Shown here: in pieces, positions 1-44,419 of the stretch | Layout: each line of letters begins with the position of its first letter | How positions within the stretch are numbered: the stretch's first letter is position 1 | UHGV virus genome: UHGV-0307437 | Source of the DNA: a virus | Reading direction: 5' to 3' (one strand) | DNA: 44,419 nucleotides | Translations under genes and position numbers: made by a program | The notes under the pieces: model-generated | What the model was told of the DNA's origin: nothing | The model's database searches: none | The model's input: the letters and a program-made list of their open reading frames with translations, nothing else

Positions 1-25
1 AAAGAGTAGATACACTAACCTGACA

Positions 26-430
26 TTGTATAAAGACGGCTCTGGATTCTATTTTAAGATAATGCATAAGCTGATAAGAGTAGATGGAGTAATAAGAAAT
101 TTTCTCAATAGATTTAAGATGGGTAAACCTGCCAGAACAGTAGTGATGTGTCCTAAATGTAGAACACCATTAAAATATATATGGAGAGATAATGTGAATG
201 CTGTATATAACTATATGGAAGCTATTACTTATGCTGGTGTAGGAGATTATCATATTGAGAGAGAGTATAATATGGAAGATGAGGGTAATTTTGATTATGT
301 TTATTGTCCTAATTGTCAATATACTAATACTAATCCTAAGACTATTAAAAAGTTTAGGAAAGTTCCAGGAGAACAATTCGTTGATATGGACAATGTTGTA
401 GATTATTTTGAGTTTAAGCATAAGGAGTGA
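26..430 (+). CDS. Cys-rich Zn-ribbon protein (CPKC...CPNC). The frame is open back to the window start, so the true start is uncertain and may lie upstream of the window
   Basis: Listed ORF uses a TTG start. The same frame has no stop back to position 2. Two CxxC pairs. Confidence 0.4.
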   Translation: MYKDGSGFYFKIMHKLIRVDGVIRNFLNRFKMGKPARTVVMCPKCRTPLKYIWRDNVNAVYNYMEAITYAGVGDYHIEREYNMEDEGNFDYVYCPNCQYTNTNPKTIKKFRKVPGEQFVDMDNVVDYFEFKHKE

Positions 431-434
431 TAGA

Positions 435-899
435 ATGAAAAGAGAAGATTTTAAGGAAATATTGCCAATACATATAGATAGTTGTAAAAAAATAATTAAA
501 CAAAAAGGAGAATGTACAGGGGTAGATTGCAAGGAGTGTCCTTTCCATAGTGAAAATTCAGAAAAATACGATTGTGAAGAAGGCTCAAAAGATGTTATTT
601 CTGGACAAGCAAGACATTTTCTTAATTTGTTTGAAAAAAATTTCCAACCAGAAGAAACAGAAGTACCAGATAATGTAAATCAACCTAACCACTATAAACT
701 TGATGGACTTGATGTAGAAGTATTAGATATAATAAAAGCTGTATTGACTAAAGAACAGTTTGAGGGATTTTTACACGGGAATGTAATTAAATACACATTG
801 AGAATTAATAAAAAGAATGGTGTAGAGGACTTAGAAAAAGCTCATAAATACTTAGGTTGGTTGATTGATAGTAAAAATGGATTGAAATTAAATAAATAA
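435..899 (+). CDS. Phage protein with DUF3310-like C-terminal domain
   Basis: ATG at 435 preceded by AAGGAG. Motif NHYKLDGLDV..IKYTLRINKKNGVEDLEKAHKYLGWLI resembles the DUF3310 family. Confidence 0.5.
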   Translation: MKREDFKEILPIHIDSCKKIIKQKGECTGVDCKECPFHSENSEKYDCEEGSKDVISGQARHFLNLFEKNFQPEETEVPDNVNQPNHYKLDGLDVEVLDIIKAVLTKEQFEGFLHGNVIKYTLRINKKNGVEDLEKAHKYLGWLIDSKNGLKLNK

Positions 900-994
900 T
901 ATGGTATATTTGTAGTATAAGATACATTTTTTATCAATCCTATAATCTTGGCAGTCTATATGGCTGCCTTTAATCTTAAAAGGAGGTATTTTAG

Positions 995-1114
995 ATGAGT
1001 AGATTAATAATTGAAGTATTAGGAGGAGTTATCCTATTTGCTGCTGGGTTTATGGTAGGAGCTATCAGAGAGAGAAAAGGAATGAATAAGGATATTGAGA
1101 AGAAGAGAGGATAA
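995..1114 (+). CDS. 39-aa small membrane peptide (MSRLIIEVLGGVILFAAGFMVGAIRERKG...)
   Basis: Strong RBS AAAGGAGG 7 nt upstream. Hydrophobic core. A terminator follows. Confidence 0.35.
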   Translation: MSRLIIEVLGGVILFAAGFMVGAIRERKGMNKDIEKKRG

Positions 1115-1129
1115 ACCTCTCTTTTTTTA
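1104..1129 (+). terminator. Rho-independent terminator (AGAGAGG-ataaa-CCTCTCT + T7)
   Basis: 7-bp perfect stem followed by a T-run. Confidence 0.6.
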
Positions 1130-1158
1130 TTGACTTTTATTAATTTCTAAGGTATAAT
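1130..1158 (+). promoter_or_regulatory. Consensus sigma70-type promoter: TTGACT, 17-bp spacer, TATAAT
   Basis: Exact consensus hexamers with a 17-bp spacer. Member of a repeated promoter family (see 1673, 2655, 2841, 39585). Confidence 0.6.
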
Positions 1159-1165
1159 TTAGATA

Positions 1166-1436
1166 CAAAATAATAAAGTTAAGTTGACGCACATGCGTTG
1201 TTTGTCTACTCGTATAAGCAGAGTAGGAGATTACCTCTGGAGAGGGCAACTCTGGGAAAAGGTTTGGTTTAGGCTTATATTAAGTTATGGGCAACCGAAA
1301 TTTTCAAACAAAATGCTAATGGTAACTAAGACCATACCACGTATGTGGAGAAAGTTGGGGAGGACACTGGCAGAAATGCGGGGGTACTTCAAAGGTATTA
1401 GTTCGAGGACACCTTTTTTAAGTGTGTCCTTTTTCT
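1166..1436 (+). ncRNA. Candidate structured non-coding transcript, about 270 nt, about 44% GC
   Basis: Lies between a consensus promoter and a terminator hairpin (1406-1436). GC-rich relative to the roughly 30% background. Several local hairpins. The only ORF here (1184..1465) has an implausible W/R/C-rich composition and no RBS. Confidence 0.3.
1406..1436 (+). terminator. Terminator hairpin AGGACAC...GTGTCCT + T-run
   Basis: 7-bp stem, T-rich tail. Confidence 0.5.
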
Positions 1437-1672
1437 TTTACCTCTCTCTTAAGGACAGTGTTTAAGAGGGTAATGAAGTAAGTTGAGAGAACGATTCTCA
1501 AGCTCAAAAACTAGAGCTAAAGACACCTTTTAGTAAGAATTTTTTAATAATTATTCTTACTAGGGGGGTAAGTCTCAATCACTCAAACTCAGCTAAAAAA
1601 CTCAATCATATATACTCTAACTAGAGCTTTCTAAAAGTGGTTATTAACTAATGGTTGATAGCCATTTTTTAA

Positions 1673-1701
1673 TTGACTTTTATTAACAAAAGTGATATAA
1701 T
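1673..1701 (+). promoter_or_regulatory. Promoter TTGACT, 17-bp spacer, TGATATAAT (extended -10), upstream of erf
   Basis: Consensus hexamers; conserved spacer TTTATTAACAAAAGTGA. Confidence 0.6.
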
Positions 1702-1734
1702 ACTATCATATCAAAGATATAGGAGTGATAGAAA

Positions 1735-2403
1735 ATGGAAGAAAAAAAACTTAATATTTATCAAAAACTATTAGAAGTTCAAAAAAGAGTAGTAGGACTT
1801 GGTAAAAATCAAAAAAGCTTCAATTATGATTATGTAACAGGAGCTAAGATACTGGATAATATTAAACCTATTATGAATGAGGTAGGATTGATATTAAAAC
1901 AAGAGATTATCAATCTAACTCACGAGAGAATAGATTATAAGTCAAAGAATAGTGAAAAATCAGAAATATTATATACAGCAGAGTTACTATTCACTTGGGT
2001 AGACGTGGAAACAGGAGAAAAAGACGAGAATAGATTTGCTGCTAGTGGTATGAACGACTGGGAGAAAGGTGTAGGAAGTATCTTAACATATGCAGAGAGA
2101 TATTTCTTACTTAAGTATTTCCATATCAAGACTGATGAAGATGATATAGACAATCCAAATAGAAAACCAGATGATAACACACCAGAGCTTAAACAACCAA
2201 AGAAAAAAGAAAAACCTATTGAGAGAAATGTAGAAGAACTAGATAGACAGGCTATGTTAAAAGAAATACCTGTCAAATTACAAAATAAACAAGCTGGATA
2301 TTATGAGAATGTATTGAAATTCTTTAAGTTACCAGAAGATACACCAATAGAAAAACTATCAGACAAGCATTTAAAAACTTTATATGATAACTTAAATAAG
2401 TAG
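1735..2403 (+). CDS. erf: ERF-family single-strand annealing (recombination) protein
   Basis: N-terminal IYQKLLEVQ..KN.KSFNYDYV....IKPIMNEVGL and GSILTYAERYFLLKYFHI...DEDD motifs match the ERF superfamily pattern. Confidence 0.7.
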   Translation: MEEKKLNIYQKLLEVQKRVVGLGKNQKSFNYDYVTGAKILDNIKPIMNEVGLILKQEIINLTHERIDYKSKNSEKSEILYTAELLFTWVDVETGEKDENRFAASGMNDWEKGVGSILTYAERYFLLKYFHIKTDEDDIDNPNRKPDDNTPELKQPKKKEKPIERNVEELDRQAMLKEIPVKLQNKQAGYYENVLKFFKLPEDTPIEKLSDKHLKTLYDNLNK

Positions 2404-2411
2404 GTGGTAAT

Positions 2412-2651
2412 ATGTTATTAATGGCTGATATGGTGTATAACAAGAGATGTAAGAAACAAGTTCACAAAGAAATGATAGATAGTGTATTCCAATTACTTGG
2501 AGATATTAAGAAAGGAGATAATGTTAAGTTAAGACAACTAGGTGGTGGAATAGTTAAGACACCAGAAGTTATTAAGTATAAGTTCTTTGAGGATAAGTTG
2601 ATAATAGAAAGTGAGTGTACTAGATATGAGTTCTCAATTCATTATGATTAA
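2412..2651 (+). CDS. Small early protein, possibly HU/IHF-like DNA-binding fold
   Basis: KKGDNVKLRQLGGGIVKTPEV...F resembles the HU arm region, but the protein is short. Confidence 0.25.
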   Translation: MLLMADMVYNKRCKKQVHKEMIDSVFQLLGDIKKGDNVKLRQLGGGIVKTPEVIKYKFFEDKLIIESECTRYEFSIHYD

Positions 2652-2654
2652 TGC

Positions 2655-2683
2655 TTGACTTTTATTAACAAACAAGGTAAAAT
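2655..2683 (+). promoter_or_regulatory. Promoter TTGACT, 17-bp spacer, TAAAAT
   Basis: Same conserved -35 and spacer as the other family members. Confidence 0.45.
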
Positions 2684-2814
2684 GATATTATATTAATTAT
2701 GAGTTATGTCTCTCAATAAAAAGGCAGGATTATTTTAAGATTCCTAATAATTCACTATCCACTGATAACTTATTAAGGTATCTACTACAAAATTAAATTT
2801 TATCTCTCACAAAA

Positions 2815-2838
2815 CCTCACTTAATTGTGGGGTTTTTA
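2815..2838 (+). terminator. Terminator CCTCAC-ttaatt-GTGGGG + T5
   Basis: 6-bp stem (one G-U) and a T-run. Confidence 0.45.
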
Positions 2839-2840
2839 TC

Positions 2841-2869
2841 TTTACTTTTATTGAAAAAAGTGATATAAT
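2841..2869 (+). promoter_or_regulatory. Promoter TTTACT, 17-bp spacer, TGATATAAT, driving the antirepressor
   Basis: Extended -10, 17-bp spacer. Confidence 0.5.
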
Positions 2870-2961
2870 TATAGTGTGTCGGAGATAGATGTAGAGTTCT
2901 ATCTATCTTAATAATTTGTGTCGAGAACTTCTTAAATTAAATTTAGGAGGTTTTTTTATTT

Positions 2962-3675
2962 ATGAACGGATTAATTAACAAAGACAGTATTACAACATTG
3001 GATCTACTAAAACAAATCAACGTTTTTAGAGAAAAGGAAGGTAACAGATCTGAACTCAAACACTATGATTTGTTAAAAATAATTAGAGATGAGTTTGAGG
3101 AAGAAATTAACGAAGGAAAAATTTCTGTCGTTGATTATAAGGATAAAAAAGGGGAACTAAGACCTATGTATATCTTAACTTATAATCAAGCTAAACAAAT
3201 TTTAGTAAGAGAGAGTAAATTTGTAAGAAAAGCTATGATTCGTTATATTGAGGAATTAGAGAAACAACTTCAAAAACAATTTAAAGTACCTGCAACATTC
3301 AAAGAAGCTTTACAACTAGCATTAGAGCAACAAGAGAGAATAGAGGCTCTGGAATTAAAGCAAGAAGAGGATAGACCTAAGGTAGAGTTCTATGATGATG
3401 TAACAGATAGTAAAGATACAGTTGATATGGGTACAGTTGCTAAGGTGTTAAATATCAAAGGTGTAGGCAGAAATAAGTTGTTTGAGATATTAAGAGATAA
3501 AAAGATATTGATGTCAAATAATCAACCGTATCAAAAATATATTGACAATGGTTGGTTTAGACAGATAGAGAGTAAGTTCAATCTACCTAATGGAGATATA
3601 AAAATAAATATTAAGACGGTTGTATTCCAAAAAGGAGTAGATGGGATAAGTAAAATTTTAAAAGAATTAGAATAA
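2962..3675 (+). CDS. Phage antirepressor (Rha-like N-terminus + KilAC C-terminal domain)
   Basis: N-terminus like Rha. C-terminus GTVAKVLNIKGVGRNKLFEILRDKKILM..NQPYQKYIDNGWF matches the KilAC/Ant C-terminal domain. Confidence 0.6.
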   Translation: MNGLINKDSITTLDLLKQINVFREKEGNRSELKHYDLLKIIRDEFEEEINEGKISVVDYKDKKGELRPMYILTYNQAKQILVRESKFVRKAMIRYIEELEKQLQKQFKVPATFKEALQLALEQQERIEALELKQEEDRPKVEFYDDVTDSKDTVDMGTVAKVLNIKGVGRNKLFEILRDKKILMSNNQPYQKYIDNGWFRQIESKFNLPNGDIKINIKTVVFQKGVDGISKILKELE

Positions 3676-4037
3676 GGGAGGAGCTACCTCTCTTTTTTAT
3701 TTTGTGGAAAAATTGCTAGTCCTTCTATTAACGGAGCTGTTTTAAAAAAATTAATGGGTTGGGGGGTTCTCTTTGCTCCTGCAGCTCCTGGAGTAGTAAA
3801 AAATAAAAATAATTTAAAAATAATAATTATTTTGTATCAAGCTTTAATTTATGTCTAAAAATTTTAAAAATATTTAGTCTAGTATTTATACCTAAAATTA
3901 TTTATAAAGCTTTTTAGAGGTATTTTACGAGGTCAGATATATAAATAAAGATATGGTGTAATAGTTAAATGGTGTTATTAGCTCATAAAATTAAAAATAA
4001 GAGGGTAGCAGCTGCTGGACTTGGTATTTTCCAGAGG

Positions 4038-4065
4038 TAAAAAAAGAGAGACTAAATAGTCTCCC
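4038..4065 (-). terminator. Minus-strand terminator (GAGACU-loop-AGUCUC + U-run in reverse complement)
   Basis: Hairpin preceded by an A-run on the plus strand, which is a U-run on the minus transcript. Confidence 0.45.
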
Positions 4066-4378
4066 TAATAAATCTATAAATAATATTTGAATAAGTATTA
4101 AACTTGTTTTTCATTCTCTCCAGTTCTCCTGGACTTGCTAACATAACATTTTTAAAAAAGGTTGTTAGCTGCTCATCTGTGATAGGTAGTCCTGTAATCT
4201 CTCCAGCTTGTAAAAACTCTTTAAAGGCTGCCATTGGTCCTATTTTATCTTTTCTGTTGTAATAGCTGCTAGACTTGAATTGAGTTAGTATAGTAAAGGC
4301 TGGATTTTCTCCAGCCAGATTTTTTAGATATGTTTCTAAGGTTGTTATATAACCTTTGTTATTCTTATTTATCATCAT
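4052..4378 (-). CDS. Hypothetical protein (moron operon gene 5)
   Basis: Minus-strand ORF; follows the 87-aa gene after 5 nt. Confidence 0.45.
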   Translation of the reverse strand: MMINKNNKGYITTLETYLKNLAGENPAFTILTQFKSSSYYNRKDKIGPMAAFKEFLQAGEITGLPITDEQLTTFFKNVMLASPGELERMKNKFNTYSNIIYRFIRETI

Positions 4379-4383
4379 ACCAC

Positions 4384-4647
4384 CTAAACAAAAATTTGAT
4401 TAAAGAATTGTTTTATTTCTAGTTCTGTTAAATCTATTTCTAAGTTATAAACATTTTGAATGTGTTTTTTAATATAATGGTCCCTGTACTCTTCTATATT
4501 CTCACTTTTAAAAGGTTCAAATTCTTCTCTGTAGCTTGCTAATATTTCCATATTGTATGAATTTTTAGAATTGATTAATTTTTTCCATTCTCTGAAATTT
4601 TCTTTCATTTGTTTTTTATTGGCTTCTAAAACTTTTGACAATAACAT
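4384..4647 (-). CDS. Hypothetical protein (moron operon gene 4)
   Basis: ORF with an RBS. Confidence 0.45.
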   Translation of the reverse strand: MLLSKVLEANKKQMKENFREWKKLINSKNSYNMEILASYREEFEPFKSENIEEYRDHYIKKHIQNVYNLEIDLTELEIKQFFNQIFV

Positions 4648-4660
4648 TTTTTCACTCTCC

Positions 4661-4750
4661 TTAAATCAAATTAGCTATAAAATCGAATCCTACTAGGTAA
4701 TAGAGGAATATTGCTATTCCTGCTATTCCGCCAAACAAATATTGTTTCAT
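4661..4750 (-). CDS. 29-aa hydrophobic peptide MKQYLFGGIAGIAIFLYYLVGFDFIANLI, translationally coupled to the upstream gene
   Basis: Its ATG overlaps the TGA of the 125-aa gene (ATGA). Single TM-like segment. Not in the ORF track because it is under 60 aa. Confidence 0.35.
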   Translation of the reverse strand: MKQYLFGGIAGIAIFLYYLVGFDFIANLI

Positions 4751-5124
4751 TTTGTCAACTCCTCTCTTACTAAGTCTGCACCAGCTGCTATTTGAAAAGC
4801 TTGATATATTTCAGTAGCTTTTTGTATAGTTGTATATTTATTCACTTTGAATCTATCTTTCCATAGTTGCTGCTCATCATCTTTAGTATGTTTATATACC
4901 CAAATAAGAGGTATAAACAAGTCTGCATCAATGAATCTTTGCTCACTCTCTAAATAACATTTAACAACGTTTTTATCGTATTTTAGCAGCTCCCAATATA
5001 CATCATATAGATTTTCTAATCTTTGGACACCATAACTATAAACTTTTCTTAATTGGTGTCCTTGTTCTATCTCGTATACTGTGAATGTAAAGTTATCATT
5101 GATAAATAATGTGTAGTCTCTCAT
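4747..5124 (-). CDS. Hypothetical protein (moron operon gene 2)
   Basis: Start overlaps the stop of the 78-aa gene. Confidence 0.5.
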   Translation of the reverse strand: MRDYTLFINDNFTFTVYEIEQGHQLRKVYSYGVQRLENLYDVYWELLKYDKNVVKCYLESEQRFIDADLFIPLIWVYKHTKDDEQQLWKDRFKVNKYTTIQKATEIYQAFQIAAGADLVREELTK

Positions 5125-5360
5125 TATAACACCACCTTTGACATAATGTATTCCGCATCTGTTGTTTTGATGTCTTCTATACTATCAGCTATCCAGCCAT
5201 CAAATACAACCGAGTTATTCTCTACTATTTCACAGCACAAGCTGTCTTCAAATATATAAGTCTCAATAGAGATATAACCTTCATCTGTGTTGATGTCATA
5301 TCTCCCAATCTCTCCAGATTTTAAATCCTTGTAAATCTCTTTTTTTATTTTTTCTTTCAT
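5124..5360 (-). CDS. Hypothetical acidic protein (moron operon gene 1)
   Basis: RBS GGAGGAAAAA upstream; first gene of the minus-strand cluster. Confidence 0.5.
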   Translation of the reverse strand: MKEKIKKEIYKDLKSGEIGRYDINTDEGYISIETYIFEDSLCCEIVENNSVVFDGWIADSIEDIKTTDAEYIMSKVVL

Positions 5361-5426
5361 TTTTTCCTCCTTTTTTATTTGATTTAATACTTAATAATTG
5401 GGTACTGTTTGTATCGTCAATGTCCT

Positions 5427-5455
5427 TTTCTTGATATAAGTATATTACATAATAT
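5427..5455 (-). promoter_or_regulatory. Minus-strand promoter TTGACA, 17-bp spacer, TATACT for the moron operon
   Basis: Reverse complement of 5421-5460 reads gtaTTGACAaaaaatatattatgtaaTATACT. Confidence 0.45.
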
Positions 5456-6202
5456 ATTTTTTGTCAATACTAATTTTATACTTTTTTGTAAAAACTGAGA
5501 ATATTTATATTTGACAGTACATTATATAAGAAAAGCTCCATACTTTTTACAAGCTGGTGTAAGTTGTAAATGATAGTTGTTTCCACTAATGTGCGGCAGC
5601 AATGAGATGTATGTCATATCCATTCAATAATAATATAGTAGTATATGTATATAGTAGTAGTAATATAGTTAGTAGTTAAGTAGGTAGATAGTAGAAGATA
5701 ACTCCAGAGATTAGTATGGAATATTAAGTTTATTATATAGAAGATTATGAGAGTTAAGAAGATTTAGAACGTATCCATTCCCTTTTCACACATACCACAA
5801 TACCTCTTATATCTCTCAAACTCCCATAATCACGCGATTACAAGCTCATGTTGTAATAATTATTCTGAATAATAATTACTTGAATAACTAAACCAAAGAT
5901 AATACTTATTATATGCGGTATGGTTATTTAACTTGATTGAATAATAATTATTTAGAATAATATTTATTTTTTCCAGAGGTTTTAGTTCTTATTACTGGAT
6001 CTATTCCATATTACCCCCCCACCCTCGAAAATCCTACGTTGGCGACTATGCATACCCCAACTATAACCTAATTTCCAAAATCTCAACTCAAAGTTGACAA
6101 AATTTCAAAAAACCTATATTTTTTCAAATAAAGTGTCAAAAATTCCCGAGTAGATACTTTTAAAACTAGTAATTTTACCCTAAAAATTTAAAAAATGTAA
6201 AC

Positions 6203-6231
6203 TTTTAATAAAATAAGTGATATGATATAAT
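6203..6231 (+). promoter_or_regulatory. Possible promoter with extended -10 (TGATATGATATAAT) for the packaging/late operon
   Basis: Strong -10, weak -35. Confidence 0.3.
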
Positions 6232-6252
6232 CGAAAGAAAGGAGTTGATAAA

Positions 6253-6708
6253 ATGAATTTAACAAACATTGACTTAGATACAGTTGAGATGTTAAGTGAG
6301 AAACTTAAAATAAGCTGTGAGGAAGTTATTGAATTAGCGGTAAGAGAACTTGCTATAAATGTTATGAGTGAGGATAGTGTTGAGGAAGTACAAAAGCAAT
6401 ATAAGGCTACTATCAAGGAAATAAGAGGTAAGTTGTTTAAGGTATATGATAATATCAATAAGGGTAAGATAAGTTCAGAGGAAGCTAATAGAGAGCTTGA
6501 CATATACAATAAGTTGATTAAGAACTTCACTGAATTAAGTAAGACAGATGGTAATATGACAGGATTTATTGCTGATTACAAGACTAGAATAGAATTATTA
6601 CAAAGAGAGAGAGAGTTGAGAATAAAAGCTAAGTCACAACACGTACAAGAGAAGATGGCGGAACATAGTATTGCTATGGGTATGATTAAGTACGGGGAGG
6701 AATTATAA
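6253..6708 (+). CDS. Putative small terminase subunit / packaging-associated protein
   Basis: First gene of the late operon, two genes upstream of TerL. Coiled-coil-rich and about 150 aa. Call is by position only. Confidence 0.3.
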   Translation: MNLTNIDLDTVEMLSEKLKISCEEVIELAVRELAINVMSEDSVEEVQKQYKATIKEIRGKLFKVYDNINKGKISSEEANRELDIYNKLIKNFTELSKTDGNMTGFIADYKTRIELLQRERELRIKAKSQHVQEKMAEHSIAMGMIKYGEEL

Positions 6709-6932
6709 TGGGATTTATAACAGATACTCCAGAGTATAGGGAGAAGATGAAAAAACTTTTTGAGAAAAAGAAAAGTAATAATGAGTATGAGTGTTATGTT
6801 AATTTAATTACTGATACTAGCTTGGTATATTTCCTAACTACTAAGTACCCAGAGGTATGGGATGAGTATTTGGAAAGTAGGAAAGGACATAAGACAATAA
6901 ATGAGATAATAGAGGAGATGACTAAGAGATGA
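6708..6932 (+). CDS. Hypothetical 74-aa protein, coupled to TerL
   Basis: Overlaps its neighbours in ATGA fashion. Confidence 0.4.
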   Translation: MGFITDTPEYREKMKKLFEKKKSNNEYECYVNLITDTSLVYFLTTKYPEVWDEYLESRKGHKTINEIIEEMTKR

Positions 6933-8428
6933 GTAAGAAACTATTGCCAAGATTTTTACTTAGAGATTTCCAACAATATGTTATGCAACAGTTCTTATTA
7001 CCAGAAGCAAGAATAGCTCTTACTGCTGCTAGAGGAGCTGGTAAGGACTTCACAGGTGTGATGTGTGCTAATACATTGGCAGTATGTAAACCCGGTAGTA
7101 ACATTGTCTATCTTGGTGTTAGTCTTAAGGCAGTTAAGAAGATACTTACTGCTAATGATGATAAGACAGGTAAACCAATGTTTATGGGTATTATTGATAC
7201 TGATTTACTTAAACCTACTCTTGCTGGAGATTATTTCCACAGAGAGATGAGTTGTTTCAAGTATAAGAATGGTAGTATATTATATATTGCTGGTAGTGAC
7301 CAAAATAGCGAATTAGGAACATCAGTTGATGCACTTATTATTACTGAGAGTTCTCGTATTCCTAGAGAGTCTTGGAAGTACTTAAAAGGTAACGTGAACA
7401 GAGCAAATGGTAGAATACTTGAGATTAGTACACCTTTCTATTCATCAGACTTTAACGAGCTGATAGATGGTAACTTGCCAGAATCTCAAAGATACATCAA
7501 GGTAAGAGTACCTGCTAATATATTACATAATGCTGATGGTAGTAGAGTATATCCAGATGATAAGCTAACAATGTTAAGAGCCGAATTTGACTCATCTAGT
7601 TTTGAGCAAGAATATATGTGTAGCACTGCTGTTATGAACTCATTTTCAGTACTTGGAGAGAGTTTACTTAAGGCTAGAAGAATACCTGTTAGTGACTTTA
7701 CACTAGGACAATATAGAGAGTTATATTTTAGTTTTGACTTAGGACAGTCAGACTATACTGTTATGTACACTTGTTATAGAGATGAGAAAATGGACTTTTC
7801 TGTTATTGTTAATAGAATGATAAAAAATCAGACTAATTTATCAGAATTTATTGAGGAAATACATAATCAAGTAAATAAATACTCAACTCATAAGGTTAAT
7901 ATCATATTACCTTTTGATGCTGCTCACGATATTCAAGGATATTCTGGTAAATTGAATAGGAAAAAAGAGATAGAAAAACACGTGCCATACAATTGGAGAG
8001 TTAATATCATTCAGAGAACTGATAATATCAGACTATTACAAATAACTAGGAGAGTATTAGAAACTAGTAGGCTTGGTATTATTTCCGGGGAGTTAGGAGA
8101 TGCTATTATCAAGGAATTAGCAAGTGTTAACTACAAGGAAAATAAAATAACAGGTAAACCTACTATGGAAGTTGACAAGAGAAGTGGTATTTATGAAGAC
8201 CACGTTATTGATAGTCTTAAGTACCTAGTTGCTTTCATATTTGGAGAAATGTTTGAGGAAGGATACGATAAAAACGTAAGAGATAAGATAATGAAGTCTG
8301 ATGTTGCTAGAATAACTAATGTTAATATTCCTGGATTTAGAGGAAGGGCAGTAGATAATCTTATTTCAGAGATGATGACAAGTAAATTAAAAGGAAATAG
8401 TTTTAGTAACTTCAGGGGGAATTTCTGA
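6929..8428 (+). CDS. terL: Terminase large subunit
   Basis: 499 aa. Walker-A-like AARGAGKD near the N-terminus. Position before the portal and size. Confidence 0.6.
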   Translation: MSKKLLPRFLLRDFQQYVMQQFLLPEARIALTAARGAGKDFTGVMCANTLAVCKPGSNIVYLGVSLKAVKKILTANDDKTGKPMFMGIIDTDLLKPTLAGDYFHREMSCFKYKNGSILYIAGSDQNSELGTSVDALIITESSRIPRESWKYLKGNVNRANGRILEISTPFYSSDFNELIDGNLPESQRYIKVRVPANILHNADGSRVYPDDKLTMLRAEFDSSSFEQEYMCSTAVMNSFSVLGESLLKARRIPVSDFTLGQYRELYFSFDLGQSDYTVMYTCYRDEKMDFSVIVNRMIKNQTNLSEFIEEIHNQVNKYSTHKVNIILPFDAAHDIQGYSGKLNRKKEIEKHVPYNWRVNIIQRTDNIRLLQITRRVLETSRLGIISGELGDAIIKELASVNYKENKITGKPTMEVDKRSGIYEDHVIDSLKYLVAFIFGEMFEEGYDKNVRDKIMKSDVARITNVNIPGFRGRAVDNLISEMMTSKLKGNSFSNFRGNF

Positions 8429-9174
8429 TGATTGAGAATAAATTAGTTATTGATTTAGATATGTTAGTTGAAAAAAATATAAAATCAAGTGATAGTTTAT
8501 ATCAAGTAGAGTTAAAACCTAACCTAAAAAAACTTAATTTTATAAATAATATTATTGGACAATTTTGCAAAAGAGCAATAGTTGAGAAAATAAGTAGTTA
8601 TATGGAGATTGAGAATGTTGCTAAAAAATATAAAACAAGTCGTAACCATTTAACTTATAAAAATATTTTTCATAGCAATTATCTTTATAGAAACAATATA
8701 ACTGATATTCCTCAAATGGATCTAGTTATTATTATTAGTGATGATTATGATATTAAGAAAGAACTTAGTAGATTATTAATAAATAATTTATTAAAAAACA
8801 GACATTTTGGTAAATTCACTGAAATACCTAGTGATAAGATGCCAGAAGTTGATTTAATTAAATATCCTCATTTTTTAAATAATTATCAGAATGATAGAGT
8901 GTTTTTTTATGATGGCTTTTTTATGTGTCTTAATATGATTAGTGCAATTCCTTTTCTTAGTTATATCAATTTTGGTAGTCCTAAGAACTTTTTTAAAGGA
9001 GAAGCTAATGAGTTGCTAGAATATATCCACAATACTTATGGTTACATTGGTTTTTGTTGGACCTTAAAAGGCACAGGAGCTTGGTTAAGAAGATTGTCTA
9101 AGAGGTATAAAAATAAAAAAGAATTTACAAAAGATAATATAAATTATATGATATTATCAAACAATATATTATAA
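8428..9174 (+). CDS. Hypothetical protein; very AT-rich moron inserted between TerL and portal
   Basis: Start overlaps the TerL stop. N/I/K-rich, with markedly lower GC than the flanking genes. Confidence 0.5.
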   Translation: MIENKLVIDLDMLVEKNIKSSDSLYQVELKPNLKKLNFINNIIGQFCKRAIVEKISSYMEIENVAKKYKTSRNHLTYKNIFHSNYLYRNNITDIPQMDLVIIISDDYDIKKELSRLLINNLLKNRHFGKFTEIPSDKMPEVDLIKYPHFLNNYQNDRVFFYDGFFMCLNMISAIPFLSYINFGSPKNFFKGEANELLEYIHNTYGYIGFCWTLKGTGAWLRRLSKRYKNKKEFTKDNINYMILSNNIL

Positions 9175-9186
9175 GGAGGTATTACT

Positions 9187-9504
9187 ATGGGAAATCCTAT
9201 CAAAGAAATTTCAAAAATACCAGGTAAATTGGTAGAGAGTGTTGGTAATGTTGCTGGTGGTTTAGTTGATGGAGTATTAGGAACTAATATCACAGGAATG
9301 AATAAAATGCCAGAAATGAATGTTGATGTTGAGAAAGCTGACCCTAGCTTATCTACACCTACCACGCCAGAAAATAGTCCTACTCAAATAGGAACAGGAG
9401 ATACTACTGATACAGGACTTGGAGATATTGCTAGTATATTCAATACTCTTACTAAGCAAGAAGATGAGTGGGATAAGTTCTTAGGTAGATACTCTAAGAA
9501 ATAG
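9187..9504 (+). CDS. Hypothetical protein (Gly/Thr/Pro-rich)
   Basis: RBS GGAGGT. Confidence 0.45.
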   Translation: MGNPIKEISKIPGKLVESVGNVAGGLVDGVLGTNITGMNKMPEMNVDVEKADPSLSTPTTPENSPTQIGTGDTTDTGLGDIASIFNTLTKQEDEWDKFLGRYSKK

Positions 9505-9515
9505 GAGGTGTTATT

Positions 9516-11060
9516 GTGCTTAATAATTTAGAACATTATCAAGAACTTTATAAGGCTTGTGTTGCCGAAAAACAAGCTATCATTCCACAATATAATCAGA
9601 TAATGGAATACACTTTACCTTTTGGACATGCTGATACAATAGCATTGCCAGAGGATTTTATCAATAGGACCATAAATTCAGAGATAAGAGATGCTTGTAA
9701 TTCTTTTAAAAATTTTGTTATTTATGCACTATTTGGTGTTGAAACTGATTGGGCAGAGAGTGATGTTATTATTCCTCTAGTTAGACAGAATAGAAAATTT
9801 ACAGGGGAAGCATTAGAGGAAACAGTTAAGAAATTGAGAAAAACTTTAGAATCTCAAACCAAAGATACTTTTGAGTATTTAAGAAATACTAACTACAAAC
9901 AAGAGATTGGTAGAGGTATTTATGATTGGGGAGAACTTGGAACAGCTTGTTATAGAATAAATGAATTAAGTTCTGATGCAGACCCTTTTAACTTTAAATA
10001 TATTCCTATCAATGAGTTATTGTTTATGGAAGATTATAGAGGAGAACCTAATATAGTCTTTAGAAAAGTTTATAATAAAAAACCTAGTGAAATAGTTCAG
10101 ATATTTCCTGGAGCTAATATTGGAAGTTTAGAAGAAGATAATAAATTTACTTTTACTGAATGTGTTGTACCTTTTAATGAGAATGGAGTTCAAAAATTTG
10201 AGTGGTTATTATTTGATGATAGTATAGCAGAAGTATATGATGAGAGAATATATGACTATAACCCTTTCACAGTATTTAGATTTAGCGTTGTACCTCAATC
10301 TAGCTGGGGAATGGGAATAGGTGCGGTTGCTTTAGATTGTTACCAAAGATTAGTATTCTATGAGAATCTAAGAGCTAGACAAGCACTAAGAATAGTTGAC
10401 CCACCATTACTATTGTATGGAGATAAGAGATTAGTAGAAGCTTTTGACCTAACACCCAATGGTTTAAACTGGGGAGGAGATGGACTAAGTGTTAAGGCTG
10501 GAGTAACTCCTATCAATACCACAGGTACTCTATTACCTACTGAAAAGGATATTGATAGACTTACAGCAACTATACAGGCATTACACTTCAATAACCCTTT
10601 TGGAAGTGCTGAAAACAAGACTACAAGGGCTACTGACGAGATACAATATAGAATGAATTTATTACAACAAAAATTTGACGATGCAGTAACTAACTTATTC
10701 AAAGAAGTGTTAATTCCTACTTTCTACAAACCTAGAGCAATATTACTTGCTAAAGATTTACTAGAAAAGATAGATGATAACAAATACTTCAAGGCAAGAT
10801 TTATCAATGCACTTACTAAGAGTGTTGATATGCAAAAAATAGAAGGTATAGTCAATATGGTGCAAATATCACAAGATATTTTTCCTCAAGATGCTTTCTT
10901 TATATTCAACACTGATAAGACTATTGAGTATATGGCTGATAAGTTAAGAATAGATACTGAATTATTGCTAACTAATCAAGAGAGAGAAGCAAGTAAGCAA
11001 AGTGCAGTTGCTAGTAGTTTACAAGCTCAACAAATGTTAGGAGGAACTAATGGACAATAA
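9516..11060 (+). CDS. Portal protein (GTG start)
   Basis: 514 aa. Strong RBS AGGAGG before the GTG. Position after the terminase. Confidence 0.5.
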   Translation: MLNNLEHYQELYKACVAEKQAIIPQYNQIMEYTLPFGHADTIALPEDFINRTINSEIRDACNSFKNFVIYALFGVETDWAESDVIIPLVRQNRKFTGEALEETVKKLRKTLESQTKDTFEYLRNTNYKQEIGRGIYDWGELGTACYRINELSSDADPFNFKYIPINELLFMEDYRGEPNIVFRKVYNKKPSEIVQIFPGANIGSLEEDNKFTFTECVVPFNENGVQKFEWLLFDDSIAEVYDERIYDYNPFTVFRFSVVPQSSWGMGIGAVALDCYQRLVFYENLRARQALRIVDPPLLLYGDKRLVEAFDLTPNGLNWGGDGLSVKAGVTPINTTGTLLPTEKDIDRLTATIQALHFNNPFGSAENKTTRATDEIQYRMNLLQQKFDDAVTNLFKEVLIPTFYKPRAILLAKDLLEKIDDNKYFKARFINALTKSVDMQKIEGIVNMVQISQDIFPQDAFFIFNTDKTIEYMADKLRIDTELLLTNQEREASKQSAVASSLQAQQMLGGTNGQ

Positions 11061-11379
11061 GTTGCTTGAAGAAATAAAAAAAGAAAATGAAGGATATTAT
11101 GATGAGAACTTAAATACAGTTTTATCAGTAAATAAAGAATACAAAAAACTATTGCAAATGTTTTGTGATAATAAAGAGTTGCAAAATCTAATAAATTATT
11201 GTATTATGGATATAAAAGAAGGAGAGGAAATGTATTATGTTGAAAATGGACAATATCCAAGCAAAAGAGATAGTCTAATGAAACTTAAGTATGATTTGGA
11301 ACTAACTAGAAAAGCTAGAATAATACACGAACTCAACACAAAGAAAATAGAAAAGGAGGATAAAAATGAGAAAGTTTAA
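11050..11379 (+). CDS. Hypothetical head-morphogenesis protein
   Basis: RBS; lies between portal and scaffold. Confidence 0.4.
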   Translation: MDNKLLEEIKKENEGYYDENLNTVLSVNKEYKKLLQMFCDNKELQNLINYCIMDIKEGEEMYYVENGQYPSKRDSLMKLKYDLELTRKARIIHELNTKKIEKEDKNEKV

Positions 11380-12190
11380 GTTGAATATTCAACTGTTTGC
11401 TGAAGGAGATACACCTCAACCACCTGTTGATGTACAAACTCCAGATACTCCACCAACTCAAGAAGTAGATACTCTACCAGTTGATACACCTCAATTAGAA
11501 GAAGTAGATACTCCAGAGCAAGAAAAAAAGGAAGAAGTAAAAGAAGAAGAGAAACCTTTCAATCCAGATGATATGGATTTCACAGAGCCAGAAAAGGAAG
11601 TTGACTTAACACCTTATGAAATTCTAAAAGAAAAAGGAATAGACATAGAAGCACCTCAATTTAAAGCTAATGTATCTTTACTTGAGGAATGTGGAATGAC
11701 AGACCCAGAAATGATTAGTAACTTCTTACTTAAAGTTCAAGAGAAACAAGCTGAAATGAGTAAGCAACCTACTGCTAAGGAAATACAAGAGAACTTAAGA
11801 AAGAACTTGACTAAGGAAGAACAAGCTCAATATAAAGCTATTGGCAATATGTTTAAAACTATATTCAATAATGACCCAGAAGCTATGGCACTTATTAATA
11901 GAGATGTTATGAGTAACCCAGCTATGATAAAGATAGTGAACGAGATGAGAAAGTACTACACTGGAAATAATAAGAATCCAGAGCCTAAAAATAATGCTGC
12001 TATGGTTAAGAAAGATACTGCTAACACTTCTTTTGAAGATGCAGTTAATGAGGTTAATGCTAAGATAGCTGCTAAGTTGAGAGAGAATAAAAATATTACT
12101 CCTCAAGAAAAGCAAGCTATTAGAAGTGAGATTAGACAAAAGGTTAAATCATCTGATATTCAGAGATTTGATAACTATTTTAATTATTAA
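11366..12190 (+). CDS. Scaffolding protein (acidic, with a tandem VDTP(Q/E) repeat N-terminus)
   Basis: Immediately upstream of the capsid gene. Glu/Pro-rich low-complexity region plus helical region. Confidence 0.45.
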   Translation: MRKFKLNIQLFAEGDTPQPPVDVQTPDTPPTQEVDTLPVDTPQLEEVDTPEQEKKEEVKEEEKPFNPDDMDFTEPEKEVDLTPYEILKEKGIDIEAPQFKANVSLLEECGMTDPEMISNFLLKVQEKQAEMSKQPTAKEIQENLRKNLTKEEQAQYKAIGNMFKTIFNNDPEAMALINRDVMSNPAMIKIVNEMRKYYTGNNKNPEPKNNAAMVKKDTANTSFEDAVNEVNAKIAAKLRENKNITPQEKQAIRSEIRQKVKSSDIQRFDNYFNY

Positions 12191-12201
12191 GGAGGTTAGA
12201 T

Positions 12202-13212
12202 ATGGCTAACAAAGGACAATGGGTAGAGTCTGGTACTCAACTCGAAAAAGAATTTGACAGAACTATTAAGCCTATGCTACAAGCTAGTGTAGGTGGAAGA
12301 TTTAGACAACATTGTGACTTTGAGGTAATTCAAGGCGAGTCTAAAGTAATGACATTCGGAACAGCAGGTAACTATGAGAGAAATGCACCTAATATGTATG
12401 TTTCTCCAAAACCAAAAGGTACTGCTGGTGGAACTAGAACATTCGAGATTTCTCCACACCCACTATATGGACACGAAACTCTTAACTATGAGCAAAGACA
12501 GTCTTTAATGGCTAATGGTGGAATAAATGAGAAAACTTGGTTTATGACTACTTTAGTAGAAGCATTAGATATAGGAGAGGACATTGAGATTGTTAAGGCT
12601 ATGGAAGATGCAGAACCATTATTACCAGCTATTAATAAAGTTGGAGATGTTTCTTTACCTTTATACCATCCTAAAAACTTAAGAATGTTTAAAGCTGCTT
12701 TAGTATATGCTAGAGGAAGATTTAAAGGTAAGAAAGTTAAAGGAGATTATGGAGCTTGGTGTATTATCCATCACTTAGATTGGTCTAAGATTGAGTTATT
12801 AGCTGGAGGAGAAGCAATATTTGCTGACAAAGATTACCAACATATGACAGGAATAAATGGTATGACATTTACTACTGTTTGTGGAGTTGCTATTGAAGAA
12901 GTAGAGGACTTAGATAGAAACTATGGAGAAGGTAGTGGAAGAAACTACTATGTTAAACCAGGAACTATGTGGATATGTACACTAGACAACATTAAGGTTG
13001 TTTCTTGGGAAGGTAGTGTAAGAAGTTCTTCTAAAGAGGACTTACTAAATGAAGATACATTCGCTATGGTTGTTTCTAAATCTGTTGGTGCTAGAGTAAT
13101 CAATCCATTAGGACTATGGAAATTCAGTGCTAAACCAGAAACTACATTAGCTTATGAGGAAGTATTCTTAGGAGAATCTAAAAACCCTGTTAATACAAAG
13201 GCTAGTGCCTGA
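12202..13212 (+). CDS. Major capsid protein
   Basis: 336 aa, follows the scaffold gene. A strong terminator lies downstream of the next small gene. Confidence 0.5.
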   Translation: MANKGQWVESGTQLEKEFDRTIKPMLQASVGGRFRQHCDFEVIQGESKVMTFGTAGNYERNAPNMYVSPKPKGTAGGTRTFEISPHPLYGHETLNYEQRQSLMANGGINEKTWFMTTLVEALDIGEDIEIVKAMEDAEPLLPAINKVGDVSLPLYHPKNLRMFKAALVYARGRFKGKKVKGDYGAWCIIHHLDWSKIELLAGGEAIFADKDYQHMTGINGMTFTTVCGVAIEEVEDLDRNYGEGSGRNYYVKPGTMWICTLDNIKVVSWEGSVRSSSKEDLLNEDTFAMVVSKSVGARVINPLGLWKFSAKPETTLAYEEVFLGESKNPVNTKASA

Positions 13213-13317
13213 CACAGCAGCAGCAACAGTCGGTTTATTCTCATCAACAATGAACTTTGATGATATGGTTGATTTAAAACCTAAAGCTAAATCTAAAACT
13301 AAATAGGAGGTAATAAT

Positions 13318-13551
13318 ATGGGAAAATATAGAGAAGTCCAAAATCTTAATATGCCTGTTAAACTACCAACTGGTGCTTATATGGTAACTATGGATATCAA
13401 TCCTGGAGCAGAGAGTGGAGAGCAATTATATGCAACAGTAGAAAAAGATGATGGAACTAAGATAATATTTAAAGGAGATATACCAGAGTTCTCTGGTCTT
13501 GATGCTGGACCTTTAGTGCTTAATATTTCTTTAACTAAAGTAGGTTCATAA
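13318..13551 (+). CDS. Small head protein (decoration or minor capsid?)
   Basis: RBS AGGAGGT; follows the capsid gene. Confidence 0.35.
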   Translation: MGKYREVQNLNMPVKLPTGAYMVTMDINPGAESGEQLYATVEKDDGTKIIFKGDIPEFSGLDAGPLVLNISLTKVGS

Positions 13552-13555
13552 AATA

Positions 13556-13580
13556 AGGTGGGGAAACCCACCTATTTTTA
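13556..13580 (+). terminator. Terminator AGGTGGG-gaaa-CCCACCT + T-run
   Basis: 7-bp GC-rich stem, tetraloop, T5. Confidence 0.65.
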
Positions 13581-13595
13581 TACAAAGGAGGAATT

Positions 13596-16500
13596 ATGGC
13601 AGGATATAAAAATGGTAAGATAATGTTACCTATTAAGGAATTTTTAATTGTTAAAGGACAAGTAACTTATGAACTCAATACAATAGATATGACTAAAGTA
13701 ACAGTGTTTTACAGAAAATATAATCAAGAAGCTTTCTTAGAAACTTATAGTGAAATGCCTAAGGGAGATTATAGAATTAATGAGGTTGGTGGAAATAAGC
13801 AACTAGAGATAACTAACCTAGATATATTAGATGAGTATTATTCAATACAATTAGCTAGAGTAGTTGACTTAACTTCTTCTCCATACAGTCCTAGTGGACA
13901 GATAGATGTAATTACTCTTAATCAACACTTAAATGAGGTAATAGCTGATGTCACTTTCTTATTTACTTATCTTAAAGATGTTGGTATGGTAATGGATAGT
14001 GTTAGTGGTAATAAGATACTAGCCGAATTAAAACCATATACTACTTGGTATATGGATAAAGACGGTAATATGGCTGCTATGCCTGTTGATAGCCTGTTTG
14101 AGAAGTTTAATGACTTAGTACAAGAGTTAAGACAAGAAGTTCTAAAACTACTAGAGCAAGACTTAGAAGTAGCTGAAAGAGAGTTACTAGAAGAAGTTAA
14201 AAGACAATTAGATGAGTATGTGGAAACTGATTTAAAACAAAGATTAGACGATTATACTACTCAACTAGAAGAAAGATTACAAGCTATGATAGACCAAGCA
14301 GTTGCAGATAAAGGTTTAATGCCAGAGGGTAGTGACTGGCTTGAGATAGGTTTAGGTAACTGGTTAGTAGTAGATTTATTTAATAAAAATTATATTCATT
14401 ATCCACCTCAACTTAACTCATCAGATAATGCAGGAGTTGTTAAAAAAGATATTACTGATGGTGGAAACTCTCAAGTAATTAGATATTATACTACAACAGG
14501 AAAGATGTTATTTGCTGTAAGAGTAAATGAAGTATGGAGTGAATGGCAAGAATTAGGAGAACAAACTGACACAACGCAATTTACTCAAGCTAATCATGGA
14601 TTTGTATTTACTGCTGTTACTTTAGACGGAGCAACTAGAAAATGGGTAAAAGCAAATAAATATACAAGTGCTGATGGAATAGCAATTAAAATAGATAACG
14701 ACAGATTTGACGTTGTTACTAGAGGTGTAGTAAATATACCTACAAGTGCTAGAGATGATAAAGGAGAGCCTTTCGTTTATGATGAATATTATTTCTTATC
14801 TCAAGAAGTAGATGGTGGTTTCTCGAGAACTAAGAATGAAACAGGAACTTTCCAATACTTAGCTCATATATCTGAAATAGATGGAAAGCAAGTTGCTTAT
14901 ATAGATATAGGAGATAGTTACGACTTAGATTATGAGGTTGTTGATGTTGAAACTGCTGATAGAGTAGGAATAGGAACTTATAAAACTACACTAAGAACTG
15001 CTGATACTATTGAAGATTTGAAAAGATTAAATCTTAAAGAGGGAGATGTAGTTGAGGTTTTAGGTTACTATTTTAAAGGAGATGGAGCTAATCATAAAAG
15101 AAAGATTGAGAGTGAAGATGATGGTAGCGGAGTTTTATTAAATAATGGACTATGGGCTAACATAGTTCATAATGGAAAAGTAAACGTATCTTGGTTTGGT
15201 ACAAAATCAAATGCGATATTAGAAGAATATACTTGGGAAAATTATGATGGATTTGATAATAGTGTATTAATAGTTAAATGTTACGAGTTTTGTTTAAATA
15301 ACAAATGTATAATGAATATATATCAATGTGGAGATATGGCTATATTGAAACCAATAGTTTTTATAGGTCAAGGTATTACTATTAATTGCGACCAGAACTC
15401 GAAAATAATAAAAACAAATGAGGTTAAAACTAATTTAGGAGATAAAACTTTTGGTGGCGGAACTTTAAATTTTGATATAGATGTACCTTTATTATGGATA
15501 CCTAATAAGGAAATGACAAGTTACGTATATGAAATTAATATAAATGGTTTAAATATACACGGGATAAACACTCAAGAAATGGCTATCTACATTCCTAAAA
15601 TGGCTAGATATACAATAAATAATGTTACTTGCCAATGGGTTAAAAGAGGTATTGTATTTAATGATGGGTGGTTAGGTAGAATATACGGGCTGACAGGAAA
15701 TCAACTGCAAGGAGCATTGATAAAAACTTACGTTCCAACAGGTAGCTCTGGTGGTTGCGGAACTTCAAACATTATAGAAAGATGTTGGGTAAATACGATA
15801 AATGGAAATACTAAAGACAGAGGAGCCTATGAATTATATGGTTTAGCATATTCAACTGTTATTTCTTGTGCTTCTGACCACATTTATAATTTACCTCACG
15901 TATATTTCACTCAATTAAGCGATATCACATTTATTAATTGTGGCTCTGAAGATATTAATGTATTAGCACCAATAGGAAACTCTGGAGGAAGTGTTAGATA
16001 TATAGGAGGTAGTCATACACCTATAAACACAGTAGATGATGGGAAAAGTGAATACACTTACTTGAGAGTATATAATGGTGATGTAGATATAAAAAACGTT
16101 TCCTTTGGGACAATGAATATAGATAGCAGTAGATTATATAAGGTTTATTTACAAGATAGTGGAATAACTAAGGTAGAAAATTGTAATGGAATGAATGGTA
16201 GATATGTTATACAAGGAACACAACAGTATATGGAAATGGTTGGTAATGATATATATTATGGAGATAGTACTAATAATTTAGGTAAAATAAATAAATATCT
16301 AAAAGATAAAAACACTACTACTATTAATGGGATTAGAATAAAAACTCAAGATGACAGAGGAACTGATGTAGATAATCAAAAAGGTATTACAGGTGCTTGG
16401 ATAAGCCCTTTAAATTTAGATTATCAAGTTGTTCACCAATTAAATTCTCCTAATGAACATTACAACCTACAATTCAAATACCACAGCAACGGGCAAGGTA

Positions 16501-16841
16501 GTTTGTCGTATAGATTGAGAGGAGAGAGTGGTTGGGGAGAATGGAAAACTATTCAAGAAAAAACTGTTGCAACAACACTAAATACTCCAGCTATGCAATA
16601 TGCTATGGAATTAGAGGGGGTTAAACAAGATTATTTAAAATATTCACTAGAGAAATTTAAGTACGATAAACAACTAGAAGCAGAAGAGAAAGCTAAATAC
16701 GAAGCATATCAACAAGCTTTAACAAATAACCCTAACTTAACTTATGAGGAATTTATAGCAAGTTATCCTATGATGTTATCTGTTAGACAAGAACCTACTA
16801 TTCCTCAATCAGTTCAAGAGTTTATGAAAAAATATTTATAA
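13596..16841 (+). CDS. Tail fibre/spike protein (1081 aa): N-terminal anchor + coiled coil, internal pectate-lyase-like β-helix, shared C-terminal module
   Basis: An internal segment (about 15034-15215) is homologous to the N-terminus of the next gene. The C-terminal 60 aa are homologous to the C-terminus of 18455..19069. Confidence 0.55.
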   Translation: MAGYKNGKIMLPIKEFLIVKGQVTYELNTIDMTKVTVFYRKYNQEAFLETYSEMPKGDYRINEVGGNKQLEITNLDILDEYYSIQLARVVDLTSSPYSPSGQIDVITLNQHLNEVIADVTFLFTYLKDVGMVMDSVSGNKILAELKPYTTWYMDKDGNMAAMPVDSLFEKFNDLVQELRQEVLKLLEQDLEVAERELLEEVKRQLDEYVETDLKQRLDDYTTQLEERLQAMIDQAVADKGLMPEGSDWLEIGLGNWLVVDLFNKNYIHYPPQLNSSDNAGVVKKDITDGGNSQVIRYYTTTGKMLFAVRVNEVWSEWQELGEQTDTTQFTQANHGFVFTAVTLDGATRKWVKANKYTSADGIAIKIDNDRFDVVTRGVVNIPTSARDDKGEPFVYDEYYFLSQEVDGGFSRTKNETGTFQYLAHISEIDGKQVAYIDIGDSYDLDYEVVDVETADRVGIGTYKTTLRTADTIEDLKRLNLKEGDVVEVLGYYFKGDGANHKRKIESEDDGSGVLLNNGLWANIVHNGKVNVSWFGTKSNAILEEYTWENYDGFDNSVLIVKCYEFCLNNKCIMNIYQCGDMAILKPIVFIGQGITINCDQNSKIIKTNEVKTNLGDKTFGGGTLNFDIDVPLLWIPNKEMTSYVYEININGLNIHGINTQEMAIYIPKMARYTINNVTCQWVKRGIVFNDGWLGRIYGLTGNQLQGALIKTYVPTGSSGGCGTSNIIERCWVNTINGNTKDRGAYELYGLAYSTVISCASDHIYNLPHVYFTQLSDITFINCGSEDINVLAPIGNSGGSVRYIGGSHTPINTVDDGKSEYTYLRVYNGDVDIKNVSFGTMNIDSSRLYKVYLQDSGITKVENCNGMNGRYVIQGTQQYMEMVGNDIYYGDSTNNLGKINKYLKDKNTTTINGIRIKTQDDRGTDVDNQKGITGAWISPLNLDYQVVHQLNSPNEHYNLQFKYHSNGQGSLSYRLRGESGWGEWKTIQEKTVATTLNTPAMQYAMELEGVKQDYLKYSLEKFKYDKQLEAEEKAKYEAYQQALTNNPNLTYEEFIASYPMMLSVRQEPTIPQSVQEFMKKYL

Positions 16842-16851
16842 GGAGGATATA

Positions 16852-18444
16852 ATGGCTAAAGATAAATCAGTACCACTTGGTTTAGGACTACTAGGTGGTA
16901 AATCAAAAACGTATAATACAATAGCAGAAATGCAAAAAGATAGTAAATTAAAAGCTGGCAAGGTAGTAGAAGTTCTTGGCTACTACCAAGCTGGAGATGG
17001 GGCAGGACATAAGAGAGTGATAGCTCAAGAAGATGATGGTAGTGGGGTATTATTGGAGAATGGGCTATATGCTAATATAGTTCATAACGGAGAAATACAC
17101 GTATCTTGGTTTGGAGCTAAGGGAGATGGTATTACTGATGATGGAGATATAATTCAGAAAGCTATAAATTATTGTAATATAGTAAAATTAGATAACAACA
17201 AAGTGTATGCAACTACTAAAACTATAAAAGTTGGAACTAGGCAAAAAACACTTACATCATCAAAGTCAGTTGAGATAGGAATGGCTAAGATTAAATATAT
17301 TGGAGAACTAAATCAAAAAGGAGCTGTTGTTATAGTAGGTACTAACGACGTTGGTAGTTTCAATATAGACGCAACGGCTGATGTGCTATCCAATGTACAA
17401 ATAGACGCAAATAACTTATGTGGTATAGGTGTATATTCTACTTATGCAACAAATGAAACTAGAATAGAAAATGTAATAACCTACAACACTTTGGAATATG
17501 GTATGTATTTAGGTAAGTCTTGGTATGCTACATTTAGGAATTTAACCGCTAAACAATCCAAAGGGAATGGTATAGCACTTGGTATGGAGTTAAGATTTAG
17601 TGATGGTAGTATTATTAAACCAACAGGCGACGAACATATAATTCAACTCAATGGTGTATTTATAGATGGTATAAGAGCTCACAATTGTGGGAAAGAAGCT
17701 CAAAGTCAAGATTATCAGTATGGGTATGGTGTTGGTATAGGTAAGGGTAATGATTTGAATGTTACAAATATTGTATCAGAGAATTGTGGTATAGGTATCT
17801 TAGTAGAAAGAACTTATGGTAATGCCTTTAATGTATCTGATTTTTATTGTGAGAGAAATACCAAAGGGTTTATATTGGACACAAGAAAACCACTTGAAAG
17901 AAACACTTTAATTGGAATAATAAGAAATGGATTTATAAATGGAGAATTTGAACACATTAATGGAACTAACGACAAACATTTCTATGGTGGTATTATGATT
18001 GATAGAGTTATAACTATTAAGAATAGTATTCTACCTAATGTTAATGTGATTAAACTAACACACTGCTATACTAATTTAAACGGATTGAAACAACCTATTA
18101 ACAAAAATGATTATATGTATGGTGGAATTTTAGCAAAAGAATTTGATAAAAATTTAAAACTTGGGGAGGATTTAGACTTAATTATACCTAAAATACCAGC
18201 TAACGAAATAATGTTGTACTTTTATTCATTACAAGAATACACAAATTTGATTGGTAGTTTTTCAGTTTATAACGACACAGGCGAATCAATAGCGAGTTAT
18301 TCTTATCCGAATACGATTAGAAAGGGGATAAATTATATTCGTAATATCCCTACTAATACGAGAAAAATAAAAGGAAATACTGGAACAGGAGCAGAAACCA
18401 TAGTGGATATAATCATAACAGCTATCAGTGGAGCTACTTATTAG
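16852..18444 (+). CDS. Tailspike/depolymerase with pectate-lyase-superfamily (right-handed β-helix) domain
   Basis: VSWFGAKGDGITDDGDIIQKAINYC is the signature N-terminal motif of Pectate_lyase_3-type β-helix proteins. Confidence 0.65.
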   Translation: MAKDKSVPLGLGLLGGKSKTYNTIAEMQKDSKLKAGKVVEVLGYYQAGDGAGHKRVIAQEDDGSGVLLENGLYANIVHNGEIHVSWFGAKGDGITDDGDIIQKAINYCNIVKLDNNKVYATTKTIKVGTRQKTLTSSKSVEIGMAKIKYIGELNQKGAVVIVGTNDVGSFNIDATADVLSNVQIDANNLCGIGVYSTYATNETRIENVITYNTLEYGMYLGKSWYATFRNLTAKQSKGNGIALGMELRFSDGSIIKPTGDEHIIQLNGVFIDGIRAHNCGKEAQSQDYQYGYGVGIGKGNDLNVTNIVSENCGIGILVERTYGNAFNVSDFYCERNTKGFILDTRKPLERNTLIGIIRNGFINGEFEHINGTNDKHFYGGIMIDRVITIKNSILPNVNVIKLTHCYTNLNGLKQPINKNDYMYGGILAKEFDKNLKLGEDLDLIIPKIPANEIMLYFYSLQEYTNLIGSFSVYNDTGESIASYSYPNTIRKGINYIRNIPTNTRKIKGNTGTGAETIVDIIITAISGATY

Positions 18445-18454
18445 GAGGTGTAAG

Positions 18455-19069
18455 ATGAAATATATATTAGAATTAGATACAAATAATAATGTTAGTATTT
18501 ACCCAGATGAAAATGATTTAGTAATTATAGATGATATAAAATTTAAAGAACTAACAGAGCAAGAATATAAACAGTCTATGAATAAAATTAAAATTGGATA
18601 TTATCCTAAGTGGAATAGCAGTCTTGTTTTTGAAAAAGTAGTTAAAAATATTTATGTTGACCCATCTAAATTTGATACTCCGTTTTGGACTAATAAAATG
18701 GAACAAGAGGGAGGAACTACTAAGAAAGACTTCTACACTTACTTAGGAGAAAAATTTGCTTATGATAAACAAGTTAAAGAGGAACAAAAAGCTAAATACG
18801 AAGCTTATGAGTTACTACTACAAGAAAATCCTAATCTAACTTGGGAAGAGTTCGAGCAACAGTATGGTAATACTTCTATGATGAATAGAAGAAAAAAGAG
18901 AAGCTTAGTTGAGAGATTAGAAGAGCCTGTTATTCCAGAGAGTGTTGTAAAATTTATGGAGAAATATTTAGGAACTACACCTACACCTAAAGTAGAAACT
19001 AAATCTACTCCTAAAACTTTTAGTTTTGATGAAGTTGATAAATTGAATGATACACTTAAAAAGCTATAA
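18455..19069 (+). CDS. Putative tail-fibre assembly or chaperone-like protein sharing its C-terminal module with the 1081-aa fibre
   Basis: ATG at 18455 after AGGAGG. AYDKQVKEEQKAKYEAYELLLQENPNLTWEEF...VIPESVVKFMEKYL parallels the fibre C-terminus. Confidence 0.4.
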   Translation: MKYILELDTNNNVSIYPDENDLVIIDDIKFKELTEQEYKQSMNKIKIGYYPKWNSSLVFEKVVKNIYVDPSKFDTPFWTNKMEQEGGTTKKDFYTYLGEKFAYDKQVKEEQKAKYEAYELLLQENPNLTWEEFEQQYGNTSMMNRRKKRSLVERLEEPVIPESVVKFMEKYLGTTPTPKVETKSTPKTFSFDEVDKLNDTLKKL

Positions 19070-19170
19070 TTTATATATAAAATCAATTCTTATACATTAG
19101 ACTATTACTTGGTAGTCTTTTGTATATGAAGTACCTTATTCAAAGGATAGCAAAGTATAGGGGGTATATT

Positions 19171-19503
19171 ATGAGTAATTTTATATTAGGTTTAATAAAA
19201 AGATTTTTACCAGAGTTACTCCAAAGACATTTAGACAAGGGAAAAGTAGATGAGATAATGGCTGATGTTGAAAAAACAAAAATTAATGCTTTTTCTGGAA
19301 TAATAGAGAGAGGTGGAATACTTCATTTATTCTATGTTTATTCAGCATTGATAATTAATCAACATATAGTTGCACCATATATTACTGCTTTTACTGGAAA
19401 ACAAATATATGTTCTACCTATTCCAGAGGAACTAACTTATCTTGTCTTAGCACTTGGTGGTATGATTTTAGGTAAAAAACATATGGACAAAAAAATAAAA
19501 TAA
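19171..19503 (+). CDS. Putative holin (two C-terminal TM segments)
   Basis: ATG at 19171 after AGGGGG. Hydrophobic segments. First gene of the lysis-associated cluster. A terminator follows. Confidence 0.35.
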   Translation: MSNFILGLIKRFLPELLQRHLDKGKVDEIMADVEKTKINAFSGIIERGGILHLFYVYSALIINQHIVAPYITAFTGKQIYVLPIPEELTYLVLALGGMILGKKHMDKKIK

Positions 19504-19513
19504 ATTTTTTTAA

Positions 19514-19539
19514 AGCTAGATTTATTCTAGCTTTTTTTA
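19514..19539 (+). terminator. Terminator AGCTAGA-tttat-TCTAGCT + T7
   Basis: Perfect 7-bp stem, T-run. Confidence 0.6.
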
Positions 19540-19619
19540 TTGCCTTGATATTATTTCATACTATTTTCAATATTATCAATAGAATTATGATAACATAAGT
19601 TTGTAAAGAGGTGGTAAGT

Positions 19620-20033
19620 ATGGGAGAACAAGCAATAACTTGTATTATAGAAAACGGGAATATATATAAACTTGAATTTGGACAAAAAAACTGTATAGGA
19701 GTAACTGCTGATATTTTTACAAATTTAAAAAATAATGCTGAAAAAGCACTTAATAGAAATGAAGAGTTAGCACAAGAAAGGGATAAATATTATAATATGT
19801 TGATAGAACATGGAATAATAACTAAACCTAAAACAGTAGAAGATAAGATGAATGAATTAGAAAAAACAAACAATAAAATTTTATTGGTTTTAGATAAAAT
19901 AAATAATACTTTAAATGAAAATAATAAAAGATTGGAGGTACTAGAAAATGGATATTCAATCAATGATAAAAATGGCAAGTCAACTGGGAATAGGACAGGA
20001 CAAGATAAATCAAGTAATGAAGATGGCAAATAA
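19620..20033 (+). CDS. Hypothetical coiled-coil protein
   Basis: RBS AGAGGTGG. The 3' 86 nt overlap the next gene in another frame. Confidence 0.4.
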   Translation: MGEQAITCIIENGNIYKLEFGQKNCIGVTADIFTNLKNNAEKALNRNEELAQERDKYYNMLIEHGIITKPKTVEDKMNELEKTNNKILLVLDKINNTLNENNKRLEVLENGYSINDKNGKSTGNRTGQDKSSNEDGK

Positions 20034-20268
20034 ATATAATGGGGATTTGAGCGGCTTAAAACAAGCTATCAATGAAAATGGTGGTAGAGATACTTTTAAT
20101 AAAGCTATAAAATTTACAGAGAATCCACTTGTAAGAGCTGGTTTAAAAAAAATTGGTGTCTTGGAATTAGTTGAAAGTGTAAAAAAAGATTTGGGTATGG
20201 CTTCATCAGTACCTAGTGGAACAACTAATAATAATGATATTATGGATAGATTTAAAAATTTAAAATAA
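19948..20268 (+). CDS. Hypothetical protein
   Basis: RBS GGAGG 8 nt upstream. Confidence 0.45.
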   Translation: MDIQSMIKMASQLGIGQDKINQVMKMANKYNGDLSGLKQAINENGGRDTFNKAIKFTENPLVRAGLKKIGVLELVESVKKDLGMASSVPSGTTNNNDIMDRFKNLK

Positions 20269-20307
20269 CAGGTCAACTGTTAAAATAAAATATAAGGAGG
20301 TTTTATC

Positions 20308-20820
20308 ATGGACGATAAAATGTCAGGATATGGAATTATCATAGTTCTTTTCCTATTATTCATTGTATGTGGTGGAAGAGGATTTGGCTTTGGTGGATTC
20401 GGAGGTTGTGGAAATGGTTGGGGCAACTGGGGAGGATTCCCATATGGTTGCAACACAGTATCAAATTGTGAAGTAGAAAAACAAGGAATTATTGATTCTG
20501 CTAGAACACAATATTTAGTTATTGATACTGCTAGACAAACTCAAGAACAAAATCAAGCTTTAGCAACTGCTCTAGGAAATAAAATAGATTTCTATGAGTA
20601 TCAAAATTTAAGAGATCAATTAGCTCAAGAAAGAAGCAAAAATATAGTATTAGAGAATAGAATTTACTCTGATGCTCAATTCAATGCTTTAAATACTAGA
20701 TTGTCAGCTATTGATTGTGAATTAAGCAAGTTACCAAAAACTGCACCACTTTATCTACAAGGAGTATCTTGTAGTGGACAACTATTCCCTACTGCACCAG
20801 CGGCAGCGGCTTTAGTTTAA
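20308..20820 (+). CDS. Membrane-anchored Gly-rich protein with periplasmic coiled coil (i-spanin-like candidate)
   Basis: N-terminal TM, then GFGFGGFGGCGNGWGNWGG, then a Q-rich coiled coil. Located in the lysis cluster. Confidence 0.3.
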   Translation: MDDKMSGYGIIIVLFLLFIVCGGRGFGFGGFGGCGNGWGNWGGFPYGCNTVSNCEVEKQGIIDSARTQYLVIDTARQTQEQNQALATALGNKIDFYEYQNLRDQLAQERSKNIVLENRIYSDAQFNALNTRLSAIDCELSKLPKTAPLYLQGVSCSGQLFPTAPAAAALV

Positions 20821-20830
20821 TTATACATTA

Positions 20831-20862
20831 GCCTTGCTGAATAGCAGGGCTTTTGTTTTATC
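20831..20862 (+). terminator. Terminator AGCCTTGCT-gaat-AGCAGGGCT + T-rich tail
   Basis: 9-bp stem (one G-U). Confidence 0.5.
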
Positions 20863-20875
20863 AAAGGGGGTAATT

Positions 20876-21067
20876 ATGAGAAATATAGGATTTGCAGTAG
20901 GACTAATTACTGGATATTTATTATTTACAGAAGATGGGAAAGAAATGAGTAAAAAATTTCTTGGGAGTGTTAATAAAGCAACCGAAGATATTATGTCAAA
21001 AGGTAAAGAAATTATTAAGGAAACTATGCCAGAAACTTCAAAAGCATTGAATAAGGAGGTATTATAA
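20876..21067 (+). CDS. YtxH-like small membrane protein
   Basis: ATG at 20876 after AAGGGGG; the listed TTG start lies inside the terminator. N-terminal TM. Confidence 0.4.
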   Translation: MRNIGFAVGLITGYLLFTEDGKEMSKKFLGSVNKATEDIMSKGKEIIKETMPETSKALNKEVL

Positions 21068-21068
21068 A

Positions 21069-21371
21069 ATGACTAAACATGATATAGTATTAGAAAGTCT
21101 TTATAGACGTATGCAAGATGACCTTGATGACGGAATGAGAATGTATTGGGAAGCTATTAAGATGAAAGAGCATGATGTTAAAGATATGGCTCGTTTCACT
21201 ATGGCTGACGCAAAAGCTAGAATGGAACATGCTGATATAATCAAAGATAAGATAGAAACTTATAAAAAAGCTAATAATATGGCTGATAGTTCTGAATATA
21301 AAACATTCTACTGTTATGTTGTAGAAAATATCGAAGATTTAAAAATGAAAATTTCTAAATTCACAGTATAA
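21069..21371 (+). CDS. Hypothetical helical protein
   Basis: RBS AAGGAGGT. Confidence 0.45.
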   Translation: MTKHDIVLESLYRRMQDDLDDGMRMYWEAIKMKEHDVKDMARFTMADAKARMEHADIIKDKIETYKKANNMADSSEYKTFYCYVVENIEDLKMKISKFTV

Positions 21372-21375
21372 AATT

Positions 21376-21403
21376 AGAGAGTCTATTTAGGCTCTCTTTT
21401 TTC
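21376..21403. terminator. Bidirectional terminator hairpin between convergent genes
   Basis: AGAGAGTC...GGCTCTCT stem flanked by T- and A-rich runs. Confidence 0.5.
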
Positions 21404-21574
21404 TAGTCTATTCAATTTCTTTTTAAAACTTTTGTGATAATAATTAATAGCTTCGTTTATGACATCAGTTCTATTGCAAAAGTAAAACTCACTTATCTCA
21501 TCTATCTTCTTAACAACTTCTTTTGGAGAATTAAAACTTATCTTTTCATAATCTACATTCTTTCTAAATAACAT
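21383..21574 (-). CDS. Hypothetical 63-aa protein (only minus-strand gene inside the late region)
   Basis: RBS GGTGGTGG on the minus strand; flanked by terminators. Confidence 0.4.
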   Translation of the reverse strand: MLFRKNVDYEKISFNSPKEVVKKIDEISEFYFCNRTDVINEAINYYHKSFKKKLNRLEKREPK

Positions 21575-21645
21575 ACCACCACCTACCTAAATTGATTATA
21601 GCATAAAATTTAATTTAATGATACAATACAAATGAGGTGGTAAAT

Positions 21646-22011
21646 ATGAATTTAAAAAGAAACGGAAATCTAAATGTAAACTTGGTTGTTAAATTAGTAT
21701 TTTTTCTATGTATCATAAATATTTTAGGAATGTTTATGTTAGCTGCATTAAATATAATGTTTTATAAAGCTAATTTTTATAATAACAATTATCAGACTAA
21801 CACTCAAATAGTAAATATAGATAATGAACCTAATATAGACAAGATTAATATTAATGACTGCTCTTATGAAGCTTTAGATAGTCTTGACGGAATAGGAGAA
21901 GTCAAAGCTAATAAGATAATAGAAAATAGACCTTATAAAGATATATATGAGATTAGAAAGTTTATAGGAGAAACAACTTTTAATAATATAAAAGATTATA
22001 TAACAATATAA
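21646..22011 (+). CDS. Membrane-anchored ComEA-like helix-hairpin-helix DNA-binding protein
   Basis: N-terminal TM. C-terminal INDCSYEALDSLDGIGEVKANKIIENRPYKDIYEIRKFIGETTFNNIKDYI matches the ComEA HhH domain. Confidence 0.55.
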   Translation: MNLKRNGNLNVNLVVKLVFFLCIINILGMFMLAALNIMFYKANFYNNNYQTNTQIVNIDNEPNIDKININDCSYEALDSLDGIGEVKANKIIENRPYKDIYEIRKFIGETTFNNIKDYITI

Positions 22012-22025
22012 AAGGAGGTTTTAAT

Positions 22026-22403
22026 ATGACTAAATACAAATTTAGTAAAAGAAGTTTATCTAACATAGAAGGTATTGACTTTAGACTGATAATACTTCTT
22101 GGTTTAATGCTGGACTATTCCCCGTATGATTTTGTTGTAACTGAGGGAGTTAGGACAGAGGAAAGACAAAAGCAACTTGTAGCAGAGGGTAAATCTAAGA
22201 CTATGAAATCTAAACACTTGACAGGTAGTGCCTTTGATATTGCAATAATAGATGAGAATGGACAAGTTACTTGGGATATTAAGTATTATAGAGAGTTTGC
22301 TGATGTTATAATGCAGTTAGCTCATAGACTTGGATTTAATATTGAATGTGGTGCATATTGGGAAAACTTTATTGATGGACCTCATGTACAAATAAATGAT
22401 TAG
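22026..22403 (+). CDS. Endolysin, peptidase M15 family (L-Ala-D-Glu peptidase / VanY-like)
   Basis: GVRTEERQKQL..GKSKTMKSKHLTGSAFDI and DGPHVQ correspond to the Zn-binding H..D...H signature of the M15 family. Confidence 0.75.
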   Translation: MTKYKFSKRSLSNIEGIDFRLIILLGLMLDYSPYDFVVTEGVRTEERQKQLVAEGKSKTMKSKHLTGSAFDIAIIDENGQVTWDIKYYREFADVIMQLAHRLGFNIECGAYWENFIDGPHVQIND

Positions 22404-22412
22404 GTGGTGTCT

Positions 22413-22673
22413 ATGGAATTAGATTTAATTAGAGTACTTAAAGAAGCTGGTATTAATGGAACAATAGGTATAGTTGTAGTTTTAATGATGAAACACTATG
22501 TTCAAAAGATTATAGACCAAAACACTGAATTTATGAATTATTTGATGGCTGCAAATAGGCAACTATTAGAAGTCAATTCTAAAATTCAGTTAGAATCAAC
22601 AAAAGCACTAGAAGAACACGGAAAATTAATTAAAGCACTAACAGATGAAATAAGGAAGAAAAATAATGGCTAG
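22413..22673 (+). CDS. Small lysis-associated membrane protein (holin/antiholin or XhlA-like)
   Basis: One TM followed by a coiled coil, directly after the endolysin. A terminator follows. Confidence 0.35.
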   Translation: MELDLIRVLKEAGINGTIGIVVVLMMKHYVQKIIDQNTEFMNYLMAANRQLLEVNSKIQLESTKALEEHGKLIKALTDEIRKKNNG

Positions 22674-22690
22674 GGAACACCTAGCCTTTT
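22668..22690 (+). terminator. Terminator GGCTAGG-gaaca-CCTAGCC + T4
   Basis: 7-bp stem. Confidence 0.55.
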
Positions 22691-22723
22691 ATGTTATAAT
22701 AAAATCAAAAAGGAGTGATGATA

Positions 22724-23317
22724 ATGTTAGAAAGAGGGCAAATTATTGAATTAGCACTTATTACAGTTGGAAACATTACTGATTACAATGACAATAGAAG
22801 TAATGTCTATCAAATTGCGACTAAACTGTTAGATAGTATAGCTGATACTGTATGTAAGAGTAATGAGTTTAACTTTCCAAGTACAACAGTACGACTAACA
22901 GTTAGTGAATTAGATACTAACACAGGAGAACATAGATATAATGTTCCAGAAGATTTTTTAGGAATTAAGAAGAAACCTATTGTTAATACTAGAACACCTT
23001 TTACAGTTGAAAGTATTCAGACTTTAGTTAGGGGAAATAGACCTATTGATTTAAGATTAGAGGGAGAATATATCTACTCATACTCAAATCCATTAATACT
23101 TAACTATGTTAGAAGATTACCACTAACAGAATTTCCAGAATATATAAAAGATTATTTAGTATTAATGTTGGCAGTAAAACTTGCTCAAACTATACCAATG
23201 TATGCTGATAGGTTACCATATCTTGAGAGTAAGTTAGGATATGAGAAAACTAATGTTATATTAGCCGAAGGTAGTGCAATACCATTAAATCTTAGAGGAG
23301 GTGTATATAATGGCTAA
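22724..23317 (+). CDS. Putative tail tubular protein A / adaptor-like protein (about 197 aa)
   Basis: Size and order match T7 gp11-12-14-15-16. By position only. Confidence 0.3.
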   Translation: MLERGQIIELALITVGNITDYNDNRSNVYQIATKLLDSIADTVCKSNEFNFPSTTVRLTVSELDTNTGEHRYNVPEDFLGIKKKPIVNTRTPFTVESIQTLVRGNRPIDLRLEGEYIYSYSNPLILNYVRRLPLTEFPEYIKDYLVLMLAVKLAQTIPMYADRLPYLESKLGYEKTNVILAEGSAIPLNLRGGVYNG

Positions 23318-25211
23318 GGGTAACTCATATGGCTATAAATCAACTACTAACTTCTATCAAACTGATTATACTTTAGGAGAAGTCGGAGATAAGATAGGAA
23401 TAAATAAAGATAGTCAAATATATTATTTGACAGCTAATAGAATAATTAATCTTATTCCTACTGAAACAGGAAGTCTTAGAATGTTAAGAAAAATGAAACC
23501 TAAAGTTATTCAAGAAGATATTGATATTCAACAAGTGATTAATACTAAATATAATTTTTATATCTTAATTACTACAACAGGAATAGCAACAGTAGATAAG
23601 ATAACTCATACAATTAAGAATAAATATGATTTTGGAGATAGCTTTACATTTACTAGAAATTCCAACGGAGCAGTATTAATAGATAAATTCTTATTAGTAC
23701 CTGTTACTAATGGAACTACTACTAAGAGATTAGACTATGAGATAAATTCAGATGGTAGAGCTGGTATTAATGCTGATTTTGCTAATAGTATTAGAAATCC
23801 TATTAAGAATAGAGGTAAGGTTAAGGTTGATATTTATCAAGTTAGAAATATGCTAATTACTGAAACTAAGAAAGAATTAAGAGCTTTTAAGGTGTCTACT
23901 ACTGAAAACCAAGAGTTTAGTGTTGAGGAAAACTTGCTTAAATTTAGATATAACACAGACTTAAACTTAACTAGAATATTTTATCCATACAGAACTGACT
24001 TAGTTAATGTTACACCTATTGTTGCTCAAGAGAACGAGTATTTTGTATCAATATATGACCCAGAAACAGTAGAAGGTGGTAAGTGGTATTTAGGTAATCA
24101 AGAGATAACTTTTAATGAGAAAACTAATGACACAACAGGAACTTATTATAAGAAAGTAACTTTAGGAGAAGGAACACTTGGTAAAACACAACTTCTTAAC
24201 TTTGGGCTTATGAAGTCATTAAACAACGATACAGCCTTTCAAATAGCTTTAGAATATCAGAATAGAATGATAGTGTCTGACGGTTCTTATATCTATTTTA
24301 GCAGGGTAGGAGATTATAATTATTTCTTAAATGACAGTGGAACATCAGATGCCTTTTTTATTAAGCTGTCAAATGTCAATGGAGAAGAACCTAGAGTACT
24401 TAAGATGATAGCTGGTAGAGGTATTTGGGTAATTACTGATAAAGGAATATTCTTATTAGGATATAACCAAGTAATAACAGGAGCTACTATTGATGTTAGA
24501 TTAATTACTGATGATAGTGCTACTACTGAATGTCAATTAGTTGGAAATAGCTTATATTATCTAACTACTGACAATGAGCTGAAATGTATTCAGAACATCA
24601 CATCAACTAAAGGTTATGTTGACTTTGATACATACTTTGTTGATAAGTTTTTCAGTACAGATGATATAGTTAGATTATCAGAACATAAAATAGATAATAA
24701 AAAATATCTGTTAGCTTCACTTAAGAATAGTACTAAAATATCAGAATATAATGTTGGAGCTTACTTATACTCAGAAGTTAAGACTAACAGTTTTAGTAGA
24801 GTGTCAGTTGAATTTCCTCAAAACTGTATAGGTTTTGATACTAGCTTATTTGCTGGAAACTCAATATATACTCTTACTGAAAACAATATGAAAAATGCTT
24901 ATCTTAAATTAAATGCACCACCTGTTACCACTACTAAGTATGGTAACTTAAGAAATGATACTCCTACTATGATTACTAGACTAACAATGAAATTATTTGA
25001 AGAACAAGGAGATAGTGTCAATAATGTTAAGTTAAGTGGAATATATGCTTCATTACTTGGAGAAACAGTGCAAGGTGTATATAATGTTTATACAGTAGTT
25101 TTCTCTAAAAATTTAAAAGATGCTATGTATATAGAATTAGAAACAAAAGAAAATACAGAAGAGCTTGAAATTCAAGCAACTGAAATAGAATTTAAACCAG
25201 GAGAGGAGTGA
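23310..25211 (+). CDS. Putative tail tubular protein B / nozzle-like protein (about 633 aa)
   Basis: By position and size only. Confidence 0.3.
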   Translation: MAKGNSYGYKSTTNFYQTDYTLGEVGDKIGINKDSQIYYLTANRIINLIPTETGSLRMLRKMKPKVIQEDIDIQQVINTKYNFYILITTTGIATVDKITHTIKNKYDFGDSFTFTRNSNGAVLIDKFLLVPVTNGTTTKRLDYEINSDGRAGINADFANSIRNPIKNRGKVKVDIYQVRNMLITETKKELRAFKVSTTENQEFSVEENLLKFRYNTDLNLTRIFYPYRTDLVNVTPIVAQENEYFVSIYDPETVEGGKWYLGNQEITFNEKTNDTTGTYYKKVTLGEGTLGKTQLLNFGLMKSLNNDTAFQIALEYQNRMIVSDGSYIYFSRVGDYNYFLNDSGTSDAFFIKLSNVNGEEPRVLKMIAGRGIWVITDKGIFLLGYNQVITGATIDVRLITDDSATTECQLVGNSLYYLTTDNELKCIQNITSTKGYVDFDTYFVDKFFSTDDIVRLSEHKIDNKKYLLASLKNSTKISEYNVGAYLYSEVKTNSFSRVSVEFPQNCIGFDTSLFAGNSIYTLTENNMKNAYLKLNAPPVTTTKYGNLRNDTPTMITRLTMKLFEEQGDSVNNVKLSGIYASLLGETVQGVYNVYTVVFSKNLKDAMYIELETKENTEELEIQATEIEFKPGEE

Positions 25212-25216
25212 TAATT

Positions 25217-25837
25217 ATGTCTGTATTAGCAGCTTTAGGAATAGGATTTAGTGTTGCTGGTGGTGTGTCTGGTATATTAGGATCTCATAGAGCTAAGAAA
25301 AGTGCTAAGAAAATGGCTGAATATCAATCTGGACTAGCAACACAAGAATATCAAAATAACTTAGAAACATTATCAGAAAACTTTGTTAATAATATTTTAG
25401 TCAATTATGATACAATAGCAAAACAAATGGCAGACTTAACATCAGAATACACTCAAGCTAGAAGTAACTCACTTATGGCTACTGCTAGTTACTTTAGTGG
25501 TGGAGCTAGTTACAACTCTAATAGAGAGAACACAATAGCAACTCTTAACTTAGATTACAATACTAAGGTATTTGAGTATAATAACTTAAGAATATACAAC
25601 GAAGATACTATTAAGAAACAATTTTCTAATAGTGTATTGAACTTAGGAAACCAATATAAAAATACTATGTATAATATTTCTGCTGGACTTTACCAAACTG
25701 AACAAGCAGCTAATCAATCTGCATTAAATTCATTGGTAAATATGGGAGCTAATATTTTTGGAATATTAGGTTATACAGGTAACAATGCTAATACATCGCC
25801 ATTTAGAGAAATACCAGAATCAGAGTGGTTAGGATAG
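25217..25837 (+). CDS. Putative internal virion protein (membrane N-terminus)
   Basis: N-terminal TM; position. Confidence 0.3.
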   Translation: MSVLAALGIGFSVAGGVSGILGSHRAKKSAKKMAEYQSGLATQEYQNNLETLSENFVNNILVNYDTIAKQMADLTSEYTQARSNSLMATASYFSGGASYNSNRENTIATLNLDYNTKVFEYNNLRIYNEDTIKKQFSNSVLNLGNQYKNTMYNISAGLYQTEQAANQSALNSLVNMGANIFGILGYTGNNANTSPFREIPESEWLG

Positions 25838-25847
25838 GAGGTATAAA

Positions 25848-27878
25848 ATGTTTCAACCAAGAAATACAGGTTTAGTTAATTTAGGAGTAAATCCTAATGA
25901 AATTGGTAGAAGTGCTAGTATGGCTAAAGGACTAGACACTACTCAATTATTTAATGCTGGAGTAAAAGCAGTAGAATCAAAATTAAGAAGTGATGAAGAA
26001 ATAACAGCTATGAAACTTAAGAGTGAGAGTGATAGACTTCATCAAGAGTATAGACTTAAATTATCAGATAAGGAACTATATAGAGATACAGACAAACTCC
26101 AAGCAGTACAAGACGAATACAAGAAAAAAATAAATGAATTAGAAATAAAAATAGCTAACTCTGGACTAACTGAAAAGACTTTAGTTGGTATTCAAGAGTA
26201 TAATAACTCTAGTTTTCAGAATGTTAATGCTTACTATGATTTACAAGTCAAGGAGCAAAAATTCAATGAGCAACAGTCTGAAATAAATACTAGACTATAT
26301 GAATTAAATGACAGAGCTTTATCATCTGCATATGAGGGTAAGGCTGGTTGGCAAATGATGGAAACATCTTTCAATGAATATGATAGTCTACTTCAATCTC
26401 AAGTTGATAATAATATCCTAGACCCTGTAAAAGCTAATAAAATGCTTACATCAACATTAGCTAAGGCAACACTCGTAGCAACTGCCACAGAGCTTAAAAA
26501 TGGTATTATAGACAGTCAGATGAGCTATGAAGATAAATTAGAAATGCTGAATAATATTAAGAGGAATTTTGAGAATCCAGAGTATATAAAAATGTTAGCT
26601 AAAGAGGGAGCTAAGGACTACTCAAACACTTCTTTTGAGAGCTTGAATGTTGAATTGAATGAGAATGTTAATCAAGCATTAAGCATTATAAATCAAGATA
26701 TTAATAGGCTTAATACTATGGAAGGTATTAAGAAAGCTAAGAATAATAGAACAGATACTCTTAATCTTATTGAGGATATGACTTATAGAGCTAAACAAAA
26801 TAGTGGAGATGCTTACGGAGCTTATCAATACCTAACTACTAAGACAGGGCAAACTCCTAAATACCAAGACCAAATATCTTTTCAAATAGATAATGGAGAA
26901 AAACTATATGGAATAAAACCAGAAGATTGGGCTAACCCAGATAATCAAAATGTTCCTATGTGGATACCACAACAAGAAACTTTTAATGTGTTAGCTGGAC
27001 TTATTAGTAACCCTAAAGCAATACTTGGAATAACAGAAGATATACCAGATACTGAATTACTAGATACAGTAATGGAAACTACTTTTAATATAGTTGGTAA
27101 TGAGTTAGGACTAAGTGCTGACACTCCAGAGAATAGAACTATTATCGCTAAATTTATCACGGGTAGTGGTATTGCTGGTGGTATGTTCCCTAATGGCTTC
27201 GATTACAATATGACTATGAAATATGCTGACCCTAATAATGTTAAGATGACAGATGAGCAATTTAACAACAATAAGCAAATATATGCTAACCAAGGAGCAT
27301 TAAAAGAATTTAGCATAACATCAGAAGGTATAAAGTCTATGCCACAAAATACAACTACTCAACAACAAAAGAAAGCTCAAGAGATAGCTAATCAAAATGC
27401 TAGAGGAATAGCATATCCTAAAACTGTTGTAGATGGTAAGAAAGATACAAATATGTTCAATAAAGGTTTTTGGTTTTTCTCTGCTGACCCTACAAAAGAT
27501 GAGTTATCAAGAAATGTTATTTCTGAAACAATAGGAGGATACTACAAAGAAAATCAATTAAGCAAAGGTAGAAGTAATATTAATATAATTCAAGACCAAG
27601 CATATATAGCTGATATGTTGAATAATGAAATAGTGTTAAATGCTGTTCAAGATAGAGCTATGATATATTTCAACAAAGCTAACTCACAAGCTATTAAAAA
27701 TGGTTTATACATCAATGGAGTTACTAAAGAAGATTTAAACAGAGATGAGTATTGGGGAAGAGCATTAAGAGAAGTTATAGGAGAGCAGCTAGACTTGAAA
27801 CACAACTTAACAGATGGTAGAATAGCTGGTAGAAATGTAGATTATAAGAGAGCTAAAATAATTAGAATTGAGAACTAG
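25848..27878 (+). CDS. Putative internal virion/ejection protein (676 aa, coiled-coil N-terminus)
   Basis: By position and size. Confidence 0.3.
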   Translation: MFQPRNTGLVNLGVNPNEIGRSASMAKGLDTTQLFNAGVKAVESKLRSDEEITAMKLKSESDRLHQEYRLKLSDKELYRDTDKLQAVQDEYKKKINELEIKIANSGLTEKTLVGIQEYNNSSFQNVNAYYDLQVKEQKFNEQQSEINTRLYELNDRALSSAYEGKAGWQMMETSFNEYDSLLQSQVDNNILDPVKANKMLTSTLAKATLVATATELKNGIIDSQMSYEDKLEMLNNIKRNFENPEYIKMLAKEGAKDYSNTSFESLNVELNENVNQALSIINQDINRLNTMEGIKKAKNNRTDTLNLIEDMTYRAKQNSGDAYGAYQYLTTKTGQTPKYQDQISFQIDNGEKLYGIKPEDWANPDNQNVPMWIPQQETFNVLAGLISNPKAILGITEDIPDTELLDTVMETTFNIVGNELGLSADTPENRTIIAKFITGSGIAGGMFPNGFDYNMTMKYADPNNVKMTDEQFNNNKQIYANQGALKEFSITSEGIKSMPQNTTTQQQKKAQEIANQNARGIAYPKTVVDGKKDTNMFNKGFWFFSADPTKDELSRNVISETIGGYYKENQLSKGRSNINIIQDQAYIADMLNNEIVLNAVQDRAMIYFNKANSQAIKNGLYINGVTKEDLNRDEYWGRALREVIGEQLDLKHNLTDGRIAGRNVDYKRAKIIRIEN

Positions 27879-27904
27879 GTCGCACGTATGCGACTTAGTT
27901 TTTA
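27879..27904 (+). terminator. Terminator GTCGCA-cgta-TGCGAC + T-run
   Basis: 6-bp stem, tetraloop. Confidence 0.5.
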
Positions 27905-27916
27905 AAAGGAGGAATA

Positions 27917-30900
27917 ATGGCAGCAGTATATGATTATTTAAAAGGTTTAAGTAACAATGCTTTTAATTTTTTCAATCCATTTTCTAATCAAGGATTTAGT
28001 CAAGAAGAGTTACAAGCTAGAGAAGATGAGTTTTCTAACCCTAGTTATATGTGGAACTCTTACTATTTACAAAGAGATAAAATGGAAGAAACGTTAGATA
28101 GAATCAATACTATAAAAAGAATGAAAGATTTACAGATAGAGCTTAAAGAAACTAGATTAAAAGTTCTTGGTAAAGATATGGAAGAAACAGAAGAAACTAA
28201 GAAAATGTTTGAGGAATATGACAAGGAACTAGAAGCTTTGGAATTTCAGAAAAAGATACAAATAGCTGGACTTAACTACGCTCAAAAGAATCTTGGTGGT
28301 ATTCAAAAATTTGTGTCTGCACCTTTATATGATGTTTTGGTTGATGTATCTAACCCTACTGATATTGGAGATTTAATTTCGGTTGGTAGAGTTGGAGTGT
28401 CACTTGCTAGTGCTGGAGTAGGAGCAGCAGTTGCTAAGGGAGCTGGAAGTATTGGTCTTGGTACTGTTGGTAAAATAGTTGGAACAGAAGCTGTTATTAG
28501 TGTTGCTGATACTGCCTTAGATGTTGCTAGAATAAAAGATGAAACAGGAGAAGAATTAGATAATAGTGATATAGCTAAGTTATATGGTACTAATGTTGCT
28601 GGTGGTCTTATTATGAACGGTTTAATGGCTAGTGGTGGATATGCTTTTAGAACTATATTCAATAAGGTTAAGGGTAGAGTGAATAGTGCTGGAGCAAGTG
28701 CTATGAATACACCAGGAGCTAATAGAACTAGTCCTAATGGAACACCTAACCCTGATATGTCACAAGCACCTAGAACAGCTTTAAGACAAGCTTTAGGAGA
28801 AGAGAGTGGAGAACAGATGGCTGATGTTATTAAGTCTGCTGAATTATCTAAATTTGATACTTTTGATATGAGTGATGAGATAGCAAAAGCTAGTACATTA
28901 GATATGGGAACTACTACACCAGCAGAAAGAAAAGTTATGGATATTACCCTTACTGATTATATGGCAAAAAATCTTGATACACCTATTCCAGAGAGTGAGT
29001 TCTTAAATCTTCCTAAAACTAGAGATTTTATTAAAACTGAAATGAACACCAGAACTAATAAGATTATGACTGACTTATCTCAAATGATTGCTAACTACGC
29101 AAGAGTTTATACTAACACTATTGAAGAAATAGCACTAAAGAAAAATATTAAAGCTATTGATTTAATAAACAGTAATCAAACACCACTATTTGCTAGAGAG
29201 TGGGTAAATAGCATTTCTATCATAAAAGAAAAAATTTCCACAACTCTATCAAAACAAATAAACTTTAATATATCATCAAGAGGTAGTGAGCTTGGTATTA
29301 ATAACTATGTTGATTTTATTAAATACTCTCAAGATAATGGTATTGATATATTTAAGGCTATGTACACAGGAATATTACCAGATAATTTACCACAACCATA
29401 CAAAGAGGTTTTTGGATATGTTAGCGATTTAACTTTTAAATATTCTATTGAAGTAAACCCTAGAGAAGTATTCGGGGAGAATGATTATTTAATAGAAACT
29501 GCATCTAAATATGGAGCTAATAGTTTATTTGTAGGTTTAGAGTATGAGCCTAAAGATTGGAACTTTGATATTGATGGTGTACCTATGATGATAAACCCTA
29601 GATTAACTAGTGATGAAGCTTTAGAACTTGTAACTAAAATTAGAACCGAATTACAAGATGAGTTATCTGGAAAGGTTGATTTAGTTAAGGTAGTTCAAGA
29701 TTATGCTGATTTAGAAATGGCTGATTATGATGATGGTATTGTAAGAATATTGGAAGAAAATTTATCACAAAGTAGAAATAATTTAATAAATAAATTAAGA
29801 GAGTATGGACTTAATAAAAGACAAGCTAGTGTTGTTTATAATGTGTTTAATAAAGCTAGAAAAAATATAGAAGATGTTGATGTCAACGGAATAGAATTAA
29901 TAGATGAGATAACAAAAGACTTTAGTAAAAGAAACACTATTAAAAATAGATTATTTAGTTTTATTCCTAAAAATGATGCTATGTCTGATGTTGACTTATT
30001 TAGAATTACAACAGATGGAAAAGGTAATACAATTAGAAACAAACGTTTCGCTCCTAAAGATGAAGTAACTAACAACAGGAAGTTTACACAAGCTGAATTA
30101 GAAAGAAGAGATGAGATAGAACAAATGGTTACTAAGTATTTAGGCGGGCCAATAAACCCTAATGTTGAAAAAGCTTTCTGGGGAATTAATATACCTTTAG
30201 CACAAGGAAGTAAAACAGTTGATATTAGAACTACTGATATATCTCAATTAGCTGATATTTACTACAAAAAAGAAGGAGTTCTAAAAAAAGATTGGAGAGA
30301 ATTATCAGATGATGATATGGTTAAATTTTTAGATGAAGTAGCTACAAAATTAGTTTCAGAATCTATTATTAAAATAGGAGAATATGTCAGAATTTCAACA
30401 GGAATAGATAATGTTGAGGACTATGTAGACTACTTACTTACTAAATGGAATGTAGATAAATCAAAACTAAAAATTGAAATAAATCATAAAGCAGAAAAAT
30501 TTAGAGCTTTTTATAGACCTAGTGAAAAATTGATATCTCTTAATTTCCCAAAGGATATGGGAGGAGATACTAAGTTAGGAGTTGTTAGACACGAATTGCA
30601 ACATATGTATGAAGATGTTGTGTTAGGAAAAACTAATGATGTTACTTACAGAAATAACTTTAGAAATAGACCTACTATTGCTGGAACAGGAGTGTTCAAT
30701 AGAATAAAGAAAGGACAACCTGTAACAGCCAGAGAGTTTATAGGTAGATTTTATGATAATCACTTCTACTCTCCAATGAATGATAACTTTGAGAGAAATT
30801 ATCTAGCAGCAGTAGCAAGGGAAAAATTTAATAAGAGAACTCCATATGAGAAAGCTCAAGACTTCTTTTCTCTGTTAGATGCTACTACTCAAGGTAGAGT

Positions 30901-32746
30901 TACAGAAAGAACTCACGTAAAAGAAATATTCAGATTTTTGCAAGATGCTGAAGATATACCAGATTATTTAGATGCTGATTTTTATCAAGACTTTGCTATC
31001 AAATCTTTTATCAGGCCAGATGATATGTTTGACTTTGTAAATTTCTTAGCTGATAAAGGAAATAATAAAATAAGAAATATGAATACTAACTATTCTAAAA
31101 TATTAAGTAGAATGGTAACAGAGGAGCAAGGATTTTCTATTAATACTTTATTAGCTCAATTAAATACAAATAAATTAAAAAGAGATTTACAAGGAATTTA
31201 TGATAATGTAAATGACCTTAAGAATACTGTTCTTGGTACAGTTATAGGAGATATTAGAAAAGAAGTTAGAGATAGATTTATTACAAGAGGTGGTAGACAA
31301 GATGACCCTACTTCTTTACCTTCTCTATTTTCATCTGCTGTTACATCTGCACTTATTGGTACTAGACAATTTACAGAAGCTCTAACTTCTCCTGTTATGG
31401 CTGGTACTGCTCATATACTTGCTGGTGGTAAATTTTCAGAAGGAGCTATGATAGCTATTAAGAACTTGCCATTATCTTATAGAAATTATATTAAGTCTTA
31501 TATATATGCTGGTGGTACTGCAGTAGAAAACGTTGGAGAGTTCTTTAATGCTGGTATTAATGCTGCTAGTCAAACTATATTAAAAAGACAAATGGAACAG
31601 ACTTTTACTTTACACCTTGCTGATACTCTTCATAAAATAGGAGATATTAAGAACTCTAATGTTACTCTATTTGATGCTAAGGAGTTTAGTGATTTCACTA
31701 CTCAAATGGCTATACTAAATGCTGGAGCTGACCCAGATGCTTTTATTGGTAGAATGGCTAGAATATTCAATAGGAGTATCCACGGAAACAAAGCTGATGA
31801 TATTCAATTACAAGCAATAGCTGAAAAGGTTGCTAGAAGTGAATTTATGAAAATGTTAGGTGTTAGTGATGTTTCTCAATTAAATCAAATCCAAAAGCAA
31901 ATGTATACAATGAGTGGACTAGATAATTCAGAGTTTGGAAAATGGCAAGTATATGCTAGAAATGTTGTCAATGAACACGGACTTGATTTTCCACAAGATG
32001 CTTTTTCTCTTAAAATGATGTTAGCTCAAGGAGAAGGAAGTATTGACTTAATAGGAATGTCAAGAAGAACTACTAAGGGAGAGAGAATCTCATTCTTGTA
32101 TATGTGTCAGACTATGTTTAATGCAGCTAAATTAGCACTTCAAAAACTCAAGGCTACATCAGTAAATGGTTTCCAAGTAGAACATATGGACACTATGCAA
32201 ATAGCAAAACTAATGGGAGTTCTTGGAGTTGCTTCAATCGGAGTTGTTGCTATGTTACCTAAGCAGCAAACTGAAAAAATAGTTTTTGGTAATAAGACTA
32301 TGTTAGATGATATGGACAAGGCTTATGATACTTGGAAACAAGATAAGAAAAAAGGAAGTTATTTAATAGCTAAAACTATATTAGGAACAGCAACACAACA
32401 AACACCTTTTTCTTATATGGTAAATCCTAGTGGTAATGCTTTTGGTGTATACGGAGCTGGTTATAGCTTATTTGATAGAAATATATTTGATGTGTCAAAA
32501 GGAGAAGTTAGAGATAGTTGGCTAACTTTATCAATATTTGCTGCACCTATTGTATCATCAAGACTTACTATGTTAGCAAAGAAATACGGAACAGAAGAAG
32601 GTGGAAGTGTTCCTATCAATAAGACTCAATTAACTCAACAATTAGCTGATGATATTGAAACATTCCTACCATACTCATACGAGAGTACTACTAGAAAAAT
32701 GAAAAGACAACAGAGAATGAATGAGTTTTCTATCTGGGGTAAATAA
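27917..32746 (+). CDS. Large internal virion/ejection protein (1609 aa) with Gly/Ala-rich TM region and HExxH metallopeptidase-like motif
   Basis: VVRHELQHMYE motif. Hydrophobic Gly-rich block at about aa 150-250. Analogous in size and position to T7 gp16. Confidence 0.35.
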   Translation: MAAVYDYLKGLSNNAFNFFNPFSNQGFSQEELQAREDEFSNPSYMWNSYYLQRDKMEETLDRINTIKRMKDLQIELKETRLKVLGKDMEETEETKKMFEEYDKELEALEFQKKIQIAGLNYAQKNLGGIQKFVSAPLYDVLVDVSNPTDIGDLISVGRVGVSLASAGVGAAVAKGAGSIGLGTVGKIVGTEAVISVADTALDVARIKDETGEELDNSDIAKLYGTNVAGGLIMNGLMASGGYAFRTIFNKVKGRVNSAGASAMNTPGANRTSPNGTPNPDMSQAPRTALRQALGEESGEQMADVIKSAELSKFDTFDMSDEIAKASTLDMGTTTPAERKVMDITLTDYMAKNLDTPIPESEFLNLPKTRDFIKTEMNTRTNKIMTDLSQMIANYARVYTNTIEEIALKKNIKAIDLINSNQTPLFAREWVNSISIIKEKISTTLSKQINFNISSRGSELGINNYVDFIKYSQDNGIDIFKAMYTGILPDNLPQPYKEVFGYVSDLTFKYSIEVNPREVFGENDYLIETASKYGANSLFVGLEYEPKDWNFDIDGVPMMINPRLTSDEALELVTKIRTELQDELSGKVDLVKVVQDYADLEMADYDDGIVRILEENLSQSRNNLINKLREYGLNKRQASVVYNVFNKARKNIEDVDVNGIELIDEITKDFSKRNTIKNRLFSFIPKNDAMSDVDLFRITTDGKGNTIRNKRFAPKDEVTNNRKFTQAELERRDEIEQMVTKYLGGPINPNVEKAFWGINIPLAQGSKTVDIRTTDISQLADIYYKKEGVLKKDWRELSDDDMVKFLDEVATKLVSESIIKIGEYVRISTGIDNVEDYVDYLLTKWNVDKSKLKIEINHKAEKFRAFYRPSEKLISLNFPKDMGGDTKLGVVRHELQHMYEDVVLGKTNDVTYRNNFRNRPTIAGTGVFNRIKKGQPVTAREFIGRFYDNHFYSPMNDNFERNYLAAVAREKFNKRTPYEKAQDFFSLLDATTQGRVTERTHVKEIFRFLQDAEDIPDYLDADFYQDFAIKSFIRPDDMFDFVNFLADKGNNKIRNMNTNYSKILSRMVTEEQGFSINTLLAQLNTNKLKRDLQGIYDNVNDLKNTVLGTVIGDIRKEVRDRFITRGGRQDDPTSLPSLFSSAVTSALIGTRQFTEALTSPVMAGTAHILAGGKFSEGAMIAIKNLPLSYRNYIKSYIYAGGTAVENVGEFFNAGINAASQTILKRQMEQTFTLHLADTLHKIGDIKNSNVTLFDAKEFSDFTTQMAILNAGADPDAFIGRMARIFNRSIHGNKADDIQLQAIAEKVARSEFMKMLGVSDVSQLNQIQKQMYTMSGLDNSEFGKWQVYARNVVNEHGLDFPQDAFSLKMMLAQGEGSIDLIGMSRRTTKGERISFLYMCQTMFNAAKLALQKLKATSVNGFQVEHMDTMQIAKLMGVLGVASIGVVAMLPKQQTEKIVFGNKTMLDDMDKAYDTWKQDKKKGSYLIAKTILGTATQQTPFSYMVNPSGNAFGVYGAGYSLFDRNIFDVSKGEVRDSWLTLSIFAAPIVSSRLTMLAKKYGTEEGGSVPINKTQLTQQLADDIETFLPYSYESTTRKMKRQQRMNEFSIWGK

Positions 32747-32749
32747 ATA

Positions 32750-32775
32750 AGAGAGGGATATACCCTCTCTTTTAT
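32750..32775. terminator. Bidirectional terminator between convergent late and replication operons
   Basis: AGAGAGGG-atata-CCCTCTCT flanked by A- and T-runs. Confidence 0.6.
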
Positions 32776-33098
32776 AATGTCATTCCAGCTACTTCTCTTG
32801 CTTTTTCCTCATACTCAACAAATAATTCTGCTAGTTCTTTTTCAGTTATCTTACCATCTTTCTTAGTCTTAACTATCTTAATCTTAGCATCTGACTCAAG
32901 ATATTTTATGATATGTCTACATATACTTTTCTTGAAATTCTCTATATCATATATATCTAGCATTCCAGCCATTACGTCTAACTCTTTATCTATTGTATCA
33001 CTAATCTTGTGTACTAAGTTCTTAACCTCATTATTAATTCCTTCTTTAGCTTCAACATCTTTAATCTTTAGTCCTATTACTTCTTTATGAAAATTCAC
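32772..33098 (-). CDS. Hypothetical protein (GTG start)
   Basis: RBS GGAGGT 9 nt before the GTG. Confidence 0.4.
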   Translation of the reverse strand: MNFHKEVIGLKIKDVEAKEGINNEVKNLVHKISDTIDKELDVMAGMLDIYDIENFKKSICRHIIKYLESDAKIKIVKTKKDGKITEKELAELFVEYEEKAREVAGMTL

Positions 33099-33631
33099 TA
33101 TTTATTACCTCCTAGCGACCAATCTCCATTAGGTCTTTCTCCAATATTTTGTTTCCATTTTTTTATATAAGCTTGTATTATTTCTTCTCTAGTAAAACCT
33201 CTTAAATTACAAATTTTTATCCAAGTTCTAAAAGCAAAGATTAAGTCATTATTCCACAAATAATACTTAAACTCATTTATAATTATTTTTAAATTTTTGT
33301 TAGTTGTTATATTTTCAAAATCGCAGAAATGTTTTTCTAAATTAAACTCTTCATAATTCTTAAAATTTTCAAACATATTTACTAATTGTAAAAAGAAAAA
33401 CAAGCAATCAACTAACTCAACAAGTTCTTTATCTCTGTTATAAGTCTTTTCTTTCCAAGTTTTAAAGTTATATTCATCTGGTAATTCTTTCCACCATTCT
33501 TGAAATTCATCATCTAAAGCACCTTTGATATCAAATAAAGTTCTTTCACGTGGAACAAATCCACTCTTACGCGGTATCAATATTTCTTTATCTAACTGCT
33601 TTTGCATTTCTAATATTTCTATAAAATCCAT
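33098..33631 (-). CDS. Dimeric (all-α) dUTPase / dCTP pyrophosphatase-like protein
   Basis: LEMQKQLDKEI...ALDDEFQEWWKELP..FKTWKEK..ELVELVDCLFFFL fits the dUTPase_2 family pattern. Confidence 0.5.
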   Translation of the reverse strand: MDFIEILEMQKQLDKEILIPRKSGFVPRERTLFDIKGALDDEFQEWWKELPDEYNFKTWKEKTYNRDKELVELVDCLFFFLQLVNMFENFKNYEEFNLEKHFCDFENITTNKNLKIIINEFKYYLWNNDLIFAFRTWIKICNLRGFTREEIIQAYIKKWKQNIGERPNGDWSLGGNK

Positions 33632-33632
33632 A

Positions 33633-33965
33633 TTACACCTCTGGAAAATCTAACTTTCTTTCTTTGTCTAACTTAAGTATTGCTTCTATCTTCTCATCAA
33701 GTGGTAAATCTTCCTCTAGCTCTCTCCACAAATCACAAAACTCTATCCAAGATATAACTTTCTTTTCATCTGATAAGTAGTTATTATACACAATACTTGG
33801 AATCATCTTAGTCTTATGTTGAATAACTACCTTTGTATCTTCATTCTCAAAAGTGAATCCTACTTTCTTTAAATCATTAGTAGTTGCTATAAGTTCATTT
33901 TCACTTAAACCAAAAATCTTACAAGTGTACTCTAATAAATAATCTACTGTTTTTCTGTCTAACAT
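33633..33965 (-). CDS. Hypothetical protein
   Basis: RBS AGGAG. Confidence 0.45.
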   Translation of the reverse strand: MLDRKTVDYLLEYTCKIFGLSENELIATTNDLKKVGFTFENEDTKVVIQHKTKMIPSIVYNNYLSDEKKVISWIEFCDLWRELEEDLPLDEKIEAILKLDKERKLDFPEV

Positions 33966-33977
33966 TTATCATCACTC

Positions 33978-34466
33978 CTATTTTAATTCAACTTCTACAT
34001 ATCCTTTATGTTTTACGATGTTACATATTCTATTTATTTCTAATACAGTATTATGTTCAATATCCTTGTTAGAGCCTGTAAACCTCTTTCTGATGTCTTT
34101 GCAATTCTCAATAGAGTTAATAGTCGCATATCTATATCCTGTCGCTTTAAACATATAATCAGGAACTCTCCTAACCTCTACTAACTTAATACCATATTTC
34201 TTGATAAACATTTTCTTTTTAATCTTATACACATCAGTTAAACTTCCTTTGTAATCTATTGCTAATTTATCTTCTGGAAAATATAAGTCCGGTGTATAAG
34301 TTATTGCTAAGTGAGTTTCTCCATCAAACTCAAATTTCTCTTGGAGTATAAATTTCTTTTGAGTTTCAAATTCATATCCAAGACTTCTCATATACTCTAC
34401 AAATTCATCTTCTTGCTTAGAAGTCTTTTGCCCTTTCTTATTAGTAACATTGTACTTATTTCTCAT
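33978..34466 (-). CDS. PD-(D/E)xK-type nuclease (possible Holliday-junction resolvase/recombination nuclease)
   Basis: ITYTPDLYF...LAIDYKG resembles a D...(D/E)xK catalytic core. Confidence 0.3.
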   Translation of the reverse strand: MRNKYNVTNKKGQKTSKQEDEFVEYMRSLGYEFETQKKFILQEKFEFDGETHLAITYTPDLYFPEDKLAIDYKGSLTDVYKIKKKMFIKKYGIKLVEVRRVPDYMFKATGYRYATINSIENCKDIRKRFTGSNKDIEHNTVLEINRICNIVKHKGYVEVELK

Positions 34467-34668
34467 CTTCTACCACCAATAAATCTCCAGGTGTTTTATC
34501 CAACACCGTACACATAGCTAAGAGAGTATTGTAATCTATCCTCTTAGCAGTGTTCAGTCTATGTGTCTTAAGTGTTGTGTGATGTACTCCTGTCATTCTC
34601 TCAAACTCTGCTTGAGATATTCCTTTTTCTTTTAGTGCTTCTGCAAATTTACATTTTATCTTTAACAA
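34456..34668 (-). CDS. XRE-family HTH transcriptional regulator (Cro/CI-like)
   Basis: GISQAEFERMTGVHHTTLKTHRLN is a classic HTH_3 motif. TTG start after AAGGAGGTGG. Confidence 0.55.
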   Translation of the reverse strand: MLKIKCKFAEALKEKGISQAEFERMTGVHHTTLKTHRLNTAKRIDYNTLLAMCTVLDKTPGDLLVVEDEK

Positions 34669-34725
34669 ACTACCACCTCCTTAGATATTATTATATCACT
34701 TGGATATGATATTGTCAATGATAAT

Positions 34726-34926
34726 TTATCCGAATATTCTACTTAATAAACCTTTATTTTTTAATTGCTCGTTTTCCTTTTCTAATCTAGCTATTTCTTT
34801 TTTTAAAATTAAGTTTTCTCTTCTTAATAAGAAACATTCCTCAAAGTTTTTCATACTTTCAACTCTTGCCTTTCCTATTAAAATTCTATATCTGTTTATT
34901 TCTTTTTTCTTTGCTTGTCTACTCAT
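34726..34926 (-). CDS. Small basic coiled-coil protein
   Basis: RBS GGAGAG. Confidence 0.4.
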   Translation of the reverse strand: MSRQAKKKEINRYRILIGKARVESMKNFEECFLLRRENLILKKEIARLEKENEQLKNKGLLSRIFG

Positions 34927-34928
34927 AA

Positions 34929-35306
34929 TTACTCTCCTATTCTCATCTGTTCTAATTTTTTCTTAAAATTTTCTTTAAAAATACTACTTCCCATTCCTCT
35001 GGATATTCTCTCTAAGAATTGTAATAGCTCTAAGTTATTTTCTGATAATTCAATATCTTCTTCTACTACTCTATTTCTATCCAAGTGTTTTAATACATCA
35101 TTAGGATTTACTCCTAACTTAGTAATAAACTCTTGTAAATCTTCTTTTCTAGCAAATAGATATTTATGTTCAACATTCTTTTTCAATACTAAAGCTACTA
35201 CTATTCCTATTTTCTTTTGACCTACTTTTATTTCTTCGATAAATTTAGGTATTCTCTGATAGAATACATCTATAATTTTTTCTCCTGTATTAGTTGTTAT
35301 TACCAT
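34929..35306 (-). CDS. Hypothetical protein
   Basis: RBS present. Confidence 0.4.
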   Translation of the reverse strand: MVITTNTGEKIIDVFYQRIPKFIEEIKVGQKKIGIVVALVLKKNVEHKYLFARKEDLQEFITKLGVNPNDVLKHLDRNRVVEEDIELSENNLELLQFLERISRGMGSSIFKENFKKKLEQMRIGE

Positions 35307-35472
35307 CTTCTACCTCTTTGATTTTTTTAATAAGTTCATCAACACAATCTTTGCATAAAGTCCATACAACTCCTTGATTACCATTGGAAACTTCTATTTC
35401 ATACCCTTCTTTAGAATGGCAATTCAAACATACTCTCCAAACATCATCTTTTACTTTTTTAACATTAATCAT
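35290..35472 (-). CDS. Zn-ribbon protein (CxxC...CxxC)
   Basis: CLNCHS...CKDC. Confidence 0.4.
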   Translation of the reverse strand: MINVKKVKDDVWRVCLNCHSKEGYEIEVSNGNQGVVWTLCKDCVDELIKKIKEVEDGNNN

Positions 35473-36789
35473 TTACTTTCTCCCTTCTGTATCTATAAAC
35501 TTTTGCATTGGTTTATTAAACATCATTCTATATTTACCTACTCTACCATTCCTATTTTTATTCACATTAGCCACAATAGATTTAAGGTCATCTGTATCTT
35601 GTTCTTCTTCATCTTCAATTTCTGATTTAAGAATAAGTATTTGAGAAGCGTCATTCTCTAATTGAGAACTTCCTTTAAGAGCTGTCATATCTGTACCATC
35701 AGTTTTCTTTCTGCTAAGTTGAGATAAACCTATTACCACTATTCCTAATTCTTTAGCAAGTCTTTTTAACTCTAATGATATTTCAGTTATTCTCTGAACT
35801 TCACTAGCTGCTTTATGAGAAACTAACTGAACATAATCTACAACTATGAAATCTATTTTTTTCTTAGCATTTTCTTTCTTAGTAATAGAGATAATATCTA
35901 GTAATGATTGAGCTTCATAACACATTACTAACCTATCTCCATAAGTTTTTATTTTAGATACTGCTTCATTAAATTTATTATATTCAGTCTTGGATAGATT
36001 AGAAAAGCTTTCAGAAGTCATTATCTTAGATATATTTATACTACCTTTCATTGCTATTAGCCTTCTATACATTTGAATATTATTCATTTCTAAGCTAAAG
36101 AAAATACCTCTATTTCCATTGTTTACCAATCCATCTACAATATTCATAGAAAACGAGCTTTTACCTGTTCCACTTTGTCCTGCTATCAACATCACATCAG
36201 TAGGTTCTAATAAAAACCACTCATCAAAGCTTTTTATTCCTGTTCTCATTACTTTAGTTGCATTATCATAATATTCAAACATTGACATAATGTCATCTGA
36301 AATATTATAATATTTAGTGCTAGATACAGTACCTTCAATAGCTTTAATCATACTATTCATTCTTTCTAAAGCACTCTCTGTTGTCGGTACTGTTCTAAGC
36401 TCCTCAAACTTGTTTCTAGCCCATTCTAATATCACAAGGTTTAAATACTCGACTAACATATCTTCACTAGCATTAATCTCAATTACAGAGCCTAAGAGAG
36501 ATATTACACTAATATCTTTTATCTCATTTTGACTAAAAGTAATAGGTAAATCATTATTAAACTTTTCCTCACAAATATCTAAGAACTTTCTAACATTAGT
36601 AGAGAAAAACATTCTATCTGCTTGGAAGATAAGCTTCAACTGTTTTTTACTTAGTTGATGAACTGATAATAAATTACATATTTTAAGTTCTCCCTCATTA
36701 GTCTTATTGTTTTTATATTCCTCTTTTAACTTATTTAACTGTTCTTCTTTTTTTAATTTACTAAAATCTTCAAAAGTTAATTCATTCAC
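35473..36789 (-). CDS. DnaB-like replicative helicase (RecA-fold C-terminal domain)
   Basis: Walker A GQSGTGKSS, Walker B IDFIVVDYVQL, SLE...R motifs. Confidence 0.6.
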   Translation of the reverse strand: MNELTFEDFSKLKKEEQLNKLKEEYKNNKTNEGELKICNLLSVHQLSKKQLKLIFQADRMFFSTNVRKFLDICEEKFNNDLPITFSQNEIKDISVISLLGSVIEINASEDMLVEYLNLVILEWARNKFEELRTVPTTESALERMNSMIKAIEGTVSSTKYYNISDDIMSMFEYYDNATKVMRTGIKSFDEWFLLEPTDVMLIAGQSGTGKSSFSMNIVDGLVNNGNRGIFFSLEMNNIQMYRRLIAMKGSINISKIMTSESFSNLSKTEYNKFNEAVSKIKTYGDRLVMCYEAQSLLDIISITKKENAKKKIDFIVVDYVQLVSHKAASEVQRITEISLELKRLAKELGIVVIGLSQLSRKKTDGTDMTALKGSSQLENDASQILILKSEIEDEEEQDTDDLKSIVANVNKNRNGRVGKYRMMFNKPMQKFIDTEGRK

Positions 36790-37061
36790 TTTAACAACTC
36801 CTTCTCATCATACTCGTATCTAGTTTCTTTCTTTAAAAATTTTTCATCTGGCTCAATCATTCTGAAATTGACTTTTCTTTTTATATCCTCTTTCTCATAA
36901 TCTGTATTACCCTTGAACTCATCACATACACGATTTAAAAGTCTATCATGAGCAAATCCATCACATAAAGTAAAGTTATTTTTCTTACAAACATATCCCC
37001 AATTATAACCAGCCATACCAACCATATTTTTGTAAATACAATTATAGCAACATTCTTTCAT
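36786..37061 (-). CDS. Cys-rich small protein
   Basis: Start overlaps the helicase stop in ATGA fashion. Confidence 0.4.
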   Translation of the reverse strand: MKECCYNCIYKNMVGMAGYNWGYVCKKNNFTLCDGFAHDRLLNRVCDEFKGNTDYEKEDIKRKVNFRMIEPDEKFLKKETRYEYDEKELLK

Positions 37062-37074
37062 TTTAACTTCCCCT

Positions 37075-37287
37075 TTATCTATTCTGATTTCTTCTTATTC
37101 TTCTGTTAAAAGGTTTTGGTTTAGACTTGACTTTTTGGTTATTAAGTCTTATCTTTTCATTTCTGATATGTTCCTTACACTCTTCATAATCATATTGTAC
37201 TTCATCTATAAGCTTTCTCCACTCATTATATCCATCACTTGACGCAAAAGCTTCAAGTATATCTTCTATCAATCCATTTTGATACAT
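37075..37287 (-). CDS. Hypothetical protein
   Basis: RBS present. Confidence 0.4.
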   Translation of the reverse strand: MYQNGLIEDILEAFASSDGYNEWRKLIDEVQYDYEECKEHIRNEKIRLNNQKVKSKPKPFNRRIRRNQNR

Positions 37288-37586
37288 TTAGTTTCTCCTT
37301 TTTTATTTTTTAAAAACTCTAGCACTTTTTCAGAATTACTTAATTCAAGAAAGTATATCTTATCTTGAGTTCTTATGATAATTAAAATTCCTACAATCTC
37401 AATTCTTTCAACTTCAGTAGTGAATGTTAAATCCCCAGAAATCAAATTTTGAAAAATTACTTTTTCCCCAATAACAGCTCTATCAAACTTTAAAAATTCT
37501 CCTGTAAATTTTTCAGTTGGTGCTGGTTGATACAAAAATGACTGTATTGTTTCTATTCTTTTTAATTCAACTATTATATTTTCCAT
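37269..37586 (-). CDS. Hypothetical protein
   Basis: RBS GGAGAAT. Confidence 0.4.
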   Translation of the reverse strand: MENIIVELKRIETIQSFLYQPAPTEKFTGEFLKFDRAVIGEKVIFQNLISGDLTFTTEVERIEIVGILIIIRTQDKIYFLELSNSEKVLEFLKNKKGETKCIKMD

Positions 37587-37649
37587 CTTAATATTCTCCT
37601 TTTAAATACCTCTCTCACTTTGTCATTTACCTCTAAAACCTTTTATAAA

Positions 37650-37673
37650 CTTTTAGTTGACTAATTAATCAAC
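37650..37673. promoter_or_regulatory. 24-bp near-perfect palindrome TTAGTTGACTAATTAATCAACTAA (operator or origin element)
   Basis: 11 of 12 positions are symmetric. Lies in the 270-bp intergenic region downstream of rep and upstream of the next leftward genes. Confidence 0.4.
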
Positions 37674-37855
37674 TAATATATTAAAATTGATTTTAGGTAG
37701 GTTTTATAAAGCTATAATCAATTTATGTCTTTTCTTTCTTTTTGACCGCAATTTTTTTCTTTCTTTTCTCAAAGTCTTAAGTTAGTTCTAGTAAATCATT
37801 TACTTATACTTTCCACTAACTTAATTAAGTAATAAGGTAATATGTCCATAGGACA

Positions 37856-38761
37856 TCACACTATCTCTGCTTTATCTATCTTATCTAGTATATATCTATA
37901 CTTACTGTATCTATCATCAGTTAGTGTTTCTTCTAAGAATAACTTATCTTTCTCATAGATAATGTTATTAGTATCTAGTAACATTTCTATTTTACCTATT
38001 CTATTTACAATCTTAGTATCTACTGTTATTTTTGCTTCTTTGTTATTACTTGGTATTGGATTTTCATATATTTTCTCTCTCAAGAAGTTATTAGGAAACT
38101 TAATATATCCATTCTTTACTGTATCAGTAGTCAAGTAATAGTCTGTATATCTATTTACTTTCTCTACTTGTTCATCAGATAACTTCATAAAGTGTTTCTC
38201 TGCAGTTACCTTATTACCATCAAAACAACCATATCTATTATACCAATCTTCAAACTGTTGTTTTCTTAATTGTTTGTTAGTTTCTTTTTTTGTTTTAGTT
38301 TTTTTCTTAACTTGTTCTTTATAATTTATTTCTTCTTTATGTCCGTCTGACGGACAACCCCCTGTCTTTTCAACGGACAACCCTTGTCTTTCTGACGGAC
38401 AACCCTTGATAGCATCTTCTCCTATTTTATTTATATTTTTTATTGCATAAACAGTGGAATTAAATACTTCTTTTTCTTCATCAAATCTTTGAACTCTTTT
38501 AATATAACCTTTATTTTCAAGCTCATTTAAATACTTAGCAACTGTACTTTTAGAACAGTAACATTTTTCAGCTAATTTATTTAAGCTTGGGAAAGCTACT
38601 TGATTATTATTGCAATATCTACTTAAAACTACGAACAGATAAGCTTCATAAACATTGTCGAAAACCTTTTCATCTACAACAGTATTTTCTACTTTAAAAT
38701 AAAAATCTTTTCTCTCATCAGTTATACCGAGTTGTTCTAATTGTTCTTTGGTTAAATTCAT
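37856..38761 (-). CDS. Replication initiator / replisome-organiser-like protein (wHTH N-terminus), with origin-like iterons inside the gene
   Basis: AYLFVVLSRYCNN...FPSLNKLAEKCYCSKSTVAKYLNELENKGYIKR resembles the phage replisome organiser N-terminal domain. Repeated GCPSDG peptide from DNA iterons. Confidence 0.5.
   Translation of the reverse strand: MNLTKEQLEQLGITDERKDFYFKVENTVVDEKVFDNVYEAYLFVVLSRYCNNNQVAFPSLNKLAEKCYCSKSTVAKYLNELENKGYIKRVQRFDEEKEVFNSTVYAIKNINKIGEDAIKGCPSERQGLSVEKTGGCPSDGHKEEINYKEQVKKKTKTKKETNKQLRKQQFEDWYNRYGCFDGNKVTAEKHFMKLSDEQVEKVNRYTDYYLTTDTVKNGYIKFPNNFLREKIYENPIPSNNKEAKITVDTKIVNRIGKIEMLLDTNNIIYEKDKLFLEETLTDDRYSKYRYILDKIDKAEIV
38340..38410. repeat. Origin-like iterons: palindrome GTCCGTC-T-GACGGAC plus three direct repeats of (G/A)ACGGACAACCC at 22-23-bp spacing
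   Basis: Read directly at 38348, 38371 and 38393; embedded within the rep coding sequence. Confidence 0.5.
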
Positions 38762-38762
38762 A

Positions 38763-38903
38763 CTACTTCGCTCCTTTTTTCTTTTCAGTAATTTTAATCT
38801 TAATTGTATCTCCAGCTTTTTTACCTAGTTGTTTTAACAGAAAAGCAGGGATATTTACATATGTTGCATTTCCAACTTTTACTAACTTCATTTCTAATTC
38901 CAT
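38763..38903 (-). CDS. AbrB/MazE (SpoVT-AbrB swapped-hairpin)-like small DNA-binding protein, 46 aa
   Basis: MELEMKLVKVGNATYVNIPAFLLKQLGKKAGDTIKIKI. RBS AGGAGGTG. Stop lies 1 nt before the rep ATG. Not in the ORF track because it is under 60 aa. Confidence 0.5.
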   Translation of the reverse strand: MELEMKLVKVGNATYVNIPAFLLKQLGKKAGDTIKIKITEKKKGAK

Positions 38904-38929
38904 ATTGCACCTCCTATCGTTATGAGTTG

Positions 38930-38958
38930 ATTATAACATAGTTAAAACATATTGTCAA
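38930..38958 (-). promoter_or_regulatory. Consensus minus-strand promoter TTGACA, 17-bp spacer, TATAAT for the abrB-like/rep operon
   Basis: Reverse complement reads TTGACAatatgttttaactatgtTATAAT. Confidence 0.6.
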
Positions 38959-38976
38959 TATATTTTTATAAAAAAA

Positions 38977-38999
38977 AGAGAGGTTACCCTCTCCTATGT
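38977..38999 (-). terminator. Minus-strand terminator GAGAGG-guaa-CCUCUC + U8 (reverse complement)
   Basis: Perfect 6-bp stem. On the plus strand it is preceded by A8, which is the U-run of the minus transcript. Confidence 0.5.
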
Positions 39000-39193
39000 T
39001 TCCTAGATTTTATATTAGTGGTTAAAACTGTAAGTAAAAATTGTTTAGGTACAAAGTCACAATCTTTATATTTTTTACACCTACAATATCTAACTTTGCT
39101 TATCACACTTACTACTTTTTTTCCTCTTGGATAAACTCTATATTTTACTTTACTATGATGTTTTGGTTTTTTCTTTTTATTATAAGCTCTCAT
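38984..39193 (-). CDS. Possible small, very basic (K/R-rich) protein; may be spurious
   Basis: ATG at 39193 after GAGAGGTGG. The ORF's 3' end overlaps a terminator. The listed longer ORF starts within ATGTCG repeats. Confidence 0.25.
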   Translation of the reverse strand: MRAYNKKKKPKHHSKVKYRVYPRGKKVVSVISKVRYCRCKKYKDCDFVPKQFLLTVLTTNIKSRKHRRG

Positions 39194-39207
39194 CTTCCAC
39201 CTCTCAT

Positions 39208-39239
39208 ACGACATTTTTAACGACATTATAAACGACATT
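39208..39239. repeat. Three direct ACGACATT octamers at exact 12-bp spacing (candidate protein-binding site)
   Basis: 39208, 39220 and 39232; lies in the 46-bp gap just after the 83-aa gene. Confidence 0.45.
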
Positions 39240-39491
39240 TTACTTTAAGAACTTAACATATATTCTAGCTGGAATACCTTTCTTAGTTAGTCTGATATAT
39301 CCTTTATCAACTAATGTATCAACATATCCTCTAGCAGTCTTATATAAAGTTCCTGTCTTTTTCTCAATTTCAAGATAAGAAAGCAAGTTACCATCTCTTG
39401 TAGTTTTAGTGTTAGCTTTTAACCATACATAGAATCCTAACTCCTTAAATCCTATGTTCTTAGTATCATCTTCATAAATTATTATTGACAT
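39240..39491 (-). CDS. First leftward early gene: small winged-helix-like DNA-binding protein
   Basis: RBS AGGAGGTAATT. Immediately downstream of the leftward promoter. K/R-rich C-terminus. Confidence 0.4.
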   Translation of the reverse strand: MSIIIYEDDTKNIGFKELGFYVWLKANTKTTRDGNLLSYLEIEKKTGTLYKTARGYVDTLVDKGYIRLTKKGIPARIYVKFLK

Positions 39492-39520
39492 AATTACCTC
39501 CTATAAGTTTTTATATTTTT

Positions 39521-39550
39521 ATTATATAACAGAATATGCAAAAAAGTCAA
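39521..39550 (-). promoter_or_regulatory. Leftward early promoter (TTGACT, 18-bp spacer, TATAAT)
   Basis: Reverse complement of 39521-39550. Confidence 0.5.
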
Positions 39551-39584
39551 TAATTAAAATTATGTTTTTTTATTAAAAATAGTA

Positions 39585-39613
39585 TTGACATTTATTATTA
39601 AAAATGATATGAT
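39585..39613 (+). promoter_or_regulatory. Rightward early promoter TTGACA, 17-bp spacer, TATGAT (same family as 1130, 1673, 2655, 2841)
   Basis: Conserved spacer TTTATTATTAAAAATGA. Near-palindrome ATAATTAAAATTAT between the divergent promoters. Confidence 0.55.
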
Positions 39614-39624
39614 AGTATCACGAG

Positions 39625-40161
39625 GTGGTTAATATGTATGATAAGTTTGAGAGAGAAACTGCTCTAGCGACTTATCTCATTCTACACAATGTTGATATGA
39701 CTATCAAGGTATGGGGGGATTGGATAAAACAGGAAGGTCCAGACTCTCTTAGTCCTTATCAAAAAGGTCTATTGACAAGAATGAGAGGTAATATGGATAA
39801 GATAGAAGAGATATTCAGAAGTAAGGGAATATCCAAAGAAAATAGTATTAGTTTTATCAGAAAGATAGCTGATTACTATATTGATAGTAGAGGAGAGTTC
39901 TGTTATCTATTTAAGAAAAAGTTTATAGATACACTAAACTCAACATTACCTAATAACTTATTTGGAGATTCTTTCCTAAGCTTAATGGTAGCTTACCACT
40001 ACTTAGATAGTAAACTTGTTAAGACTATTGAGAGGGTTGGTAAGTTAGAAGAGTACCAAAGGTTTAAGGTTGCTCTTGAACAGTGGGTAAAGTTCTATAA
40101 GGAAGCTAGAATAATTTATTCAGAAGAGTGGATAATAGAAATCTTGGAGGAACAATGCTAG
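39625..40161 (+). CDS. Hypothetical early protein
   Basis: RBS GAGGTGG. Confidence 0.45.
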   Translation: MVNMYDKFERETALATYLILHNVDMTIKVWGDWIKQEGPDSLSPYQKGLLTRMRGNMDKIEEIFRSKGISKENSISFIRKIADYYIDSRGEFCYLFKKKFIDTLNSTLPNNLFGDSFLSLMVAYHYLDSKLVKTIERVGKLEEYQRFKVALEQWVKFYKEARIIYSEEWIIEILEEQC

Positions 40162-40212
40162 AGTTCTTAGTAGTAACATTGATAATGGTATTAATTATGG
40201 AGGATTGATAAT

Positions 40213-40728
40213 ATGGAAAAAATGACATTATACTCAAGAGTAGCAGAACTTGAGAAATGGGAAGAATTATTTGATAGTTGTATTGATGAGGAAACAGGAG
40301 AGATAATTGATACTGATGTTTTGGAAGAGTTGAAAAATGACTTGGAGAAACAAATAGTTGAGAAGTCATCTGACGTCGTAAAATACCATAAAAACAGAGA
40401 TGGTCTAATTAATCAAGTGTCAGATGAGATTAAGAGGTTACAAGCTTTTAAAAAGGCTCTCACAAGCCGTCAAGAGAATTTTGAGAAATATATACTATAC
40501 TGTATGGAAAAATTAGGTAAAAACAAAGTAGAAACAGCTAACGGAACTATCAAGATAACTAAATCACAAGGAGTTAAAATCACTGATTATGAAAAAGTAC
40601 CAGCTAAATACATAGTGATGAAACAAGAGTTTAAGGAAGATTTAAGAGCTATTGCTAAGGCTATTAAGTCTGGAGAAGTTGTTGATGGTGCAATTTTAGA
40701 AGATAGAAAAAACATAAGTATTAAGTAA
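40213..40728 (+). CDS. Gp157-like protein (family commonly found next to phage SSAP recombinases)
   Basis: LYSRVAELEKWEELFD...DTDVLEELKNDLEKQIVEK...IKRLQAFKKAL pattern resembles Sipho_Gp157. Confidence 0.45.
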   Translation: MEKMTLYSRVAELEKWEELFDSCIDEETGEIIDTDVLEELKNDLEKQIVEKSSDVVKYHKNRDGLINQVSDEIKRLQAFKKALTSRQENFEKYILYCMEKLGKNKVETANGTIKITKSQGVKITDYEKVPAKYIVMKQEFKEDLRAIAKAIKSGEVVDGAILEDRKNISIK

Positions 40729-40737
40729 GGAGGTAAA

Positions 40738-40914
40738 ATGGAGTGCAAATTTTGTGAAAGCAAAATGAAAAATATTTGGTCTGGTGGAGATGGTTACCAC
40801 GAGCCTAGAGAAGAAGAGTGGATTTGTCCTAACTGCCATTCAAGATATGAGTGGACAGAAGGTTGTGGTGGATATTGGGAAAATAACAAAGGAGAGGAGA
40901 TTTTAGATGATTAA
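40738..40914 (+). CDS. 58-aa Zn-ribbon protein (CKFC...CPNC)
   Basis: RBS AGGAGGT. Not in the ORF track because it is under 60 aa. 3' end overlaps the next gene by 8 nt. Confidence 0.4.
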   Translation: MECKFCESKMKNIWSGGDGYHEPREEEWICPNCHSRYEWTEGCGGYWENNKGEEILDD

Positions 40915-41542
40915 GGTAGGAGATAAAGTATTGCTGAAGCAAGGTACTTGTTTAATGGGAGTTCCTGCATACTTTGATGATATATTTAAAGTTGAGTTCA
41001 TAATAGACAAAAGAGTTAAAATAGTTTCTGATGATAGAATTGTTTGGTGTTTTACTGATAATTTAATACCTTTAGAAAATCAAGTTTTAACTTTGAAAAG
41101 AGAAAAAACAGTTATTTTAGATAATGGAATGGGTGCAAGTGTTGTTATAAAAACAAATGATAACAAAGTAATAAATGTCACATTGCTAACTAAAGTAGAT
41201 GGTCCAGAAAGTCCTGGAAAAGATTATAATTTTGGAAAAATAGAAAGCTTGAATAATTTCTTAAGTTCTTTAGGATTTAAAAATACTTTCCAATTTGAGG
41301 AAGAAGAAACAGTAGCTGAAATAATGAAAGAAATGGAAATGAAGGCTAAACCTTTTGTTGTTGGAAAAGAAAATTATATAATTGTTGTAAATCACGGTAT
41401 AAAGAAAATTAGTAGAGGTAGTTTTGGTAAAGTAGCTGTGATAGGAGCTTTGTATTTTGATTATGATGTTGCCATAGATATTGCTGAAAGATTAGAAGCA
41501 GCATATGATAGAGAGGGGTGGAAAAATGGAAATAACAATTAA
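40907..41542 (+). CDS. Early protein, paralog family member A (contains SLGFK motif)
   Basis: Shares V.L.N.G....I.K ... LN.FL.SLGFK segments with 42338..42820 and 43022..43483. Confidence 0.45.
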   Translation: MIKVGDKVLLKQGTCLMGVPAYFDDIFKVEFIIDKRVKIVSDDRIVWCFTDNLIPLENQVLTLKREKTVILDNGMGASVVIKTNDNKVINVTLLTKVDGPESPGKDYNFGKIESLNNFLSSLGFKNTFQFEEEETVAEIMKEMEMKAKPFVVGKENYIIVVNHGIKKISRGSFGKVAVIGALYFDYDVAIDIAERLEAAYDREGWKNGNNN

Positions 41543-41834
41543 ATCTTTCAAAAGTAACTTACAAGGGGTAAAAGCAAGTCTATCAATAGGAATAGATGGA
41601 ATAATTTGGATAACAGGTGTAAATGTAAGAGAGGGTAAGAATGGAGATTTCTTAGCATATCCAAGTTATAAGAGTGGAGAAGAATGGAAGAGTTACATAA
41701 TGGCTAAGAAAGAGGTTACTCAAGCTATTTTAGATAATTATGATTCTAAGAAAGAGGTTAAAATAACTATTGGTACTGTTAAAAAGCAATATGATGTTGA
41801 GGAAGAAGATAGTGAGTCTGTTTTTCCATTTTAG
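41526..41834 (+). CDS. SpoVG-like protein
   Basis: MEITIKSF...SLSIGIDG...VREGKNGDFLAYPSYKSGEEWKSY...AILDNY aligns with B. subtilis SpoVG, MEVTDVRL...GNNGLFVAMPS. Likely start is M8 of the listed ORF. Confidence 0.55.
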   Translation: MEITIKSFKSNLQGVKASLSIGIDGIIWITGVNVREGKNGDFLAYPSYKSGEEWKSYIMAKKEVTQAILDNYDSKKEVKITIGTVKKQYDVEEEDSESVFPF

Positions 41835-41952
41835 GAGGATAGATGGCTAAGTTAGTTTTAGTACCTTGTGAAACTTAAGTAAAAAATAAATTAGGAAGAA
41901 TAATATATGGAGCGGGAGTTGCTTTCCTGCTCCTAAGAGTGTTAGGAGAGAT

Positions 41953-42138
41953 ATGATGAGAGTAGAAATTATAGAGAGCGGAAGTAAAGAGGATTTACAA
42001 AAACAAGTTAATACTTTCATGAACAATAGCTGGTTGGAAGTTATTGGTGTTGAATACCAAGTTTATGTAATTGGAAACACAGTAAAATATTCATGTATGG
42101 TAATTTACAATGAGGTGCAATATGAAAAAAGTAGATGA
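41953..42138 (+). CDS. Hypothetical small protein
   Basis: ORF; RBS weak. Confidence 0.3.
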   Translation: MMRVEIIESGSKEDLQKQVNTFMNNSWLEVIGVEYQVYVIGNTVKYSCMVIYNEVQYEKSR

Positions 42139-42337
42139 ATTAAAAATAGGAGAAGAATTTCAATTAGGAGATAGAAAGTTCAGAATAGAGAAAGATAAAA
42201 TAGAAACTTGTGTAGGTTGTTTTTTATTGAAAATGATATTTCTTGTGAAGAATTAAAAATTTATAGCATTTTACCACAATGCAATAGAATTAACAGAAAA
42301 GATAAAAAAGACGTGGTATTCAAGGAGGTAATAGATA

Positions 42338-42820
42338 ATGAATAAGTATTTTTTAGGCGAAGATGTAATAGAACTACAAGGTAATGGTAGAACTAGTTTT
42401 GAAGTTGAGAAAAAAGAAAATAAAATAGAAATAAAAGTTATATTCCACTGTTTACCAGGCTCAAGAATTGATGGACCACTTGCTACAAAAAAAGATGTAG
42501 TTGTAACAGTAGGTAATATTGAAGCAGCCAATGAAGTTTTGAGAAGTTTAGGAGCTAACGGAGAACTACTTTATGATGTGGAAAGTGTCTTAAAAAGAAT
42601 AGAACAACATGCTAGTGAATTTGATGAAGAACATAATTTTAGAATTACATTATGTTGCTCTGGAGATAATATAGATGGAGCTTTATTCACTAAAATAGAT
42701 GGAACATACAGAGATTTTGGAACTAAATACTTCACTGAAAATGTAGCTAGACAGTTATGTGATGAATTGACAGCAGCGGTTTTATTAACTAGAGAATTGA
42801 ATAAAAAAGAGGTGGAATAA
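42338..42820 (+). CDS. Early protein, paralog family member B
   Basis: RBS AAGGAGGT; shared motifs (see 40907). Confidence 0.45.
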   Translation: MNKYFLGEDVIELQGNGRTSFEVEKKENKIEIKVIFHCLPGSRIDGPLATKKDVVVTVGNIEAANEVLRSLGANGELLYDVESVLKRIEQHASEFDEEHNFRITLCCSGDNIDGALFTKIDGTYRDFGTKYFTENVARQLCDELTAAVLLTRELNKKEVE

Positions 42821-43008
42821 TGAGTTTTTGGTTATTTTTAAGAATAATGATAGGACTATTAGCTGGTAAAACATTTTTAAGAGAAATGCTTAACAATGAA
42901 GATTTAGACTTTGATGATTTAAAAATGTGGTTATCAATGTTAGTATTCAGAGCTATTTTAGCTTTTGTATCTTGGTGGGGATTGACACCTGTATTAGATT
43001 TGTTATAG
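42820..43008 (+). CDS. Small two-TM membrane protein (early)
   Basis: RBS AGAGGTGG. Start overlaps the upstream stop. Confidence 0.45.
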   Translation: MSFWLFLRIMIGLLAGKTFLREMLNNEDLDFDDLKMWLSMLVFRAILAFVSWWGLTPVLDLL

Positions 43009-43021
43009 GAGTTGATAAACA

Positions 43022-43483
43022 ATGAAATTGTTAGAAGTTGGAAGAGTAGAATTAGAGAACGAGCACGGAGCTAGAGCTGAAATTTATAAATCAAAAAACG
43101 TTTATGACAAAGATGTGTTTATTATGGATTTGATGATAAAAAACGAAGCTTTGCCTATACCATTTTATGAAATAGACAAGCTCAATATTTATTTAAAGTC
43201 GCTAGGTTTTAAAGATGTAATTGAAAAACCTTTCGACTTGGCTGGGTATCTTAAAAACAGTTTGCAACCTAAAGAGTTCAAGCAAGATACAAGCAATATT
43301 TATTTATACTTTTCTTATAAAGCAAATAAATGCAATTGGGGAAGTAACACAATGAAACAATCTATCGGAGAAGTATATTTCAAAGAAAATGGTAGTTTAT
43401 CTCGTATAGTCGATACATTAAATGAAAACCGAGTTACACCACAACAACTAAAAGAAGTGTATAAAAAATTAGGTTGGTTATAG
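43022..43483 (+). CDS. Early protein, paralog family member C (LKSLGFK)
   Basis: Shared motifs with 40907 and 42338. Confidence 0.45.
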   Translation: MKLLEVGRVELENEHGARAEIYKSKNVYDKDVFIMDLMIKNEALPIPFYEIDKLNIYLKSLGFKDVIEKPFDLAGYLKNSLQPKEFKQDTSNIYLYFSYKANKCNWGSNTMKQSIGEVYFKENGSLSRIVDTLNENRVTPQQLKEVYKKLGWL

Positions 43484-43492
43484 GAGAAAATT

Positions 43493-44236
43493 ATGGAGTG
43501 TATAACAGATAAGCAAAGGAAAATGATATTTGCTCTTGCTAAATGTTATTCCAAGTATGTGTATGAGAGTGATGATTCATTCCACGTCAATCAATCACTA
43601 ACAGAATTAAAAAAGAAATACCAACAGACTTCCTCAAATGTTATTATAGAGCCTTTCAGTAACTTAAGAGATAAAATACTTAAGGTATTAGATAAAACCT
43701 CTCAAACACAAGATAAAGAGGTAATAGCTGATGAGATAGAAAGGTTATTAGTAAGAGAAGTTCAGTTTTTTAAGATAAAGATAGAGGGTGTGTTTAGCAT
43801 ATCCTCTGCTTTGTTCTCGAAGAATAGTGCTACCAAGTTTATTGATTGGTTGATAGGTTACTTTGTGTATGAGGAGATAGAATTAAGTCCAGAGTTACTA
43901 AAAATGTTAGAGGATCAACAAAAAGAAAAATTAGTATATGCTGCTCTAATGAATGGTAAATGTTGTGTATGTGGTAGAAAAGCTAGTCTACATCACGCTA
44001 AGTCAGTAGGATTCATTGGTGGTTACGCTAAGGATAAAGGACAACTTCCTGTATCTCCACTATGTAAAGAACATCACGCAGAGATACATACAATAGGACC
44101 TACTAAATTTAAACTTAAATATCATACTTATGGAAGCATTAAGTTAAGTGATAGAGATATAGAAAAGGTTAAGAAAGTTTATTCCTCGCATTTTCTAGCA
44201 TTTTCATTAGATGGTGGAGATGAGTTAGATGGCTAA
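43493..44236 (+). CDS. Protein with C-terminal HNH-like Zn-binding nuclease motif
   Basis: CCVCGRKASLHHAKS...CKEHHAEIH resembles the CxxC...HH...C..HH..H spacing of HNH endonucleases. Confidence 0.4.
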   Translation: MECITDKQRKMIFALAKCYSKYVYESDDSFHVNQSLTELKKKYQQTSSNVIIEPFSNLRDKILKVLDKTSQTQDKEVIADEIERLLVREVQFFKIKIEGVFSISSALFSKNSATKFIDWLIGYFVYEEIELSPELLKMLEDQQKEKLVYAALMNGKCCVCGRKASLHHAKSVGFIGGYAKDKGQLPVSPLCKEHHAEIHTIGPTKFKLKYHTYGSIKLSDRDIEKVKKVYSSHFLAFSLDGGDELDG

Positions 44237-44419
44237 TGTAAGTAAAAGAAATATGGAAGATTACAAGGATAAAAGAAAACATATTCCTGTATTATTGAAT
44301 TTCGTAAGTTTTAAAGTAGAATTTGATGAGGTAATAAAGTGTTATGAGTTTGAGAGTATAAGACCAACAGGCAAGATAAGATTTAGGTGTACCACAATAA
44401 ATAAGATAGATAACACAGA
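44232..44419 (+). CDS. Hypothetical protein, 3'-truncated by the window end
   Basis: ATG overlaps the upstream stop; frame is open to the end of the window. Confidence 0.35.

Follow-up and report, generated by a model that had tools for sequence, protein, structure and literature searches.

Between a gene for a small membrane protein and the gene for the Erf recombinase, the genome of virus UHGV-0307437 carries a GC-rich cassette of ~542 bp with transcription signals of its own. The locus raises the question whether this cassette encodes a protein or an RNA, how it is exchanged between phages and what its product could do. A preliminary description, made from the letters of the window (the whole analysed stretch of DNA, 44,419 nucleotides), considered its product to be a structured, non-coding RNA and not a protein, and this view is supported both by homologous copies in related phages and by the lack of protein relatives.

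Boundaries and transcription signals

The cassette and its surroundings contain the following features.

995-1114: gene of a small membrane protein, 39 aa, just upstream of the cassette
1098..1128, + strand: terminator of this gene, found by terminator scan; left anchor of the insertion site
1122..1143, + strand: left copy of a 22-nt direct repeat, TTTTTT(T/A)ATTGACTTTTATTAA, made of the T-run plus the -35 box
1130-1672, + strand: the cassette, with the upstream gene's terminator on its left and the Erf gene promoter on its right
1130-1158, + strand: cassette promoter P1, TTGACT-17-TATAAT, 11/12 consensus positions
1405-1439, + strand: strong intrinsic terminator T1, a GGACAC...GUGUCC stem followed by UUUUUCUUUU
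1634-1671, + strand: second terminator-like hairpin T2, ~17 bp including A-U extensions, followed by a U-run; right end of the cassette
1665-1686, + strand: right copy of the 22-nt direct repeat
within 1665..1701, + strand: resident promoter P2 of the Erf gene, TTGACT-17-TATAAT with an extended -10 TG, alongside the right repeat copy
1735-2403: Erf gene, coding for a single-strand-annealing recombinase (SSAP) and starting after P2

Promoter P1 is the top-scoring promoter site in the first 5 kb. It had been announced as a perfect sigma70-type promoter; the site holds, with hexamers that are near consensus rather than perfect. Its -35 and -10 hexamers are the same in all five copies of the cassette that were compared (the window and the related genomes L025, L072, L073 and L081, together four distinct sequences), and one spacer base is changed in L081. 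Judged from the spacing, transcription would start near A1165, and T1, a hairpin and T-run previously placed at 1406-1436, would set the 3' end of a predicted RNA of ~275 nt (1165-1439). The promoter scan found no + strand promoter between 1158 and 1673, and the tail of the cassette (1440..1633), which adds ~230 nt up to the end of T2, would be reached only by read-through of T1. T2 had been overlooked before; its homologue closes an unrelated tRNA-like cassette in L079 (L079:3962-3999, by both nhmmer and blast).

Among 19 related phage genomes of ~44 kb, 5 carry the cassette and 10 lack it precisely. The terminator of the upstream gene is found at filled and empty sites alike (for example at L028:3105-3135, an empty site), and at empty sites it is directly followed by P2, with a single copy of the 22-nt repeat. 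In the window the two repeat copies are 95% identical at a spacing of 543 (repeat search). Since the cassette boundaries coincide with a functional promoter, its mobility is explained by homologous exchange. A miniature or otherwise nonautonomous transposon was considered and rejected: the cassette has no terminal inverted repeats, it is single-copy in the window genome, and the 22-bp repeat is the promoter junction itself.

Morons are promoter-gene-terminator units inserted between core genes, a concept that comes from lambdoid phages. The cassette resembles them as an autonomous transcription unit: it brings a promoter and a terminator along, some phages have it and others lack it between one pair of conserved core genes, and its base composition deviates. 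It differs in that its cargo would be an RNA with exchangeable internal modules instead of a protein gene.

Composition, coding potential and database relatives

GC content is 40.0% over the predicted transcript and 43-44% over its core (1184-1405), against 30.3% for the window (sd 3.5 in 275-nt windows), and just 4 of 1766 windows are as GC-high as the transcript; the earlier estimate of ~44% against a background of ~30% is thus right for the core. Two open reading frames have to be considered.

1184-1465, + strand: ORF of 93 aa with a TTG start
1313-1465, + strand: ORF of 50 aa with an ATG start, the sole ORF common to all copies

That either of them encodes a small protein is hardly credible, even though every copy has an ORF that runs uninterrupted across the conserved scaffold. 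The 93-aa ORF is not preceded by any Shine-Dalgarno sequence (as had been stated before) and is disrupted in three of four alleles, the reading frame being lost in L025 and L072 and the N-terminal portion exchanged in L081. The 50-aa ORF, likewise without ribosome-binding site, shows 4 non-synonymous to 1 synonymous change among the copies and continues across the T1 stem and U-run. Neither Pfam nor PHROG gave a match for the cassette ORFs, no protein relative of the ORF or of a six-frame pseudo-protein of the cassette was found among 5.8 billion protein clusters, and back-translated ORF patterns had no relatives in IMG/VR, JGI metagenomes and GTDB genomes. A small-protein gene would be marked by an ORF kept among homologues, a ribosome-binding site and predominantly synonymous changes, and these marks are missing. 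The preliminary description had named, as evidence against its own interpretation, an ORF whose conservation shows in synonymous substitutions, and the homologues in L025, L072, L073 and L081 display the opposite: promoter, terminators and hairpin architecture are kept, and the ORF is not. The cassette is probably a genuine non-coding RNA gene.

No known RNA family could be assigned by the Rfam comparison that had been recommended. Rfam 15 yielded no match for the whole window at gathering thresholds; with E values up to 10, the region 1050-1750 gave eight chance-level matches of 13-18 bits, compared with gathering scores of 40-96, to six eukaryotic miRNA or snoRNA models, Listeria rli51 and PrrB/RsmZ. 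A BLAST comparison of the cassette with 50,697 phage records and 72,556 plasmids produced no match. Exact 18-23-mers from its conserved island and scaffold gave chance matches in IMG/VR, JGI metagenomes and GTDB genomes, with nothing extending past the seed; the sole island match in IMG/VR agrees with chance expectation and sits in a coding gene ('NGGEGNSG'), presumably of a GIY-YIG-type endonuclease. Island and scaffold strings did not occur in the literature searched.

Several particular classes of RNA were rejected as well. ARAGORN reported no tRNA, tmRNA or tRNA-like element in the window, and the Rfam tRNA and tmRNA models did not match. A type III antitoxin RNA or pseudo-ToxI, which consists of tandem repeats of ~34-36 nt, was dismissed as Tandem Repeats Finder returned 0 rows for 1100-1720 at a minimum score of 30. 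A riboswitch or attenuator would need a regulated ORF in its transcript, but the stretch from T1 to T2 contains no ORF with start signals and the gene beyond T2 is preceded by a separate promoter; the Rfam riboswitch models remained without match at E up to 10. As for a retron msr-msd, the neighbours are the 39-aa membrane protein and Erf, and none of 30 window proteins scanned has a reverse transcriptase (RT) domain. In summary, the cassette is a putative orphan structured RNA gene, matching no known RNA family and exchanged between phages.

Exchangeable modules and the predicted fold

Comparison of the copies divides the cassette into variable and constant parts.

1165..1237, + strand: Left variable module, allele A, 73 nt, weakly structured
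1238..1255, + strand: conserved 18-nt island TGGAGAGGGCAACTCT(G/A)G between the Left and Right modules
1256..1305, + strand: Right variable module, allele A, 50 nt, one hairpin across the entire module
1306..1404, + strand: conserved scaffold, a predicted four-way junction with the same local fold predicted in every allele
1312-1317 with 1394-1399: scaffold stem P1
1319-1323 with 1331-1335: scaffold stem P2, 7-nt loop AACUAAG
1337-1340 with 1345-1348: scaffold stem P3
1360-1390: scaffold stem P4, capped by a GAAA tetraloop
1440..1633, + strand: structured tail, 96.6-98.7% identical between copies
1444-1470, ~1483-1501, 1501-1518 and 1526-1568, + strand: hairpins of the tail

The copies combine Left and Right alleles differently: A+A in the window, B+B in L025, B+A in L072 and L073, A'+C in L081. 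As judged from these combinations, the modules are discrete alleles that reassort around the 18-nt island, which is the putative crossover point between them. The island is the same in all alleles except for one G-to-A change, and is predicted to be able to fold as a mini-hairpin, AGAG-GGCAA-CUCU. Left allele A is 49-53% identical to allele B (L025, L072, L073) and 95% identical to A' (L081). Folding of the Left module is weak (z = -1.0 for A, -0.3 for B); a mini-hairpin ACGCA-CAU-GCGU (core 1188-1197) is found in allele A and, at a different position, in allele B. The three Right alleles, of 50 (A), 46 (B) and 28 nt (C), are unrelated in sequence (39-54% pairwise identity), and each is predicted to form one module-wide hairpin (z = -3.6, -6.2 and -4.6, respectively). 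Neither module was found reused elsewhere in the related loci. The template of a diversity-generating retroelement was excluded, for the variable region has no second copy in the genome and no RT was found.

Outside the two modules the copies are ~97-100% identical (97-100% in the scaffold), compared with only 68-75% in the upstream flanks of the same phages. Such conservation need not be due to selection and could have come from very recent spread. With four distinct sequences in all, and near-identity in their constant parts, there is practically no covariation to support the scaffold; an nhmmer search with scaffold and tail against 84 loci recovered the five known copies only, besides the T2 match in L079. 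Three pair-preserving substitutions occur in stems nevertheless. One is compensatory, in the T1 stem of L081, where both sides of a pair are altered from A-U to G-C (alignment columns 106 and 120); the other two convert G-U to A-U pairs in L072, by G1296A in the Right module, where the pair is a predicted one, and by a G-to-A change in T2 that turns U-G into U-A. Compared with dinucleotide shuffles, folding energies correspond to z = -2.4 for the window RNA and -3.3 for the L025 allele, and the tail reaches z = -5.0 on the + strand versus -2.5 on the - strand. The maintenance of the promoter, both terminators and the Right hairpins, together with the pair-preserving changes and the folding bias towards the + strand, argues for selection on the RNA.

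Local details reported earlier were largely recovered. The stems CCTC-TGGA-GAGG and CCAC-GTAT-GTGG both exist, and the tail hairpin at 1526-1568 has a perfect stem at its core, although of 10 bp (1531-1540 with 1553-1562) and not of 8 bp at 1536-1563. The C/A-rich stretch 3' of the tail hairpins carries copies of the two motifs described as repeated, CTCAA and AACTAGAGCT: the former occurs five times on the + strand in 1497-1605, against a + strand average of ~1 per 470 nt, the latter twice, at 1509 and 1619. The region 1480-1640, characterized as G-poor, is so only mildly (24 G versus 28 C in 161 nt).

The insertion slot and possible functions

The nearest known phages infect Fusobacterium, at a protein identity of 25-30%, and the related ~44-kb phages are probably Fusobacterium-type siphoviruses. 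In several of them the slot of the cassette is occupied by other genes: Sequestin (PF21825) in L001, L079, L080 and L084, a Tad2-like gene (PF11195) in L084, and promoter-driven tRNA-like cassettes without a normal anticodon loop in L079, L082 and L083. The slot of L025 holds an antirepressor module too, with the cassette directly upstream of antA, and the slot is therefore an accessory hotspot that is not exclusively devoted to anti-defence.

We propose that the cassette is an early RNA moron whose constant scaffold and exchangeable modules serve as a counter-defence decoy or mimic. This tentative statement, taken as a whole, is assigned a probability of roughly 0.4. The moron-like RNA gene would pass from one phage to another when the repeated junction of terminator and promoter recombines, and would be transcribed early by host RNA polymerase. 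Its product would be a stable folded RNA in which the four-way-junction scaffold and the mini-hairpin of the island are combined with two specificity elements open to exchange. This RNA would bind directly to a host protein or ribonucleoprotein as decoy or mimic, or else bring about host manipulation by such binding, and its variable modules would match variants of the host target. Direct binding in counter-defence or host manipulation appears the most likely mode of action because Sequestin, Tad2 and tRNA-like cassettes share the slot and pairing with phage transcripts was not found. It is the genomic position that favours the role of decoy or mimic.

Sequestin has been demonstrated experimentally to sequester 3'cADPR and to cancel type I Thoeris (bioRxiv 10.1101/2025.07.12.664507). 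Sequestin and Tad2 resemble the cassette as accessory genes of the early region that lie in the same slot of sister phages; they are proteins with a demonstrated ligand (3'cADPR), and their relation to the cassette RNA is one of position. Also comparable are phage-encoded tRNAs and tRNA-like or Y-RNA-like decoys: tRNA-like cassettes lie in the slot of L079, L082 and L083, and that of L079 ends in the terminator homologous to T2. The window RNA does not share the tRNA-like fold according to ARAGORN and the Rfam tRNA model, tools that do detect the elements of L079 and L082.

An alternative that we regard as unlikely is a regulatory small RNA that base-pairs in trans or in cis to govern an antirepressor, recombination or the lysis-lysogeny decision. 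P22 Sar and P1/P7 C4 are small immunity RNAs encoded near an antirepressor, and heteroimmune phages differ in their short recognition segments. The cassette is similar in being small, in its early location near Ant and SSAP genes and in its place directly upstream of antA in L025; in four independent genomes, moreover, the Left allele follows the SSAP type, allele A accompanying Erf and allele B accompanying Sak, a correlation that has a probability of ~1 in 3 of arising by chance. Unlike Sar and C4, it is not complementary to ant or any other phage transcript: the longest complementary runs of its modules in the 44-kb genome are 8-13 nt, no better than in shuffled controls, and duplex energies with the downstream 2-2.5 kb lie within or are worse than the range of shuffles. 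The Ant leader is alike in the window and L025 despite their different cassette alleles, the Rfam C4 model does not match, and absence from most relatives makes the cassette dispensable, placing it outside the core regulatory circuit. These comparisons speak against antisense control of genes of the phage itself.

We consider it improbable that the RNA is a mimic of a guide or CRISPR RNA which disables or redirects an RNA-guided nuclease of the host (Cas9, Cas12, IscB or TnpB). Two promoter-driven phage RNAs that inhibit immunity provide precedents, Racr (Camara-Wilpert et al. 2023, PMC10651486) and rAcrIIA1, encoded in a 545-bp intergenic region (Chen et al. 2026 preprint, bioRxiv 10.64898/2026.06.03.729762). 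The 545-bp non-coding region is close in size to the cassette, which shares with both RNAs its own promoter, the non-coding nature and an intergenic place beside anti-defence genes in an accessory phage locus; they act as protein-binding mimics, an action that for the cassette RNA is our proposal. Its layout would also suit a guide mimic, with the weakly folded variable Left module as unconstrained 'spacer' and the Right hairpin and constant multi-hairpin scaffold, closed by the terminator, imitating the repeat/tracr scaffold. RNA anti-CRISPRs, however, measure 30-110 nt, compared with a predicted ~275 nt and two exchangeable modules here; a Left module of ~70 nt far exceeds spacer length; the would-be repeat duplex varies, while a mimic of one nuclease should hold it constant; and the CRISPR-DR, tracrRNA and HEARO models of Rfam do not match even at E up to 10.

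Equally improbable is a selfish or neutral DNA cassette whose hairpins and repeats serve recombination or hitch-hike and whose RNA is functionless. Presence-absence polymorphism with 22-bp direct repeats and near-identity between divergent phages, as after recent spread, speak in its favour. Against it stand the single copy per genome without terminal inverted repeats, the promoter-coincident boundaries, through which homologous exchange accounts for mobility, and the signs of selection on the RNA, including a module-wide hairpin kept across three unrelated Right alleles. Still less probable, and only a slight prospect, is that the scaffold is an RNA aptamer sequestering a nucleotide signal of immunity, for instance a cADPR isomer of Thoeris or a cyclic oligonucleotide of CBASS or type III CRISPR; it would then do as RNA what the sponges Sequestin and Tad2 do as proteins, with swappable hairpins tuning stability or specificity. 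In this reading the phage group might, more widely, use a slot of RNA-based anti-defence cassettes, comprising the window RNA and the anticodon-less tRNA-like RNAs.

To our knowledge, almost every counter-defence factor described from phages is a protein. The few RNA examples comprise CRISPR-repeat mimics, pseudo-antitoxins and spare tRNAs. At a single hotspot, the cassette alternates with the Sequestin and Tad2 genes for immune-signal sponges, and its discrete module alleles offer ready-made material for specificity swaps. Should it prove to be regulatory or selfish, it would still provide a clean case of an RNA moron, with recombination at repeated promoter junctions. If our proposal of an anti-defence RNA is true, it would represent a new class of counter-defence factor, and hotspot-guided searches should include ORF-less cassettes, which protein-based pipelines discard.

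Predicted transcription unit and coding potential

The phage-like genome (~44 kb, 30.3% GC) carries genes for large terminase, portal, Erf recombinase, Ant antirepressor, DnaB and related proteins. Strong matches to its terminase and portal come only from phiBB and FNU4, two phages of Fusobacterium (25-30% identity; E of 3e-31 and 5e-53), which makes a Fusobacterium-type host likely. Over its N-terminal 150 residues, Erf (1735-2403) shares 69% identity with the Erf proteins of Flavobacterium phages, although the genome apart from Erf looks Fusobacterium- or Firmicute-like, pointing to long-range exchange involving the recombinase module.

The cassette studied here (1130-1672) lies between the gene of a 39-aa membrane protein and that of Erf. 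Its promoter, TTGACT-17-TATAAT at 1130-1158, had been called perfect; it matches 11 of 12 consensus positions, thus being near-consensus only, and is the top promoter-like site in the first 5 kb. Transcription would start near 1165. The ~275 nt that follow are GC-rich, as noticed from the sequence alone (40%, core 43-44%, matched by only 4 of 1766 window segments of 275 nt), and end at the hairpin and T-run of the first terminator, T1. A further 230 nt 3' of T1 contain four hairpins, one of them a perfect stem of 10 bp rather than the reported 8 bp, and a C/A-rich stretch with the repeats described earlier, five CTCAA and two AACTAGAGCT; this tail is only mildly G-poor. The preliminary description overlooked the second terminator, T2, and otherwise stands with small corrections.

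Features of the cassette (window coordinates)
1122-1143 and 1665-1686: 22-nt direct repeat bounding the cassette, equal to the junction sequence (T-run and TTGACTTTTATTAA)
1165-1237: Left segment, alleles A and B
1256-1305: Right segment, alleles A, B and C
1405-1439: T1, stem-loop and UUUUUCUUUU, end of the ~275-nt stretch
1634-1671: T2, terminator-like hairpin directly before the Erf promoter
1673-1701: Erf promoter, immediately 3' of T2

Two reading frames were considered. The 93-aa ORF, starting with TTG, matches nothing in Pfam or PHROG; 5.8 billion protein clusters contain no homologue of it, and three collections yielded no related locus. Two of the related contigs, L025 and L072, have an interrupted frame, and in L081, whose Right-C is shorter by 22 nt, other sequence takes the place of its N-terminal part. 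The sole ORF common to all copies (50 aa, ATG at 1313) is devoid of a Shine-Dalgarno sequence and reads through the T1 stem and U-run. It shows four non-synonymous changes against one synonymous, the opposite of the signature that would have spoken for a protein. A pseudo-protein assembled from all open stretches of the conserved part in six frames found no relative. To the extent that sequence can tell, a protein gene is ruled out. The Rfam search suggested in the preliminary description was run and matched no known family: no Rfam 15 model reached its gathering threshold, and relaxing E to 10 brought up chance-level matches alone, mainly to miRNA models. ARAGORN found no tRNA or tmRNA. We consider the cassette to be a genuine non-coding RNA gene, with a probability of about 0.8.

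Modular architecture and predicted structure

Direct DNA searches gave no match to the cassette in INPHARED, PLSDB or IMG/VR, and probing JGI metagenomes and GTDB representatives with 18-mers detected no copy either; every copy was obtained from Logan assemblies of public sequencing runs. With neighbouring proteins as search anchors (exact matches to the 39-aa protein encoded upstream, and relatives of the DUF3310 protein), 18 related phage contigs having the same slot were retrieved. Four of them (L025, L072, L073 and L081) contain the cassette, while the slot is empty in ten (L026-L034 and L036).

Three cassette alignments and a table of segment identities reveal a mosaic. Between phages, identity reaches 97-100% in the scaffold with T1 (1306-1440) and in the tail (1441-1672), the 18-nt island TGGAGAGGGCAACTCT(G/A)G at 1238-1255 differs by at most one base, and promoter and 5' leader retain 86-97% identity, compared with only 68-75% in the upstream flank of cassette-bearing phages and 62-91% between their DUF3310 proteins and that of the window. 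The two remaining segments, Left and Right, are either the same allele (95-100% identity) or essentially unrelated (39-54%), and their alleles reassort: A+A in the window, B+B in L025, B+A in L072 and L073, A'+C in L081.

Genomes with Left allele A have Erf-type recombinases (window, L081) and those with B have Sak-type ones (L025, L072/L073), a pairing with a chance probability of ~1 in 3 in only four independent genomes; no base-pairing explanation for it was found. Right-A occurs with both types.

Against dinucleotide shuffles, RNA 1165-1440 folds with z = -2.4 and the tail with z = -5.0 on the + strand and -2.5 on the - strand. Each Right allele (50, 46 and 28 nt) folds as one module-spanning hairpin (z = -3.6, -6.2 and -4.6). 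Left alleles lack significant structure (z = -1.0 and -0.3), having in common only the 5' leader and a mini-hairpin, CGCACAUGCG, differently placed in each. In every allele the scaffold is predicted to form a four-way junction with a 5-bp stem closing a loop of 7 nt, a tetraloop hairpin of 4 bp, and a long, bulged stem with a GAAA cap. Covariation is thin because the constant parts are nearly identical: T1 has one compensatory pair (A-U to G-C), two G-U to A-U changes fall in the Right-A stem and in T2, and the remaining substitutions are located in loops or bulges.

The 7-nt loop AACUAAG of scaffold stem P2 (1324-1333) is complementary to UUAGUU just before T1 (1394-1403), a possible pseudoknot; both positions are invariant between copies.

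The accessory slot and possible function of the RNA

Empty sites pass from the upstream terminator directly to a single T-run with TTGACTTTTATTAA and the recombinase promoter. Because they hold one junction copy and the 542-bp window cassette is flanked by the junction repeat, the cassette is an accessory, moron-like unit. It lacks terminal inverted repeats and occurs only once in the window genome.

The slot, judged by its gene content, is an anti-defence and accessory hotspot. The exact position of the cassette is occupied in sister phages by genes for PF21825 proteins (L001, the closest relative with Erf 96% identical, L079, L080 and L084) and a PF11195 Tad2-like protein (L084). PF21825 is the Sequestin family; experiments showed that it sequesters 3'cADPR and abolishes type I Thoeris, and fusions to Tad2 are frequent (bioRxiv 10.1101/2025.07.12.664507). 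In L079 the Sequestin domain is part of a longer, 153-aa protein. No Sequestin gene occurs in the slot of the five cassette-bearing genomes, a small number; L025 has an AntA/ANT module 3' of its cassette.

Slot content in sister phages
L001:3635-3910; L079:3196-3657; L080:3287-3562; L084:3304-3525 and 3537-3854: Sequestin (PF21825) or Tad2-like (PF11195) genes
L079:3690-4000; L082:3055-3330; L083:3015-3290: another promoter-driven, ORF-less RNA cassette

This other cassette consists of a conserved ~90-nt leader and one or two tRNA-like elements, and in L079 ends with a T2 homologue. L079:3808-3876 scores 51 bits against Rfam tRNA with a 5-nt 'anticodon loop', and L082:3261-3319 scores 34.6 bits without an anticodon arm; L082 has a second such element upstream, followed by CCA. 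None is called by ARAGORN, and they could be tRNA mimics that do not decode, or decoys resembling Y RNA.

The window cassette would be transcribed early by host polymerase into a stable, protein-free RNA combining a constant scaffold with exchangeable elements; its gene appears to spread between phages and sits where relatives keep immune-evasion genes. This picture leads us to propose, tentatively and at somewhat less than even odds, a decoy or mimic that would serve counter-defence or host manipulation by binding a host protein or ribonucleoprotein. An unlikely variant is mimicry of a guide or CRISPR RNA, as by Racr or rAcrIIA1; a variable 5' part followed by hairpin and scaffold would suit it, but sequence gives it no support. 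Still less probable is an RNA aptamer that soaks up immune nucleotides, in parallel to Sequestin and Tad2. The phage's own genes are unlikely to be under its antisense control, since no module is complementary to the 44-kb genome beyond shuffles and the duplexes predicted with 2-2.5 kb downstream in each locus do not outperform shuffled modules. The tandem-repeat test excluded a tandem-repeat antitoxin mimic. Neither the neighbouring genes nor the 30 window proteins scanned included a reverse transcriptase or an integrase-like or RNA-guided protein.

Mosaic organization of the early region

A second promoter, TTGACT-17-TAAAAT (2655-2683), precedes ~150 nt without ORF and a terminator (2811-2836) directly before the Ant promoter at 2841. 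This unit (2655-2840) is 94-97% conserved in many relatives, with its interior replaced in L027, L031 and L037. Its folding z is just -1.8. The unit, part of the core genome rather than accessory, may encode a second small RNA. The 39-aa protein (995-1114), a hydrophobic helix with a basic tail (MSRLIIEVLGGVILFAAGFMVGAIRERKGMNKDIEKKRG), resembles a type I toxin or holin in architecture; it is exactly conserved in at least 23 contigs, and other relatives have analogues of 33-51 aa instead. Possibly another anti-defence gene is that of a zinc-ribbon protein (116-430), whose Pfam match to the restriction-alleviation protein Lar is weak and below threshold (E = 0.009).

The region is punctuated by one promoter type, (T)TTGACTTTTATTAA(C), at 1130, 1673, 2655 and 2841, each copy directly 3' of a terminator. 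Module boundaries between relatives fall at these junctions, which have the look of crossover points for mosaic exchange. The cassette could be gained or lost by recombination where the terminator-promoter junction is repeated.
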